A DNA stretch of 64,000 bases, taken from the IMG/VR virus record IMGVR_UViG_3300036766_001719. One strand, given 5' to 3'. Both the position numbers and the translations under genes were made by a program. Source of the DNA: an uncultured virus (IMG/VR IMGVR_UViG_3300036766_001719). Taxonomy: Duplodnaviria; Heunggongvirae; Uroviricota; Caudoviricetes. Shown piece by piece: positions 1-64,000 of the stretch (its first letter is position 1; each line of letters opens with the position of its first letter). The notes beneath the pieces are model-generated. The model was given only the letters and a program-made list of their open reading frames with translations. It had not been told where the DNA came from and ran no database searches.

Positions 1-1806
1 TGTAGGTATATTTTCAATTACACTAGCTATATTTTGACTTCTTTTTGACGTACTGTGTTTTACTTTATGTAATTCGTCTAAAATAACAACACCAAAATGA
101 GCATTTTTTAAAGACTCAATGTTTCTTGAAACTTCATTCCCATGAGAGAAATTTTCATAATATACTACAGTCCATTTAGAAGGCTGCTGAGGATTTGTAG
201 AAATTTTTGAACTTTCTTCTTCTCCCATAACATTAATAATCTCTTCTACCCATTGTTTTTGAGTAGGTTTTAAAGTGATTACTAAAGTAGGCTTATCTTG
301 CTCTTGCATTCTCAATGCTGCTGCACTAATAAGCTCTAAAGTTTTGCCGACACCCGTGGCATCCCCTAATATTGCATGTTCTCTGCCATAAAGGAAAGCG
401 ACACCTTGTTTCTGAGCATCATATAACTCAAATTTACTTTCAGGAAGTTTCTCTTCAATGCTGTTCATGAAGTTTTCATCACTATCATATTGCCCTTCCC
501 AATTAGTCTTTTGAAGACCTCCACTTTGCAACTTATTAGTTAATATCTGTCTTAACTCTTCAACTTGATAATTAAACTTCTTTAATAATCTTCCTAAAAT
601 GATATATTGCTTATAATTTCCAGAAATGGTATATGTGTAATCATCTTTATTCCATTTATACTCTGGGAATGTATACTGAATTAACTGCTTGGCAAATGTC
701 TTTTGTTCTTCATTAAATTCACGGTAAGGTATCTTAACTTTAACTTTATCTCCACCTAAATCTTCAAATCCTATTTTCTTAAGTTGATCGGCTGAAGATG
801 TAGATTGAGTAGATTGAGTAGACTGGAACACATTATGCTGTGTAATAAATTCATCTAAATGACTAACATTCATCCCAGCTTCAGATATAGCACTCCTTAT
901 TTTGTCAAATAAATCCTTATCCGAAATACTTATCAAAAATCTTGGCGGTCCAGATTGATATGCAATTCCTCTAGGAGCCAGGCCATCTCGTTTCATTTTA
1001 TCAAATACAGCTTTACTCCTATCAAATGGCACATTAAACTTAATAGCTATCTTTTTGCCATAATTAGTATTCTCAAATCCAATAACTTCAACATCCCTAG
1101 CATTTGAAGTTTGTTGTTGAGTTTGTGAGGATTGCGATGCAGTTTGCGATGCAGCTTGGGCAGTGCCTTGTTGCTCAAATTCAACAGTCATTCCCTTATT
1201 TCTAAGTAAATTTAAAACGCCATCTAATACTTTTGGGTGTATCCAATAAATGTGCAAATTATTTCTGTCTGCTTGAAATAACCTAAACCGAGGAAAAGTT
1301 AAATTCCCGTAACGATCTTCTACTCTTTCTGCACCTTCTTCTTCAAATTTAGCATCAATTATCCTATTGATAGCTATTGTTAAAGACCTGTCTACGCCAT
1401 GTGGTATAAAAACTTTAAGTTTTCCATATTGTGCAGGACTATTATTATATACGACAACTTTATCGGTTGTCGTTATTTGTGCAACTTGTGAAAAATCAGC
1501 ATTAACTTTAGTGCTAATTTCGTCGTAATTAGGAACTTGTGTGTTTCTATAGTGCGATAATGTCCTTAGCATCCTAATTGCTAAAGGAGCAGGAATTGCA
1601 TTGCTAGAAAGCTCAGGATCATGGGCTATTTGTTGGAAAAATGAGTAGTCTTGATGATTAAAACCATAATCATTTCTAACGTTTGGAGCACCTCTGTTCC
1701 CCATCGACATGAAAGTAGTTTTAAGTAAACTAATGCCATCACCAGAAACAGTTTGTTGGTCTACCTCCAATAACATTCTATTTAAAAGCCAAGACTGATA
1801 ATCCAT
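1..1806 (-). CDS. SNF2/SF2-family helicase (N-terminal part, runs off window)
   Basis: Own translation from ATG 1806 (MDYQSWLLNRMLLE...) contains ELYDAQKQGV, motif I ILGDATGVGKT and motif II VVILDELH. Confidence 0.85.
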   Translation of the reverse strand, partial: MDYQSWLLNRMLLEVDQQTVSGDGISLLKTTFMSMGNRGAPNVRNDYGFNHQDYSFFQQIAHDPELSSNAIPAPLAIRMLRTLSHYRNTQVPNYDEISTKVNADFSQVAQITTTDKVVVYNNSPAQYGKLKVFIPHGVDRSLTIAINRIIDAKFEEEGAERVEDRYGNLTFPRFRLFQADRNNLHIYWIHPKVLDGVLNLLRNKGMTVEFEQQGTAQAASQTASQSSQTQQQTSNARDVEVIGFENTNYGKKIAIKFNVPFDRSKAVFDKMKRDGLAPRGIAYQSGPPRFLISISDKDLFDKIRSAISEAGMNVSHLDEFITQHNVFQSTQSTQSTSSADQLKKIGFEDLGGDKVKVKIPYREFNEEQKTFAKQLIQYTFPEYKWNKDDYTYTISGNYKQYIILGRLLKKFNYQVEELRQILTNKLQSGGLQKTNWEGQYDSDENFMNSIEEKLPESKFELYDAQKQGVAFLYGREHAILGDATGVGKTLELISAAALRMQEQDKPTLVITLKPTQKQWVEEIINVMGEEESSKISTNPQQPSKWTVVYYENFSHGNEVSRNIESLKNAHFGVVILDELHKVKHSTSKRSQNIASVIENIPT

Positions 1807-1851
1807 GTCCATTATAAATATATAGAATTATTACTAAATTATTGGAGAGCA

Positions 1852-2100
1852 ATGAATCCTTTTAAAAAGTTCATAGAAGATCGAAAACATGCTTCTTTTA
1901 AGACATTTAAAGAAGCAGAAGAATATCTTAACACTAGAAGTTCTGGCCACGGAAGGATTTTATGTACTTGTGGAGCTTACATGAGAGGGTGTAGGTGTTT
2001 GCACGGAAACTCTCTACCGCCAGTTTATGTAGAAAATGGATGTGAAAACTGTGGCGGACCTGGCAATGGATGGAACAAACTTATTAAACCAACCAAGTGA
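1852..2100 (+). CDS. small Cys-rich hypothetical protein
   Basis: ORF with GGAG RBS; CxC and CxxC motifs; MNPFKKFIE N-terminus. Confidence 0.6.
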   Translation: MNPFKKFIEDRKHASFKTFKEAEEYLNTRSSGHGRILCTCGAYMRGCRCLHGNSLPPVYVENGCENCGGPGNGWNKLIKPTK

Positions 2101-2108
2101 AGTATCGT

Positions 2109-2771
2109 TTAATCATCTGCTTTCCACCATTTAACTTGCTTATCTTTTTCTGATTTTACATAAAAAAGAAATAAACCAGTTCTATCATACAAATTTCCTT
2201 CTATTACTGCCATTGAATTATAATCTACATTACTATCATGCCATTGTCGGGCCGTAACATGCTCTCCCAATAGCCATCTAGAAAGACAGGAATTTTGTCG
2301 GTAATTCTCTTTATGCTTTCTTGACCATCCCTTACAAGGATTAACCTTATCAACTCTCTGATTTACAAATTTATTAGTAGGGGTATAAATGACTACTTTC
2401 TGAATAGCATAAGTAGGTATTTTGCCAGTGTAAAGACAAACACCTGTATCCTGTAAGGATTTTTTCCACTGTTTTTTAGGTATTTTTTCATTAAAAGGAG
2501 CAAAACAATCAATAAATAATGCTTCTATATCAATTTCAATTAATCCCCACCTTGTACTTTTACTTTTATTAGCAAAATATCCGGCATATGTATTCGTTAA
2601 AAAAATAGGTGGCTCCAATCCCTTGACCGGAGCCACTTTCGCTATTTCTTCAGATGTTCCTATGTAAAGTATTTTTTTACCACTTACACAAGTGTTCTCC
2701 CCTAGTGTTTTCTTCTTCATGGTAATCCTTACTCCTTTGAAAACCATTGCAATTTTTACTAACCATTCCAA
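2109..2771 (-). CDS. hypothetical protein, possibly degenerate ADP-ribosyltransferase (Tpt1/KptA-like) fold
   Basis: LYIGTS...PIFLT...LIEID...YTGKIP pattern; true start probably 2720 (MKKK). Confidence 0.35.
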   Translation of the reverse strand: MEWLVKIAMVFKGVRITMKKKTLGENTCVSGKKILYIGTSEEIAKVAPVKGLEPPIFLTNTYAGYFANKSKSTRWGLIEIDIEALFIDCFAPFNEKIPKKQWKKSLQDTGVCLYTGKIPTYAIQKVVIYTPTNKFVNQRVDKVNPCKGWSRKHKENYRQNSCLSRWLLGEHVTARQWHDSNVDYNSMAVIEGNLYDRTGLFLFYVKSEKDKQVKWWKADD

Positions 2772-3183
2772 GCCAACTGTTCCCCATTAAGGTTCCAAGT
2801 TCAGCAGAACAAAGTCCCATAGCTGATTGAATTACCAAAAAAATTTCTTGTGCTATTAACTTTATTGGTGCTACAACTTCGAGCAAATAAAGCAACCTTT
2901 TTGTCCTGTTCGTCAGCATATCACGATAGTAAGATTCATTGTTAACACGCATAGCCATTACCTTTTCAAATTTTTGTAATAACGAATAAGATGTTCTCCA
3001 CTTACGACTTTTAGAAGTCGAAGTTTTTGCAGCAACCTTTGGCCTTTCACGCTTAATAGTTTTCACTTCATTCAAATAAACTTCGGCTTCCAGCCAAAAA
3101 CTAATACCATCACTTTGAGGATATCCAGCCTCTTCCCACTTCTGGTAAGCCAATTCACGAATTTCCTGCTCGCACATAGCCAT
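2677..3183 (-). CDS. DUF2934-domain protein
   Basis: EQEIRELAYQKWEEAGYPQSDGISFWLEAE. Confidence 0.75.
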   Translation of the reverse strand: MAMCEQEIRELAYQKWEEAGYPQSDGISFWLEAEVYLNEVKTIKRERPKVAAKTSTSKSRKWRTSYSLLQKFEKVMAMRVNNESYYRDMLTNRTKRLLYLLEVVAPIKLIAQEIFLVIQSAMGLCSAELGTLMGNSWLGMVSKNCNGFQRSKDYHEEENTRGEHLCKW

Positions 3184-3212
3184 CCTTTCAAAAAAGTTAG
3201 AAATCTGTCCTT

Positions 3213-3241
3213 ATTATACTTACTTTTCCCTAGATTGTCAA
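3213..3241 (-). promoter_or_regulatory. sigma-70 consensus promoter
   Basis: Minus strand TTGACA-N17-TATAAT upstream of the DUF2934 gene. Confidence 0.85.
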
Positions 3242-3267
3242 GTTATAAACGCAGATTGCTTAACAAC

Positions 3268-3588
3268 TTACAGACAATCAATCAGAGCTTTAGCATTATC
3301 TTTGCCAAGTTTTTCTACCAAACTTTTCGCTACCTTAACTGCTTCGAGAATTCTATCAGTTTGCTTCGCAGAGTTAATAGCTTCTTCTTCTACCCTCTTC
3401 CTAGCTTCGGCTGTTTGGTTCTTCCTGTACTGACTTCTTGCAGAGTAAAATGGCGGGTCGGTGATTGATACGCCATATTGCTTATTTACCCACGATTTCA
3501 CTTCAACAAATGTAGCTTCAGCACCTAACGCTTCGATAGCTTCCAAAATACATTCCTTCTTAGACTTCTTGGCTTTCGTTATGACCAT
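3268..3588 (-). CDS. small basic putative DNA-binding protein
   Basis: Winged-helix-like N-terminus plus helical C-terminus (AVKVAKSLVEKLG). Confidence 0.5.
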   Translation of the reverse strand: MVITKAKKSKKECILEAIEALGAEATFVEVKSWVNKQYGVSITDPPFYSARSQYRKNQTAEARKRVEEEAINSAKQTDRILEAVKVAKSLVEKLGKDNAKALIDCL

Positions 3589-4229
3589 TGCAATTTCCCT
3601 TTCTTTGCCTTTTGCTTAATCTTGACAAAACAATCTTTCTTGCTGTCATAATAAGCGAAAAGACGAACCTTAAAAGCACTTAAATCCCACACACAACCAC
3701 TAGCACAATCCCAACCATAAAACCACATAGATGTAAGCCGTTTCACCCGCAAATAAGGAATAATCTCAATACCACTATATTTCTCCCTTACTGCTTGCCA
3801 ATTTATCGAACTATGATGTAACAAAAAAGATGGAGAAAAATTATTTTCCGGGTGATAAAAATATTCTTTTTCAAATCGCTCAAATTCTTCAACATTTGAT
3901 ATACAAAGAATTTTATTTTTATCTATTTCAACTTCGTACAAATAATTCCTAATCCAGCCAATTTCTTCTGACAAACACCATTTAAGCCAATCGCCATTAT
4001 AATCATACCATAGTCCTATTGGCTTTCCAAAAATCAATTCATTTTCTTTTCTTTCTTTCCACTTATCAGAACTAATAATCAAATTACCATCAATAGAATT
4101 ATGAAATCGTCTTTCTCCCGACAACGAGGAAAGCAACTTCTCAACGGCCAAGTTTATGTTTTTCTCTTTTTCCATGATTAGTTCTATAACTAATGTAACC
4201 GTCAAATCCTTCTGTAGTTTCTTCTTCAA
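3579..4229 (-). CDS. conserved phage protein, possible ADP-ribosyltransferase-like fold
   Basis: RFHNS, KPIGLWY, INWQAVREKYSGIEI, WFYGWDCASGCVWD motifs; start likely 4175. Confidence 0.4.
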   Translation of the reverse strand: MKKKLQKDLTVTLVIELIMEKEKNINLAVEKLLSSLSGERRFHNSIDGNLIISSDKWKERKENELIFGKPIGLWYDYNGDWLKWCLSEEIGWIRNYLYEVEIDKNKILCISNVEEFERFEKEYFYHPENNFSPSFLLHHSSINWQAVREKYSGIEIIPYLRVKRLTSMWFYGWDCASGCVWDLSAFKVRLFAYYDSKKDCFVKIKQKAKKGKLQWS

Positions 4230-4395
4230 AAATAGAAGAATAGTTATCGACTATTTCAACTTCTAAATCATAATGCCTAATTTCATAGTCTTTGTATTTT
4301 CTACGATCATCTTTATCATAGATGCGAAAAAATAATTCGCCATCTATCCCTCTAAGTAAAAAACCTTTTACTTTATGTGCAGGTGTTTCTTTCAT
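4141..4395 (-). CDS. hypothetical protein
   Basis: ORF in tightly overlapping operon. Confidence 0.55.
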   Translation of the reverse strand: MKETPAHKVKGFLLRGIDGELFFRIYDKDDRRKYKDYEIRHYDLEVEIVDNYSSIFEEETTEGFDGYISYRTNHGKREKHKLGR

Positions 4396-4625
4396 ATGCC
4401 ATAGCCGTGCTTTTTCGATGGTTCAACTGTAAGTTTGCCCATCTTTTTAACTTCTACTTCATACCCCTCAAATTCAGTAGGATATTTACGTTTCGATTTT
4501 TTGATAGTGTAAATTATGATTTTTTCTGGAATTCTTCCTTTAGTATATCCGATACACTGAATATTGGAATCTTTGCCCAGAAATACATGCAACTTGTCTA
4601 TTGCTTTAGATGCCGTCATACCCAT
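4392..4625 (-). CDS. hypothetical protein
   Basis: ORF in operon. Confidence 0.5.
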   Translation of the reverse strand: MGMTASKAIDKLHVFLGKDSNIQCIGYTKGRIPEKIIIYTIKKSKRKYPTEFEGYEVEVKKMGKLTVEPSKKHGYGI

Positions 4626-4628
4626 ATT

Positions 4629-4946
4629 TTACTTGCTGGATGACTTCTGTAAAGAGAGATTTCGATATCTTTCCAACATTTGAATGAGTAATTCCGCATC
4701 TTGGGGTTTAATCAAGAAAGTATCCCAATCGCCATATTGGGAACGATATCCAAAAATGTACTTTATCGCAATCCAAGCTCTTTTCCAAATATTCATGTAT
4801 TGTGAAAGATAAATTGAAACATACATTTCTGGGATGTCGTGATTTTTCAAAGCTTCCGTATCAAATGAAAATTTCAAGACATGCTCATCGCTATGGCACC
4901 GACATTCAAACCATTCCGTTTCATAGCCAGTTTCTTTATCTAACAT
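4629..4946 (-). CDS. hypothetical protein
   Basis: ORF with GGAG RBS; CxC-H motif. Confidence 0.6.
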   Translation of the reverse strand: MLDKETGYETEWFECRCHSDEHVLKFSFDTEALKNHDIPEMYVSIYLSQYMNIWKRAWIAIKYIFGYRSQYGDWDTFLIKPQDAELLIQMLERYRNLSLQKSSSK

Positions 4947-4971
4947 TGCATCTCCATTACTAACTAAATAT

Positions 4972-5547
4972 ATGAAAACTTTTATGGATTGGGTGCAAGA
5001 TCAAAAAATACTTTACATTATGCGTGGACCTTCGGGGACAGGAAAATCAACCACTGCTCGCAGTCTAGTCAACAATGATCCTACAAAAATATTTTCATCA
5101 GATGATTTTTTTTATTTAGAACCAAGCCCAGGACCATATGATTTTCGGCATCCAGAGACTTACAACCACGAAGTTTACAAAAAAAATTGGAATGTAAATA
5201 AGTTATATGCAGCGCATCAATGGAATTTAAGGCGGGCAGAAGATGCAATGAACAAAGGTATTTCTCCCATAGTGATAGACAACACTAATTTGAGACAAAG
5301 AGAGGCAAAGCCTTATGCTGAATTGGCTCAAACATATAATTACAATATTGAAATAAAGGAGCCAGAATCAATTGAGTGGAAGGAAACATTGCCTTTATTA
5401 CAAGACAAAAAAACTAATCAAAGCGAAATAGAGTCCCAAGCTGATAAATTTACTCGAAATTTACATGGCGTACCAAAAGACACAATTGTAAAAATGTTAC
5501 ACAAATACCAACCTTATACAACACAGGATTTACAAAATAAAGGCTAG
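4972..5547 (+). CDS. P-loop kinase, AAA_33 / N4BP2-like polynucleotide kinase
   Basis: LYIMRGPSGTGKST, FSSDDFF, AHQWN, IVIDNTN, RNLHGVP. Confidence 0.85.
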   Translation: MKTFMDWVQDQKILYIMRGPSGTGKSTTARSLVNNDPTKIFSSDDFFYLEPSPGPYDFRHPETYNHEVYKKNWNVNKLYAAHQWNLRRAEDAMNKGISPIVIDNTNLRQREAKPYAELAQTYNYNIEIKEPESIEWKETLPLLQDKKTNQSEIESQADKFTRNLHGVPKDTIVKMLHKYQPYTTQDLQNKG

Positions 5548-5570
5548 GATAATTTATCCTAGCCTTTATT
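5536..5570. terminator. bidirectional intrinsic terminator
   Basis: AATAAAGGCTAGGATA-ATT-TATCCTAGCCTTTATT perfect inverted repeat between convergent genes. Confidence 0.8.
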
Positions 5571-5577
5571 GATAACA

Positions 5578-6477
5578 CTATTTCTTTTTAACGCCAAGAA
5601 TGGATTTTGCTTCATCCAAAAGCCTAGTATTCTTAGCCTCTGGCGTATCATTAACCCCAAACTTAGTCTTACTTGGGAATTTAACAGGCTTGATAACCAA
5701 GAAAATTGCTTTTAGTTGGTCGATACTATGAACATAAGTACATACACGTTGCAAAAATCCCTTTTTCACAGTCACATTCAACTTTTGTTCAATAAGCTGC
5801 TTAGATTCCTCTTCTGTGATTGGTTCCATCTCCATCAACTCTTCCTTCGTTCTACACCCCAATAATCCAAGAACCTTAGCAGCCAAAGCCTGTTCATTTT
5901 CTGAGGCTTCAACGAAGGTCCGATTTTTACCTTCACCTTCATAGTGGCCAAACACTAACTTACTTAAATCAATAGTAGTTTTGGGATTCAAGTCAAGTTC
6001 ATTATTTACAAATCTGAAAGCTGACGCTTCTGCATCAGCTTGATCCATGTCTGTTGCAACAAACAACTCAGTAAACTTTTCAATCAAAACTTGCTCAAGT
6101 TCTTTATCTTCTGGAACTTCCGGCAAATCTAAGCAAAATCTTTCTTGGACCTGAAAGATAGATTGAACATCAGGAACGCCATCTTTATCAGCAGTAATAT
6201 ATGGATTCGGCGGCGGAGATTTTGTTTTCCAAAGTTTTTCCACCCAAATTTCAAAAACACCTTCGCTTAAACTGCCTTTTTCCTGTTCCAATCGAGCTTC
6301 AATTACTTCGGAAAGCGCAAAGGCACCAGCAAATCTCTTAAAAGTCTCACTAAGAGATTCATTCAATTCAAATTCTGGTCGATTTGCCCTATTATCTGAT
6401 TTCTTGGGAGCAACCTTAGCTCCAGAAGTGATTTTAGTCAGAAGTGCTTTGGCAGAAGTGCTTTGCGTCGATTTCAT
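5578..6477 (-). CDS. hypothetical protein
   Basis: 299-aa ORF with AGGAG RBS. Confidence 0.7.
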   Translation of the reverse strand: MKSTQSTSAKALLTKITSGAKVAPKKSDNRANRPEFELNESLSETFKRFAGAFALSEVIEARLEQEKGSLSEGVFEIWVEKLWKTKSPPPNPYITADKDGVPDVQSIFQVQERFCLDLPEVPEDKELEQVLIEKFTELFVATDMDQADAEASAFRFVNNELDLNPKTTIDLSKLVFGHYEGEGKNRTFVEASENEQALAAKVLGLLGCRTKEELMEMEPITEEESKQLIEQKLNVTVKKGFLQRVCTYVHSIDQLKAIFLVIKPVKFPSKTKFGVNDTPEAKNTRLLDEAKSILGVKKK

Positions 6478-6519
6478 TATAAAGTTCTCCTGGTTAACAT
6501 TGATTTCTCTACAAGCATT

Positions 6520-7500
6520 TTACTTGAGAAATGACAGTTGTAAACCTTTTTTTGAGAACCTTTCAAAGAATTGATCTGAAATCTTGGCAATTCTTGATTT
6601 TTCTTGCAAATCTTGAATCAAATTATCTGGAAGTGTTTCAATGCCATTTAACGCACCAAATAACGCACCAATCATCGAAGCATTGGAATCAGTGTCCCCA
6701 CCGGCAGATATACATTCATACATACAATCAATACTTGTTGGATTTCTTAAAAAGAAAGCATAAGAAAATGGCAATGAATTATAAACATATGGTGATCCCC
6801 CACCAAATTTATCAACTATTTCTTGTATTGATGTGTTCTCATCGACTTTATCTAACAGTTTTATCCTATCGGTTATATCATCTTGCAAAGTTTCAGCACA
6901 AAAAACTCTACCACGTTCACTCACCTTTGCAACATAATTAATAAAGCCATTCTTAGTAAACTTATCTGGACTTGATTTCAAGCAATAATAAACCGCAAAG
7001 CATTGTGCAAAACAACTGGATATCGCCACACTTGTTCTATGTGTCATTGCAGAAAAATTCGCAAGGTCTTGAAGATATGACTGATTAAGACCCTGCATAG
7101 CAAAATACGCCCCCAAAGGAGCACATTTCATAGCAACGCCATTGCCAACACCTTTTACTTTTCCATTTTTATTAGTTAGATTGCCAGATTCTTTCCAGTG
7201 GACGCCATTTTTAAGATTTAAAACAGCTTCTCTTGTTGTGCTTCCCCACCCTGCAACTGTCTTACAATATTCTTTAACGTGATTTTCTGCAACCTTATCA
7301 AGATTAATATTTCCAGTCTCAATTAAAGCTTCGGCTATCGTTAGGGTCAATTGCGTATCATCGGTAGTACGACCTACACTAAATTCTATCTTCTTATCTT
7401 TCATGCTGCTATAAGGCTCGTTTTCAAACTTGGACCCCAAAGCATCCCCTAGCCCAATGCCAAAAAACATCCCTTTAATTTTTTCCACAATATTTTTCAT
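6520..7500 (-). CDS. ADP-ribosylglycohydrolase (DraG/ARH family)
   Basis: GDALG, TTDDTQLT, GNGVAMK, MTH, GGDTDSNASMIGAL. Confidence 0.93.
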   Translation of the reverse strand: MKNIVEKIKGMFFGIGLGDALGSKFENEPYSSMKDKKIEFSVGRTTDDTQLTLTIAEALIETGNINLDKVAENHVKEYCKTVAGWGSTTREAVLNLKNGVHWKESGNLTNKNGKVKGVGNGVAMKCAPLGAYFAMQGLNQSYLQDLANFSAMTHRTSVAISSCFAQCFAVYYCLKSSPDKFTKNGFINYVAKVSERGRVFCAETLQDDITDRIKLLDKVDENTSIQEIVDKFGGGSPYVYNSLPFSYAFFLRNPTSIDCMYECISAGGDTDSNASMIGALFGALNGIETLPDNLIQDLQEKSRIAKISDQFFERFSKKGLQLSFLK

Positions 7501-7852
7501 AAGAGTGTTTGGTCACTAATCTGCACATCTCAACAAATTTATCCAGAGGAAAATCACTTCGCATTAAGTTTATATATTTGTGCGTCCATTGAATATTGTC
7601 TTTTTCATAACCTCTTGAACAATCTATGCGGTCTAAGGATGCAGTCTGGTTCTTATAACTACCTTTTGGTCCAAATAAATTAAGTTTTTGTCCAGTTAAT
7701 TCACAACAACCATTTTGTTTAATAAATTGTTTCCATGCATCTTCTATAGAAATGTCAAAAGATAAACCTCTTTCTTTGGCACCAGTTTTAAGATGCGTCC
7801 AATATCGACCACTTATATCTTCAAAGCCTTTCCCTCGTAAATCTTTTTACAT
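7475..7852 (-). pseudogene. HNH-type endonuclease with stop at codon 2 (ATG TAA) or expressed by frameshift; absent from ORF track
   Basis: Translation ...GFEDISGRYWTHLKTGAKERG...KQNGCCELTG...TASLDRIDCSRGYEKDNIQWTHKYINLM, paralogous to 58742..59305. Confidence 0.75.
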
Positions 7853-7983
7853 TCTAGAATTAAGGTTTTCCTCTCTTCATCGGAAAACCATTCTGGAATC
7901 CTAAGACTTAACGGAATCCTTTGACTGCAATATATGAAAACGTCACTTTTGGAGTGGTTATCACCTATAACTTTAACTTCCAC
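7813..7983 (-). CDS. 56-aa hypothetical ORF overlapping the HNH frame
   Basis: GTG directly after upstream stop; VEVKVIGDNH...LECKKIYEGKALKI. Confidence 0.4.
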   Translation of the reverse strand: MEVKVIGDNHSKSDVFIYCSQRIPLSLRIPEWFSDEERKTLILECKKIYEGKALKI

Positions 7984-8658
7984 TTAAGCCTTCCTAATAA
8001 TTACCTTTTTAGCATCTCCTTCAATATTGAACTTTTTACCACCAATGCCGCCTCTTTGCAAGACATATTGTGTAATTCTAACATTATCATAAGAATCAAC
8101 AGTATATCTTGACAATAAATTTGCTAATGGCTTTTTAGTAACTACTAGAGAATTGCCCATTGTATCCAAAGAAATATAGGCAGTATCCCCATTCTTAAAT
8201 CCTAATGCCCTTAGGAACATAGAAGGGATACAAAGCGTATTCCTGCCATCTACACCATAAGGCTCATCTTCTTCATCATCCCCATCACTATCGTCCGATG
8301 TAGCGCCATTACTAGCAACAGCATCGTTTGGATCACTTTGCACTTGACCATATTGAGTAGGATCAGCCGACATAGGATGATACAAAAATGGTTGCGGACT
8401 CACATTAAGATTCACAGCAACACTACGGGTATAATCTGGTCCCATAACACCTGAATCATAAAGTTTATGAACTACTTTCTTAACTTCGTTGTGAAACACT
8501 CGTCCAGAACTTTGCTTCCTTACAGCAGTAGTTACATCAAAAGCAGTGAAAAGTTCATTTTTCTGAACTTTATCAGAAACAGTTTGTTCAATTAATTGTT
8601 GAGTAGCAGTATCACACATAGTATTTTCCTTTCTTTTCTTGTTTATTAAAGTTTCCAC
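7984..8658 (-). CDS. putative DNA-binding protein (winged helix plus AbrB-like C-terminal domain)
   Basis: FTAFDVT...VHKLY N-domain; VDGRNTLCIPSMFLRALG AbrB-like motif; start likely 8619. Confidence 0.55.
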   Translation of the reverse strand: METLINKKRKENTMCDTATQQLIEQTVSDKVQKNELFTAFDVTTAVRKQSSGRVFHNEVKKVVHKLYDSGVMGPDYTRSVAVNLNVSPQPFLYHPMSADPTQYGQVQSDPNDAVASNGATSDDSDGDDEEDEPYGVDGRNTLCIPSMFLRALGFKNGDTAYISLDTMGNSLVVTKKPLANLLSRYTVDSYDNVRITQYVLQRGGIGGKKFNIEGDAKKVIIRKA

Positions 8659-9656
8659 TTGTAAGCCAAACTAGCGACAGGAGATGGTCCTATAATTTCA
8701 TAAAATAACTTTGCTTGCGATTGAGGGAATTCAATTCTCCAACCTGTACCGTCACTATATGGTTTGACTCTGCATTTCAAATTAAACTTCTCACGCATCT
8801 TGTTACAAAGCCATTCTTGATCTTCTTTACTAAAAGATTCCGAACACATTGTAATCACTACTTGCTTAATTACAGATTCTTTTCTTCTCCAATAAGCGCT
8901 CCCATCATCCAAAAACCAATGTAAAAGTACTGTTGGAGTTAAAATGATATCTCTTGGAACAAGCTTAATAAAATTATTATTTTCTGGATACCATTTATTA
9001 AAATAAGGCTTTAATTCTTTATGTGACAAGGTACTAAAGCAAAAACATTGATGCCATTTTCCATTAGTATTATGCCACTCTTCTTTTATTCTTTCTTTGC
9101 CAGCGATTCCGCACAAAATATTTGCAACACACAAAACATGATCGTAGAATTTGTTCCTTTTTCTAAATTTAGGATAAGATTTTTCGCTTTTCTCATTCCA
9201 AATATTCATCATAGCATCACCCAATAAAGTTCCAGTTATTACTTCTTCATTCAAAATAAATCCATCATCTTTTCTATTGCATGTTAGGCCATCACTTATA
9301 CATCTAACTTCAATTCCATTCCTAATTAATGCTTGCCTTACTGAATTGGCGGTTTTTGCCCCAACTAATTCAGTAATAACGTTAGTAGAACACTTTTCAA
9401 CCTCATATTTCTGTTGCAACCAATCTTTGTCATTAAGTAAAGGATATTTCCTACAACCATATCCTTTTTTACTTCTAATTCTGAAACTATCCAAACAAGC
9501 CCTTACTGATATCCCATGTAATCTTAAAGCCCTTATAACTGTCCCAAATGCCGAGCCAATTAATTTTGCTATCTGTTTAGCAGACAGTTCTTCAACCACA
9601 TACTTCTTATACAGCCAATCTTTGTCATTCAATAAAGAATATTTCTTCGATATCAT
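8646..9656 (-). CDS. LAGLIDADG homing endonuclease with duplicated N-terminal HTH
   Basis: GTLLGDA and LHWFLDDGS; two KYxLLNDKDWL repeats. Confidence 0.85.
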   Translation of the reverse strand: MISKKYSLLNDKDWLYKKYVVEELSAKQIAKLIGSAFGTVIRALRLHGISVRACLDSFRIRSKKGYGCRKYPLLNDKDWLQQKYEVEKCSTNVITELVGAKTANSVRQALIRNGIEVRCISDGLTCNRKDDGFILNEEVITGTLLGDAMMNIWNEKSEKSYPKFRKRNKFYDHVLCVANILCGIAGKERIKEEWHNTNGKWHQCFCFSTLSHKELKPYFNKWYPENNNFIKLVPRDIILTPTVLLHWFLDDGSAYWRRKESVIKQVVITMCSESFSKEDQEWLCNKMREKFNLKCRVKPYSDGTGWRIEFPQSQAKLFYEIIGPSPVASLAYKWKL

Positions 9657-9699
9657 TGTATACTCCTATTTATAATATATAGGAGTATACTTTGCTTAT

Positions 9700-10995
9700 T
9701 TATTTTCCATTAGGAGAAAATTCTATTAAAAATTTCAAACTAGCCTGATTAGTTTTGTAAACAATACATTCATCATTTGATACGCCGCTTATGCCTGCTT
9801 TTGCCCAAGTTGAATCATATCCTACAACTGGATACGTTCCATAATAATTTTTAGGCACAAAAAACTTACCCATAGCCACATCTGCTAAAAACATATAACA
9901 ATTATTATCTTTATTTTTCCCATCCCAATAACCATAAGAATAATTAAGAGATTTAGTGCTACTCGGTGCGAAATAAAGGCCATCATTGAACATCCTTCCT
10001 GTCACATGTGGAGAACTAACAGGTGGAATCAATAATCCCCCTTTTAAAATACTTAAAATATTAGAGACTCGACTGCCATGCCATAATTCCCAAATAGCAC
10101 CAAGTTGCTTGCCATACTTTTCAAAATTTTGGTACATCGTATCAATCTCAATACGATAAACCTTTTTAACATCCAAATGAGCGCAAGAATGAGAAGATTG
10201 AAAAGTAGATTTATATTTCTTCCTAATTCTATCAATTTCTTTCCCATCTTCGACATACTCAAGCTTAGAATTGAATAATTTGGGCATATCTTGCTTAGTT
10301 TCACCATTCTTTGCACCAGACAAAACTAATTGCAAAGATGCCTCCAAAGCGTCCAAAATACCGTTTTGAGCCTGCACTGATTTCAAATCAGGATAAAGGA
10401 CTTTCAAATCTGGCTTCCTACGGCCAATATCTTGCGGAATCATCATTAAATAAAAATTAGCCGTAGTGAAGAAAGAAGGATTTTCATAATCCCTTTTAAC
10501 TACATAATTACCGATTTGAGTAAGCAAATTTCTAGCTTGTTGAATTGCATCTTGAGTAACAATGCCCAAAGGCGTACTGAACGTTCCCTTACTTTCATCA
10601 TAAGCAAAAGTAGTTGAATTGAGAATGTTATGTACATTAACCTTACTCAGATAATCAACAAGCTTAAAAACCACCGGATTATTGGTTTGGATTTGTTTCT
10701 TTGCCACTTCTGCAAGATTGTGGCTTTGAAGTGACTCAACTTTATGATTGGCAGTATTGGAAAGCGTTTTCTGCTTTACATAACCCTTCTTTTCCTTCTC
10801 CCTACACTTACTTCCATAAAACCTTTCGGCTTCATATTGTCCAGCATGTGCAAACGTCTTGCTTTGTCCATCTTCACCAACTCGTCCCCACTGCGTTTTT
10901 ACACTATGGTCCGCATATCTTGTAATGTTCCAAAACTTATTGGAATTAGCCACGATGTCAGCTAAAATATACCTATCTTCTTGTACAGTAGACAT
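9700..10995 (-). CDS. WGR-domain poly(ADP-ribose) polymerase
   Basis: WGRVG...KEKKGY (WGR); FYLMMIPQ regulatory domain; LWHGS, GLYFAPSSTKSLNYS, NDECIVY (H-Y-E triad). Confidence 0.93.
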   Translation of the reverse strand: MSTVQEDRYILADIVANSNKFWNITRYADHSVKTQWGRVGEDGQSKTFAHAGQYEAERFYGSKCREKEKKGYVKQKTLSNTANHKVESLQSHNLAEVAKKQIQTNNPVVFKLVDYLSKVNVHNILNSTTFAYDESKGTFSTPLGIVTQDAIQQARNLLTQIGNYVVKRDYENPSFFTTANFYLMMIPQDIGRRKPDLKVLYPDLKSVQAQNGILDALEASLQLVLSGAKNGETKQDMPKLFNSKLEYVEDGKEIDRIRKKYKSTFQSSHSCAHLDVKKVYRIEIDTMYQNFEKYGKQLGAIWELWHGSRVSNILSILKGGLLIPPVSSPHVTGRMFNDGLYFAPSSTKSLNYSYGYWDGKNKDNNCYMFLADVAMGKFFVPKNYYGTYPVVGYDSTWAKAGISGVSNDECIVYKTNQASLKFLIEFSPNGK

Positions 10996-11105
10996 TAGTT
11001 ACTCCAGTTTAACAGTTAATAATATATCGACATGAACTATATAAAAGTTCAGTGCAATAAATGATTTCTACAAAAATATTATACTTCGACAAATAGAATT
11101 GGAAA

Positions 11106-11978
11106 CTAACAACTAGAATTTTCTGTCAAATTGCTTGGAATCTGTTTTCTGATTTTTTCCAGTCCTTGCTCTTTCAATTGCCGTACTCGTTCTTTACTAA
11201 TGTTAAATTCACGGCCAATTTCTTCCAAAGTCCAACATTTATCGGTATTAAACCCATAATACATTTCGATAATATGCTTTTCTCGTTCAGATAAAGTCTT
11301 AAGGATTCCTCTAAAATTAATATCCAAATCGAGAGATTCACTAGCTCTATAGTCTTTCTCATTTAAAAGAGCAGTCTCCATATCAGTCAAACATACCGAA
11401 TGCTTCAACTTATCCTTTTTGGCCTTAATTATAGCATCTAAAATGACGTAATAGGCATAGGTGCAAAATTTAGCACCATGCTTATAATCAAAATAATCTA
11501 CAGCCTTCACTAATCCTAAATTTCCGTCACTTATCAAATCAAGCAAATTTGCTTTATTCTGCCAATACTCTCTTTGTTTTTTAGCTAAATTAATTACTAA
11601 TCTGGAATTCGAATAAATTAATTGCTTTTTAATTTCTGCTGCCTGCCTTAACAAAGTTTCCACCAAAAAAACATCTTGCTCTTTAGTATTTTTGATGTTT
11701 TTATTTAAAAGCTTATATGCCTTATACTTAAGTAAATTAAATTGTCTAAAAAGATGATCTTCTTGTTCTTTTTCAAGAAGAGGTTCTTCATAGAAAGCTT
11801 GCATCTCTGGGGATGCAGTTTGTACTCTAATTTCTCGTCTCTTCTTTTCTACTTCTTCTTCTTTAGGAATTGGAGCCATGATCTCTGCCTCTCTAGCAGA
11901 ATTATCAAAATCCTTTTCCCAAAAATACTTTAACGGCTTCTCTAGCAAATGAAGAAGTTTTAATTTAATATCGTCCAT
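11106..11978 (-). CDS. RNA polymerase sigma-70 family factor
   Basis: SNSRLVINLAK, DLISDGNLGLVKAVDYFD...KFCTYA, TLEEIGREFNISKERVRQ. Confidence 0.92.
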   Translation of the reverse strand: MDDIKLKLLHLLEKPLKYFWEKDFDNSAREAEIMAPIPKEEEVEKKRREIRVQTASPEMQAFYEEPLLEKEQEDHLFRQFNLLKYKAYKLLNKNIKNTKEQDVFLVETLLRQAAEIKKQLIYSNSRLVINLAKKQREYWQNKANLLDLISDGNLGLVKAVDYFDYKHGAKFCTYAYYVILDAIIKAKKDKLKHSVCLTDMETALLNEKDYRASESLDLDINFRGILKTLSEREKHIIEMYYGFNTDKCWTLEEIGREFNISKERVRQLKEQGLEKIRKQIPSNLTENSSC

Positions 11979-12011
11979 CTGAATGAATCTTCTGAAATCG
12001 GTTAAACAATC

Positions 12012-12194
12012 TTAGTAGTGACACGGAACCGAACGAATAGCTTGAATTACTTCATCATCAGACACTTCATCAGCAGAGCCTTCAAAAGAAGTATCTTTCC
12101 TGTTCATAAGTAATGCAGTACCTTTCTCAACATTACCCCTGAGCGCACCAATCAATTTTTCTCTTTCCTCTACTGCTAACGGTCGAAAATCCAT
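12012..12194 (-). CDS. hypothetical protein
   Basis: AAGGAG RBS, 60 aa. Confidence 0.55.
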   Translation of the reverse strand: MDFRPLAVEEREKLIGALRGNVEKGTALLMNRKDTSFEGSADEVSDDEVIQAIRSVPCHY

Positions 12195-12464
12195 TTGGTC
12201 TTTCTCCTTGAAAAAAGGTTTAACCGTTCCTCATTTTACCCAAATTTTTTCATTTGGAAAGAGGAATTGTCAAAAATCCTAACATCTTCGATTTATTTAT
12301 TGCCAACTCTGGGATGCCTGTTCTTTTCAGTAGTTTAGATAACACACAATATCGCCTAAAGCATCACCACAATTATTTTTTAGTTGGCTATGTAGTACCA
12401 CGCCGCATAACATTTTTCACTTTGTCTCTCCTTTGGACCATGATGATTGAGGCATTTCCAAAAT

Positions 12465-12920
12465 CTAATTAACATCTTTCAAATTAATATATATTTTTTT
12501 AGGTGCCGCCTCTAAAAAGAACTTTCTTAAAGCTGGACATAACCAACCGGACAGTCCTACTTCTGGCCAATGATATACATCACCAGTACCTTCTTTTTTT
12601 ACCCATTCTAAACAAATTTTTGCATCAGGAAAAACATCTTTACTAAATATGATTAAAAATCCTTCATCAGCATTTTTAATATTCAATTTAGATACTGCAA
12701 CATCAATCAATGTATCTGCCCCAGACACAAAAGGTTCTTTAACTAAACCCTTCTCATCATCATCAAAAACCCACATGCCATTCCATTTATAAGGCTTAAT
12801 TACATTAATCTGATTTTCATTCAAGTTTTCTTCCTTTGTACCAAATAAGTTTTTCAAGAAGTTCATTTTATTTCCTTTCCAAAAGTTTTCAAAAATTAAT
12901 TTCCCAGCGTTTTTTCCCAC
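12465..12920 (-). CDS. DUF6717-like protein
   Basis: IKPYKWNGMWVFDD...KEPFVSGAD...GWLCPAL; start likely 12866. Confidence 0.7.
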   Translation of the reverse strand: MGKNAGKLIFENFWKGNKMNFLKNLFGTKEENLNENQINVIKPYKWNGMWVFDDDEKGLVKEPFVSGADTLIDVAVSKLNIKNADEGFLIIFSKDVFPDAKICLEWVKKEGTGDVYHWPEVGLSGWLCPALRKFFLEAAPKKIYINLKDVN

Positions 12921-14466
12921 AATCCCATATTTTAGCTAAGCCTCGCTCTATAGCCCATGCTGCTTCTGTAAGACCTTGCGGACACTTTGTTGACTTTTTG
13001 GACTGAGATTGCTTACTAAACCTACTAAGCGGAGCTTTCATTAAAACATAACTATAATCTGGACGATATTCTTTGCCTACAGAAAATCCTAAGTGTGAAT
13101 ATATTAGCCCTTGACTCCATCTATTATCACTAAAAGTTACTATTTTGTTATGACCTTTCGTGACAGCCCATTCTCTGCATTTAGAAAAAAGTCTTTTTGA
13201 GCCACCTATTACATTAACTCCATCTAAAAAACATAGTCGATCTAAACAAATCTGATTTACGCCCCTCATATGCCTGCCTAGTGACATTGCACCAACCAAT
13301 TTTTCTTCAAAGTTTAACCCAAAAAACACCAAGCCTAAATTATTAGAACTTTGAATGTGATTCTGATCTACAAATTCATTAAAATCTTTTCTAAATAATT
13401 CTACAACTTTACATTGCCTAGCATATATCCTCCTCTCACATACTCCTAAACTTGCCTTTAAAAAATTCTTACATTGCATCTCTCTAAGAAACCATTCATC
13501 AGAAAAAATAGTTATTAGTCTAATCCCTTTATCTAAGCATCGCTTGTATTTATCATAATGATACTTTTTCCCTCTTGGAGTTTTTGAAAGCTCCGTATGC
13601 CAATAATTCCCACAAAATTCTATAGCAAACTTTAAATTATCATCATACAAATCTAGTTCTCTATTAATTAAAATATCCCATGTAGATTGAAAATTAAAAC
13701 CAAATGAATTCAACCAATCTCTAAGTAATTCTTGAGCTTTGTGTTTTTGCGGAGGAAAAGGCTGTCCATATTTTTCTCTCCATTTGTCCTTTATTTTCTT
13801 CCATATTTCTTCTGAAGAAAAAGGATTACACACACCAAGCTTAGACAAAAAAGTTTGCTCCCTTTTCTTTTGTATCTCTATTGATTGACTAGGATTTTCT
13901 ACTCCAAAATTTTTGATATTTGTGGTTTTTATCTTTTCCTTAATTAAGGAAACCTGAAACACACATTTTTTCCCATAAGTCTCTTGACAAGTTTTTTCTG
14001 TCTTTTCTTTTACTACAATTGATTTCTGAGGATTATCGACTCCTAAATTAGCAATCCAAGTTTTCTTTTTATTTTCTTTTATTTTTTCAGATTTAGATGG
14101 ATGATCTACTCCTAAATTTTCTAAATGTTTTTTACGTATTCCTTCTTTAATTTGCTTAGATTTAAAAACATTATCTACGCCCCACCTTTCTTCAACTGTT
14201 TGCTTTTGCTTGTCTTTAAAAACCTCAGAATGCATAGGATTTTCAAAACCTATCGCAACTTTACAACTTTCTTTTCTCTTCCTTACAATACATTCTTTGC
14301 TTCTACAGACATCAATTTTTACTATCTTCCTACCACGATTAATTGAAAACTTAGTCCTATCAAATATAGCCCCACAATAATCACATTTACATACAACATT
14401 CCCGGCTAATTTAATTTTACTAAAAAATTCACCAAATTTAATAAAAGTTTCATGTTCTAATATCAT
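12889..14466 (-). CDS. Hef-like / PD-(D/E)XK homing endonuclease with GVDN repeats and C-terminal acetyltransferase-like domain
   Basis: Repeats (W/L/F)GV(D/E)(N/H)P; ELDLY...AIEFCGNYWH...LITIFSDEW; IYARQC; IWDCGK. Confidence 0.75.
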   Translation of the reverse strand: MILEHETFIKFGEFFSKIKLAGNVVCKCDYCGAIFDRTKFSINRGRKIVKIDVCRSKECIVRKRKESCKVAIGFENPMHSEVFKDKQKQTVEERWGVDNVFKSKQIKEGIRKKHLENLGVDHPSKSEKIKENKKKTWIANLGVDNPQKSIVVKEKTEKTCQETYGKKCVFQVSLIKEKIKTTNIKNFGVENPSQSIEIQKKREQTFLSKLGVCNPFSSEEIWKKIKDKWREKYGQPFPPQKHKAQELLRDWLNSFGFNFQSTWDILINRELDLYDDNLKFAIEFCGNYWHTELSKTPRGKKYHYDKYKRCLDKGIRLITIFSDEWFLREMQCKNFLKASLGVCERRIYARQCKVVELFRKDFNEFVDQNHIQSSNNLGLVFFGLNFEEKLVGAMSLGRHMRGVNQICLDRLCFLDGVNVIGGSKRLFSKCREWAVTKGHNKIVTFSDNRWSQGLIYSHLGFSVGKEYRPDYSYVLMKAPLSRFSKQSQSKKSTKCPQGLTEAAWAIERGLAKIWDCGKKRWEINF

Positions 14467-14499
14467 CCTTGATATTTAGAACATTTTTCAACTTTTAAA

Positions 14500-15822
14500 T
14501 CAAGCCGCTTCTTTATCAGAAAGTTTTGTAATTACTGCCTCTTCACCCCTAACAACACCATCCGTTATAATATAAGTACATCCTTTCCCATCAGTAATGC
14601 TATACTGAAGCTCAAGCATAATATCCTCAACCACTCCACGCAATGCCCTTGCTCCCGTATCATTTTTAAGTGCCTTTCGAGCAATCTCACGCTTTGCTTC
14701 ATCTGTAAATTCAAGAATTGCGTTATTATATCTAAAAAGCTTCTGATATTGCTTAAGTAAAGCATTTTTAGGTTCGGTTAACACCTTGACTAAAGCATCT
14801 TCACTTAGTTCTTCCAGAGCAGTAACAACAGGCAATCTCCCTATAAATTCAGGAATTAATCCAAATTCAATTAAATCATCTGTAATTATTTGTGACAATA
14901 ATGCATCTCGTCTTTTCTTCCTATCTAAATCACTTTGCAAAATTGGTGCTCCAAATCCAATAGACTTCTTCCCTACTCTACGTGCAATAATATCCTCTAA
15001 ACCAACAAAAGCCCCACCACAAATGAAAAGAATATTAGTTGTATCTATCTGCAAGTATTGTTGTTCAGGATGCTTACGACCACCTTGAGGGGGAACATTG
15101 GCAATCGTGCCTTCTAACATTTTAAGAAGCGCTTGTTGTACGCCTTCACCACTAACATCTCTAGTAATAGAAACATTTCTACTTGTTTTACCTATTTTAT
15201 CAATTTCATCAATATAAATGATACCTGTTTGCGCTCTTTCAATGTCAAAATCCGCAGCACGCAAAAGTCTAAGCAATAAGTTTTCGACATCTTCCCCAAC
15301 GTATCCAGCCTCAGTAATTGTAGTTGCATCACCAATAGCAAAAGGAACATCTAAGAGTTTGGCTAAAGTTTGACACAATAAAGTCTTACCACATCCAGTA
15401 GGACCAAGAAGAAGAATATTACTTTTGTCAATAATTACAGAATCTAACTCGTCTGTACCTTGATAATTATTTTTACGCAACTTTTCTTCATCAATCAATC
15501 GTTTATAATGATTAGATACGGCAACAGAAAGAATCTTCTTAGCCTTATTCTGACCAATAACATACTCATCCAACCTTTTAACTAATTCAATTGGAGGCGG
15601 GATATAAGTTGGAACATGCATACCAGACGCTCGTAAACCACGTTCATTAACAATATTAACACAATTGTCAACACATTTTGGGCAAATGTAAACTGAAACT
15701 GAATTTTCACCACCCCTTCCATTACCAGAACTTCCCGGTGCCTCAATGAGTTTATTGTCTAACTCCTTAGAACTCTTGTTGCAAAAATCACAATAGACTA
15801 TTGTACCCTTTTTTTTAGCCAT
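14500..15822 (-). CDS. clpX: ATP-dependent Clp protease ATP-binding subunit ClpX
   Basis: Zn finger CDFC...[36 protein letters not shown] loop, GARALR. Confidence 0.97.
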
Positions 15823-15913
15823 AAATCCTACCTTTCTATACTTACGTACACTGAGCTTCTGTAGCGTTGCTGACCATATTGTACTCCAGGCTCAACCACT
15901 TGTAAACAAAGAA

Positions 15914-16690
15914 CTAAGGTTCAATTTCTTTAATTTCTTCCAACAATACAATCAAATCCTGAAACCAAGGTTCTTCACTTGAAATTGACTTCAACAATGA
16001 AATGGTTTGTTGAAAATTGGCAGACTTAAACTCTTCCATATCAAGTACTTGAGCTAATTTTGCCCTTAAAGATTTGAAAGACTCTACTTTTTGGACCATT
16101 TGAAGTTCACGTTGCGCTCCAAATATGACCCACAAAAAAATCAAAGCCCAAATCCACAAATTGCAAGCCAAAGAAAGAAAAACAAAAAGTCCGGCCAAGA
16201 ATTGTCCTATTCTTACAGAATATAATGTAGCTTTAGAAAAATTGCCAAACAACTTATGTAGACTTGATCGAAGAATTCTGCCTCCATCCATAGGAATTAA
16301 TGGAAGTAAATTGAATGTAGCCAAAATAAAATTCACATAGAAGCAAAGTACAAAGTAATTGTTTTCTAAAAAATAAGCTGGGAAGAAAAAAACAATTGCT
16401 AAAACAACATTAACTAAAGGTCCAGCTATAGTAACAAACAATTCTTCTTTGTAGTCATTATATTCAAAAGCAATCCTAGCTACACCACCAATAGGATACA
16501 AAGTTATATCAGCTACATCCAAATTATACCATCGAGCCATTAAACTATGACCATATTCATGCAAAGTTACGAAAAAAAATGCCAGCAAAGAAACTGGCAA
16601 AAGCTCTGGCTGGATACAGCACAGTATCAAAATAAATATAAACCAAGTCCAATGAAAATAAAGAGGAATTCCAAAAAAAGTAAGTTTCAT
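15914..16690 (-). CDS. site-2 protease (M50 family)
   Basis: HEYGH, IAGPLVN, FNLLPLIPMDGGR, hydrophobic segments. Confidence 0.92.
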   Translation of the reverse strand: MKLTFFGIPLYFHWTWFIFILILCCIQPELLPVSLLAFFFVTLHEYGHSLMARWYNLDVADITLYPIGGVARIAFEYNDYKEELFVTIAGPLVNVVLAIVFFFPAYFLENNYFVLCFYVNFILATFNLLPLIPMDGGRILRSSLHKLFGNFSKATLYSVRIGQFLAGLFVFLSLACNLWIWALIFLWVIFGAQRELQMVQKVESFKSLRAKLAQVLDMEEFKSANFQQTISLLKSISSEEPWFQDLIVLLEEIKEIEP

Positions 16691-16727
16691 TCCTCTTATC
16701 TAGACAATTTTAACCAAAAAAGCTATA

Positions 16728-17315
16728 CTAATTAAAGTCTTTTGTAGCCAACATTAGTTTAGCTACTGATTTTTGGCAAAAAGACTTAGATTCCCTTTCT
16801 ATAAATTCATATATGATTCCTGTTAATGAGCTAGGTTTAGTAAAGCATTGAACCAACTCCCCTGGACACACTATTGGAGTTTCAGTAGCGAATTCGGCAT
16901 ATCCCTTGTCTCGCCACTCCTGCATCTTATTTGCCACACTATCAACCAAATAAGCCATATGATGAATATAGCCCTTATCTTTGTGCGCCTCTACCCATCG
17001 ACCTATTATAGAATTAGGATTCATTTGTCCAGTTTCATCTACAGGATCAGAAATAAATAAATCCGGGGGGATATGATATTCACTTTCATATCCGTGATCG
17101 TAAATAGTCCACGGATAACTCGGCTTAAAATTCTCACACTTTTCTGGGGGTTCCAAAATAAGACAATTCGCTTTTGATCCATCATCAAAATCTATAGTAA
17201 ATCCTCCATCAACCAATCCTTCTCCCTTTGCTAATCTATAATTAAATGCATCAATAAAAAACTGTGCTGTTTTATGTCTTAAAGGACAACGTAATGCAAT
17301 GTGATCTAGTCTAAT
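16728..17315 (-). CDS. VOC/glyoxalase-superfamily protein (ATT start)
   Basis: N-terminal RLDHIALR and IHHMAYLV...LVQCFT...YEFIER; frame extends to ATT at 17315 behind AAGGAG. Confidence 0.75.
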   Translation of the reverse strand: MRLDHIALRCPLRHKTAQFFIDAFNYRLAKGEGLVDGGFTIDFDDGSKANCLILEPPEKCENFKPSYPWTIYDHGYESEYHIPPDLFISDPVDETGQMNPNSIIGRWVEAHKDKGYIHHMAYLVDSVANKMQEWRDKGYAEFATETPIVCPGELVQCFTKPSSLTGIIYEFIERESKSFCQKSVAKLMLATKDFN

Positions 17316-17371
17316 TTTCTACTCCTTAAAATTATTAACTTACTATTAATAGAGTAGCAAAAGAGGCAGAA

Positions 17372-17683
17372 ATGATCGAAAAAAAATGTATTTATATTTT
17401 CCTAAGGAAAGATTTAGACCCTACTCAATTGATTATTCAGGCTGCTCATATCTCACTAGAAATTGGCCGATCCATGCCATTGCCTGATGAACGTTATCGC
17501 ATTATTATTCTAGGTATTCGCAGTGAACCAAAATTACTTTCAGTTATAAAAGAACTAAGTCTATTAAAAATAAACTATAAAGAATTCAAAGAACCAGACC
17601 TTAATTTTTCATTGACAGCAGTTGCAACAGAACCACTTGATAAAGAAAAAGCCAATTTATTTAGCAGATATAGACTTCTCTGA
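17372..17683 (+). CDS. peptidyl-tRNA hydrolase Pth2-like protein
   Basis: YIFLRKDL...QAAH...FKEPD...TAVATEP. Confidence 0.75.
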   Translation: MIEKKCIYIFLRKDLDPTQLIIQAAHISLEIGRSMPLPDERYRIIILGIRSEPKLLSVIKELSLLKINYKEFKEPDLNFSLTAVATEPLDKEKANLFSRYRLL

Positions 17684-17687
17684 GAAA

Positions 17688-18167
17688 TCATCGTTCAACC
17701 AAGTCAAAACGTACTGGCCTGGTTTTTGCTCTGGTAGTTCTTTTAAATTCTCTATTTTTTGTCAAGCACATTAAAACAATTGATTGAAAATTCCTACTAT
17801 TACTTTTATATCCTGCTTCTTTTACCATGTCCGAAATTTCCTTAGCGGCAAGCGGCTCATTGCTATTCTGAAGGGCTTCTTTAATAAATTCTCGCAAAGA
17901 TTTGGGATTTTCAATTACTAAGCCGACTTCCCCAAGTAGCTTTCTTAACTTGTCCTCCGCTAATGACAAGCGTTCAGTAAATTCAGAACGAATATCAGCT
18001 ATCTCTACGCCTAAAATAAGAACTTGCTCCTTATGCACGTCAAGACTCTTCTTGTGATCTTCAAGATTTTTTTCTAATTCTGCAATAGAAAATTGTTCAG
18101 ACATTTTATCCCTTTCATGAAAGAAATGGGATTGCTTATCATTAAGACAAGCAATCCCATAACCCAA
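17688..18167 (-). CDS. coiled-coil plus winged-helix DNA-binding protein
   Basis: SLREFIKEAL...PLAAKEI...GYKSNS; start likely 18103. Confidence 0.6.
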   Translation of the reverse strand: MGYGIACLNDKQSHFFHERDKMSEQFSIAELEKNLEDHKKSLDVHKEQVLILGVEIADIRSEFTERLSLAEDKLRKLLGEVGLVIENPKSLREFIKEALQNSNEPLAAKEISDMVKEAGYKSNSRNFQSIVLMCLTKNREFKRTTRAKTRPVRFDLVER

Positions 18168-18174
18168 TTACGTT

Positions 18175-18612
18175 TTAGGCGGCAGCAGTGGCAAGAAAAT
18201 AACGCTTCGTTTCCTTATTCCGTTGAACAACAGAATCTTTTTGCAGATGGAACAAAGCTTGGGCAATAACAGCAGCAACATTATCAGCCTTAGACTTATA
18301 TTCGCCCTTTTCGATCAAACTCTTAACCGACTCGACCACTTCTTTCATTTCCATGCCATCCTTGTTACTGGAAAGGACTTCCTGAACCACATCCTTCAAG
18401 GATCGCTTCTTTTCTTTTTCCTTGCCTTCCGGCTTATCAGGATTTGCCTTATCCTCTTTCTTTACCTTCGGACGCCCTGCCTTACGAACTGGCGGCACGG
18501 ACTTACTTACAGTCTTAAGCTCTTGAGACAATTGGCCTTCCACCTTGGAAAGCTTATCAATCAGATCGGCCCGCTCCTTAGCCAACTTAGAAAAACGGTC
18601 GTTCATTCCCAA
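18175..18612 (-). CDS. coiled-coil / AT-hook-like / winged-helix protein
   Basis: RKAGRPK; SLKDVVQEVL...GEYKSKA; related to the adjacent gene. Confidence 0.6.
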   Translation of the reverse strand: MGMNDRFSKLAKERADLIDKLSKVEGQLSQELKTVSKSVPPVRKAGRPKVKKEDKANPDKPEGKEKEKKRSLKDVVQEVLSSNKDGMEMKEVVESVKSLIEKGEYKSKADNVAAVIAQALFHLQKDSVVQRNKETKRYFLATAAA

Positions 18613-18836
18613 TCTCCTGTTTTAATTTATTGGCCCATATGTTAGAATGTGGAACTTGAAGGGCCGTTATCAAGTAGCCACGTCTCTTATGCTTTAATGA
18701 TACTCCATACCCTCATATTGTAAAGGGTAGGAATATAAAGTTTTTTTTGATTTCGGCGTAAGACTACTCTGGTAAAGGTGTTAGGAGATCAGATATTTTT
18801 CAAAGAATTTCACTATGCATTAAGAAAGGATCAAAA

Positions 18837-19013
18837 ATGCTGGTACTTAGTCGCAAAAAAGACGAGACAATAGTTCTTACACAACCCGGCAAGAAAGACA
18901 TTAAAATCACTGTTGTACGCATCGACAACAAAAATAAGGTAAGGATTGGCATTGATGCCGATAAAGAAGTAATCGTCCTTCGATCAGAATTGGACAAGCG
19001 TTCATCTACTTAG
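18837..19013 (+). CDS. csrA: carbon storage regulator CsrA (not in ORF track)
   Basis: MLVLSRKKDETIVL...IKITVVRID..KVRIGIDA...VLRSEL; AAAGGA RBS. Confidence 0.92.
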   Translation: MLVLSRKKDETIVLTQPGKKDIKITVVRIDNKNKVRIGIDADKEVIVLRSELDKRSST

Positions 19014-19215
19014 GCTTTTTCTTCTTACGATTAGGATCAAGAAATTTCCCATTTAACTCCTGAGATACATATTTCTCAATTTCAGGATTTATTAGATGGG
19101 TGATTTCTGGATTCTCTTCTAAATCCCTCTTAAGCGCAGAGCGTAACCTCTTGTTGCCCCTGCGCTTAATTTCTTTCTTCAGCTTCCTAAATTCTCTTTT
19201 TTCTTTGTTACTCAT
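19006..19215 (-). CDS. basic hypothetical protein
   Basis: ORF coupled to prs. Confidence 0.5.
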   Translation of the reverse strand: MSNKEKREFRKLKKEIKRRGNKRLRSALKRDLEENPEITHLINPEIEKYVSQELNGKFLDPNRKKKKPK

Positions 19216-20189
19216 CTCAATAAATCACTAATTGATCCCCCCTGGTCATGCGTTCTCCTAATTGCCTGGCCAAAAAGTTTCGTTGTGTTAATTATGTGCA
19301 ATTTCTTCCTATTTTCTTCATTTACCCCACACGGCTCTATTGTATCCGTAACCACTATCCTATCTATACTGGACAAATTTTCATTTGCATTCCCAGAAAA
19401 TAATCCATGTGTGCAACAGGCTCCCCACAAAGTCCCCCCATGACTTGAAATGGCCTTCTTGCATTCTACAATGGTAGACCCAGAAGAGATCATGTCATCA
19501 ATAATAATTACTGATTTTTTCTCAACATTGCCAATTATATTAATCCCCTGAATAATTCTGCCAGTATGCGTTTTATCAAGATACGCTAAACCAACCTCAA
19601 CTTTCAACTTCTCAGCTAAAGAATTACGAAACCTCTTGGCACGGCCCATACCGCCTGAATCTGGACTCAACACGACCAAATTTTCAGGATCATCCTTATA
19701 TTTATCCAAAACGTATTCAACAATTAAATTCTTTGCCTCAAGATTATCTGTAGGTATTCGGTATGAATTTTGCAGTGCAGATAAATTATGTACATCTATT
19801 GTAAGCAATCTGTCTGTATTGACTGCTTCTAATAACTTGGCAACATACTTGGTGGCAATCAATTCCCTTGAACTTACCTTCCTATCTTGCCTAGAAAAAG
19901 CCAAATATGGAATAATAGCTGTAACTCTGGCAGCAGATGCATCATACAAAGAACCAATAAAAAACAAAAGTTTGATAAATTTGTCCGCTACTGTCTCTGT
20001 TGAGTCAGTGTACAGGGATTGAATGACATAAACATCACAACCACGGACATTTACATCAGACCTAACATAAGGCTCATGATCTGGAAAATATTCTTCTTTA
20101 TGTTTACTTAATTCTACATCCAAATAATCAGCAACTTGTTGTGCAAATTTTTTTGTAGCATTCATTCCAAACAAACGAAGATCATTCAT
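19212..20189 (-). CDS. prs: ribose-phosphate pyrophosphokinase family protein
   Basis: VRGCDVYVIQS, PYLAFSRQDRK, DVHN, SPDSGG, IIIDDMISSGST. Confidence 0.92.
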   Translation of the reverse strand: MNDLRLFGMNATKKFAQQVADYLDVELSKHKEEYFPDHEPYVRSDVNVRGCDVYVIQSLYTDSTETVADKFIKLLFFIGSLYDASAARVTAIIPYLAFSRQDRKVSSRELIATKYVAKLLEAVNTDRLLTIDVHNLSALQNSYRIPTDNLEAKNLIVEYVLDKYKDDPENLVVLSPDSGGMGRAKRFRNSLAEKLKVEVGLAYLDKTHTGRIIQGINIIGNVEKKSVIIIDDMISSGSTIVECKKAISSHGGTLWGACCTHGLFSGNANENLSSIDRIVVTDTIEPCGVNEENRKKLHIINTTKLFGQAIRRTHDQGGSISDLLR

Positions 20190-20421
20190 TATTAGCCTCT
20201 ATAATTTCTACCTCTGAATTTGTTTCAAGCCAACACTTGGCTCCACATGATAAAGGCTTATCAGGACTATAAACTAATTTAGATGGGCCATGAATGATAA
20301 CTTTATGGGCATATAAATTAGAATTATAAGTTTTTATAGTAATTGCTGGATTACGCTCTCCAGTTTTTGAATTACGTTTAATTATATGTTGATTTATATG
20401 AATTATCTTTTTCATGTTCAT
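20182..20421 (-). CDS. conserved phage hypothetical protein
   Basis: IHINQH...PLSCGAKCWLET. Confidence 0.7.
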   Translation of the reverse strand: MNMKKIIHINQHIIKRNSKTGERNPAITIKTYNSNLYAHKVIIHGPSKLVYSPDKPLSCGAKCWLETNSEVEIIEANNE

Positions 20422-21271
20422 CTCTTGCAGCTTTAAGTGTGTTTTGTAATAAACACGCCACTACAACTGGACCAACGCCACCAGGAACCGGAGAGACTAG
20501 CCCTGCAACCTCTCTAACCTTCTCATCTACATCCCCCAAGACTTTCTTGCCTTGTCTAGTAATGCCAACATCAATAACCGCACTTCCAGGTTTAATAAAA
20601 TCAAAAGTCAAAAATCCTGGCTTCCCTACAGCAACAACCACAATATCTGACTGAAGACAAATTTCCTTTAACATCTCTGGCGGTGTACGATCATGACATA
20701 CAGTAGTAGTCGCATTAGCATAATCATCACATTCTTGTATCATCATAGAAGATAAAGGTTTCCCAATCACATTGCTTCTATTGATAATCGTAACTCGTTT
20801 TCCAGCTATTTGTATGCCGCTTTCATGTAACATAATTTGAACAGCATGTGGCGTACATGGTTTGAATCTTGGCTTGCCTTGTACTAATAATCCTACATTT
20901 TCAGGATGAAAAACATCAACATCCTTTGTGGGCTTAATTTCACTAAAAAAATCATTTTGGTCTAATTCCTTTGGCAAAGGAAGTTGAAGGATATACCCAC
21001 TAATTTCTGGATCATCATTTGCTTCTCGTAAAGTCTCATAAATGGCTTCTTTAGTTGGAGGAATTTCAAAAACACCAGAATATATTCCGACTTCTACACA
21101 TGCATCTACTTTTTTGCTAATATAAAGATGGCTTGCCGGATCGTCTCCTACCAAGATTGCACCTAATCTTGGTGTGATCCCTGTGCTTTGACGGAAAATT
21201 TCAACATCTCGTTTAATCTTTTCACGTAACTTTTTAGCTATTAAATTTCCATCAATTAATTTGCAAGTCAT
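20378..21271 (-). CDS. folD: methylenetetrahydrofolate dehydrogenase/cyclohydrolase
   Basis: VGDDPASHLY, QLPLP, KDVD, PCTP, PVPGGVGP. Confidence 0.95.
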   Translation of the reverse strand: MTCKLIDGNLIAKKLREKIKRDVEIFRQSTGITPRLGAILVGDDPASHLYISKKVDACVEVGIYSGVFEIPPTKEAIYETLREANDDPEISGYILQLPLPKELDQNDFFSEIKPTKDVDVFHPENVGLLVQGKPRFKPCTPHAVQIMLHESGIQIAGKRVTIINRSNVIGKPLSSMMIQECDDYANATTTVCHDRTPPEMLKEICLQSDIVVVAVGKPGFLTFDFIKPGSAVIDVGITRQGKKVLGDVDEKVREVAGLVSPVPGGVGPVVVACLLQNTLKAARDEHEKDNSYKSTYN

Positions 21272-21806
21272 TATGATCCTCTTTAGATATTTGGCTGAAC
21301 ACTATTTCTATAATTTTATCTACATCAGTTGCATCCACTTCTATAAACTGCACCCCCGTTATTTCCATAAATTTCTTAATGTATTCATCTAATCGTAAGG
21401 CTTCTTCATGAGTTTCATATCTTCCAGAAGTTTCATAAGGAATTTTGGACCTATTAAGCCAAATATTACAGGTTTTATAATTACTTTCAAATTTTTCTGC
21501 TATTGAGAGCAGTTCTTTCCACACTGGAGAGTTAAATTTCTTTGAAAATGCACATTGGAGAAACAACGGAGAGTCACACACAACATGCTCTACATCATGC
21601 TGAAATAGAAAATCAATTAAATGTAATTGGTTAGCAAAAATAAAGACTTGATCGAACGACTTACATTTTCTTCCTTGATAGGCCCAATATTTTATAAATT
21701 CTGTTACTAATTCAGCGTTATAACCTTTAGCCCGCAACTCTGAAAAAATTCTAGCAGCTTTTGTAGATTTGGTACTGCCAGGTCCGCCAAAGAAGTTAAT
21801 TAGCAT
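21252..21806 (-). CDS. P-loop nucleoside/nucleotide kinase (AAA_28/NadR-like)
   Basis: INFFGGPGSTKST, VCDSPL, GRYET. Confidence 0.75.
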   Translation of the reverse strand: MLINFFGGPGSTKSTKAARIFSELRAKGYNAELVTEFIKYWAYQGRKCKSFDQVFIFANQLHLIDFLFQHDVEHVVCDSPLFLQCAFSKKFNSPVWKELLSIAEKFESNYKTCNIWLNRSKIPYETSGRYETHEEALRLDEYIKKFMEITGVQFIEVDATDVDKIIEIVFSQISKEDHNDLQIN

Positions 21807-21815
21807 GATCGCACT

Positions 21816-22112
21816 TTAATTATTAGTGCGAATTATGTCAAGTTGTCTTAAAGCCTTGATAACCTCATCGTGACTATAGAAATTTTCTGACACTAGGGAA
21901 TAAATTAATATCGCCTCTACTTCTGGCAATTTAGTATCAGAAATCAATTCCTGAATGTCATGATAATTTCTTTTTCTAACCAACCAAGATGCAGAAAGAA
22001 GTCTATTTGGAAGTGAACTATCAAAAACCCTGCTACAATGCGCACAATTTGCTATGCCATCGTTCAAACATTCAGGGATGTCAGCACCGCAAAAAGGACA
22101 AACTAAAATCAC
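21816..22112 (-). CDS. zinc-ribbon hypothetical protein
   Basis: CPFC...CAHC. Confidence 0.6.
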   Translation of the reverse strand: MILVCPFCGADIPECLNDGIANCAHCSRVFDSSLPNRLLSASWLVRKRNYHDIQELISDTKLPEVEAILIYSLVSENFYSHDEVIKALRQLDIIRTNN

Positions 22113-22138
22113 TTTAATATATATGTAAATTAAAACAA

Positions 22139-22170
22139 AAAAAGCAAGGCTGATTTCAGCCTTGCTTTTT
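22139..22170 (-). terminator. intrinsic terminator
   Basis: AAAAGCAAGGCTGA-TT-TCAGCCTTGCTTTT downstream of the ParB-like gene. Confidence 0.8.
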
Positions 22171-22186
22171 CATTAGCATATCAAAT

Positions 22187-23464
22187 TCACTCGTCATCTG
22201 CCCCATCTTCATCGACGGCGCATTTAACAGCCCTTTGCTCCAGCAAAATTTGAGTGCTTCGCTGACGTTTCAAGACTTTCACAATATCCTCTTCTCCAGT
22301 AAGAATAGCCTTATAACAAGATTCACAAGCTCTTAGAGTGTTAACAGAAAACACTTCCTTATTATTAACATCCTTGCCATCAGCTTCGATTAACTTCTGA
22401 ATGGCAATAAGTTGCTTACGAATCTTGCCGTGCCGTAAAGGGTGAACGATTTCCTGCTCTCCTTCGGCTTCCTCTCCCTCGATTGTTTTTTCTGTAGCAG
22501 AACGAAGATTCTTAGTTTTGGCACGAGGCTTGTTAACCGAAACTCTTGCTTTCTTTTTCTTCTCAGTTTCGCTTTTCGCCTCGATCAACTCTTCTTGAAA
22601 AGAAGTTATTCCTGATTGGTCTTCATCAATAATAGCTTCAGCAAGTTTCGCTTCTACTACTTCTTGAGCAATTTCAGCTTTTACCAGAGCATCATCAGCT
22701 TTTTCAACAACCCCATGATGGTTATCTATAGCATCCTCATAAGATGCCAATAAATAGCGTTGACGTTTATCAATATCTTCAACTCTAGCTAATTTTAGAG
22801 CCAAAGTGCGATTGATTTTATCGTCAATCAAATAAGAAAAAGTAAGCTCATCCAATTCACATAATTTGTCCATCTCCCGCAACCACTGCTGAGATTTCTT
22901 TGTAATTTCAAGGATTTCAGCATCATCGCAGTTACAATCACGGAGTTTTTTGATAAGTTTAGCGACAGCGCCCTCTCCCCAACGAAAGGCACGGTCACTT
23001 ACCATAAAAGCAACTTTAAGAGCTTCCTTATCGTTTCCCTGAATAATACGACAAGGAACTTTGCTATAAAGGATAGAGGCTGGGCACCATTGGTTCTTAG
23101 TTCTGTGAAAACAAGAAGTGTTTTCAGTAATCAAGCCATCAATAGAATAATATCTCCGCTCCCCATCAAGAACCTGGACTTCAAGAGAAGTTCCATTAAA
23201 AACCCACCTGCAAATAAAGGGAGCCATCAGTCCTTCATCCCTAATATCAGCACGGAGAGAACTTATAGCGTACTCACTTAAACCAGAAGTTTCTTCCTGC
23301 CCATAGCGCCTTGGATTGTACCACTGATAATTCGACTTCTCATCAACCTTCTTAGCCAAAGAAAGTAATCCAAACTTTACATTATAAAGATCGTCATCAA
23401 TTCGTTCGATTCCAAGCGGCAATACGATCTCTTTCCCATCCATAAGAATCTTTTCACTGTTCAT
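22187..23464 (-). CDS. ParB/Srx-domain protein with coiled-coil
   Basis: NPRR...LRADIRDEGLMAP...VLDGERRY. Confidence 0.8.
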   Translation of the reverse strand: MNSEKILMDGKEIVLPLGIERIDDDLYNVKFGLLSLAKKVDEKSNYQWYNPRRYGQEETSGLSEYAISSLRADIRDEGLMAPFICRWVFNGTSLEVQVLDGERRYYSIDGLITENTSCFHRTKNQWCPASILYSKVPCRIIQGNDKEALKVAFMVSDRAFRWGEGAVAKLIKKLRDCNCDDAEILEITKKSQQWLREMDKLCELDELTFSYLIDDKINRTLALKLARVEDIDKRQRYLLASYEDAIDNHHGVVEKADDALVKAEIAQEVVEAKLAEAIIDEDQSGITSFQEELIEAKSETEKKKKARVSVNKPRAKTKNLRSATEKTIEGEEAEGEQEIVHPLRHGKIRKQLIAIQKLIEADGKDVNNKEVFSVNTLRACESCYKAILTGEEDIVKVLKRQRSTQILLEQRAVKCAVDEDGADDE

Positions 23465-23477
23465 AATTGCTCCTTCT

Positions 23478-23539
23478 AAAAAAGAAAGGTTACTCCTTAC
23501 GGGAGTGTAAAAAAGAAAGGTTACTCCTTACGGGAGTGT
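23478..23539. repeat. perfect 2x31-bp tandem repeat with internal palindrome
   Basis: AAAAAAGAAAGGTTACTCCTTACGGGAGTGT twice. Confidence 0.95.
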
Positions 23540-23624
23540 CAAAATGTGTTGTCTTCAAGAGAACAAGCTGCCTTGCCACGATTTGAACCGCTTCCTTGGC
23601 GGCATATGAATTGGATATACAACT

Positions 23625-24260
23625 TCAAAAGTTGTAATTCTTGTGTTGCCGACGACAGCGAACTAACCAAGCTACTTCGTATTCTTTCTGACCAAAACTG
23701 TCAAGCACAGAATTTCTTTTTCTTAATACCAAGCCCTCAACTTCATCACATTTAAATTCACTAAAATGTTTTGATAACTCACTTTCAAATGTAGGAGCCA
23801 ATAAAATATTTTCACTTATTTGATAGCCCATCTGTCTCCATGAGTCTAATTTTCTAGGGCTACCACAAATTTCATCCAACATACTGAGTCGAACCATCTG
23901 ATTTGGGCTTAGAAATAAATACTTTCCGTTTTGCAGAATATCAAACAAAACAATTTTGTTTTTTGTTTCCGAAGATGAAGTTTTGTTCAATAATTCACTG
24001 TCAAACCAGTATTCAACCCCTTTTTTCAAGTTTGGTATTGCCAAAATTTCGTTTTTCACTTTGTCAGGCAAGGAATAGCTCAAATGCTTATCTCCATGCC
24101 TACTCCAGACAGTTACAGTACCGTCAGATTCAATGTGAATTGGATTTCTGGAACCATTGTATTTAGGTTGAGCAATCCAAAGACCAGTTTTTTCAAAATA
24201 ATCTAAATCCGAAGGCGGAATTGCGCCTTTAGGACGTGGAGGAAAAATTACTTTAGCCAT
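23625..24260 (-). CDS. ATP-dependent ligase, adenylation domain only
   Basis: QPKYNG, WSRHG, FDSEL, LFDIL, EGLVLR; no OB domain. Confidence 0.75.
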   Translation of the reverse strand: MAKVIFPPRPKGAIPPSDLDYFEKTGLWIAQPKYNGSRNPIHIESDGTVTVWSRHGDKHLSYSLPDKVKNEILAIPNLKKGVEYWFDSELLNKTSSSETKNKIVLFDILQNGKYLFLSPNQMVRLSMLDEICGSPRKLDSWRQMGYQISENILLAPTFESELSKHFSEFKCDEVEGLVLRKRNSVLDSFGQKEYEVAWLVRCRRQHKNYNF

Positions 24261-24293
24261 ACTGCATTATACTTGAAAATCAACCAATGTAAA

Positions 24294-24509
24294 TCAACCA
24301 ACCATAATTTTTGGAATTATCTGAAGGGAAAACTTTTCTTGGTACTTTTTGGCTACTGTGATTGCAATTTGTTTCTGAAAAAAATTCCGCACGGTGCCTG
24401 TTAATATAAGGTTATTATCATATATGCAAGCTTTGATTTGAAAATTCCTTACTACTGAATTGGCCGCTAACTCAGCAGTCAATTCTTCCGAAATGCGATG
24501 GTAGTCCAT
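24294..24509 (-). CDS. BON-domain protein
   Basis: LILTGTVRNFFQKQIA. Confidence 0.7.
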   Translation of the reverse strand: MDYHRISEELTAELAANSVVRNFQIKACIYDNNLILTGTVRNFFQKQIAITVAKKYQEKFSLQIIPKIMVG

Positions 24510-24758
24510 ACATGCCTTTCAAATGTTGTAGTCACAAAGTAGAAAAGCATCTTACCAGCCTTATTTTGAAATTCAAGAAAATTTTTAAAATTCTTCATAT
24601 CTACTTCGTGATCTTGACCAGGCTATTTGAAAGCTGTTTTAAGTGCCGCCTCTCTTTTTACTATGAGATCATGCTTATTGACGAACAAATCAATTTGCGA
24701 GTTGGTGGCCCTATACTGGACAAATGTTCATTTTGTAAAAAATGTTATGAATGCTGCA

Positions 24759-25106
24759 TTAAAGATGGTCACTGCCAAATTCTAAATTGTGGGAATCCAT
24801 TAACAGACAATTTCTTTTAACGTTATAATTCTTAAACTTTCTCGCCCAACATCTAAACTTTTCATCTGCGTTCGGCATATCAATTTCTAATAAACCACAA
24901 ATCACAGTAAGTTCTTCTATTAAATTCTTATAAGAGCTAAGCAAAACTTGAGTTTTTCCATGCCAATGAGGATGTTTGTCTATAATGTCCTGTACAAATT
25001 CATCCTGCTTTTGCTCTACTAAAGTCTGCACTAAAGCATGTAATTTAATTTTCAATAAGTCACAGTCCACAGTTAATGCCAACAAAATTTCATCAATATC
25101 CTTCAT
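24759..25106 (-). CDS. hypothetical protein
   Basis: ORF coupled to upstream gene. Confidence 0.5.
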   Translation of the reverse strand: MKDIDEILLALTVDCDLLKIKLHALVQTLVEQKQDEFVQDIIDKHPHWHGKTQVLLSSYKNLIEELTVICGLLEIDMPNADEKFRCWARKFKNYNVKRNCLLMDSHNLEFGSDHL

Positions 25107-26407
25107 CCGATCTCCATTTTCAACTTAAGTAAGACTTCATCAAATAACTCTTCCCAATTATCCAAAGTCTTTTGCTTCATTATTTCTACACTTTTATACC
25201 ATTTTTTTTGCCAACGCCAATCATATGCTTTAGACAACAAAAGCCAAGTTTTAATACCCAATGCTCCAGCCAAATGTGCAACAGCCGTATCTACTGTAAT
25301 TAATAAATCAATTTCTTTCAAGTAATTAGCAGTAATATTATAATCAATAAGATATTCAGACAAATCTGTAAATTTAAATGCACTTCCGCCTAACAAATCA
25401 ATTTCTTCAACTTCTCTTCCCTCCCTGATGTCAGTATTTTGCACTGGCCACGCCCTTTTCATCTCGCCTTTCTGAAAACTAATTAATGATTCCTTCAAAT
25501 AATCAGCCAATTTATTGAAATGATGAAGATGGCAACTTCTATGCCTGTCTAAAGGATGCCACTTATTCCCGGCCCAAACTATACCAATTCTGGGACGATA
25601 TTCATCTAAAAAAATCAATTTCGGCATTTCTTCTAGCTTCGGTGTAATATATGAGCCTACTTCTGTATTCTCAAGATCAGGATCAAAAAGTAAAGACAAA
25701 CTATTGATAGAAACCATATAATCACAGACCTCATATTGCCCATCTATGTCAGGAAAATTAAGAAATAAGGGTTCTTTAGTATCAAGAAATAATTTAGCAC
25801 CTGTCAATTCCTTTAATTGCTGTATGTATCTAAGCCCTTGAATTAAATCTCCATCTCCCATCTCGTTAAAAATCAATAGCTTCATTCCTTTAATATCTTG
25901 CTTTCCATCCCATATAGGCAAATTATATTTTCTTATATTTCTAGCTATTTCTGCGAGTTTAAGCCTAGACTCATTCAACTCAAGTCCTTCTCTAAATTTT
26001 TTATTACATAATAAAATATAAGATAATTCATATTGAGAACAAACATCATTGGGTTTTAACTCTAAAATTTTCCTAAACGTCTTCTCCGCTTCATCTAATA
26101 ACTTTAATTTCTTTTGTATTGTTGCCTTGGTGCAATATAATTCAACTGGCACTGTCTCATGTATATCTAAAGCTCTTTCGATTTGATACAACGCTTTACC
26201 TAAATCTCCGTTCCAGGAATGTAAATAAGCCAAATTATTATGCAAATAATAATTGTCTGGATACGACAAATAAATGCCATCCTCCAATGTACAAATAGCC
26301 GCATGGACATTCCCTGATTGAAACTGTTTTCCAGCTATTTCAAGAATAAGATCATTAACTTGGTTCTGCGTTTCCAATATCTCTACTTTCAATGATTTGC
26401 CTATCAT
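25103..26407 (-). CDS. TPR + glycosyltransferase family 9-like protein
   Basis: TPRs; EMGDGDLIQ, IGIVWAGN, DLLITVDTAVAHLAGALG, DWRW. Confidence 0.85.
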   Translation of the reverse strand: MIGKSLKVEILETQNQVNDLILEIAGKQFQSGNVHAAICTLEDGIYLSYPDNYYLHNNLAYLHSWNGDLGKALYQIERALDIHETVPVELYCTKATIQKKLKLLDEAEKTFRKILELKPNDVCSQYELSYILLCNKKFREGLELNESRLKLAEIARNIRKYNLPIWDGKQDIKGMKLLIFNEMGDGDLIQGLRYIQQLKELTGAKLFLDTKEPLFLNFPDIDGQYEVCDYMVSINSLSLLFDPDLENTEVGSYITPKLEEMPKLIFLDEYRPRIGIVWAGNKWHPLDRHRSCHLHHFNKLADYLKESLISFQKGEMKRAWPVQNTDIREGREVEEIDLLGGSAFKFTDLSEYLIDYNITANYLKEIDLLITVDTAVAHLAGALGIKTWLLLSKAYDWRWQKKWYKSVEIMKQKTLDNWEELFDEVLLKLKMEIG

Positions 26408-27218
26408 ATTTCCTCTTTTCTCTCTTTTTTCTATGAAATTCTCTTATAGGATTCGCAAAATCTTTTATAGGATGCATAATACTGGCCTGCAAGTATTCCT
26501 CTTCTACAAATCTGAGTTGCGGTTGCCATCTTATAGGATATTTTCTGTAGTTGCCTTGCACCCATACACCTGAATTTTGACTCCACTTAGCAAACTGCCT
26601 AACATCTCCACCCCAATGTTTTGCAAGTGTAGGCATCATATGTTCTGTTAAATCCCATGCAGCTTTACCTTCATAATTTGGGAAAAATCCGTTTTTGAAA
26701 TCGTTTGTATAATATAAAAATCTTTCGAAAAAATTCTCCTGCATTGCCTTCTTGATGAAATTCTTATGATAAAAAATACACGCTCCCAAAAGATAAACAA
26801 TTTCTTTAAATTTAGTATTCAACATTAATTCTATTAAAGGGAACTCTACTGTCTGTTTATCTCTATAATCATTACCAACACACCATACATTATTCACGTC
26901 TAAAATCTGCAAGTCTTTTTTAAATGAAGATGACCCTATAAGACAATCATACTCCAAACAACAATACCAATCCGAATCTGGATATTGTCTAACTGCATTT
27001 AATATCCCTAACGCTACATTTCTATATGGTGCTCTATGATAAGCATGGTAGAACCCTTTCAAAATAGATGCTTGGCATTCCACTGTAGCATACATTCCCC
27101 AATTAACTTCATCGACTACCAAAAGAACCTTATCTGTCATATATGTAAGAACAGAATCTATGGTATCTAAAGTAGTCTCTAGCTGCCCGTGTGTTAAAAT
27201 TATTGCTGTAATATCCAT
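26355..27218 (-). CDS. GT-A fold glycosyltransferase-like protein
   Basis: ITAIILTH...VLLVVD...LEYD...HPIK. Confidence 0.55.
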   Translation of the reverse strand: MDITAIILTHGQLETTLDTIDSVLTYMTDKVLLVVDEVNWGMYATVECQASILKGFYHAYHRAPYRNVALGILNAVRQYPDSDWYCCLEYDCLIGSSSFKKDLQILDVNNVWCVGNDYRDKQTVEFPLIELMLNTKFKEIVYLLGACIFYHKNFIKKAMQENFFERFLYYTNDFKNGFFPNYEGKAAWDLTEHMMPTLAKHWGGDVRQFAKWSQNSGVWVQGNYRKYPIRWQPQLRFVEEEYLQASIMHPIKDFANPIREFHRKKREKRKYDRQIIESRDIGNAEPS

Positions 27219-27287
27219 GAATTACTCTAATAAAAACTCTTATTTTATCTAAATAACTATACTAATCTAGAATAAAAGGATTAAAAA

Positions 27288-28196
27288 ATGGAAGACATCC
27301 AAGAAAAATTAAATAATTTAGAAAAATTAATTATACAAAATACTTCAGATATTCAAGGCATTAATAGTAAACTCAAAAATTTAGAACCGTCAAAGGTAAA
27401 ATCAAGTGAACTCGAAAGATTAACAAATTTTCTAAATTCTTCAGAATGGCCCGCTGCTGTCGATCCACTGCTTATCGTAGACGCAAACTCAGAACAAGAC
27501 AAAGAAGATCGTGCAGAAGGAATTCTTGATTTAATTATAGAATCTTCTCTAAAAGACAAAGCATTCCTTGATTTTGGATGTGGCGAAGGACATGTAGTAA
27601 AAAAATCAATATCACAAAGTCCAAAGATTTCAGTTGGGTATGATATTGTAAATTCAGAAAAATGGACGGCCTGGGAAGCAAAACCTAATATGTTATTTAC
27701 CACAGATTGGGAGCAAATAAAAAAACAAGGACCATATAATGTAATTCTAGTTTACGATGTTATTGACCATATTTTAGGATCAGAACCAGAAATAATAAAC
27801 AATTTTAAACAACTTAAATCAGTATGCGCTCCCAAAGCAAAAGTTTACGTGAGGTGTCACCCCTTTAGCTCAAAACATGCCACTCACTTGTATCGCAAAC
27901 TTAATAAAGCTTATGCACACATAATCTTTACAGAAGAAGAACTGAAGCAACTAGGTTATGATGGAGGCATTCCTGTAAAAAAAGTAATGTTCCCACTATC
28001 TTTTTACAAACGAGTATTCACTACCGCTGGATTTAAATTAATAAGTAAAAATCCTCAAATATCAAGAGAAACAATAAACCCATTCTTCCAAAAATACCCT
28101 TTAATAGTAGATAGAATTACCAAGCATTGGAAAAGCACTGACAAATTCCCAACATTCCAATTAGAATTACAATTTTTAGATTATATTTTAGAGTAA
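27288..28196 (+). CDS. class I SAM-dependent methyltransferase
   Basis: FLDFGCGEG, VGYDI, YDVIDH. Confidence 0.85.
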   Translation: MEDIQEKLNNLEKLIIQNTSDIQGINSKLKNLEPSKVKSSELERLTNFLNSSEWPAAVDPLLIVDANSEQDKEDRAEGILDLIIESSLKDKAFLDFGCGEGHVVKKSISQSPKISVGYDIVNSEKWTAWEAKPNMLFTTDWEQIKKQGPYNVILVYDVIDHILGSEPEIINNFKQLKSVCAPKAKVYVRCHPFSSKHATHLYRKLNKAYAHIIFTEEELKQLGYDGGIPVKKVMFPLSFYKRVFTTAGFKLISKNPQISRETINPFFQKYPLIVDRITKHWKSTDKFPTFQLELQFLDYILE

Positions 28197-28985
28197 TGCA
28201 TCTGGTAAATAAATAGAATTATATAACTTAATTGTTTTAGCCCTAATATCTAAATCTGGAATTTCTTTAAAATTTCTATATACCTTCTTTGTTTCAACGT
28301 GATTAGATTTAGTGTTATGATAATATTTTTTGGATTTAACTGATAAAAAATCCAATAACTTATTAGGATTATCTTCAACCTTATACCTGAAATAAATTCT
28401 GTTTTCCGATTTCTGCTTAATCATTCTATTCCATTCAACCCAATAAAGTGCTGCTCTAGAGATAGAATCCTTAACATCCTTCATACCTGGAATGTACTTA
28501 TAAATAAACTGATGATACTCTTTAAGATCATCTTCTATACATTCATCTTTAAAATATTTTAAACCGTTAATAAATGAACTTATAACCTTCATTGGATGAC
28601 GAAAAACATGAATAATAACTGCATCCCTAAAATAAGGGTCATCAAGAAAAGGTGCCGCCATATAACTTGAATCTGCAACTAATTTAATCTCTTTATCTCC
28701 AAACCAGCAAATGCCTTCTTTTTCTTCGCACTCTGAAGCAAGTTTCCCAATATGACTTATAGAAGTAGGCTCTACTCCTTCAACTCTGTTCTTGGCAGTT
28801 TCTATGCCTTTGCAATCAAAAATACTTTCATGTCCACACGGAATACCTATGCTTGAAAATAATTTGGCCATATAAACTGTGCCACTCCTACCGCAGCCAG
28901 TTATAATATATTTTAATTTATTAACCTTGAGGTCTTTAAGTAACTCTTTACCTGTATATATATAAAGTTCTTTCTCTGAAACCAT
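28188..28985 (-). CDS. sulfotransferase-family protein
   Basis: ITGCGRSGT, GHE, RHPMKVISS. Confidence 0.8.
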   Translation of the reverse strand: MVSEKELYIYTGKELLKDLKVNKLKYIITGCGRSGTVYMAKLFSSIGIPCGHESIFDCKGIETAKNRVEGVEPTSISHIGKLASECEEKEGICWFGDKEIKLVADSSYMAAPFLDDPYFRDAVIIHVFRHPMKVISSFINGLKYFKDECIEDDLKEYHQFIYKYIPGMKDVKDSISRAALYWVEWNRMIKQKSENRIYFRYKVEDNPNKLLDFLSVKSKKYYHNTKSNHVETKKVYRNFKEIPDLDIRAKTIKLYNSIYLPDALL

Positions 28986-29091
28986 ATATTACTTAGAGTG
29001 AGCTTTATTAACTTTTTTATTTTCTTTGCATAAAGTATCAAGTTTAATTTTAATAGCAATTAGTTTATCATAAACCTGATTAATTTTAAGA

Positions 29092-29613
29092 TTAAGATTT
29101 ATCATTACGAATCCCTCCTGGAGAAGTGTTAAAATTAAAGACGCTGCACATACCAGATATTGATTTGGACCCAAAATCAGTTGTCCAAAAACCACCAGTC
29201 AATCCAAAACCAACATCCTTAAAATGTGGGTTTTCTATATTTACCTTATGACCATAATCTGACATCCATGCATCAAACACATCATTTGCAGTTCTGTAAC
29301 CCTCTGCTATATTTTCGCCAACCCAATTCCAAATATACCCCTCAGCTTTAACCCTATCGCCAACAGTTCTACCATTTTCATAATGCGACATTGTATTATT
29401 TATATTCATCCAATTACTGTGTTTTTGCGCTGAATTTATTAAATTAACATCCAAAGTAAGCAACGGAACATTAATTGCCGCTCGCCTAGCATTATGCAAT
29501 TTCAAAAGTTGATTCGCAAAATCAGTTGATGGAGGCGCAGGAGGGGGAATGGGCGATGGAATAGGCTTATAATTTAAGATAGATATGATCCAATTCAATA
29601 TATTGTTAAACAC
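29092..29613 (-). CDS. CAP/SCP-domain protein
   Basis: LHNARR, AQKHS..M, GENIA, WMSDYGHKVNI. Confidence 0.88.
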   Translation of the reverse strand: MFNNILNWIISILNYKPIPSPIPPPAPPSTDFANQLLKLHNARRAAINVPLLTLDVNLINSAQKHSNWMNINNTMSHYENGRTVGDRVKAEGYIWNWVGENIAEGYRTANDVFDAWMSDYGHKVNIENPHFKDVGFGLTGGFWTTDFGSKSISGMCSVFNFNTSPGGIRNDKS

Positions 29614-29628
29614 ACATTATATAGTGTG

Positions 29629-30069
29629 CTAATACAATTCTAATTGACCAGTTATTTCATCAATTTTACCATTATGATCTGGCCCTATAGCACAAGCAGT
29701 AACAGTAGGAACCCCATGAAATTCAGTTCTTCCTGCATCCGTAACTACCCACGCTTCTATATTCTTGCCTTTAGCTCTTGCTACAACTTCCATAAGGGCT
29801 TCTTCGCTATCTACTCTAACACAAACCTTAGTAAATGAGCCAGTCAACCACTCCACTTCCTCTTTGGAAAAGTTGACCATAAAAATTAATTTTAAGGCAA
29901 TCCACAATCTTTTGAAAAAACTAGCCCTAAAACCAAGTCTGTTAACCAGCCACATCATTGAAGCGTGACTCGCCTGACTTATCTCTTTCCCACGACGAAG
30001 TTTCAAATCTTTGCGAATTACAATTATTTGCTTGATTTGTCTTTCCAAGTCAGCCATAAAAATATACAC
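29629..30069 (-). CDS. pth2: peptidyl-tRNA hydrolase Pth2
   Basis: KQIIVIRKDL..RGK..QASHAS, DAGRTEF, TACAIGP. Confidence 0.9.
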   Translation of the reverse strand: MYIFMADLERQIKQIIVIRKDLKLRRGKEISQASHASMMWLVNRLGFRASFFKRLWIALKLIFMVNFSKEEVEWLTGSFTKVCVRVDSEEALMEVVARAKGKNIEAWVVTDAGRTEFHGVPTVTACAIGPDHNGKIDEITGQLELY

Positions 30070-30506
30070 TCCTGCACTTGTTCACAACCCGCTCCTGGCA
30101 ATGGCCCAAAATCTTTACCGCCACTCATGGAAACAAGTGCCTTTCTTGCAGACTGTTGTACCTTTTCATTGTCATCATCCAACATATTAACTATTTTTGT
30201 GAAATAAGATTGCAAATCCCTCTTAACAATAGTTTCAATTCCCAATTTCCTAAACATAGGATTAGGATGCTTTATCGCTTGAACTAAAATATCTTCTGTC
30301 GCACCATCAAAACTATTCTTTAATTTTTGATATTCCTGTTTTGCCTGCACTTGCTGTAAATAGAACTGAAGTTGATTTGGTACAACTTTAGGCGTCTTAA
30401 TCTTAGCGTTAGGAGGACACGCCCCCTGAGCCTTTGGCTTTCAGGCACCTTCCGCACGATAAGAAAAACTAAAAAACAGAATCAAAAGAAATAGAGATGA
30501 TCTCAT
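30024..30506 (-). CDS. signal-peptide HEAT-repeat protein with in-frame TGA at codon 22
   Basis: MRSSLFLLILFFSFSYRAEGA-TGA-KPKAQGAC... continuous with HEAT-like ORF 30024..30350. Confidence 0.6.
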
Positions 30507-30781
30507 TTTAAACCTAGAGCCTTTCTTTCTTCAATGCTCAATTTTGCCAAGGCTTCTTGTTTAATTTCCGCTACCTTCCTGGATTCCTCTTCAAGCTTGC
30601 GACGTTTTTCATCCGCCACTTTATGGTCGTCCCACCAAACCTTAACTTTCTTAGGGAACTTATATCCAACCATATTCAAGGTTTCTATATCATAGCATAA
30701 AGTACATAAAAGATCAGCTATTTTATCTGCTTCCTTTTTAAGCTCCCCATAAGTATCATAATCATCAGTACGACATGGCAT
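30503..30781 (-). CDS. conserved phage hypothetical protein
   Basis: MPC...LC..C...WWDDHK..D...ALAKLS.EERKALG. Confidence 0.7.
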   Translation of the reverse strand: MPCRTDDYDTYGELKKEADKIADLLCTLCYDIETLNMVGYKFPKKVKVWWDDHKVADEKRRKLEEESRKVAEIKQEALAKLSIEERKALGLK

Positions 30782-30794
30782 GTTATTCCTCCTA

Positions 30795-31625
30795 TTAAGC
30801 TGCCTTGAGCGACTTATAAATTTCTACCAAATTCCTTTCGTCAACCACAGGAATAGGCTTCTTAACCAATACTTCATGTTTAATCGCCAAATTCCTGAAA
30901 TGCTGCTCATTGTTGAGTATGAGCAAATAACGCATGATGATACTATCTGTAGGCGGAAAATTGCCTGATAGCACTACACAAAGCCTCTCTACCATTATAC
31001 TACCCTGATAGACATTGGTAATGCCATTCGCAGGGAAAATTTGGTAAGCCTTGCCGCTTTTGCCTTTAACTGAAACGAATCCCTTCTTCAAGAAATTTCT
31101 GAATTTATCTTCTCCAATGACCCGACGCAAAGTTTCCCTGGCCCTAATTTCCCTGATATCTTGAGTATTTGGCATGAACTTTCGATTTGTCAAAATTTTA
31201 GGCGCACAACGTTCGTCAATAATAGCTTTGAGCCTTTCCGAAATAGAAAGCAGTGGATTATAATAGCCGCCTATAGTAGCACGAATATACCCATCTGGGA
31301 AATATATAACATCGGTAGTGGTACAAGTCAGACTTAAAGGTAAATTAAATGTAAAGCAATCTGCACTATTACGATTAAATGTAACGCACTCTGCTTCAAA
31401 CTTCCAACTATTAGCACAAGTGTCATAAGTAACAGATGTTGCACTTGTCGATGGAAGATACCTCTTAATTGTCTGAGATATGCTTTGCCAGGTTGCGAAT
31501 TCAGATGTACAACTGTTAACAGGCTGTGCCATTACACCATATGCTGTACCAGGGTAAATCTCTAATCCTGTATCACAAGTATATGCACCAGCACCAGCAC
31601 TACCAGGCCAAGTTATGTTAGGCAT
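30795..31625 (-). CDS. hypothetical protein with C-terminal RLC...PxxD domain
   Basis: ORF with GGAG RBS; ERLCVVLSGNFPPTD. Confidence 0.7.
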   Translation of the reverse strand: MPNITWPGSAGAGAYTCDTGLEIYPGTAYGVMAQPVNSCTSEFATWQSISQTIKRYLPSTSATSVTYDTCANSWKFEAECVTFNRNSADCFTFNLPLSLTCTTTDVIYFPDGYIRATIGGYYNPLLSISERLKAIIDERCAPKILTNRKFMPNTQDIREIRARETLRRVIGEDKFRNFLKKGFVSVKGKSGKAYQIFPANGITNVYQGSIMVERLCVVLSGNFPPTDSIIMRYLLILNNEQHFRNLAIKHEVLVKKPIPVVDERNLVEIYKSLKAA

Positions 31626-31641
31626 TCTAACTCCAAATCTT

Positions 31642-31995
31642 TTAACCGCCTACAACTTGTTGAATTGGTAAAAAAATAACTTCTTCTGCCTTTGCATCAA
31701 ATTCATCCATTATTTCGGATGTAGCTTTGCCATCCGTACCAACCTTGTATGGAACCAAACCTTTCTTTATACAATCATCAAACATTTTCTTTGCATCTCT
31801 AATTTGGGCCATTTCTCTACGATCCCAAACAACACGAACATCCCCATCTTCAGGAGTTAATATCCTAAAAACATGAAAATGTTCTTCAACTTTTTCTCCA
31901 TCTTTTAATCTTTTCAAAGGAAAATCAATTCTTTCCCTCAAAGAAGAATTCTTAAGCGGAGTAATTTCCAGAGTTTGCATCTTATCCTTCTCCAA
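31642..31995 (-). CDS. candidate ubiquitin-like protein (C-terminal GG)
   Basis: Ends EEVIFLPIQQVVGG, similar to the MoaD/ThiS terminal strand. Confidence 0.5.
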   Translation of the reverse strand: MEKDKMQTLEITPLKNSSLRERIDFPLKRLKDGEKVEEHFHVFRILTPEDGDVRVVWDRREMAQIRDAKKMFDDCIKKGLVPYKVGTDGKATSEIMDEFDAKAEEVIFLPIQQVVGG

Positions 31996-32341
31996 AGTAA
32001 TCTTGCCAAAGTTGCTTTATGAAACTATCACTTCCTAAATCCCTTGACGATTCAATTACTACTGCATCCCTTTTCTCATGAGACTTAGCTTTTTGCATTT
32101 TTTTAGAAATCGGGTCTTTACTACAAGCAGATTTTGGAATTACAATGTCTTCTTTAGCATTACCATGTTCATGTCTCCCACGCTCAAGTATTACCCCATC
32201 CTCAATATATCTTTGATGTTTATGCTCACAATTAGGACATTGCACCATTATTGTTCGATTATAAGACATATTAAGTCTTACTCTCATATAATGTTCACAC
32301 TCTCCACAATAAAATTCTTGAAAAATTTTATCATCCATCAC
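31982..32341 (-). CDS. zinc-ribbon protein
   Basis: CGEC...CPNCEHKH. Confidence 0.65.
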   Translation of the reverse strand: MMDDKIFQEFYCGECEHYMRVRLNMSYNRTIMVQCPNCEHKHQRYIEDGVILERGRHEHGNAKEDIVIPKSACSKDPISKKMQKAKSHEKRDAVVIESSRDLGSDSFIKQLWQDYFGEG

Positions 32342-32685
32342 TTACCTCTCGTAAAACTGTTAAGTTTTTGGAAACCTGGAGAAAGCGTAACTGAATTTAA
32401 TATAAGGGAAAGATCAAAATTTGGATGTTGGATTTGTGTCTCTGCAACTAAAATTGTATTGTTTTCAGAATCAATCCATTCCCACCTTTGAGATTGACAA
32501 CTAAGTTTCTCCCAAGCTTTCCACCAATCAGCAACCGGAACGGCACATTTCAATTTTTTTTCATCATCATGAAAATGTACTTGTCCAGCACTTTCATGAA
32601 TTCTCAAAGTTCCAACCTTTGTTTCGGCCCCCGAAGATTTGGATTTAGACTTGGATTCAACAGTAACTTCACGCTCGCCACCCAT
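32338..32685 (-). CDS. hypothetical protein
   Basis: AAGGAG RBS; first gene of a 4-gene operon. Confidence 0.65.
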   Translation of the reverse strand: MGGEREVTVESKSKSKSSGAETKVGTLRIHESAGQVHFHDDEKKLKCAVPVADWWKAWEKLSCQSQRWEWIDSENNTILVAETQIQHPNFDLSLILNSVTLSPGFQKLNSFTRGK

Positions 32686-32721
32686 TTTAGCTCCTTCGCT
32701 GATTTCAGAATTGTACCCGCA

Positions 32722-33840
32722 TTATGAATTGATGTCAACTTGTGAAGCGGTTTCTAAATTGTTTTTGGCAACAATGCCAGCCAAACTAACCTCAGACAAA
32801 GCAAACAATTTTTGTTTGCGCCAACGAGGATGTTCTGAATTTTTAGTATGGACTGCACCATGCGACCTTAACCAAATTAACTGCATCTTAGACAAGCCAG
32901 AAATTCTCCCTGCTTCTGCAAGTGGTATCCATTCTTCTTCATCTTTTACAGGACGACTACCGATTAATTGCTTGACCGTTTGACGCCAGCCCGTAAATTT
33001 AGATTTAATCACGCCATTATGATGATCGGCTTGTCTTTGAACAGAACAATCTTCGCAAAATCTCTTTTTGGTTGTATTTAATATTTTGGGACAAGTTTCA
33101 CAAACTATTGGTCTTGTTCTGTACTCTTCAATTGCCTTTAAAGTTTCAGGCATATCAAAATAATAACGCTTAGAAGAACTCCCTCTTATAAAAGACGGCT
33201 TAATGACGCCTATAGCAACGTATCTTTTAACAGTCGGATAACTTAAATTAGTGGCTTCTGCAATCTCAACAAGAGTAGTACCAGTTTTTAGTTTATCTTT
33301 AAGTCTTAAAAGAATCTGCTCAACTCTTTGCTTAGTGACATCAAGTGCTTTGCCTATGTCTTTGTAAGTCTTACCTTCATTGAACATTTGAACTATTTTT
33401 TCGTCTCTCAATTTCCTTGTTCTGGATATTATAGGCATAATTTCAGAACTACTATATACAATAGTATTCACCTTACTGAGAGAAATATTCAAAACTTTGG
33501 CTATATCAGCAGCAATTATTCCTTTTTTTCTCATTTCACGGATTTTATTCAATAAGCGAACAGTCTGAGCCTCATCAAAATTACTTTTACGGCCACGTTT
33601 TAACGGCCTGGCGTTATGACTCTTGAACAAAAAGTAAATTTTTTGATAAGGTAAATTCAGTTGCCTAGAAATAGCGGAAAGGCTATATCTTTCATTGAAC
33701 AGCCTAGAAATATCACGATACAATTTTTCATCTAGCGTAAATTTAATTTCAGACAAAATTTCGATCACAGATGACCATGATTTTGCCTTCTGTAATACAA
33801 TGAGCTTTTTGAACAACGAATTGAGAGATTTGACAGCCAT
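32722..33840 (-). CDS. multi-HTH DNA-binding protein with zinc finger
   Basis: Several HTHs (GKTYKDIGKALDVTKQRVEQI), CETC...CEDC; TTGACA/TAGAAT promoter upstream. Confidence 0.7.
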   Translation of the reverse strand: MAVKSLNSLFKKLIVLQKAKSWSSVIEILSEIKFTLDEKLYRDISRLFNERYSLSAISRQLNLPYQKIYFLFKSHNARPLKRGRKSNFDEAQTVRLLNKIREMRKKGIIAADIAKVLNISLSKVNTIVYSSSEIMPIISRTRKLRDEKIVQMFNEGKTYKDIGKALDVTKQRVEQILLRLKDKLKTGTTLVEIAEATNLSYPTVKRYVAIGVIKPSFIRGSSSKRYYFDMPETLKAIEEYRTRPIVCETCPKILNTTKKRFCEDCSVQRQADHHNGVIKSKFTGWRQTVKQLIGSRPVKDEEEWIPLAEAGRISGLSKMQLIWLRSHGAVHTKNSEHPRWRKQKLFALSEVSLAGIVAKNNLETASQVDINS

Positions 33841-33879
33841 AGATGCATTCTACTGGCAGAATATCAAATGTCAATTGAA

Positions 33880-34182
33880 TTATTTGGTGTTTGTTAGTTC
33901 TGCATCTACTTTAACTTTGTTGTCCATCCCACACATTTTACATGCAACCACATAAAATCTTTGTTTTGTTGAAGGCTTGCATTTAAATTTAGTCATTGCA
34001 GAACAAAGCCAACAGCCAAATTTGTACAACCGATATTCTTTCTGAGGATCAGAACTAGGCGCAGCAACTTTTTCCTCTTTTTCCTCTGAAAATGACTTGT
34101 TTGATTCTTTTACATCCTTAGTTTGAAATAAATCATAAATACCATTAACCAAACTAGATACTGCATTTATTAAAGAATCCAT
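33880..34182 (-). CDS. zinc-ribbon hypothetical protein
   Basis: CWLC...CKMC. Confidence 0.55.
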   Translation of the reverse strand: MDSLINAVSSLVNGIYDLFQTKDVKESNKSFSEEKEEKVAAPSSDPQKEYRLYKFGCWLCSAMTKFKCKPSTKQRFYVVACKMCGMDNKVKVDAELTNTK

Positions 34183-34185
34183 ATC

Positions 34186-34437
34186 TTATTTATTCCTAGT
34201 CCTATTAAATCTTTTATCGAATGGTTTTTTATTGGGGATATATCCAAAAAATTTATACCGTGTGCCACATTTATCACAAAGAACAGTCATCTTCATTTCT
34301 CCATCCCACCCTTCTGACATAAATTGGGCATGAATAAGCCCCTTGCACTTGCATAACTTAGGATAGCCACGCACGCACTCTTCACATCTGTTATCGTCAG
34401 CCGTATGTTCTGAACCCCCAACCATGAATTTCATCAC
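34186..34437 (-). CDS. Cys-rich hypothetical protein
   Basis: CEEC, CKC, CDKC. Confidence 0.55.
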   Translation of the reverse strand: MMKFMVGGSEHTADDNRCEECVRGYPKLCKCKGLIHAQFMSEGWDGEMKMTVLCDKCGTRYKFFGYIPNKKPFDKRFNRTRNK

Positions 34438-34868
34438 TATCTCCTACTTCATTAGATTCTACAAAAAAAGTTTGGGTAGGAATTATTAAATCTGTCTCTA
34501 CAAGAGTTTCAACTCCCGTATGTCCCCAAATTATTTTACCCAATTCTGGATGCCTCCCCTTTATCCAACGCTTAACCCTAATAAAATTATTATTCCTATA
34601 GATAACTTGTTCATCTAATATTTCTAATCCATTAGAATCTGTCCTCATTAATATATCTAGGAATGCAATTTCTAGTTTTTTTATAACTATCATAAATGCT
34701 AATTTCCACCTAGATTTTAACAATATCTATATTAATGTCAAGATACAAACTATTAGAGTTTGTTAAATACAATAATCTGAAGTACATCTACAACAATTAC
34801 AAAAATAAAGGAACGAGCCGATTTGACCCGTTCCTTTACAATATTCACAATCCAAATTGTACGAGCTA

Positions 34869-35093
34869 TCACAAAGCTGACAAATCCATTCGCAACGGTC
34901 CATGTCCAATAAAGGCTTCATGTTGCATCTCTTCCAAACTTAAACCATTATAAAGCAATTCTTCACCATCCGACATTTTAACTTTATAAACATTAGCCAA
35001 TTGCTGTTCAATAATAATGCCCATTTCTCCCTGGCGTGTAATGCCTAAAACTTTCACCTTGTCACCCACCATCATAAAAGTTCTCCTTGGCAA
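34869..35093 (-). CDS. small SH3/KOW-like protein
   Basis: VGDKVKV...GEMGII...YKVKM. Confidence 0.5.
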   Translation of the reverse strand: MPRRTFMMVGDKVKVLGITRQGEMGIIIEQQLANVYKVKMSDGEELLYNGLSLEEMQHEAFIGHGPLRMDLSAL

Positions 35094-35109
35094 GTAGACA
35101 CTGACAAAC

Positions 35110-35355
35110 TTATTTATTCACAGATTGTTCTTTTTTAATTGCACAATCTGGACATGCATTTTTCTCCACTACAGTTTGCCAGCCCCACCCGCCAGAATCA
35201 CTTATCCAATCTAATTTAAGACGCCCTTTATCAATTATCCACTTTTTATGTACCTTCGGACGAGAAGGATGATTAAACCATACTCTAGTAGTAACAACTT
35301 TCTTACAAGGTGTCCTTGGAGGGACTTTCTTGCTGCAAAACTCACATACAAACAT
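35110..35355 (-). CDS. zinc-binding hypothetical protein
   Basis: CEFC...CPDC; AGGAG RBS. Confidence 0.6.
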   Translation of the reverse strand: MFVCEFCSKKVPPRTPCKKVVTTRVWFNHPSRPKVHKKWIIDKGRLKLDWISDSGGWGWQTVVEKNACPDCAIKKEQSVNK

Positions 35356-35370
35356 AACTTCTCCTAAAAT

Positions 35371-36258
35371 CTAAAATTTAGTTTCACTTGTAATCAAACG
35401 ATATGCTTCAATATATTTTTCCATAGTTTTAGCTACAACTTCTTCTGGTAAGCTAGGAGGCGGACTATTTTTATCCCATGAAGTAGAACCTAAATAATCC
35501 CTCACAAATTGCTTGTCATAAGAAGGTAAACTTTGATTTAACTCATAACCCTCAATAGGCCAAAACCTAGAACTATCAGGAGTTATAACTTCATCAATCA
35601 AAACAATATCATCACTAACATGCTTTAACTTTCCCCATTCAAACTTAGTATCCGCCAATATCAAGCCACGTTGCCAACAATGATCTGCCGCATCCATATA
35701 AAGAGCAACACTTTTACTTTCCAAATCCGAAGCTAACTCTAACCCAATTTGATTTGCCATAAACTCAAACGAAATATTCAAATCATGCCCTGTTTCTGCC
35801 TTCGTTGCAGGAGTAAATATCGGCGTTGGCAATGCTTGATTCTGCTTAAGACCTTTTGGCAACTTAATGCCACAAACTTCGCCAGTATTTTGATAATCCT
35901 GCCATGCGCTTCCAGCCAAATAACCCCTCACCACACACTCAAAAGGTATCACTTCCGCTTTCTCTACTAACATTACTCTCCCTTCCAACTCTGGAAGCCT
36001 AAATACCTCTGGTAAATGTGCTAAATTCGTAGAAATAAGGTGATAATACACGTCTAATATCTCAGACCAAAAAACAGATACTTCCGTTAGAATTTTACCC
36101 CGATCTGGAATTTCATTAGGCAAAATTTGATCGTAAGCACTTATCCTGTCAGTAGTTACAATCACCAATTCGTTTTTACGTCCAAGTGTATCTAAATCAT
36201 AGATATCACGGACTTTGCCACGTCTCACGGGAAGATCAGCTATTTTTATTTGTAACAT
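35371..36258 (-). CDS. purC: SAICAR synthetase
   Basis: GKVRDIY, TDRISAYD, ECVVRGYLAGS, ADTKFEWG, TPDSSRFW, DKQFVRD. Confidence 0.96.
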   Translation of the reverse strand: MLQIKIADLPVRRGKVRDIYDLDTLGRKNELVIVTTDRISAYDQILPNEIPDRGKILTEVSVFWSEILDVYYHLISTNLAHLPEVFRLPELEGRVMLVEKAEVIPFECVVRGYLAGSAWQDYQNTGEVCGIKLPKGLKQNQALPTPIFTPATKAETGHDLNISFEFMANQIGLELASDLESKSVALYMDAADHCWQRGLILADTKFEWGKLKHVSDDIVLIDEVITPDSSRFWPIEGYELNQSLPSYDKQFVRDYLGSTSWDKNSPPPSLPEEVVAKTMEKYIEAYRLITSETKF

Positions 36259-36289
36259 GCCTGATTATTAACAAAACTTACCAATTTTG

Positions 36290-38593
36290 TCAAGCTGCGG
36301 CCTGAACTCTTCTCATATTATTCAGATTAGCAGTAAATTGATTGCCATCAGCATCCACAATCGTAGCTCTTACATTATTTTGACTTCCTGTAGCAAATCT
36401 CAATATTTGTCCAACTCTATTACGATTCATGCCAGATGTCACAGTTACATTCTCTCCCACCTGGAAGTTACTTGGATTAGCAACCTGCAACACTGCCTGT
36501 AATTGCTGATGGCGATCTGCTTGCCTTTGCCTTCTTGCTGTAGAAACAGTAGCTCTCTCAGAAGCGTCTGCCCTAAGCCAATTTAAATAGAACCAGGTTT
36601 CATCTCCTCTAGTTCCCCTCATTTTAACCTTCGCCTGAACTGTAGTTGTTTCATATGGGTCTTCCCTTAAATCTACAATTTCACCAAAACGACCACGATT
36701 TCTATAACCCCCAACAACTTCAACATGATCGCCAACTTTAAAACCTACAGGATTTCTAGTTCTATCATTCGCTATAGCAGCAGTTGCTTCAGCACGACTC
36801 TGAATTTGCTGATGTTGACGAGCCTGTCCTTCAACTCTACTCCTTCTACGTTCTTCTCTCGAAGATAATTCACTTCTTCTTTGTTCAGCTTGATATCTTC
36901 TAGCTTTTTCTTCGGCTCTTTGCTTAACATCTGGGGTATCTTTCAATAAGTTAAGTACATTTAATTTCTCAGTAGTATCATCAGACATTAATTTAGCATA
37001 CAATGAACCATAATCAAGATCAAATTTTGTTACTTCCCCCTTATAATGTTCTTCCCCAGGATATCCTTCTGCCGAACGAGGCAAATTAGGGAAATAAACC
37101 ACTTTATCACCAATCCTAATACCTTCTGGGTTCTTACTTGGGTCTTGTACAGCTTGGTCAATAGCAGCTTGTCTCTCCCGTTGCCTTTGTTCTTCTCTCT
37201 GCCTACGTTCCTCTTCTGCTCGCCGTTCTGCCTCTGCTCTTTCTTGCCTCTTACGCTCTATATGCGCATGAGTTTCAGGAGTATCTTTAAATAATTTTCC
37301 TGGCGGTACAATTATTTCACCTTCATTTGAAATAGTAAAATAATTTCTAAATCTATTAACATATTGCTCATCGGCCTTTACTTTAGCATATAAAGTACTA
37401 TACTCTCTTTGCCAGCCTACAATTTCTCCACTAACACCATTAGGGCTACGCTCTCCCTCATATTCATTATCAGCATCAAAATAAATTACTTTATCGCCCT
37501 GAGCTAATTGCTGAGGATTATGATCTTGACTTGCTACTAATCGTACAATTTTCTCTTGTTCTATTCTTTGACGTTCCTCTTCCTCTCTTCTTTGACGTTC
37601 CTCTCTTTCACGAAAACGTCCTGCTCTTGCTGTAGTTCTTTCTTCTGTTTCCTTATCAAGCTCACGAACTCTATATCGAACTGTATTCCCCACTTCTTGA
37701 TATGATGATGAATCAGCTTGAGTTAATCTAATGTTAGCGTATAAAACTCCTGACATAAAAAATTCAATAATTTCACCTGCGCCATCTAATCCAGCACGAT
37801 GCGTATCTACTATATCACCAAGCTTAAGTCCTTGTGGGTTTTCAACAGGATTCTCTAGGTATCTTCTAAGTTCCTCTGCTCTCCTCTCCGCTGCTTCTCT
37901 ACGCTGACGTTCCCTTTCTTCTAACTCCCTTTGCCGTATAGTTTCTTCTGCTGCTTTTGCACGTTCTCTTAACCCCGTCAACAATCTAGCTTTTTCCCCA
38001 ACATGCATCTCACCTCTGGAAGCTTTATCGGCTAATTCTTGAGAAATTTCTGGATATCCCTTAGACACATATTCTGTATCATATTTGTCTTTTCTAACCC
38101 AATGTTGAGCATTTAATGGAATATATTTATCTGGAAATAAATTACGCAAAGCCCATTTTTCATAGATATGTTCTCTAGCACGTTCATTTTCAACACGACC
38201 AGTTACTTTATTTCTACCACTCTTGTTGACTGCACCCCAATGTAATTCATCAGGAGTTTTAGCTTTAATAAACTCACTTAAGCCCTTTAAAACCGACATG
38301 AACACATATTTTTGCACTCCTTTACCTGAATCTCTGGTAGAACCACTTCTGTAAAAACTAATATTTGCCTGCCCATCGTGGAAACCTATATGCAACTTAT
38401 AACAAGGATCAGATTGCGTGCCACATTCATCAGCTTCTACATTAAAAGCATAATCCCATTCTGTGCCATATCTGGGATTTTCACTTAAAGCTGGATTCCA
38501 TTTCCCATCTTTAGGTTGAAATGAGTCAACAGCATCAGCTTCAAATACTTCAACTATATTCTTTTTATTACGCCATTCACTATAACCTATCAT
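36290..38593 (-). CDS. 767-aa protein with five SH3/KOW-like repeats joined by charged helices
   Basis: Repeated NPxxxxxGDxV...G.I..F...LYA.V units separated by E/R/Q-rich linkers. Confidence 0.75.
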   Translation of the reverse strand: MIGYSEWRNKKNIVEVFEADAVDSFQPKDGKWNPALSENPRYGTEWDYAFNVEADECGTQSDPCYKLHIGFHDGQANISFYRSGSTRDSGKGVQKYVFMSVLKGLSEFIKAKTPDELHWGAVNKSGRNKVTGRVENERAREHIYEKWALRNLFPDKYIPLNAQHWVRKDKYDTEYVSKGYPEISQELADKASRGEMHVGEKARLLTGLRERAKAAEETIRQRELEERERQRREAAERRAEELRRYLENPVENPQGLKLGDIVDTHRAGLDGAGEIIEFFMSGVLYANIRLTQADSSSYQEVGNTVRYRVRELDKETEERTTARAGRFREREERQRREEEERQRIEQEKIVRLVASQDHNPQQLAQGDKVIYFDADNEYEGERSPNGVSGEIVGWQREYSTLYAKVKADEQYVNRFRNYFTISNEGEIIVPPGKLFKDTPETHAHIERKRQERAEAERRAEEERRQREEQRQRERQAAIDQAVQDPSKNPEGIRIGDKVVYFPNLPRSAEGYPGEEHYKGEVTKFDLDYGSLYAKLMSDDTTEKLNVLNLLKDTPDVKQRAEEKARRYQAEQRRSELSSREERRRSRVEGQARQHQQIQSRAEATAAIANDRTRNPVGFKVGDHVEVVGGYRNRGRFGEIVDLREDPYETTTVQAKVKMRGTRGDETWFYLNWLRADASERATVSTARRQRQADRHQQLQAVLQVANPSNFQVGENVTVTSGMNRNRVGQILRFATGSQNNVRATIVDADGNQFTANLNNMRRVQAAA

Positions 38594-38922
38594 AACTTTA
38601 TATACTTAAGCTAATTAAGGATTTTTTATCTTAATCTTGCGTCTTATTTGATCTAGAATGGAAGGAGGCCATATTCTTCTTTTTAATTTATTTTTCTCTT
38701 TTAAATCCCTTTCTTTCTTCCTTTCTAACCAAAAATTTTTCATGTAAATATATATTCATGATTTATCGGCAAATCGTTCTACGACGCTCATTATCAACGC
38801 AGCCGCATACCTAACGACCAAATCTATAATATTTAAGAAAAAATTATCCTCTGAAGTTTTCACAACTTTAACATCCAAATAATCCAAATAATCCCAATCA
38901 ACTCCAAAACTATCTATTTCTT

Positions 38923-39420
38923 TCATCTTAGTTTTACTCTTGTGGTTTCTTTGTGTCCTTGAAATGGATTGCCAAAAATTTTTCTTAATAGAACTGTCTG
39001 CTCGCTATATTCCTTTTTAACATTAATATTGTCGTCATTAGCAATAGCTCTAGCACAGTAAGTCACTGCATCTGCAACCGTGACAAAGCTAGTCAAATGA
39101 TAAACCGCAATCTCAGCTAAACCTTGCTGACAGTGAAGAATGTCACTTTTCCAATCAATGCCCTTCTCTTGAAGTACAGCCAAAGCATCACTTCTGACTT
39201 CGAGCAACTTTTTCTTCCAAACCCTAGTATCCTCATACCCAGCCATAAATTCAACAACTTTTTTACTTCTTTCATCAGATAAAAAATTCAAAAGATTGTA
39301 GCAACAAGATGTAGCAAAAAAAATCAATTTGAGCTTAGTATCTTGGGCTGGAAATCTTTGAAGAAGTGCAACCATCATCTCAAATGGACATTTTGATTCT
39401 TCCCAGGCAATTTTATTCAT
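38923..39420 (-). CDS. hypothetical protein of a planctomycete-expanded family
   Basis: KLKLIFFATSCC...LSDERS...LLRKIFGNPF. Confidence 0.55.
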   Translation of the reverse strand: MNKIAWEESKCPFEMMVALLQRFPAQDTKLKLIFFATSCCYNLLNFLSDERSKKVVEFMAGYEDTRVWKKKLLEVRSDALAVLQEKGIDWKSDILHCQQGLAEIAVYHLTSFVTVADAVTYCARAIANDDNINVKKEYSEQTVLLRKIFGNPFQGHKETTRVKLR

Positions 39421-39439
39421 TTTCCCCTAAATAAATTAA

Positions 39440-40057
39440 ATGCTAAACTTTAAAAAATGGCTAAATGAACTTGCTCAACCGCATCAAATAGATGACCGGC
39501 AAATTAATATTCTTTATAAACAAGCTCATATTGCCGTAGAAATAGCCAAATGGTACAAGCCAGATTTATTCAATAAAGTTTACACTATTGCCAATTTGAC
39601 ATCTGGAGCTTACGGTCTTTATACTACCAAAGAAAATATTAAAGATATACCCCAAAACGTAGCAACCCGTTTGCCAAATACCAATTTAATTCATTATGGT
39701 CAAGTTAATTCTCAAAATAAAGAATCTTTACAAAAATTACCTTTAGCTATCCTAAGAACCTATTTCCCAAGCTTGCCACAAAATTCAATACGAGTAAGAA
39801 ATACCGTACATGTGAATATTAGCAGAATTATGAGGGAATTCCCTGATGAACTTAATAGAGTTAGGGAAATAGCCTCAACTCTAGTTCATGAAGCTAGACA
39901 TGTGGAAGATGATGAAGAACATGGACATAGTGCTGCTTCTGAAGATCGAGCCTATGGAGAAGAAAGAGCTTTTGCCCAATGGTGGGGACAAAACCTACAA
40001 CAGATATTAAGAAAATATCCACAATTAAATAACCAACCTATTTTACCACAAATTTAA
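39440..40057 (+). CDS. putative zinc metallopeptidase
   Basis: STLVHEARH followed by SEDRAY. Confidence 0.65.
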   Translation: MLNFKKWLNELAQPHQIDDRQINILYKQAHIAVEIAKWYKPDLFNKVYTIANLTSGAYGLYTTKENIKDIPQNVATRLPNTNLIHYGQVNSQNKESLQKLPLAILRTYFPSLPQNSIRVRNTVHVNISRIMREFPDELNRVREIASTLVHEARHVEDDEEHGHSAASEDRAYGEERAFAQWWGQNLQQILRKYPQLNNQPILPQI

Positions 40058-40828
40058 TTACAAAGTTAAAATTTCATATCCCTTATCTGTAACCAACAAA
40101 GAATGTTCATATTGGGCAGATAAACTACCATCTAAGGTTCTAGCAGTCCATTTATCATCTTCGTCTATTATCGCATCCGCAATACCTAAATTAATCATAG
40201 GTTCTATTGTAAATGTCATGCCAGACAACATGATAGGACCACTATTTTTCTCAGCCACATGCACAATTTGCGGAGATTCATGGAACTCCAACCCCAAACC
40301 GTGCGCACAAAAACGTTCAACAATACTGCAACATTCCAAAAAAGCATAATTAGAAATCTCATAACCAATATTGCCAAAGTAATTTTTTGGCCAAACCTGC
40401 ATTATCCCAATCTCTAAACATCTCTTAGCTACCCTCAAAATAGTCTCAGCCTCCTCTGATATTTTTCCTATAGAAAACATCGTAGCTGTGTCTCCATAAT
40501 ACCCATCTAGTATTGTAGTTACGTCAATATTAAGTATATCCCCTTCTTTAAGAATACGTTCATTTGGGACGCCATGACAAATAACTTCATTTACAGAAAT
40601 ACAACATGATTTTGGATATCCAAGATAATTTAATGGTGCAGGAATTGCCTTGTTATCCCTAATAAACCCATCAATTAACTGATCTAAATAATTTGTAGTA
40701 ACACCTTCCTTGACATATTCTTGAATAAATTTAAGGGTTTCAGCAGCAAGCTTACAACTACGCCGAATACCATCAATCTGCTCAGCAGTTTTGATGATTA
40801 TTTTTTCTTCTTTCTTCATATCTTGCAA
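40058..40828 (-). CDS. map: methionine aminopeptidase type I
   Basis: SVNEVICHGVP, NIDVT...GDT, HGLG..FHE, TIEPMI, SAQYEHS. Confidence 0.96.
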   Translation of the reverse strand: MQDMKKEEKIIIKTAEQIDGIRRSCKLAAETLKFIQEYVKEGVTTNYLDQLIDGFIRDNKAIPAPLNYLGYPKSCCISVNEVICHGVPNERILKEGDILNIDVTTILDGYYGDTATMFSIGKISEEAETILRVAKRCLEIGIMQVWPKNYFGNIGYEISNYAFLECCSIVERFCAHGLGLEFHESPQIVHVAEKNSGPIMLSGMTFTIEPMINLGIADAIIDEDDKWTARTLDGSLSAQYEHSLLVTDKGYEILTL

Positions 40829-40870
40829 AATTACTTTCTATGAGTTAATTATATACTTAGAGAGGGTTTT

Positions 40871-41335
40871 ATGAAAGAAGCCGAACAGATTCTTCAGATT
40901 TCCAGACTTTTTTTGTCAGAAGAAAACGTTACAGCATTTTTCATAAAATTGGATGAAGAAGTTGGTAACACTACCACAATACCCGATCTAAAACAATGCC
41001 TATCTTACATCCGAAATTCTGTCGATCCTCCTAGAATTCCTCCTCCTTGGTGGCTCTGGATCGCTTTTATAACACTTGTTACAATACATATCATTCTAGT
41101 AATAGCCTTCTTCATTGCCTTCTTCTTATTACCTTTTTACACTTCTTGGATAATAGCCGTACCTTTAATGACATTCATTTTCTTTTTTTCTACCACTAGA
41201 GTTGATTGTCAATTAACTAATTTAGAGAACTATATAAGAAAAAGACTAGGATTAAAGAAAATCGGAGGATTTGTAGGAACTTATATATTAAAACCACTAA
41301 AAAATCTATATAAAAGAAAAAAGAGTAATTTATGA
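40871..41335 (+). CDS. two-TM membrane protein
   Basis: Hydrophobic helices; CQLTNLENYIR. Confidence 0.65.
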   Translation: MKEAEQILQISRLFLSEENVTAFFIKLDEEVGNTTTIPDLKQCLSYIRNSVDPPRIPPPWWLWIAFITLVTIHIILVIAFFIAFFLLPFYTSWIIAVPLMTFIFFFSTTRVDCQLTNLENYIRKRLGLKKIGGFVGTYILKPLKNLYKRKKSNL

Positions 41336-42117
41336 GTTGTGTTATACTTTTGAACAAAGAAGCTACGTGTAGAAATACTCTAGAAGTATGTTGGTATTCT
41401 GAATATTTACATATAGATAGAACTGTAAGTGAAGGAGATAAAGTAAATATATGCGATAAAATAGGCACAATAGCTGATATTACTGCTTTTGATCCACGAT
41501 TACATTTTGGAATAGGAGATGGTGATCCTGACTGTTGGTACGACCCTCCTATTCCAGCTAGAATAATAGGGAATTTATTAAATTTTGACAATTTTTTTTG
41601 TTCTTTGAAAACTGGACCAATTCCTCATGTTGGAGAACGAACTCCTGGACCTGGACCTACTTCTACTTTTTTAACTGCTAAGCAAATCCAATTCATAAAA
41701 TGTAAAACTCAATCTTATAATTTTGTGCAAGGAAGAGAAATAAACAAACAAATTGCTCCACAACTTCCAATTGATATAAATAAAGGAAATTGGAAACTAC
41801 TTTTTGGCTCTCCTCTCCATTATGGATGTGAATATTATGCTTTAGATTGGTTTTTTGAGCCGTTTGATAAAATGATAGGAACAGACGTGTTTTGTGCTTG
41901 TGGAGGTTGCGATGTTAATTCTGTAGTTGTTTTTGCCAGAACTTTACCAGGAGGAATAGGAGATTTAGTAATAATTCAACATAGTAACTTTCCAAATTGC
42001 GAAGTTCCTCCATTACCTGATAGTTTATGGGATGACTTGGAAAATGTCCAACTATGCTGCCATAACCATACCCTTATAACTTCAGAAAATCCAAAACGAA
42101 ACATCAAATTAAATTAA
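41332..42117 (+). CDS. peptidase M23-like protein (degenerate or permuted)
   Basis: SEYLHI..VSEGDKV...IG...PRLHF; LH...YALD...GTDV. Confidence 0.45.
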   Translation: MSCVILLNKEATCRNTLEVCWYSEYLHIDRTVSEGDKVNICDKIGTIADITAFDPRLHFGIGDGDPDCWYDPPIPARIIGNLLNFDNFFCSLKTGPIPHVGERTPGPGPTSTFLTAKQIQFIKCKTQSYNFVQGREINKQIAPQLPIDINKGNWKLLFGSPLHYGCEYYALDWFFEPFDKMIGTDVFCACGGCDVNSVVVFARTLPGGIGDLVIIQHSNFPNCEVPPLPDSLWDDLENVQLCCHNHTLITSENPKRNIKLN

Positions 42118-42226
42118 TAGATATAATATGGGAGCATTCAAAGCCTGGCTGAATCAAAATGAAATGGCAACACGCCATATTAATCAATTTGGCCAACCCA
42201 TTTCATATTTACTTTCGGAAAATTGA

Positions 42227-43460
42227 AAGCAGCCACACTATGTAATGCTGTATGGAGAACCAGCATAACTTCACTTACAGGTTCAGGGTTTATCCGACCG
42301 TCGCCCAACGTGTCTTACTCGCCAAGCACTTCGGGGCGATCAGGTTCGTGTACAACCACTTTCTCGCCGCCAGAAAGGACAAGTACCTCAAGGCGAAGAA
42401 GTCGTCCAACTACTACGGTGACTGCAAGGACTTGACCGAGTTGAAGAAGACGCACTTGTGGATGAAGGAAGTGTACTCGCAGAGCCTCCAGTTCTCCTTG
42501 AAGTGTTTGGACGCCGCCTACAACAATTTCTTCGCAGGTAGAGGAAAGTTTCCTGTCTTCAAGAAGAAGTACAGTCACCAGTCCTTCCGTGTGCCTCAGA
42601 ACGTGAAGGTTGGTGACGACCATCTGTACGTTCCGAAGTTTCTGGAAGGCATCAAGATGGTGAAGCACCGTGATGTTGAGGGCGAGATCAAGTTTGCTAC
42701 CATCAGCAGGAACAGGAGCGGTCAGTACCATGTCAGCATCACGGTAGAGAGGAACATCAAGACATTGCCGAAGGTGAAGAAGGAAGTCGGCGTGGACTTG
42801 GGTATCAAGACGTTGGCGACTTGTAGTGATGGTACGGTGTACGAGAACATCAAACCGTACCGTACTCTTCGCCGCAGGATGAAGATGATCCAGCGACGGC
42901 AGAGTAGCAAGAAGAAAGGCAGCAAGAACAGAGAGCGAGCAAGGTACAAGTTAGCCAAGATACATCAGAAGATCAAGAACATTCGTCAGGATCATCTGCA
43001 CAAGACGACCACCAAGATAGTGAACGAAAACCAAGTCATCTATCTGGAGACGTTGAACGTGCAGGGCATGATGAAGAACCATTGTCTTGCAGGAGCGATT
43101 GCTGACGCTGCGTTCTACGAGACGAAGAGGATGATCCAGTACAAGGCTGATTGGTATGGTCGGCGTGTGGTGCATTTGGATCGTTGGTTTCCGAGCAGTA
43201 AAACGTGTTCGGAGTGTGGTTGGATCAAGCAAGACCTTCGCCTCAAGGATCGGACATGGACGTGTTCTCGTTGTGGGACGGAGCATGATCGTGACTTGAA
43301 TGCAGCGAAGATGATCTTGAAACAAGGCAAAATAGAGAGTAAACTACCTGTGGAACGCAGGGAAGTAAAGCGTATGGACTCAGGAAGAAAACCGACTGAA
43401 CTATCAGTCGGCTGAGGTTGAAATACGAAGCCGCTCCCCTTTAGGGGAGCGGTAGTTCAC
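42227..43460 (+). mobile_element. non-autonomous IS200/IS605-family (tnpB-only) element
   Basis: GC and codon shift; right-end hairpin CCGCTCCCC-TTTA-GGGGAGCGG then TAGTTCAC; left boundary approximate. Confidence 0.8.
42252..43415 (+). CDS. tnpB: RNA-guided endonuclease TnpB
   Basis: TYRFRVYPT HTH; RuvC GVDLG, LETL, DRDLNAA; CSEC...CSRC. Confidence 0.95.
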   Translation: MENQHNFTYRFRVYPTVAQRVLLAKHFGAIRFVYNHFLAARKDKYLKAKKSSNYYGDCKDLTELKKTHLWMKEVYSQSLQFSLKCLDAAYNNFFAGRGKFPVFKKKYSHQSFRVPQNVKVGDDHLYVPKFLEGIKMVKHRDVEGEIKFATISRNRSGQYHVSITVERNIKTLPKVKKEVGVDLGIKTLATCSDGTVYENIKPYRTLRRRMKMIQRRQSSKKKGSKNRERARYKLAKIHQKIKNIRQDHLHKTTTKIVNENQVIYLETLNVQGMMKNHCLAGAIADAAFYETKRMIQYKADWYGRRVVHLDRWFPSSKTCSECGWIKQDLRLKDRTWTCSRCGTEHDRDLNAAKMILKQGKIESKLPVERREVKRMDSGRKPTELSVG

Positions 43461-44519
43461 AAGAGCCAAAACAGAAATGCAACAAGCTGTTCATGTGTTG
43501 CAAAAATCAATCTATGATACTGATCCCAATTCGCCACAGCCTACAGAAAGTGAAATCACAGTGATGATTGCTCGTTTAATTGACTTATTAGCAGTACAAA
43601 GAGTCCTAACATTAAGTCCAGGTGATTTAGATGATTCCAAAAAAGTAGCACTCACTGGTTTTAATGCATATGATGAAGTTTATTTTGATTTACTGCCAGC
43701 CTTCGTGAACGCTAGAGGAAGATTGAATCTATATCCTAGAGGCATTGGGAAAGTAGCTCAATTTGATAGAACACAAGCAATTCAACCCAATCCAGAAGTA
43801 ATTACTAAAAAACAAGTTCGACCTTATGTTTGGGAAAAAATGGCATCTGATAAAGCAGCTTGGATGAAAGTTTCAGAAATTATGACTAGAATAATTATAG
43901 AATGCTTGCATTCATCTACTTGGGCTAAAAAAGGCGGACCAATTTATCCATATCAAAAAATAACTACTAAACCCTAATTATATGGTTTCTTCAACCCATG
44001 TAGCACTTTCAGGAACTTTTTCTTCTATAATCTCCTTTATATCACTAACATATCGTAACTGAGAGTATTCATAAATTTCTTTTAATATTTTCAACATCTT
44101 CTCATTTTTATTATATAAAAATATAACAGACCAAGATACCATCAATGCATATAAGAACAACAACAAAATTAACCCAATTATTAATCCATTCATTGCTTCA
44201 TTAATTTCAGTTTCCATACTCACTCCTCAAAACGAACTTTAACACTTTCTGCTAACGATGCAATCTTACCACCAAGACTTCTTTGATTTTGATCCTTCTT
44301 TTCAGCACACCGCCTACAAAATCTTACTCTTGAAGGATCGGGAGATAAAAATTGTTTATCACACCAGCCCAAACATTTTACCATCACAGCATTCCTTCTC
44401 ATTTAATGTCTCCTAATGATGTGTATTGCCATGAAAAATGCCCCAAACAATCAACGCAATCAGGGCAAGAATGGCAGTAATTGGTTTGGCAACTGCAAAC
44501 AAATTAATCATACATCCTC

Positions 44520-44548
44520 CTTATAACTTCTAAAAATCAATTTGTCAA
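44520..44548 (-). promoter_or_regulatory. sigma-70-like promoter
   Basis: TTGACA-N17-TATAAG followed by GGAGG. Confidence 0.6.
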
Positions 44549-44553
44549 TGCCC

Positions 44554-45711
44554 TCACTTATCAAAATATTCGTGCAATTTCTCCTCAACTTCCAAAAAAA
44601 CAGTTTGCCAGTCTCCTTGTTTTGGCTGTATTACTTTACTCATTGTCGGATACCACTGTTTTTGCCATCGCCATTCATGATGATATGGCAATAATATCCA
44701 AACCTGCCTTCCTAATGCCCCAGCCAAATGCGCAATAGCCGTATCTACCGTTATTACCAAATCTAATTCATTAATCGCTAATGCAGTTTCATTAAAATCC
44801 TTAATCTTAAGAGCTAAATCAATATACTCTACCTCCGAACCTTCCAATAAATTAACATCATAATTCTTCTGACTGTCTTCATCCCACCACTTCCTTTTCA
44901 TATTGCCGATCTGCAAACTAAAAAGCTGAAAATCTTCAAGTTTAGAAATAGAATTAAAGTGCCTCAAATAACATGATCTATTCGCATCATTATTGTTTTT
45001 CTCATTACCGGCCCATATTATTCCTATCTTCCATTTTTTAGAAGTATCTGTAAATTTCTCCCCTTCCCATTTTGCTTGAATATAAGGAACTTTTAAAGGA
45101 ATATTATCTAATTCTTTGTCAAAAAGATATGTAAAACTATTCAAAGATACAACATAATCATGCTCTGGCAGTGTTAGCCCTGTAGTTTTCAAGTTAGTAA
45201 ATGTCTTTACAAACTCTGCCACTCTCTGCTTCATATTTGTTTCTATTATTTCATCCGCAAGTCCTTCAAGTAATTTTTTGAGTTCTGACTTTACCTCTAG
45301 AATAATGTAAACCCCCAGCTTTTTAAGTTCTGGAAGATACCTGCAAAAGTTAATGGCATCTCCAAAACCCGCCTCATTAAAAACTAGAATTCTCTTACCA
45401 GTCAAATCTTGACCAGTCCAAAGAGGCTTTTTATAGCATTGTCTTAATTTAGGATATATTTCAAATACTAGAGGATTAATTTCAATCTCTGGAAGGATGT
45501 TTTTGTCAGATAAGAATTGAAATCTACGGTCGTTCTGCTCAAGACCTTCTCTGTATCGACCCATAACAAGAAGTGTTTCTGTCAGGAAATGACGTGTAAC
45601 TGAACAATCAGGATTAAGTCGATTTGATTCTAAGAAAAACTCACATGCTTCTTTGTATTTCTTCTCTTTGTAAAATGCTAATCCATATTTAATGCAGGTA
45701 TATTGATCCAT
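44554..45711 (-). CDS. TPR + glycosyltransferase family 9-like protein (paralog of 25103..26407)
   Basis: EAGFGDAINF, IGIIWAGN, DLVITVDTAIAHLAGALG. Confidence 0.85.
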   Translation of the reverse strand: MDQYTCIKYGLAFYKEKKYKEACEFFLESNRLNPDCSVTRHFLTETLLVMGRYREGLEQNDRRFQFLSDKNILPEIEINPLVFEIYPKLRQCYKKPLWTGQDLTGKRILVFNEAGFGDAINFCRYLPELKKLGVYIILEVKSELKKLLEGLADEIIETNMKQRVAEFVKTFTNLKTTGLTLPEHDYVVSLNSFTYLFDKELDNIPLKVPYIQAKWEGEKFTDTSKKWKIGIIWAGNEKNNNDANRSCYLRHFNSISKLEDFQLFSLQIGNMKRKWWDEDSQKNYDVNLLEGSEVEYIDLALKIKDFNETALAINELDLVITVDTAIAHLAGALGRQVWILLPYHHEWRWQKQWYPTMSKVIQPKQGDWQTVFLEVEEKLHEYFDK

Positions 45712-45727
45712 GTATTAATAGAGTATT

Positions 45728-46063
45728 TCATCGCCATACTTCCTTCTCAGCCTCTAACCAAAAATTAATACCATCACCTTGAGGATATCCTGCTAATTCC
45801 CATTTCTGATATGCTAATTCACGAATCTTACTGGATTCACTGTCTTTATATTGCCTATATTCTTTATCCATTTCTTCATTAGCAAAAATTATAGCACCAC
45901 CTAATGTCCCATCTGTTTTTTCCCGTAATTCCTTTAATTGTTTTTCAACCATTTCAGGAGAACCAAATGGGAAGCATGTAGCATCCATTAACAAGTCGTC
46001 CCATTGATCTTCTGGCAATTCTGGATACCACTTCTTGACAGCTTCTACACACTTCTCGCACAT
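45728..46063 (-). CDS. DUF2934-domain protein
   Basis: C-terminal IRELAYQKWELAGYPQGDGINFWLEAE. Confidence 0.75.
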   Translation of the reverse strand: MCEKCVEAVKKWYPELPEDQWDDLLMDATCFPFGSPEMVEKQLKELREKTDGTLGGAIIFANEEMDKEYRQYKDSESSKIRELAYQKWELAGYPQGDGINFWLEAEKEVWR

Positions 46064-46489
46064 ATATCACCAAATAAGTGAAGTATCTTGCCAAATATCA
46101 ATCTTGCAAACTCTGTGATTCCTTGGCCCTTTTAAATCTCGACCTTTAATTAACTCACAAAAAACCCTCCTAGCCTTATCTAAATCAAATGTGCCTTTTG
46201 TGCCTGTCTCATCAGAACAATATTGATCTATCTCAACATTTTCCCATTCATCTTTTTCATTCCTACTTTGAACAATGTAAATTTCATATTTGCCGTCATA
46301 TGGCATCATCTTTAGATTCCTTCTCTACAGGACAGTCACACTTGTCAACCCATTCATTACATAAATAAATATCCATAATCGTGCCACATTCACTACACTC
46401 TACCCTATCATCCTCATTAACACTTCCAACTGTCTGAAAGTTGTTTTTGCACTTAGGGCAAATGTAATGATCTAATGTTCTCCCCATTG

Positions 46490-46969
46490 CTAATCTTTCT
46501 TGTAAAGCTTATTGTAATATCCCTTTAGCCCTGCCACAAATCTAAGATTAGGCTCAATATCAGGATTAATAGCGCCCAATTTATCCAATGCCTGCTGCAC
46601 CGTTAAAGCATACTTCTTAATCAGGAAAGCAGCTACAACCATCACACTTCTCGATCTTCCAGCTAAACAATGCACATAAACATTTTTACCCATCTTTAGA
46701 AAATGTTCAACTACCCCAACAGCACTTTCAAGCCAAATATCCCCAGGATAATAACCATCCTCAATAGGCATCCAAACTTGAGCAAACCTGTTAGGATCAA
46801 TTAAAACCGCATCGAATGGAGGGTTAAGAGAAAGCACTGCATCTATTTCTTCCGGCAAATACCTTCTTTGACCACCTTGATACAAACCCTCTTCTATTAA
46901 ATACATCTTTAATTCTTCTTTTTCATTCATCTTCTTCCTCATTTTTCTCTTCCTCATTTTCTTCCTCAA
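46490..46969 (-). CDS. dual-specificity protein phosphatase
   Basis: VYVHCLAGRSRS, PNLRF. Confidence 0.9.
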   Translation of the reverse strand: MRKKMRKRKMRKKMNEKEELKMYLIEEGLYQGGQRRYLPEEIDAVLSLNPPFDAVLIDPNRFAQVWMPIEDGYYPGDIWLESAVGVVEHFLKMGKNVYVHCLAGRSRSVMVVAAFLIKKYALTVQQALDKLGAINPDIEPNLRFVAGLKGYYNKLYKKD

Positions 46970-47834
46970 ATCCCAATGCAGACGCTACATCAGGATGAAA
47001 CTTTATCTTATATTTGCCTTCCTCTTTCTTGTTTTCCTCTTCATCCTCTTTATCTAATCCCAATTCCTTCTTAACATCTTCCCAAGGAATTGTTTTTACG
47101 GTTCCAGAATCAATTTCCTCCATCCTCCGCCCCATCTCCTCAATAAATTCAGCATTCTCAGCAGGACCACCCATGAAAGAAATATCATAGTAAATCGCAT
47201 CCAATACATCCAATAAACTAAATTCCTTCTCCGCTTTAAGTAAGTTAGCTGGTTGTTTTTCTTTATAAGGATATGGTTCGTAAATAGTAAATTCTTTATT
47301 CAAGTTGACTGGAAGATCAGCAAGTTTCCACATTGGACTATAAGAAACGCTGTACTGAATGCAGCCATCTTCTGTACGATAAGCTGGATTGTCCTCTTTA
47401 CCTTTAGGGGCAGGGCCAATTCCGTGAAACCCACAATAAGAATCAAAACAAGCCGTTCTTATCTTGGTTTTATGCCCGCCAATATGCTTGATAGTCTCAT
47501 TGTAAAGATGCACTTCGGGACACCAATAAATCTCTAAACGCCTGAGAGGATCAGTGTCGGTCGGATCATCTCTCATCGGTTCTTCCGCTTGGGCATGAAA
47601 TTCATCAATTTGCTTGCACCAGGAATATTGAGAAATGATTAATTTGAGTAATTTGTATTTTTCGACACCGTGAAAAATGTCTTTGAGAGTTGTACCTTCT
47701 TTGATTTTACATTCATCACGGAGATGAGTAAGGATGGAAAGTTTCTTGGGACGCTGACGAACATACTTCTTACGCTCAGGATTATACTTGTAAAGCATAA
47801 TACCCTTCGGCTCTAATTGAATGTACTCAGACAT
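46923..47834 (-). CDS. hypothetical protein with acidic tail
   Basis: AGGAG RBS; 303 aa. Confidence 0.7.
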   Translation of the reverse strand: MSEYIQLEPKGIMLYKYNPERKKYVRQRPKKLSILTHLRDECKIKEGTTLKDIFHGVEKYKLLKLIISQYSWCKQIDEFHAQAEEPMRDDPTDTDPLRRLEIYWCPEVHLYNETIKHIGGHKTKIRTACFDSYCGFHGIGPAPKGKEDNPAYRTEDGCIQYSVSYSPMWKLADLPVNLNKEFTIYEPYPYKEKQPANLLKAEKEFSLLDVLDAIYYDISFMGGPAENAEFIEEMGRRMEEIDSGTVKTIPWEDVKKELGLDKEDEEENKKEEGKYKIKFHPDVASALGFEEENEEEKNEEEDE

Positions 47835-47875
47835 TTGTTTCTCCTATTGGATTAAAATATCATAGCCAACTTGGA

Positions 47876-48223
47876 TCATTTACAAGTATTATAGTGTCTC
47901 TCATTCCAGTGTTCAATCATATGACAATTAGCACATAAGACGACACATTTAGCAATCTCGGCAAGTATAATCTCCTTTTTATATCCCGATCTTACTAAAT
48001 CAGTTACGTCGCCCATCTTAGTAGAAGAATCAATATGATGAAATTGAAGGCAAGCCGGATGATTTTGTCCACATTTACAACATTTCAATGTTGTTTTTAA
48101 TTCATAAAACCACTTCGCTTTTTCTAGCCGTCTTTGATATTGATTATTTTTATATCTAGATTTATTTTCCCTATAGTTCTTCCTTTGCGCAGAAAGTTGC
48201 TGTTCTCTATTTTTATATGGCAT
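47876..48223 (-). CDS. HNH endonuclease
   Basis: CCKCG...LQFHH...KCVVLCANCH...H. Confidence 0.85.
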   Translation of the reverse strand: MPYKNREQQLSAQRKNYRENKSRYKNNQYQRRLEKAKWFYELKTTLKCCKCGQNHPACLQFHHIDSSTKMGDVTDLVRSGYKKEIILAEIAKCVVLCANCHMIEHWNERHYNTCK

Positions 48224-48273
48224 ACATTAATATAGGTTCAATTAATAAAAAATAATTGAACCTATATTAAAAG

Positions 48274-48378
48274 ATTACTGGCTCTGCTTGAAGTTCGGCT
48301 ACCTTCGGTTCAAGCCCCGTAACGGAGTCGTAATTATGCTGTGGCACCACTCGTCCGCTCGTCAACTGGCCAGCAATC
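48274..48378 (-). ncRNA. unidentified structured RNA
   Basis: GC-rich; 10-bp closing stem GATTGCTGGC/GCCAGTAATC; internal GCTTGAA/TTCAAGC stem; directly 3' of tRNA-Asn. Confidence 0.5.
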
Positions 48379-48380
48379 AT

Positions 48381-48453
48381 AGGCTAGGGTGGGATTCGGA
48401 CCCACATACCATCACTTTAACAAAGTGCCGCTCCGCCGTTGAGCTACCTAGCC
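48381..48453 (-). tRNA. tRNA-Asn(GTT)
   Basis: GGCTAGG/CCTAGCC acceptor; loop TTGTTAA; T arm GTGGG TCCGAAT CCCAC. Confidence 0.85.
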
Positions 48454-48918
48454 ATTCATAACCCTAACGATTTCATCGCCTCTGCTACACTTTCCTTAAA
48501 CTTTGGATCATCGCAAATTTTTTGTGCATTCTCTAAATATTCCCGACTTACCCACATCCAAGGCTCTTGAGTTTTCAAACTAACAGCAAATGGAATCATA
48601 TTTCCATCGCACATCAAATCGCCATCTTTAACCTTCTTTTTCCAACGATCCCTTGTTTCTTCCCACTCCTCATCTGTCATGATTAATCCTCATACGCCTT
48701 CTCTAAATACTCTTCTCTTGTCAATCTTTTCACTGATTCCACAAAAGGAACATCATTGCTAATTAAATGCTTCGTTCTTACTGCGTCCGATATTACCCGA
48801 TGATCCGACATCTCTAAAACAGCATAATAATACACATCATAACTGCCACCCCTGCCATGATTTATGTGTATTCTCCAGTAATACATAAAAAACTAATATT
48901 CCACTCTAAATACCTACA

Positions 48919-49275
48919 ATGAACTTTTATGAATTACACGCACTAATCGAGTCTGACCAAAACGAAGGTCTTGGAAATTGGATTAGTAACTTTGGGAATG
49001 CCCGACCACAAAATTACAGCAGTAATCCGCAAATAAATGCTTCAAAATCCAAATTCATCTCAGATAACGCAGGTACTTTCCAAAAAGAACAACCCATAAT
49101 TCAATGGGTTCAGTCTATCCCCGATGAAAACTGGCCGCTCGCCAATTGTCTAGTCCAACAATGGGGATTAAATTATCTTCAAGATATTACAAGTTACTTG
49201 AAAGGCGGCGGAAAACAGTTAAGCACCTTTGCTATGCAATGCAGACACCTTGCCCCACAAGCTAAGACGGCTTAA
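48919..49275 (+). CDS. hypothetical protein
   Basis: Counter-oriented ORF behind CTAAATA. Confidence 0.6.
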   Translation: MNFYELHALIESDQNEGLGNWISNFGNARPQNYSSNPQINASKSKFISDNAGTFQKEQPIIQWVQSIPDENWPLANCLVQQWGLNYLQDITSYLKGGGKQLSTFAMQCRHLAPQAKTA

Positions 49276-49434
49276 ACACATCCCATTCTTTGAGTTCTTT
49301 ATCCCTTAATTCTATAGTTCTTACAGCCGTAATTCTATCCCCAAAATTAGCCGAAACTATATAAACCATCTCTGCATGTGCTTTGTTTTGAATAATGTCG
49401 CCGGGACCGACCTTTTTAAGATCATCTTTAGTCA

Positions 49435-49731
49435 TTAACGGCCCCTCTTAATCGGCTTTTGTTTTTTCTCAGCAGGATTAAATACTTTAAGTTCGGCTTT
49501 TTCCACTACATATCTTTCAATAATCCCAAGACCTTTTCTGTCAAATACAATAACCGATCTGCCTGCCTCTTTAGATTCTTGTTCCGCTTTTGCTTTAACT
49601 TGATCTAACCTATCTGATTCATAAAAATCTTTATAGCAAGTCTCATCTTTTTTATCTTGAATAGAAGCCACATAACGAGGCAAAACTTCTACAACTTCCT
49701 CCACTACTACTTCTTTATTCTTCTTTGCCAT
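49435..49731 (-). CDS. hypothetical protein
   Basis: ORF in operon. Confidence 0.55.
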   Translation of the reverse strand: MAKKNKEVVVEEVVEVLPRYVASIQDKKDETCYKDFYESDRLDQVKAKAEQESKEAGRSVIVFDRKGLGIIERYVVEKAELKVFNPAEKKQKPIKRGR

Positions 49732-50032
49732 TTGTAGTTTCTTTTCTAGTTCTCTCTACTATTTTGTTAAAACCCCTCATTAAGTGATGCTTTTTATCAA
49801 AACAATCATCACAGATATAAGCTTCAATCTCATCAGAACCTAAAAGCCTATCCTGTAACGTCTCGTCAAACCCATAATGTCCAAATCCTTTACATTGATC
49901 GTGCTTAGAGCCATAGTGGAATTCTACATAGATGAATCCAGCATCATCAATGAGGCCAGATTCACTAAGTTGAAGGTCTTTCTCGCAAAGTAAGCATTTT
50001 ACTTTCATGGTTTCACTTGTATTTTGCGTCAA
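49715..50032 (-). CDS. zinc-binding hypothetical protein
   Basis: CLLC...FHYGSKHD...ICDDC. Confidence 0.6.
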   Translation of the reverse strand: MTQNTSETMKVKCLLCEKDLQLSESGLIDDAGFIYVEFHYGSKHDQCKGFGHYGFDETLQDRLLGSDEIEAYICDDCFDKKHHLMRGFNKIVERTRKETTNGKEE

Positions 50033-50245
50033 TAGATTCTTGAGTTTTTGCCGATACTACAATGTTTTTCTTATCATAATAAAGTCTAACAATATTCTTC
50101 TCTAATGTGATTGCAGGCGTAATCTGACCTTCAGGCCAAGTTTCAGGTTCTAGCCCATAAGATTTCACAAGCTTTTCAGCCTCTTTTACGGAAAGACCGA
50201 TAAGTTCTTTAAGGTCTAGAACCAAATTCTTGACTTTTTTCTTTT

Positions 50246-50746
50246 TCATAGTTTCACGAAAGAATCTTCAGTTAAAAGTGCTATAAATTCCATCAACCAT
50301 TGATATTGATGACTTTTAACATCAATATGGTATTTCTCAATGCCTACATCCTTGATCCAGTCTTTAACGCTAGAACCAAATTCTTGACTTCGAGCCAAAA
50401 GATCACAGGCCATTTCTGCAATGTCTATCTCGCCCATGTTATTAAAGCCACCATGATGTTCAGGATGATGGCTATTAGTCTCTACATGCTGTTTAACCGC
50501 CAATTCAAGTTTCTCCCTTGGCGTATCTTTACCAGCATGAAGATAATCCCACTCAATGCCTGCAAATTTACTAGCATCATGAACAAAGATATTACCTATT
50601 AGAATGCGTCCAAATTCTTTTCTCCCTTGAGCCATAAGTCGCTTGCCTAAAAGCAAGCCCGCTTCTCTTACTAATTCAATATGCCTAACTAAATTGTCCA
50701 AATGTTCTTCTACAGTAAACATATACCCTTCTATAAAGGAGGGCAA
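50246..50746 (-). CDS. HD-like domain protein (DUF5662-like)
   Basis: RHIELV...HDASKF...HVETNSHHPEH...EMACD; start likely 50722. Confidence 0.7.
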   Translation of the reverse strand: MPSFIEGYMFTVEEHLDNLVRHIELVREAGLLLGKRLMAQGRKEFGRILIGNIFVHDASKFAGIEWDYLHAGKDTPREKLELAVKQHVETNSHHPEHHGGFNNMGEIDIAEMACDLLARSQEFGSSVKDWIKDVGIEKYHIDVKSHQYQWLMEFIALLTEDSFVKL

Positions 50747-50795
50747 AGTCGGGGTGTCCCCGATTCTCCGGTCGCTTCGCCCATTTTGTTAATGA

Positions 50796-51374
50796 CTATC
50801 TATAATTAGCCACTGCCTTGCAAAACTCTATTAAAAAACTTCCAGGATATTGATTTTTGGCTATATTAGCAATATAGCAAACATACTGAATGTTATCCGG
50901 CAAATATCCTTTAGAAGAATCAATTCTATCAATGCTGGCCTTACGAGGATTATACCTATTCTGCTTTTCTATAGCACTACACGTAGAACTACTCTTAGGC
51001 AAATACATCTCCCAACCAGTATAAGGACAAATGCCTTTTTGTTTTTCCCATTGATCCTTCAAATCTCGTAAAGATATTGATACTTCTCCTAGTCGTTGTT
51101 CTTTACTTCTTGCATGTCTCTTCATATGTTTCAAATGATTCTTAAATGGAGAAAACTCATCAACCTTTTTACGACACTTTAATATTCTTTCAGTATTTTC
51201 TTCTATATGTTGCTTGCCATATTCAATTAGATGTTCACAAGACTGTTTCCCTCCACATGCTAAAGAGCAAAAGTTCCTGCGACCTACTCTTTGTGATCTT
51301 TTATACTCAGCTTGTCTTCTTTGAAATTCTTTTCCGCAATTTTCACAAACCAAATCAACTAAACTTTGTCCCAT
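50796..51374 (-). CDS. HNH-type homing endonuclease
   Basis: CENCG...FCS..C; QKGICPYTG, ASIDRIDSSKGY..DNIQ...N..K. Confidence 0.85.
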   Translation of the reverse strand: MGQSLVDLVCENCGKEFQRRQAEYKRSQRVGRRNFCSLACGGKQSCEHLIEYGKQHIEENTERILKCRKKVDEFSPFKNHLKHMKRHARSKEQRLGEVSISLRDLKDQWEKQKGICPYTGWEMYLPKSSSTCSAIEKQNRYNPRKASIDRIDSSKGYLPDNIQYVCYIANIAKNQYPGSFLIEFCKAVANYR

Positions 51375-51439
51375 AATTATAATCTCCTCACTTAAAATAG
51401 TAAGGAGATTATTTTTTTATGGAGACGGAGCAAATAAAG

Positions 51440-51799
51440 TGGAGGTGGACGGTTTCGCTCCGTCGTGTTGCGTAATTTTGAAAGAAACTTCGTTACACGC
51501 TTTTTCAGTTGTTTTCCTAAGCTACTCATCAACTACAAGTACACCTAACAAAACTTGTAGTCAACCACCCTAATTAGTCTCGCTTCATCTTATTAGGAAT
51601 CAGACAAAGCCAGTCCCATAAATGACTCTTCATACAACTAAGAGACAGAGTTGCATGTCGAGGCTACCTTTTCTTAGGCAGCAAGAGCATAATCGCTGTT
51701 GTTAGCAATTAAGTTTTTAGTCTGTTTTTATACCAGCCAACAGACCAACTGGTGCGTGCAGTTCCAACCGCCGTTACGCAGTCGAATCAATTCACCCCC
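51440..51799 (-). ncRNA. ssrA: tmRNA, tag peptide ANNSDYALAA
   Basis: 5' GGGGGTGAATTGATTCGAC, 3' CCGTCCACCTCCA (G3:U pair); tag frame 51706..51674; TTTACA/TATAAT promoter upstream. Confidence 0.93.
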
Positions 51800-51950
51800 A
51801 TTTGTCAAAGATCAACAATATCTATTATACTAATCGTTCAGAATTTGTAAACTACTTTTCTGAGTAACCTTACCTTCACCAAACTTTCATCGAAAGAAGC
51901 GTTGAAAATCGCTTTTTTTCCGGTATAACAGAGGAAACAAGGAGGGCCAC

Positions 51951-52187
51951 ATGACTTTTCAAAGAGCGTTAACTGAACTTGGGAATCGACTTGTGGACGA
52001 TCACAAGTTCCAAAGAAGCAACCTCGTCGGTACAACTCATGAAAATCGCACTACTGAACCAATAATCAAGTTCTTGATCTGGCTAAATGAGACGCCAGAA
52101 GCAAAACTTATTCTGAAAGACCTTGGATTCACTCTAAATCCAGATTTCAAGACCACACTGAACCAATCTCTTCGGGAAATGGTCTAG
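51951..52187 (+). CDS. hypothetical protein
   Basis: AAGGAGG RBS; TTGAAA/TATAAC promoter. Confidence 0.6.
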   Translation: MTFQRALTELGNRLVDDHKFQRSNLVGTTHENRTTEPIIKFLIWLNETPEAKLILKDLGFTLNPDFKTTLNQSLREMV

Positions 52188-53208
52188 CAATCAATCTCCC
52201 CTTTATTTCTCGCAAATAGTCAAGATTCTCAGCAAGTGCTAAAAATCCATGCCCACTCAAATTTACAGTAAAATTGGCTTCCTTTTTAGGATATAAAGAA
52301 GTTATTTCCCCAAATTCCTCTACACTTCCGCATGGTAAGACGCTAATGGTATAAGGAGTATCTTTCACATATACATGGCCATGAATCATATAACGAACAT
52401 CAGGGTAATATTCAAACAACTTTAACTGAATTGGCGTGTCAACAGAAGGCTTATGTCCGCCAAAGTAGCCAACAGCGTTATCTATAGCCATTACTTCGAC
52501 AAAATCACTTTCCTTAAACCCTGTTTTACTAACATTCCTTCTTGATACAAAAATTCGATCCACGTCTCTAACACCAGGAAATCCATGTGCGCATCTTGTT
52601 GCCGCATTGCCTAAAAATCTATTTGGATTCACTGCATTAACGTACTTGGTGAATTCTTCTCCAAATTCTCTAACTGCCGCAATAAAATCCTCATCAATTG
52701 AAAAAGATCGCCAATCCCCAATTTGATTTGAAGCAACTCTCGTAATTGATTGTAAGATTTTAACCCTTTTTGCTAATGCTCCGCAAAAACTTTCAATAGA
52801 AGATGTATCGGCCCACATATTACCTAATGGGTCTAACAACTTAAACCTGTAAAGAGACTCGTCCTTGGCAATCATAATACCAAGATTAGATCGAGTTTTT
52901 AACAACCTGCCTACTATATCCGATTCTTTGTAATCTTTCTCAATTACTCTTTTAGATGAAATCAAAAGTAATTTAGGATTACAGGTCTTAATTGAGGGCA
53001 ATATTTTCTCTTCATCATTTGAAACATTGGGCATCCATATCAATACTTGTGGCGAACGCACTAATAGTTTAAGCAAATCATAATCATTTAAGTCTTTTAA
53101 GGTGCCGCCATTGAGAAGATGATCGGCATTCAGATACTTTGCCATTGCTGCTACAACAGATGACGGCTTTCCACCCTTTTCATCAAATGTACCACCTACA
53201 ATGTGCAT
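52147..53208 (-). CDS. class II aldolase/adducin-domain protein
   Basis: GNAATR, KPSVDTPIQ, MIHGHVY, LPCG, GHG. Confidence 0.75.
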   Translation of the reverse strand: MHIVGGTFDEKGGKPSSVVAAMAKYLNADHLLNGGTLKDLNDYDLLKLLVRSPQVLIWMPNVSNDEEKILPSIKTCNPKLLLISSKRVIEKDYKESDIVGRLLKTRSNLGIMIAKDESLYRFKLLDPLGNMWADTSSIESFCGALAKRVKILQSITRVASNQIGDWRSFSIDEDFIAAVREFGEEFTKYVNAVNPNRFLGNAATRCAHGFPGVRDVDRIFVSRRNVSKTGFKESDFVEVMAIDNAVGYFGGHKPSVDTPIQLKLFEYYPDVRYMIHGHVYVKDTPYTISVLPCGSVEEFGEITSLYPKKEANFTVNLSGHGFLALAENLDYLREIKGRLIARPFPEEIGSVWS

Positions 53209-54087
53209 TTACGTCTCCAAATACAAATCCTTTAACTGAATGTACCCATAAACAGCAGCATCAAGAAACTCTTTAGCCTTGTCGTCTCTAGTCAATAACC
53301 AGTTTCTAATCTGCGTAGAAGAAATCTCAGCAGGTAAATGTTCTGCTCGCAAGAAAATATGAGGCTGCTTGTGAAACCATGTTACTTTAGGATCAACCGG
53401 ATAACCTCTTCTGCCTACTACAACAAAACGAATCAATCTCTCTAGTTCTTCATAATTATACCAACTCTCATAAGTATTAGCATTGTCCTGACTTATAATA
53501 AAAGAAAAATCCATACGACTGTAATCAGGATCGTGCTTCAACTTGTTAATGAAATGGTAAGTCTCCCCAGCCATCTCATACTTAATCTCATAATCAAAAA
53601 CCTTAATACGCAAATCTGTTTTAGCAGCCAAATGACACATAGCTAGCCGATGCTTAGCTGATGTTAAGTTCTTGCCAGCTAAGTGTTTATAGCAAGGCGT
53701 GATCCAAACTTCATCAAATTCATGGGCTACATTAAGTACCAACTTAGCCACATCAACATGACCTAAATGAATTGGATCGAATGCACCGCCAAGTAAAGCA
53801 ACCTTTAACTTCCTACCTAAAGATTTATATTGGTCACTTCTAGACTTAATCTTAGTGATAGTGTCATTTACTAAAGACTCGGCATCCCATCCAGCTTCAT
53901 TACATAATTGCAATAAAGACGAAAGAAGATCGCCAGTTTCTTCTTTAAGATTAGTTAAATCCGTATAACGGATTAACTCCATTGATTCACGTTGTATATC
54001 TTCAAGCCTTCCACGAAAAGGCGTAACTCCAAAATGCTCGAAGAATGTACGATTTACCAGTTTTTGAATATCTTTAATATCAGACAT
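53209..54087 (-). CDS. nadD: MazG-like domain fused to nicotinate/nicotinamide-nucleotide adenylyltransferase
   Basis: N-terminal E..EL...EETGDLL; GGAFDPIHLGH, HRLAM, ISSTQIR. Confidence 0.85.
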   Translation of the reverse strand: MSDIKDIQKLVNRTFFEHFGVTPFRGRLEDIQRESMELIRYTDLTNLKEETGDLLSSLLQLCNEAGWDAESLVNDTITKIKSRSDQYKSLGRKLKVALLGGAFDPIHLGHVDVAKLVLNVAHEFDEVWITPCYKHLAGKNLTSAKHRLAMCHLAAKTDLRIKVFDYEIKYEMAGETYHFINKLKHDPDYSRMDFSFIISQDNANTYESWYNYEELERLIRFVVVGRRGYPVDPKVTWFHKQPHIFLRAEHLPAEISSTQIRNWLLTRDDKAKEFLDAAVYGYIQLKDLYLET

Positions 54088-54778
54088 TAGTAAGCTCGGT
54101 ATAACCAGTGTAATCCGCTACATGAAAACCCTTCGACGCCAGTACCCCAAGGGCACCCCTTGTAGTAAACTTAATCTGATCTTCGGGGTCTACGTGGCAC
54201 AATTTAGCCATTATTTGCACCTTGTCATCTTCCATAAAAGAAGGCATTTCAATAATTTTTCTAAGAGCGGCTGGAATTGTGCCGTTTAATTTAACTCCAT
54301 CTTTCTCATCCAATATTGTTACAGCAGCATCTTTCCATGCAACTATCCCATACTTTTCAACATAAGGAATAGTTATCATTGTAATCTGCTTGTCTTTATT
54401 AATTCGATGACAAACTAAACACTCTGTAATCACTCCTTCATCACATGCACCTTCACTTGCCATCTTTTGCATAGACCCAGGCGGAAACTTACTGAAAAAT
54501 TCCTCTTCTGTTTCCTGTTTAACATTAGATGTAGCCATATGTGCATCGAAAATAGCCGTAAAGCCTTCAGCAATCAAACCCTTGCGACAAATCATGGCAG
54601 CTTGAAATAAAAGCTCTTTATCCATAGCTGGGGCAATAAGAATAGCAACAACTTTGTCTTCTCTCTCTACAAAAAGAGTCGGCGGAACATTGTTGCCTTT
54701 TGACGAATTCAAAAAGCTTTTCTTATGATTCTTGACTAATTCAATCCAACCTTGTACATCGTTCAGGTCTGTAAGCAT
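54080..54778 (-). CDS. hypothetical protein
   Basis: GGAG RBS; 232 aa. Confidence 0.65.
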   Translation of the reverse strand: MLTDLNDVQGWIELVKNHKKSFLNSSKGNNVPPTLFVEREDKVVAILIAPAMDKELLFQAAMICRKGLIAEGFTAIFDAHMATSNVKQETEEEFFSKFPPGSMQKMASEGACDEGVITECLVCHRINKDKQITMITIPYVEKYGIVAWKDAAVTILDEKDGVKLNGTIPAALRKIIEMPSFMEDDKVQIMAKLCHVDPEDQIKFTTRGALGVLASKGFHVADYTGYTELTNV

Positions 54779-54812
54779 AAATGTTCTCCAAAGTTATTAA
54801 AAAGTTAAAGAG

Positions 54813-54883
54813 TGCCGCCTCACGGAATTGAACCGTGCCATTGACTGCTTCAAAGTCATGTGCTACCGTCACACCCAAGCGGC
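54813..54883 (-). tRNA. tRNA-Phe(GAA)
   Basis: GCCGCTT/AGGCGGC; TGACT TTGAAGC AGTCA; CACGG TTCAATT CCGTG. Confidence 0.85.
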
Positions 54884-54913
54884 TCAAAAATAAAATATTT
54901 ACTATACTAACAT

Positions 54914-55567
54914 ATGAACACATTTAAACTCACATGCCTATACTGCAAAACAGAATTTGACAGGCCCATCAATTATAAAAAGAGAACCAACAACTTTTGC
55001 AAATTAAAATGCTTCCACGCATTTATGTCTAAATCTACAGAAACAGATTGTGCTTGGTGTGGAAAAAAATTTTTCAAACAAGCCTCCCAAATTAAAATGA
55101 CCAAAAATAACTTTTGCGGGAAATCCTGTGCCGCATCCTATAATAACACCCAAAAACGAAAGTCTCGTCGTTCCAAATGCGAAAAACTACTATTTGAACT
55201 TCTAATGAAAGAATTCGCCGATCTAATTATCTTACCAAACAACAAAACTTTGTTAAATGGCTATGAAGTGGATATAGCGATTCCATCATTAAATCTAGCA
55301 ATAGAGTGGAACGGTATAGTACACTTTAAACCCATCTATGGCGAAGAAAAACTACAAAAAATAATCACAAGAGATCAAGAAAAGTTAATTATTGCTAAAG
55401 AAAAAAACATAAATCTCATAGTAATCCCTGATTTAATTTCTAAAAAACCATATGTAGAAGAAATCTTCTTAAAAATAAGAACAATTATAAACAATCTAAA
55501 AGCGGCAGGTGGAGTCGAACCACCTAGCACTAGCTTTGCAGGCCAGCCCCACGCCATGCGGGATTAG
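54914..55567 (+). CDS. zinc-finger + PD-(D/E)XK endonuclease
   Basis: CLYC..FC..C repeats; EVDI...AIEWNG..HF...RDQEK. Confidence 0.75.
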   Translation: MNTFKLTCLYCKTEFDRPINYKKRTNNFCKLKCFHAFMSKSTETDCAWCGKKFFKQASQIKMTKNNFCGKSCAASYNNTQKRKSRRSKCEKLLFELLMKEFADLIILPNNKTLLNGYEVDIAIPSLNLAIEWNGIVHFKPIYGEEKLQKIITRDQEKLIIAKEKNINLIVIPDLISKKPYVEEIFLKIRTIINNLKAAGGVEPPSTSFAGQPHAMRD

Positions 55568-55578
55568 CTTCTGCCGCC
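55500..55578 (-). tRNA. tRNA-Cys(GCA) with enlarged D region
   Basis: GGCGGCA/TGCCGCT, U73; CTGGC CTGCAAA GCTAG; GGTGG TTCGACT CCACC. Confidence 0.75.
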
Positions 55579-55580
55579 TT

Positions 55581-56183
55581 TTACTTCGGTGCCACTTTTC
55601 TAAACTCAGTAGCCAATTCATTATAAATTGGTTGATACTTTTGTTTAAAGAACGGCCAATCATAATGAGGTTCGCCTATAATGTCGAACCAAAAATGATT
55701 AGCTGCACTAAAATCTATTTTCTCCGTAGTGGCTATCTGTAAACCGAAATTCAGTATTCTCAACGAATGGAAAAGAGACTTCCATCCAACAAGAAAATCA
55801 CGTTCTACTTCAATCTTTTTCTTCGCTTTAACAAAAGAATGAGATGCCTTCTGTGATAATTCATTCCTCAATTTGCCTAAGTTAAGCGAAAAGTTAAACC
55901 TTCTTCTGCATTCTCCATCAGGATTATAGAATGCTTCCATCGAATGAATCTTATGATTGTCAAGCTGCTGTTGCCAATCACTTTTACTATAAACGGTAAT
56001 ATTTATATCATGATGACGAACTTCTGTTCCAGTCTTGATACTACAGTTATCAGAAACAACAGTATTATAATCATAATCTGACTTATCACTATGCGTTCCA
56101 TAAACTCTGGAACCATATGGAAACATTACAAAATCTTTATCGTTTAACCCATATGTTGATTTGAAGTATTCTTTACCTTTCAT
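55581..56183 (-). CDS. Pol-beta superfamily nucleotidyltransferase
   Basis: YGSRVYGT...SDYDY; KSLFHSLR helical domain. Confidence 0.8.
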   Translation of the reverse strand: MKGKEYFKSTYGLNDKDFVMFPYGSRVYGTHSDKSDYDYNTVVSDNCSIKTGTEVRHHDINITVYSKSDWQQQLDNHKIHSMEAFYNPDGECRRRFNFSLNLGKLRNELSQKASHSFVKAKKKIEVERDFLVGWKSLFHSLRILNFGLQIATTEKIDFSAANHFWFDIIGEPHYDWPFFKQKYQPIYNELATEFRKVAPK

Positions 56184-56215
56184 AAATCTGTCCTACAATG
56201 ACCCAGAAAGTCATA

Positions 56216-56286
56216 TGGAGATAAAGAGAATCGAACTCTTTGACGCCAATGTTGCAAGCATCAGCCGTGCCCCAGCAACTACCCCC
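56216..56286 (-). tRNA. tRNA-Ala(TGC)
   Basis: GGGGGTA/TATCTCC with G3:U70, A73; loop CTTGCAA; weak D arm. Confidence 0.75.
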
Positions 56287-56292
56287 TAATTT

Positions 56293-56970
56293 TCACCATA
56301 ATCTCGCATCTTCAATATTTCCATATTGCTTGATTGCCCCAAAAATACGTTGAACCAACGCAGTGTTATGTACAACAATTGTGCAAATGCCATAAGGGTA
56401 TTTTACTTTTTTGGCTTTTGGTATTCTTGTTTCGACACTCCCTTTTCTTAAATGAGTTACATTCAACCCCAATAATTGCAACCAATGCAATTCTACCTCC
56501 GATAATGTATAAGGAGATAATATGTGCGAGCGACAATAAACTGTAATTTCCTCATCTAATACGTCAAGTGATTCATTAAGAAATCTTTTAAATAGTAATA
56601 TCATTGCAGAGTCAGTATTAGTAAATTTAATACTATTTTTGTTTTTTGCGCCCTCCGCCCAATACAGTATACACCCCGCAAGGTGCAAGTTAAATATATT
56701 GCATTCTTGCTTGCCTTTTTCTTGATATAAAGCTCTATTCTCTGCTGCCTTGACTCGATTAAATTCAGATACTACACGTTTGCCAGTAAATTTTGAACTT
56801 GCTGGATTTTGTGATTCAAGTTTCTGTTTTTGCTCTCTTGTCAGTTTTATATCCTTGACCCACTTACTTACACTACTTTGAGAAACCCCTAGCCTAGAAG
56901 TTATTTGCCTAACTGAAAGCCCTTCTACTTTGCGAAAATATCTCGCTTCCTCTTGTTGTCGCTTTTTCAT
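56293..56970 (-). CDS. HTH + LAGLIDADG-like endonuclease
   Basis: GLSVRQI...VSQSSVSKW; LYWAEG...FTNTD. Confidence 0.65.
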   Translation of the reverse strand: MKKRQQEEARYFRKVEGLSVRQITSRLGVSQSSVSKWVKDIKLTREQKQKLESQNPASSKFTGKRVVSEFNRVKAAENRALYQEKGKQECNIFNLHLAGCILYWAEGAKNKNSIKFTNTDSAMILLFKRFLNESLDVLDEEITVYCRSHILSPYTLSEVELHWLQLLGLNVTHLRKGSVETRIPKAKKVKYPYGICTIVVHNTALVQRIFGAIKQYGNIEDARLW

Positions 56971-57026
56971 AAATTAGAACCCTCTCTTTGCCATATTTAT
57001 ATATGGTGAGAGTTCTAATTTTTATG

Positions 57027-57101
57027 CGCCCTAGATCGGATTTGAACCGACGATCTTTTGGTTGACAACCAAACGGGGACTCCTAGCTCCCCTACTAGAG
57101 C
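57027..57101 (-). tRNA. tRNA-Asp(GTC)
   Basis: GCTCTAG/CTAGGGC, G73; TTTGG TTGTCAA CCAAA. Confidence 0.9.
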
Positions 57102-57110
57102 AACTCAATT

Positions 57111-57557
57111 TTATTGAGCAGAACCCGCTTCTGACGAAACTGCTTTTCTTTCCTCAAACCAATCATTATAATTTAAAATAGCGTTACTGTCTTTAGAAAG
57201 TTTTTCTTTTGCCCAAGTTTCTAACGTTACTTTCCAGTATTGATAAAATTCAATTGCTTCTTGTGCCGATTCATACCTACATCGTTCATAAAAATCACCA
57301 GGCCGACCACTAGGCATTCCCTGATATTCCCATTCTCCTAACTTATTAAGGCAGCAATTCCCACCATCTCTGAAAATCCCCCACTTATCTGCTCCTTCAC
57401 CATCAGGATTACCCATATTTCTTACATAAATTGAATAACGGCGAAGGTCTTTAGGATACTTTTCCCACCAAAAGGCACGTCCATTTACAATAGGCTCTGG
57501 TCCCATTGTAAACTCCGATGCCATTTTGAGAAGTTCTTCGTTATTCATGTTTTCCAA
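57111..57557 (-). CDS. conserved phage hypothetical protein
   Basis: CLNKLGEWEY..MPS.R...F...CRY. Confidence 0.65.
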   Translation of the reverse strand: MENMNNEELLKMASEFTMGPEPIVNGRAFWWEKYPKDLRRYSIYVRNMGNPDGEGADKWGIFRDGGNCCLNKLGEWEYQGMPSGRPGDFYERCRYESAQEAIEFYQYWKVTLETWAKEKLSKDSNAILNYNDWFEERKAVSSEAGSAQ

Positions 57558-57558
57558 G

Positions 57559-57630
57559 GGTGAATAATGGTATTCGAAACCACTCTTCTTGCTCCACAGG
57601 CAAGCGTGCTACCATTACACCATATCCACC
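57559..57630 (-). tRNA. tRNA-His(GTG)
   Basis: G-1:C73; GTGGATA/TATTCAC; CTTGC CTGTGGA GCAAG. Confidence 0.9.
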
Positions 57631-57653
57631 ATAAGTAAATTTCCTTGGTACAA

Positions 57654-58061
57654 TTATTCCACTTTTTTCATTTCAGCTAAAGGTTTATCGCCACAAGACA
57701 TAGGTTCATCATAATTTATAAACATCCTATGCTTAAAATCATTAGGAATGCCGTCTCTATCAGCACGATCATGACTCACTCTATGCCTAATAACTTGATG
57801 TAAATCCCAAGCAACTCTGGCTGTATCTGGGAGTTTTTTACTATGAATGGCATAAAAACCATTAGGAACACCTGTTACTAACGGCACAAGTTCCCTTAGT
57901 TTATCTCCCAATTCAGAATATTTAATGCCATCCATTGTAACGAAGCAATCGGCAATGGAATTGAGTTGTCCCATGTAGATACGGGACAAAAGTTCACACG
58001 CTTGACTCAAAACATTGGCCTGTTCTTCATCAAGCGTGAGCGTGTACTTTTGCGTAGACAT
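57654..58061 (-). CDS. conserved phage hypothetical protein
   Basis: ACELLSRIYMGQ...AWDLHQVIRH; TTTACA/TATAAT promoter just upstream. Confidence 0.65.
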   Translation of the reverse strand: MSTQKYTLTLDEEQANVLSQACELLSRIYMGQLNSIADCFVTMDGIKYSELGDKLRELVPLVTGVPNGFYAIHSKKLPDTARVAWDLHQVIRHRVSHDRADRDGIPNDFKHRMFINYDEPMSCGDKPLAEMKKVE

Positions 58062-58095
58062 GATAGGATTATACCATCAAATCTCTCTTTGTAAA

Positions 58096-58740
58096 CTAGA
58101 TTCTCCTCACTGCCAAATCCTTTAAAGTAATACTCCAACTTGCCTTCCTTGGCGATTTATTCAAACAAAAATCCAAAATTTCTTCGGAAGCTACAGCAAC
58201 CGAAAGCATGATGATGTTTCTGGCCAAGGGATAATCACAAACATCACCTTCAACATCCTTTGGAACTTTGTAATTTTCATCCCAAATCACTTCTCCATAA
58301 TCTTCATAAAGACCAACATGGAGACAAGGAAGCTTTCTTGCTCTGATTTCATCCTGAATTAACTTCCTAGATGCTGAATTATCGAAGGCATCAATAACCA
58401 ATCCAGAACCCTTCAACAAAGACTTAACATTACTTCCAGTCAATTCTTTGTTACAATCATCAACTTCGACGCCAACATCACGGAAAACCTTATTTTTGAG
58501 TGCTGCAACCTTTAATGCTCCAACATCCTTTTCACCATAAACTTGTGTGTTTAGATTCTGAATTTCTACACGATCCTTATCAATAACTCTCAACTTACTG
58601 AACCCTTGGCGAACAAGATTATCAGTAAGATTACTACCTAAAGCACCAACACCACAAATAGTAATATTAAAAGTCCCCAACTTGGCAATTAAGTCCTTGC
58701 CACGGTAGATTTCCTCATGATGGAACTTTGAATTAGCCAT
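58096..58740 (-). CDS. ThiF/E1-like adenylyltransferase
   Basis: ICGVGALGS, IDKDRVEIQNLNTQ, K, VIDAFDN, DVCDYP; start MANSK behind AAGGA. Confidence 0.9.
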   Translation of the reverse strand: MANSKFHHEEIYRGKDLIAKLGTFNITICGVGALGSNLTDNLVRQGFSKLRVIDKDRVEIQNLNTQVYGEKDVGALKVAALKNKVFRDVGVEVDDCNKELTGSNVKSLLKGSGLVIDAFDNSASRKLIQDEIRARKLPCLHVGLYEDYGEVIWDENYKVPKDVEGDVCDYPLARNIIMLSVAVASEEILDFCLNKSPRKASWSITLKDLAVRRI

Positions 58741-58741
58741 A

Positions 58742-59305
58742 TTACTTTCCTTTATTCTTATAAATGGCTTCACACCACTCTACCAATTCTTTTTCTGTTA
58801 ATGTTCTTTTCATCCAATTAACGACTTTGTGAACCCATTGAACATTGTCAAAAACATATCCTTTAGAGTTGTCTATTCTATCTAAAGATGCAGTTTGTCT
58901 CTTAGGATTCTTAATATACCTTCGCTCAAACCTTAGCGGCACTCCAGAAATTGCACATTTCCCATCTTGTTTAAGAAACAAATCCCAAACTTCTTCAATA
59001 GAAACATCTAATGTTTTATTTCTTTTCAAAGCACCATGCTTAAAATGACTCCAATAAGCACCACTTATCTCTCCGCATCCACGCCAATTATCTGCTGGCC
59101 CTCTGCACTTACCACAACTTTTAGTATTTTTACTAGTTAACGATCTTCCTATTATATCTTTTATATTGCCACATTCACATTGACACGTCCATAATGATAA
59201 ACCGCCTTTCTTATCTGATTCCGCAAGCACTTTTAATTTTCCAAACTCTCTCCCTACAAGTTCTAACTTATTCCGAGCCTTTTTCATATAACTCCTTGAG
59301 TACAT
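58742..59305 (-). CDS. HNH-type homing endonuclease
   Basis: FGKLKV...WTCQCECG...KSCG; ASLDRIDNSKGY..DNVQWVHK..N.MK. Confidence 0.85.
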   Translation of the reverse strand: MYSRSYMKKARNKLELVGREFGKLKVLAESDKKGGLSLWTCQCECGNIKDIIGRSLTSKNTKSCGKCRGPADNWRGCGEISGAYWSHFKHGALKRNKTLDVSIEEVWDLFLKQDGKCAISGVPLRFERRYIKNPKRQTASLDRIDNSKGYVFDNVQWVHKVVNWMKRTLTEKELVEWCEAIYKNKGK

Positions 59306-59347
59306 AATCGCTTTATCTTAAATAAAGTAGTTATGTACTCAAGAAAA

Positions 59348-59735
59348 TTAATCTTCAATTTCAGTAGTGCCTACCAATAAATTACCAAATCTTTTAATCT
59401 CACATTCCACTGGTTCTTCAACATCGTCATCATACCAATACGCACGCAACCCATCTGTTCCATGAATCGCACAAATAAGACTTTTCCCTAAACAACTCAC
59501 CCATGCGGTCATGGTTTTAAAATCACGGTCACTTGGCGAGGCAGTCCAATGCGGATGCGTATGTAAAAATCCTATAACATTATGGTGAGCGTCTTCTTGA
59601 TTAAGAACATAGTAAGGATCAAAGTCAACACTTGCTATCTTCCCTGAAGTCATCTTACGGCGCTTCGCCCACCACAACTTGCCTTTCTGTCCCCCCTACC
59701 AAAATCCAACAATGCTCAACTTGACAGTCTATCTT
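59348..59735 (-). CDS. JAB/MPN metallo-isopeptidase, frameshifted in a G6 run
   Basis: IGFLHTHP....PS..D; N-terminal EHCWILVG lies in another frame joined at 59691..59696. Confidence 0.8.
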
Positions 59736-59742
59736 CAATTCA

Positions 59743-60627
59743 TTAGTCGTAGTCATCTTCGTATTCTCCACCATAATTGTCACCTACACGCACGATCCTA
59801 TGCCTGTTTCGCCCCTCCTTGATAACACCTACTAAACTTTGCAAATCAAAGGCTTTATCTCCGCCAGAGAGACAAATGCCAGCAGATTCTACACTCAAAT
59901 CATCCTTTTTTACAACAGAACGATGACGTTCACCTTCTACAGTATACTCAATTGTATAAGTATTACCACGTTCAATATAGCTGGAATATCTTGCTCCTGC
60001 CCTACGCAAAGCCGACTTGATTCTTTCTTCATTCTTATCCTTCTTGGCTTCAATATCAGCTTCTAAAGCAGGCCCATATGCCATTAAATAGGCATCTTGT
60101 TCTTCTACTGACATACCAGAACATACCAACTTACCAGGATCAACAAGCTTATTCAGACATTCACGCAAATAAATTGGAATCTTTGGATCGGCCCCAGCAC
60201 AAGTTTCTTGAAACCAACAATTTGCACCATCAAATCTAGCTTGTACCACTTCGAAAAGCTGAACTTCTTCTGGCAAAAAGACTGGAACAAGACCAGTTAC
60301 CTTAAATCTAGTATCTGACCTAGATGCAGGCAACCCCAGCCATTGATTGTTGTTATTTCTGCACAAAATCAATCTAATTGCAGGAAATAAATTAAAATAT
60401 TGAGTTTTCTCAGACATATTAGGGGCACGAACAAACTTAGCTTCCTTATAAGAAGCAGGAGAAAATACACCCCATCCTTGAAAATCCTTTGGCTTAGAAA
60501 CACTTAAATTAACAATAATTCCAGAAATACGAACTCTAATCGGCTTCCCTCTAAGAACAGGAGATAAGAATTGAGAGTTAAAAAAAGCGTTCTCTTCAGC
60601 AGCCAGTTTGTCAAATAAGTTACTCAT
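59743..60627 (-). CDS. hypothetical protein with E2/UBC-like C-terminal domain
   Basis: Start MSNLF behind AGGA; C-terminal SAGICLSG...FDLQSLVGVI resembles the E2 GxICL motif. Confidence 0.55.
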   Translation of the reverse strand: MSNLFDKLAAEENAFFNSQFLSPVLRGKPIRVRISGIIVNLSVSKPKDFQGWGVFSPASYKEAKFVRAPNMSEKTQYFNLFPAIRLILCRNNNNQWLGLPASRSDTRFKVTGLVPVFLPEEVQLFEVVQARFDGANCWFQETCAGADPKIPIYLRECLNKLVDPGKLVCSGMSVEEQDAYLMAYGPALEADIEAKKDKNEERIKSALRRAGARYSSYIERGNTYTIEYTVEGERHRSVVKKDDLSVESAGICLSGGDKAFDLQSLVGVIKEGRNRHRIVRVGDNYGGEYEDDYD

Positions 60628-60656
60628 AAAAATTTCCTGGTAGACTATAATATAGT

Positions 60657-63000
<2,344 letters not shown>

Positions 63001-63051
63001 CTACTCTAGCCTAACACAACATTAAATTAATTACTATCCCTAAATCAAAAA

Positions 63052-63122
63052 ATCCGTCTTAGTTTGGAAAGCTTTTTACCATTTGCAACAATGTTTGTAA
63101 GCTTTCCGTATCGGAGACGGAT
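63052..63122 (-). ncRNA. structured RNA copy B (Y-RNA-like candidate)
   Basis: ATCCGTCT/AGACGGAT and GGAAAGCT/AGCTTTCC stems; shares AAAGCTTACAAACA with copy A. Confidence 0.7.
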
Positions 63123-63154
63123 GTATCGGTGTTGCCATTTAAGGCAACTCTATA

Positions 63155-63274
63155 TGGCGGGCGAGGCAAGATTTTACTTGCATACTTCAGTTTTACGGAC
63201 TGATGCTTGTATGTTTCTAAAGTAGGGAACACTTGCATGTTCTAGTCTTAAAAACTGGTTTCAGCTACTCGCCC
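63155..63274 (-). ncRNA. tRNA-like RNA with ~50-nt hairpin insertion in the D-loop
   Basis: GGGCGAG/CTCGCCC-GCCA; TCAGT CCGTAAA ACTGA; GCAAG TAAAAT CTTGC. Confidence 0.75.
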
Positions 63275-63841
63275 ATAATGTTCTTTTCTATGGCAATTCC
63301 CGCACAACAAAATACACTTCATGATCTCTTCTAAAATCACCTTAATAGAACACTTTTTATGACAAAGGTTTCCAATTACATCTCTTTTGTCTTTAATGTG
63401 GTGAAATTGCAAACATTCTGTATCTTTTAGAGCACAAACCGCACAACTACTCATAGACTTATAATCCCATACAAACGCTATGTTTCTATTTACTCTTGGG
63501 TTTAAGTTAACGTAATTATCATCTTTCTTGTGAAATTTTAAATGGCAATTTACACACAGCAAATCGCATTTATTTATTTCCTCTAGAACTATAGCGTGAC
63601 TAAATCTAGTAATGCCATCGGCTATCTCAAATAACTTTTCCTCTGGATTTCTGTGATGAAACTCCAAGCATATTACTTCTTTCTCTCCACATTTGATGCA
63701 ATAACCTTTACTTTTTAAATCGTTAATTAACGACTTAAAATTTTTTCTACTCCTACTTGCTCTCTCTCGAAAGCTTTCTTTGTTGTTTGAATAATAAGAG
63801 GCTCTCCATCTTACCTCTTCCGCTTTGTCTTTATAAGGCAT
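63248..63841 (-). CDS. tandem double-HNH endonuclease
   Basis: Two CxxC...L(E/Q)FHH...KC.LLC.NCH units. Confidence 0.85.
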   Translation of the reverse strand: MPYKDKAEEVRWRASYYSNNKESFRERASRSRKNFKSLINDLKSKGYCIKCGEKEVICLEFHHRNPEEKLFEIADGITRFSHAIVLEEINKCDLLCVNCHLKFHKKDDNYVNLNPRVNRNIAFVWDYKSMSSCAVCALKDTECLQFHHIKDKRDVIGNLCHKKCSIKVILEEIMKCILLCGNCHRKEHYGRVAETSF

Positions 63842-63870
63842 AACTTAAAGTAGTTATACCTTATTGATTT

Positions 63871-63938
63871 AACCGTCCAAGTTAAAAAAGCTGTTATAAA
63901 CACCACTTGTTTGTAAGCTTTTTAGGTGCGGGACGGAT
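63871..63938 (-). ncRNA. structured RNA copy A (Y-RNA-like candidate)
   Basis: CCGTCC/GGACGG and AAAAAGCT/AGCTTTTT stems; compensatory changes versus copy B. Confidence 0.7.
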
Positions 63939-63941
63939 TAG

Positions 63942-64000
63942 TGGCAGCGATAGGATTTGAACCTATGATCTCAACGTTATGAGCGTTGCGAGATAACCAC
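63942..64000 (-). tRNA. tRNA with CAT anticodon (Met/Ile2), 5' part outside window
   Basis: CAACG CTCATAA CGTTG; ATAGG TTCAAAT CCTAT. Confidence 0.85.

Follow-up and report, generated by a model that had tools for sequence, protein, structure and literature searches.

What purpose might a tRNA-shaped RNA serve when it is encoded next to a gene for Ro60? This question is raised by a stretch of 64,000 nucleotides of DNA from an uncultured huge phage (hereafter the window, meaning the whole stretch analysed), in which a gene of 120 bases on the minus strand (63274..63155) codes for such an RNA, with a hairpin inserted into its D-loop, 197 nt upstream of a Ro60 gene on the same strand. The conservation of Ro60 and its Y RNAs extends from bacteria to humans, and to our knowledge the purpose of the tRNA-like part in bacterial Y RNAs is an open question. 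Precedents for tRNA-like Y RNAs next to Ro60 exist in bacteria as well as in phages, going by those portions of PMC4201824 and PMC12135203 that deal with them. The features on which the original prediction was based, i.e., a perfect acceptor stem, CCA, a CCGTAAA loop with the GTA triplet and C33, a 6-nt T-loop and a D-loop insert, are all present on the minus strand:

63155..63274, minus strand: tRNA-shaped RNA, a 'type 2' member, with a tRNA body, a module in the D-loop and 3' GCCA encoded
63213..63255, minus strand: D-loop insert, a conserved module forming a 43-nt hairpin that folds on its own and whose homologous hairpins covary
63187..63203, minus strand: anticodon arm UCAGU-CCGUAAA-ACUGA (C33, GUA triplet), RNA positions 72-88, from sequence and fold
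63166..63181, minus strand: T arm GCAAG-UAAAAU-CUUGC with the degenerate 6-nt loop UAAAAU, RNA positions 94-109, from sequence and fold

The acceptor stem (GGGCGAG/CUCGCCC, 7 bp, RNA positions 1-7/110-116) is followed by G117 and by CCA at 118-120, and the D stem (GCU/AGC, 3 bp) occupies positions 10-12/68-70. Within the insert, helix H1 (GUUUUUAAG/UUUAGAAAC, RNA positions 20-28/54-62) leads via an internal loop (ACUA/CCUAC) to helix H2 with its GCAA loop (GAACAU-GCAA-GUGUUC, RNA positions 33-48). Exactly this cloverleaf is the minimum-energy fold of the RNA at -35.4 kcal/mol, compared to -20.9 +/- 2.9 kcal/mol for shuffled sequences (z -4.93; 0 of 200 shuffles equally good). When the ARAGORN check proposed at the outset was run, the RNA was not called as a tRNA, and the Rfam tRNA model (RF00005) gave no match to it either at the gathering score or at E<=10. 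A search of the phage database by DNA returned nothing beyond a tRNA-sized match, and the sole sequencing run containing the stretch is a DNA run, possibly of the source sample, with no RNA run listed.

The RNA belongs to a larger family. Its relatives come from loci gathered via the Ro60 protein; in viral contigs a single Ro60 protein as query found no relatives, and an alignment as query found them. A covariance model built from 28 relatives (R1), with which the target RNA scores 96 bits (E 1.9e-23), has 221 matches in 99 sources (564,628 bases) when the limit is set at E<=0.01. Without exception, the top 67 of these (at least 65 bits) are full-length, share the strand of Ro60 and lie upstream of a divergent huge-phage Ro60/TROVE gene. 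Matches of 40-50 bits from GC-rich distant clades were mis-registered when folded and were excluded from the type-2 count. A relaxed descriptor scan yielded many false matches with 15-16 of 17 pairs, and from its output only those members were kept that had perfect stems or support from the model. The family RNAs form arrays of ~5-15 copies with many anticodons. Type-2 RNAs carry an entire tRNA body as cargo, from the D-loop of which the GNRA-capped module projects, the ends of the RNA being the acceptor stem and CCA. The same module is found with other cargos and in the opposite connectivity in type-1 tRNA bodies, hairpin bodies and empty cassettes, where it flanks tRNA bodies or closes empty hairpins, and it also occurs in the 5'UTR of Ro60. 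A probable orthologue of the target RNA in another phage (G001 24405-24525) has kept N33-GUA-AA, the module and a perfect acceptor stem; an exact pattern for such orthologues matched two known loci only, both in viral contigs, and none in metagenome contigs. A literature search on this architecture (with the supplementary phage lists of PMC4201824 outside its scope) found no module-bearing tRNA arrays beside Ro60, and this huge-phage RNA family in arrays directly upstream of the Ro60 operon appears to be previously undescribed.

The insert hairpin is a conserved three-helix module, ACUUGGAC / GUCCCCUAC / CUUACAAAC, which is rod-like in every family member and joined at its H0 end to the variable cargo. 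In the consensus, helix H0 (AAAC/GUUU) is followed by an internal loop (UAC/AC) and the covarying helix H1, and on the distal side by an internal loop (CCNAC/ACUU) and helix H2 (GUCC../..GGAC), with the spacing from GUCCCC to CUUACAAAC fixed at 19 nt. RNAalifold applied to 28 relatives recovered the acceptor, the insert hairpin, the anticodon arm and the T arm. In alignment A3, 90.7% of the cells of the insert hairpin are paired, in contrast to 70.4% after shuffling (0 of 500), with a covariation score of 0.673 versus 0.284 and at most 56% in slid controls. A second alignment of 27 sequences (26 non-seed sequences and the window copy) gave 84.7% versus 69.0% (0 of 500) and a covariation score of 0.528 versus 0.237, this set being not fully independent as it was retrieved with R1, which includes the hairpin pairs; in the initial selection of sequences the hairpin was not used as a criterion. 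H1 complementarity is partner-specific in both connectivities (0.738 vs 0.636 +/- 0.012 and 0.720 vs 0.620 +/- 0.007). The window copy deviates from the consensus at a near-invariant G-C pair of H2, which speaks against the reading favoured below, even though the change is compensatory. In addition, G-U pairs are frequent in the hairpin, which favours a structure at the level of RNA over one at the level of DNA.

Canonical tRNAs have a D-loop of 7-11 nt with G18G19, U33 together with a purine at position 37, and a 7-nt T-loop of the form UUCRANY. With its 7-bp stem and 3' CCA the target RNA has the acceptor end of a canonical tRNA, but its 3-bp D stem encloses 55 nt with no GG after the module, its T-loop has only 6 nt, and its anticodon loop, which has the 7 nt and the A37 of a tRNA, carries C33 instead of U33. 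Bacterial tRNA-Tyr is furthermore a class II tRNA with a long variable arm and A73, whereas the target RNA combines a Tyr-type anticodon with G at 73 and a 5-nt variable region of class-I shape. Since the elbow contacts and U33 are lost, the window copy most likely does not decode, as judged from its sequence (C33, 6-nt T-loop, absence of the D-loop GG, class-I shape with a Tyr-type anticodon), and the non-decoding scaffold of the original prediction is to that extent likely. A putative role as a decoy for anticodon nucleases was also part of that prediction. Across the family, the D-loop GG is absent from 14 of 14 members without a UUC T-loop, the window copy included, whereas among the 40 scorable members that have a UUC loop it is absent from 8, and this joint loss points to a coordinated loss of the elbow and not to random decay. 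Many family members, however, are tRNA-like in full, with UUCGAnU T-loops, the D-loop GG and CU-NNN-AA loops (Met, Phe, Asn, Lys), so that a role in translation, or a removal of the module, is possible for such competent-looking copies.

The array is directly followed by the operon, in the order Ro60 (TROVE and vWA) - o310 - JAB - ThiF, and a tmRNA gene is found elsewhere in the window:

61462..62958, minus strand: divergent Ro60/TROVE and vWA gene, 498 aa (PDB match, PHROG, AF2/Foldseek, vWA_Ro60)
59743..60675, minus strand: o310, conserved operon partner (found by tblastn in 55 loci, in several of which it is the gene next after Ro60)
59348..59677, minus strand: JAB-domain protein encoded in this operon (match to Prok-JAB at E 1.4e-5, with orthologues down to 1e-10; 31 loci)
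58096..58773, minus strand: ThiF/E1-like protein of the same operon (Pfam ThiF E 7.5e-28; 27 loci)
51437-51799: tmRNA, a separate gene (Rfam)

The 498-aa neighbour is a Ro60, with a HEAT-repeat ring and a C-terminal vWA domain in its predicted structure. It matches the Ro60 of phage phiLo in PDB 9KOP/9L5Y (E 1.2e-5), phiRo60 being its closest solved relative, as well as phrog_850 and VWA_2, with vWA_Ro60 in homologues, and the top 13 Foldseek matches of its AF2 model (pLDDT 82, pTM 0.72) are all Ro60/Rsr/phiRo60 structures (TM 0.55-0.67, ~510-570 columns, full length). In a protein search the family has >3,000 members, and 515 related metagenome stretches were found. For o310 there was no sequence family and no usable match in a protein atlas search; its AF2 model (pLDDT 89.6) suggests a coiled coil and beta-barrels weakly like S1/OB RNA-binding domains, with weak Foldseek matches (E ~1e-3, TM 0.14-0.26). 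There are three further operon proteins, and o310 with its S1/OB-like barrels could be the real partner of the RNAs, which is a point against docking to Ro60.

In the window, exact module motifs occur solely at 63050-63936, and the following further elements lie in or beside the array:

63131..63148, minus strand: small hairpin GUUGCC-UUAAAU-GGCAAC directly 3' of the target RNA, without a U-run (-10.1 kcal/mol, z -4.5)
63054..63120, minus strand: 'empty' cassette, the module in the opposite connectivity (CCGUCUCC..CUUACAAAC - short tip - ..ACUAAGACGG), followed by a U-run (motif matches; -25.4 kcal/mol, z -5.3)
62973..62996, minus strand: mini-hairpin ACUUGGAUGC-GAAA-GCGUCCCG in the Ro60 5'UTR, ~15 nt before the ribosome-binding site
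63248..63841, minus strand: HNH homing-endonuclease ORF inserted in the array, its final 27 nt overlapping the 5' part of the target RNA (PHROG HNH families, E 3e-36; ORF list)
63873..63936, minus strand: another 'empty' cassette with the module, situated upstream of the HNH gene (exact motif matches; fold z -3.0)
63942..64000, minus strand: gene for a tRNA or a tRNA-like RNA, truncated where the window ends and possibly one more member of the array (Rfam tRNA 40.6 bits, 5'-truncated; R1 model positions 67-128)

The hairpin at 63131..63148 is possibly a 3' end or processing signal; a promoter/terminator scan gave nothing above shuffles and no terminator-like site. The mini-hairpin of the Ro60 5'UTR, the stem of which covaries, was found in 8 of 81 distinct upstream regions, namely those of the closest relatives.

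As the loci were gathered via Ro60, the claim of linkage rests on scans of three near-complete phage genomes of 373, 390 and 595 kb (~1.36 Mb in total). In these, all 21 R1 matches of at least 40 bits lie within ~4.5 kb upstream of Ro60, the X-strand pattern gave 25 matches, all in the Ro60 array and on the array strand (reversed control 0), and 19 of the 21 matches to the Y-loop-X pattern fall in the array (control 1). Outside the array, one of these genomes, a complete one, carries 55 ordinary tRNAs (among them Met x3, Lys-UUU x3, Arg-UCU x2 and Trp x2), none with a module match; since these duplicate most array anticodons (CAU, UUU, UCU, CCA), the array RNAs are not needed for decoding. The suggested link to the Ro system is thus strongly supported by genomics, with Ro60 197 nt downstream and the module confined to arrays before Ro60.

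With somewhat better than even confidence, we therefore consider the target RNA to be a mimic of tRNA that does not decode and resembles a Y RNA, with its D-loop arm as a putative handle for the Ro60 operon. Given that the family is found only beside the Ro60 gene, the RNA probably docks Ro60 rather than decoding. The 120-base gene would be transcribed as one RNA, the distal H2 and internal loop would form the docking site for the phage Ro60, like the conserved stem of Y RNAs, and the tRNA-shaped part may show a tRNA-like surface to some tRNA-binding factor or compete for that factor. It is from the observed structure, conservation, covariation and exclusive linkage to the Ro60 operon that we infer Ro60 binding and an effect downstream of it.

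The closest comparison is with YrlA (RF02553), which according to the relevant parts of PMC4201824 and 10.1101/312249 is likewise a modular ncRNA beside Ro60/Rsr with a presumed Ro60-binding stem and a tRNA-like domain. The original statement that the topology of YrlA is different and permuted agrees with these papers (PMC4201824; bioRxiv 10.1101/312249) as far as they treat the fold: the ends of YrlA make up the Ro60 stem, which occupies the position of the anticodon stem, a closed loop stands in for the acceptor stem, and an anticodon loop and CCA are lacking, whereas in the target RNA the ends are the acceptor stem and CCA, there is an anticodon arm, and the conserved stem sits capped in the D-loop. 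The type-1 RNAs and empty cassettes of the array, unlike type 2, do have the module as terminal stem. The Rfam models RF02553 and RF00019 gave no match in 62900-64000 at E<=10, and relatives reach 25-26 bits with the YrlA model, below its gathering score of 69. The motif also differs from YrlA, with CC-N-AC / ACUU loops and a GUCC/GGAC helix and without GNCGAA; the absence of the bacterial Ro60-site motif (GNCGAAN0-1G / CGAA) from the module is a point against Ro60 docking, as is the missing similarity to the Y_RNA and YrlA models of Rfam. The association of one module with varied cargos in both connectivities indicates a modular build as in Y RNAs. In Thermus phage phiLo, candidate Y RNAs (Yrl1 and Yrl2) are likewise found directly upstream of a phage Ro60, phiRo60 (9KOP, 9L5Y); the portion of PMC12135203 on these RNAs describes two stem-bulge-stem RNAs with CGAA in the 5'-3' terminal stem and no tRNA body, whereas here arrays are found. 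Metazoan Y RNAs, like the module, have a conserved helix with conserved unpaired bases as protein site next to a variable module, and GUCC(CC)NA is loosely like their GGUCCGA, by eye only and as given in the part of PMC4201824 concerned, but they have no tRNA body. Mimicry of tRNA with a free CCA end and extra domains is shared with tmRNA and viral tRNA-like structures, which, unlike the target RNA, have no normal anticodon arm, an mRNA-like or pseudoknot domain, and known roles. As the phage carries a tmRNA, its host is probably bacterial.

If the module is indeed the Ro60 site, a new recognition element would be defined, Ro60 could couple to near-complete tRNAs with anticodon arms and CCA ends, and the question of why Y RNAs mimic tRNA would become directly testable, with a large and diverse virus group as a natural experiment in which one module is combined with many tRNA bodies in two connectivities, always before Ro60 and OB-fold/JAB/E1-like genes.

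An alternative but unlikely hypothesis takes the RNAs to be precursors from which real phage tRNAs are made, with the module as an intervening or processing element. From these, either the D-loop hairpin (type 2) or a leader-trailer helix (type 1) would be excised and the ends rejoined or trimmed, the cutter being an unknown endonuclease, RNase III or RNase P and Ro60 possibly a maturation or quality-control factor. In line with this scenario are the full tRNA features and sensible anticodons of many members, the scores of type-1 bodies (50-60 bits) and of one type-2 RNA (42.8 bits across the insert) with the Rfam tRNA model, and the type-1 units of the form UAC|AAACNNN...NNNGUUU-A-CCA with 7-bp acceptor stems (L011, L007), which look like a pre-tRNA whose leader pairs with its trailer. 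The insert moreover sits in the variable part of the D-loop, in some copies between short direct repeats (L034 1290-1427). Interruption of a tRNA gene at a non-canonical position, here the D-loop, by a helix-forming insert is likewise known from archaeal and algal intron-containing, split and permuted tRNA genes, and the permuted connectivity of types 1 and 2 recalls permuted tRNAs as treated in part of 10.1101/312249. However, no bulge-helix-bulge motif or defined exon junction was seen in the alignments by eye, Pfam scans of the window revealed no RNA ligase or splicing endonuclease, and in contrast to such introns the insert has a conserved sequence and is linked to a single operon. The elements are also limited to the Ro60 array, no module match falls among the 55 ordinary tRNAs of the complete genome, which duplicate most array anticodons, and even with the insert removed the window copy would be without G18G19, U33 and a 7-nt T-loop. 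The strongly conserved helix and internal-loop sequences are more in keeping with a binding site that stays in the RNA than with a spacer that is thrown away, and the unusual intron considered in the original prediction is disfavoured.

It is rather improbable that the module is a handle for another product of the operon, such as the OB/S1-like o310 or the ThiF/JAB pair, with Ro60 acting elsewhere. The conservation of o310, JAB and ThiF beside Ro60 in 55, 31 and 27 loci would fit this, as would the weak match of the o310 model to S1/OB RNA-binding proteins and the absence of the published Ro60 motif from the module; however, the o310 matches are weak, Ro60 directly adjoins the array and bears a mini-module in its own 5'UTR, and among the operon proteins Ro60 is the only one with established binding of neighbouring tRNA-like RNAs. 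Equally doubtful is the idea that huge phages possess a second, parallel set of chargeable 'armed' tRNAs, each with a candidate protein-docking arm at the elbow. Here the arm would couple individual tRNA species to a Ro60 / OB-fold / JAB / E1-like machine, which might guard phage tRNAs against host anticodon nucleases, mend their damage or put them to extra-translational use.

Very unlikely is a DNA-level repeat without any role as RNA structure, whether it serves as a promoter/terminator cassette or in recombination or is a small mobile palindrome that landed by chance in a tRNA gene. While the constant 19-nt spacing, the U-runs after some cassettes, the homing endonuclease genes in the array and the direct repeats flanking some inserts could be read in this way, the motif is found nowhere else in the ~1.36 Mb of the three genomes and can therefore be neither a promoter or terminator of general use nor a mobile element in dispersed copies. 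All copies have a single orientation, the module fits no sigma-70-like promoter or intrinsic terminator, and the compensatory changes are accompanied by many G-U pairs, which are mismatched on the opposite strand. Finally, a decayed tRNA-Tyr pseudogene with a chance insertion, as the failure of ARAGORN and Rfam to call the RNA, its degenerate T-loop, C33 and the short variable arm with a Tyr anticodon might suggest, is refuted for practical purposes by the conserved, covarying insert structure in 67 strong relatives of the same architecture and by the well-kept probable orthologue in G001 (24405-24525).

ARAGORN missed all of several type-2 genes compared, so that tRNA counts for such genomes may be too low. 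The UCAGU/ACUGA anticodon stem of the target RNA is common to the relatives L005, L018 and L022 and is also present in type-1 RNAs of L002, L004, L007 and L011.

On the minus strand of the window, a 120-nt sequence folds into a tRNA-shaped RNA with a hairpin in its D-loop and consists of the following parts:

63274..63155, minus strand: whole RNA, 120 nt
Acceptor stem: GGGCGAG/CUCGCCC, then G and CCA
Positions 8-9: UA
D stem: GCU/AGC, 3 bp, enclosing 55 nt
D-loop hairpin, RNA positions 20-62: GUUUUUAAG/UUUAGAAAC, internal loop ACUA/CCUAC, GAACAU-GCAA-GUGUUC
Anticodon arm: UCAGU-CCGUAAA-ACUGA, with C33 and the triplet GUA
Variable region: 5 nt
T arm: GCAAG-UAAAAU-CUUGC

All structural features listed in the original prediction are present in the minus-strand sequence and its fold, the minimum-energy structure being precisely this cloverleaf, at −35.4 kcal/mol (shuffled sequences −20.9 ± 2.9, z = −4.93; none of 200 shuffles as stable). 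ARAGORN, named there as a check, called five other tRNAs in the window and did not call this RNA as a tRNA, and Rfam gave no match at its position at the gathering score or at E ≤ 10.

Relatives were sought in the Ro60 locus of LR756511.1 (L001 in our numbering of the loci), in 17 loci from viral contigs and in 80 metagenome loci, the latter being the best 80 of 515 confirmed stretches. In these loci, Ro60 forms the downstream end of tRNA-rich arrays in which a motif is repeated whose strand X (CCGUCCCC-N11-CUUACAAAC(A)) pairs with strand Y (..ACUUGGACGG). In L005 and L018, where Ro60 is 73-74% identical to that of the window, the counterpart of the RNA has an exact Y-loop-X in its D-loop; the insert in the window represents this element too, GACGG/CCGUC having been replaced in a compensatory manner by GAACAU/GUGUUC. 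A descriptor scan demanding that the anticodon, T and acceptor stems be perfect, that the D stem have 3 bp or more and that the insert measure 25 nt or more recovered this architecture many times from the loci, and the consensus of 28 RNAs (MAFFT, RNAalifold) comprises the acceptor stem, a two-helix insert hairpin, the anticodon arm and the T arm. As the tRNA stems had served as selection criteria, the hairpin alone provides an independent test: 90.7% of its cells are paired as against 70.4% after shuffling (reached in 0 of 500 shuffles) and at most 56% in slid controls, the covariation score is 0.673 (shuffled 0.284), and double changes occur in 11 of 12 pairs. In a second set of 26 non-seed RNAs plus the window, which is not fully unbiased since it was found with a covariance model holding the hairpin pairs, the respective values are 84.7% versus 69.0% (0 of 500), at most 49%, 0.528 versus 0.237, and 13 of 15.

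Run at E ≤ 0.01 against the window and the 98 loci, a covariance model built from the 28 relatives (R1) yielded 221 matches, the best 67 of which (at least 65 bits) are all full-length, on the Ro60 strand and upstream of Ro60. After removal of duplicates these are 57 distinct sequences from, by our own count, 27 distinct loci, and the RNA of the window scores 96 bits. Because the loci had been chosen through Ro60, the linkage was tested on three near-complete genomes of 373, 390 and 595 kb, where the roughly 4.5 kb upstream of Ro60 contain all 21 R1 matches of at least 40 bits; among the weaker matches elsewhere, ordinary tRNAs of about 73 nt predominate. In the same genomes, the pattern GTCYCCNAYN{8,12}TACAWAC occurs 25 times, always in the Ro60 array and on the same strand (reversed control 0), and the Y-loop-X pattern 21 times, with 19 matches in the array (control 1). 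Within the window, exact copies of the motif are confined to 63050-63936, with none at its other tRNAs or the tmRNA.

As judged from alignments and folds, the conserved module is a rod in the order H0, loop UAC/AC, H1, loop CCNAC/ACUU, H2; its elements and its empty copies in the window are:

H0: AAAC(A)/(U)GUUU
H1: variable sequence, covarying
Loop between H1 and H2: CCNAC/ACUU, bases near-invariant
H2: GUCC-NN/NN-GGAC
63936..63873, minus strand: empty cassette
63120..63054, minus strand: empty cassette, then a U-run

The cargo is joined at the H0 end in all cases, and there are four forms. In type 2, to which the RNA of the window belongs, a cap, in many cases a GNRA loop, closes H2, and H0 leads into the D-loop of a tRNA; the copy in the window has lost H0, with UACA placed directly against the D stem. 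In type 1, X stands before and Y after a tRNA body, the end of the acceptor stem being supplied by H0 (units of UAC, then AAACNNN...NNNGUUU-A-CCA; 7-bp stems in L011 and L007). Type-1 bodies score 50-60 bits with the Rfam tRNA model, and the anticodon loops of some are odd (C33, or a Leu/Ser anticodon although the body is of class I). Further cargos consist of simple hairpins or a lone T-arm (L033), and in the empty cassettes H0 is closed by a few bases. The complementarity of H1 is partner-specific in both connectivities, amounting to 0.738 against 0.636 ± 0.012 with shuffled partners for Y-loop-X (n = 48) and to 0.720 against 0.620 ± 0.007 for X..Y (n = 119). A mini-module with a covarying stem, ACUUGGAYNN-GNRA-NNRUCCCC, precedes the Ro60 ribosome-binding site by 15-25 nt in 8 of 81 distinct upstream regions (the window and seven others), which represent the closest clade.

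In GC-rich distant clades, on which R1 is poorly registered, the Y strand immediately ahead of the Ro60 ribosome-binding site has the sequence ACUUGUACGG, ACUCGUGCGG or ACUUGCAAGC (altered Y strands in the upstream regions of L030, L037, L039, L056, L059, L071, L073, L087 and L090-L098), and the module therefore persists there with a shifted sequence. Some copies of the D-loop module are bordered by short direct repeats (L034 1290-1427, L033 1161-1300, L004 2729-2868; for example AAAAGGUAAG on either side), which could be a trace of the module's entry into tRNA genes by insertion or recombination. Some type-1 bodies (e.g., L002 3801-3875) combine an encoded ACCA with a C1-A72 mismatch atop the acceptor stem, a hallmark of bacterial initiator tRNA. 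Between array and Ro60, LR756511.1 has a 180-nt structured RNA with a long terminal stem (L001 2036-2215, z = −4.29), adjoined by an odd tRNA in which a long hairpin replaces the anticodon arm (L001 1933-2034, 29.6 bits with the Rfam tRNA model).

A 498-aa ORF that shares the strand of the RNA and begins 197 nt further downstream (62958..61461, minus strand) codes for a divergent Ro60, as concluded from sequence and Foldseek matches. The protein matches Thermus phage phiLo Ro60 (PDB 9KOP/9L5Y; E = 1.2e-5) and a PHROG 'RNA-binding protein' family, has vWA domains and has homologues with Pfam vWA_Ro60; the top 13 Foldseek matches of its AlphaFold model (39 sequences, pLDDT 82, pTM 0.72) comprise human and Xenopus Ro60, Deinococcus Rsr and phiLo Ro60 (about 510-570 columns, TM 0.55-0.67, E down to 7e-11). 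Among the candidates scored, 3,122 proteins belong to this family at E ≤ 0.001, several of them on contigs of 340-595 kb. The operon order Ro60, o310, JAB peptidase, ThiF/E1-like (58096-62958, minus strand) is kept in L074, L079, L070, L096 and others, and tblastn among the loci finds o310 in 55, JAB in 31 and ThiF in 27. The o310 protein (59743..60675, minus strand), which is without a sequence family, is modelled with a coiled coil and S1/OB-like barrels (pLDDT 89.6) and has weak matches to S1/OB RNA-binding proteins. No description of a Ro60-tied ubiquitin-like activation/deconjugation pair was found in the literature consulted; large sediment viruses have Ro60 together with ThiF genes, according to 10.1101/2021.07.29.454249.

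The front of the Ro60 operon, and no other place in the genomes scanned, harbours a conserved, covarying, strand-specific and G-U-rich RNA module on varied cargos. In PMC4201824, PMC12135203 and PMC7824862, Y RNAs are described as sitting by Ro60 genes in bacteria and phages and as being built from a conserved protein-binding stem and a variable, often tRNA-like module. By analogy, the distal H2 and the internal loop would form a putative Ro60 docking site, and we lean slightly towards regarding the RNA of the window as a Y-RNA analogue with inverted connectivity, its H2 end docking Ro60. The mini-module in the 5′UTR further suggests that Ro60 may exert feedback on its own mRNA. The original prediction was right that the topology of YrlA differs: according to 10.1101/312249, YrlA ends in the Ro60 stem and has a closed acceptor loop, no anticodon loop and no CCA, whereas the present RNA ends in an acceptor stem with CCA, has an anticodon arm and carries its capped, putatively protein-binding stem in the D-loop. 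Against a Y-RNA analogue weigh the lack of similarity to the Rfam Y_RNA and YrlA models and the absence from the module of the published GNCGAA/CGAA motif. Y RNAs adjacent to Ro60 have already been described in phages; arrays of tRNAs with a conserved D-loop or acceptor-stem module are undescribed in the full texts covered, and other RNAs appear to be the subject of a 2026 preprint on tRNA mimics of bacteria. We regard the module, its topology and the array organisation as distinct within the Ro60-linked tRNA-like RNAs, which are already known.

A good number of the family's RNAs resemble competent tRNAs, so that the module may be excised or the RNAs may take part in translation. The anticodons of strong type-2 RNAs include CAU, GAA, GUU/AUU, UUU, several for Arg, GUG, UGU, CCA, GCA and others, many in the canonical CU-NNN-AA frame, and type 1 looks like a pre-tRNA; the apparent competence and the pre-tRNA look would suit an intervening or processing element, which we nevertheless consider unlikely. 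The module is confined to the Ro60 array, the part supposedly discarded is strongly conserved in sequence, no bulge-helix-bulge was seen by eye in the alignments and no ligase in the Pfam scans of the window. Moreover, there is redundancy with ordinary tRNAs: a full ARAGORN scan of a related complete 373-kb phage genome (G001) found 58 tRNAs, 55 of them outside the array, including Met (three), Lys-UUU (three), Arg-UCU (two) and Trp (two), which duplicate CAU, UUU, UCU and CCA of the array. The scan found no ordinary tRNA-Tyr in this genome, where the probable orthologue of the window's RNA (24405-24525) combines the module with an acceptor stem free of mismatches, an anticodon loop CAGUAAA (A33, GUA) and a T-loop of the UGC type. 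In the RNAs with GUA the variable arm is short, in contrast to bacterial tRNA-Tyr. A CUA-anticodon tRNA of the same genome (L109 7507-7581), called 'Pyl' by ARAGORN, is a possible amber suppressor. T-loop type and D-loop GG, compared in the 57 distinct type-2 sequences, separate two structural classes:

UUC... T-loop (n = 43): GG in 32, without GG 8, undetermined 3
UGC... T-loop (n = 10): GG in 0, without GG 10, undetermined 0
Other T-loop, including UAAAAU of the window (n = 4): GG in 0, without GG 4, undetermined 0

The elbow contacts thus disappear jointly, and on these sequences this points to a different selected shape and not to random decay.

The partner might also be another operon protein, three further conserved ones (o310, JAB and ThiF) being candidates in place of Ro60, and to this we assign a rather small probability. 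That the module acts at the DNA level, as a promoter, terminator or mobile repeat, is improbable given its absence elsewhere in about 1.36 Mb, its single orientation and a covariation that tolerates G-U. The decayed tRNA-Tyr, which the original prediction had set against its own reading, is contradicted by relatives conserving the insert structure and hardly deserves any weight.

With five tRNAs, a tmRNA, HNH and LAGLIDADG homing endonucleases, a sigma factor, ClpX, PARP, ADP-ribosylglycohydrolase, PRPP synthetase, FolD, PTH2 and TnpB, the window has the appearance of a huge-phage genome. Genes of homing-endonuclease type (LAGLIDADG, HNH, endonuclease VII-like) are inserted in and around the Ro60 operon and array:

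60657-61499, plus strand: homing-endonuclease-type gene
63248-63841, minus strand: homing-endonuclease-type gene
8646-9656, minus strand: homing-endonuclease-type gene
58742-59305, minus strand: homing-endonuclease-type gene

The LAGLIDADG gene between Ro60 and o310 is found in this phage only, with a weak match in one other locus. The tmRNA (51437-51799, minus strand; Rfam 85.4 bits) lies among genes for tRNAs and for a PTH2 peptidyl-tRNA hydrolase (29629-30069), a TnpB/IS605 OrfB-type gene (OrfB_IS605, Cas12f1-like TNB) lies at 42252-43415 (plus strand) inside the phage region, and ADP-ribosylglycohydrolase and PARP-like (WGR and PARP catalytic) genes are close to each other at 6520-7500 and 9700-10995 (minus strand).
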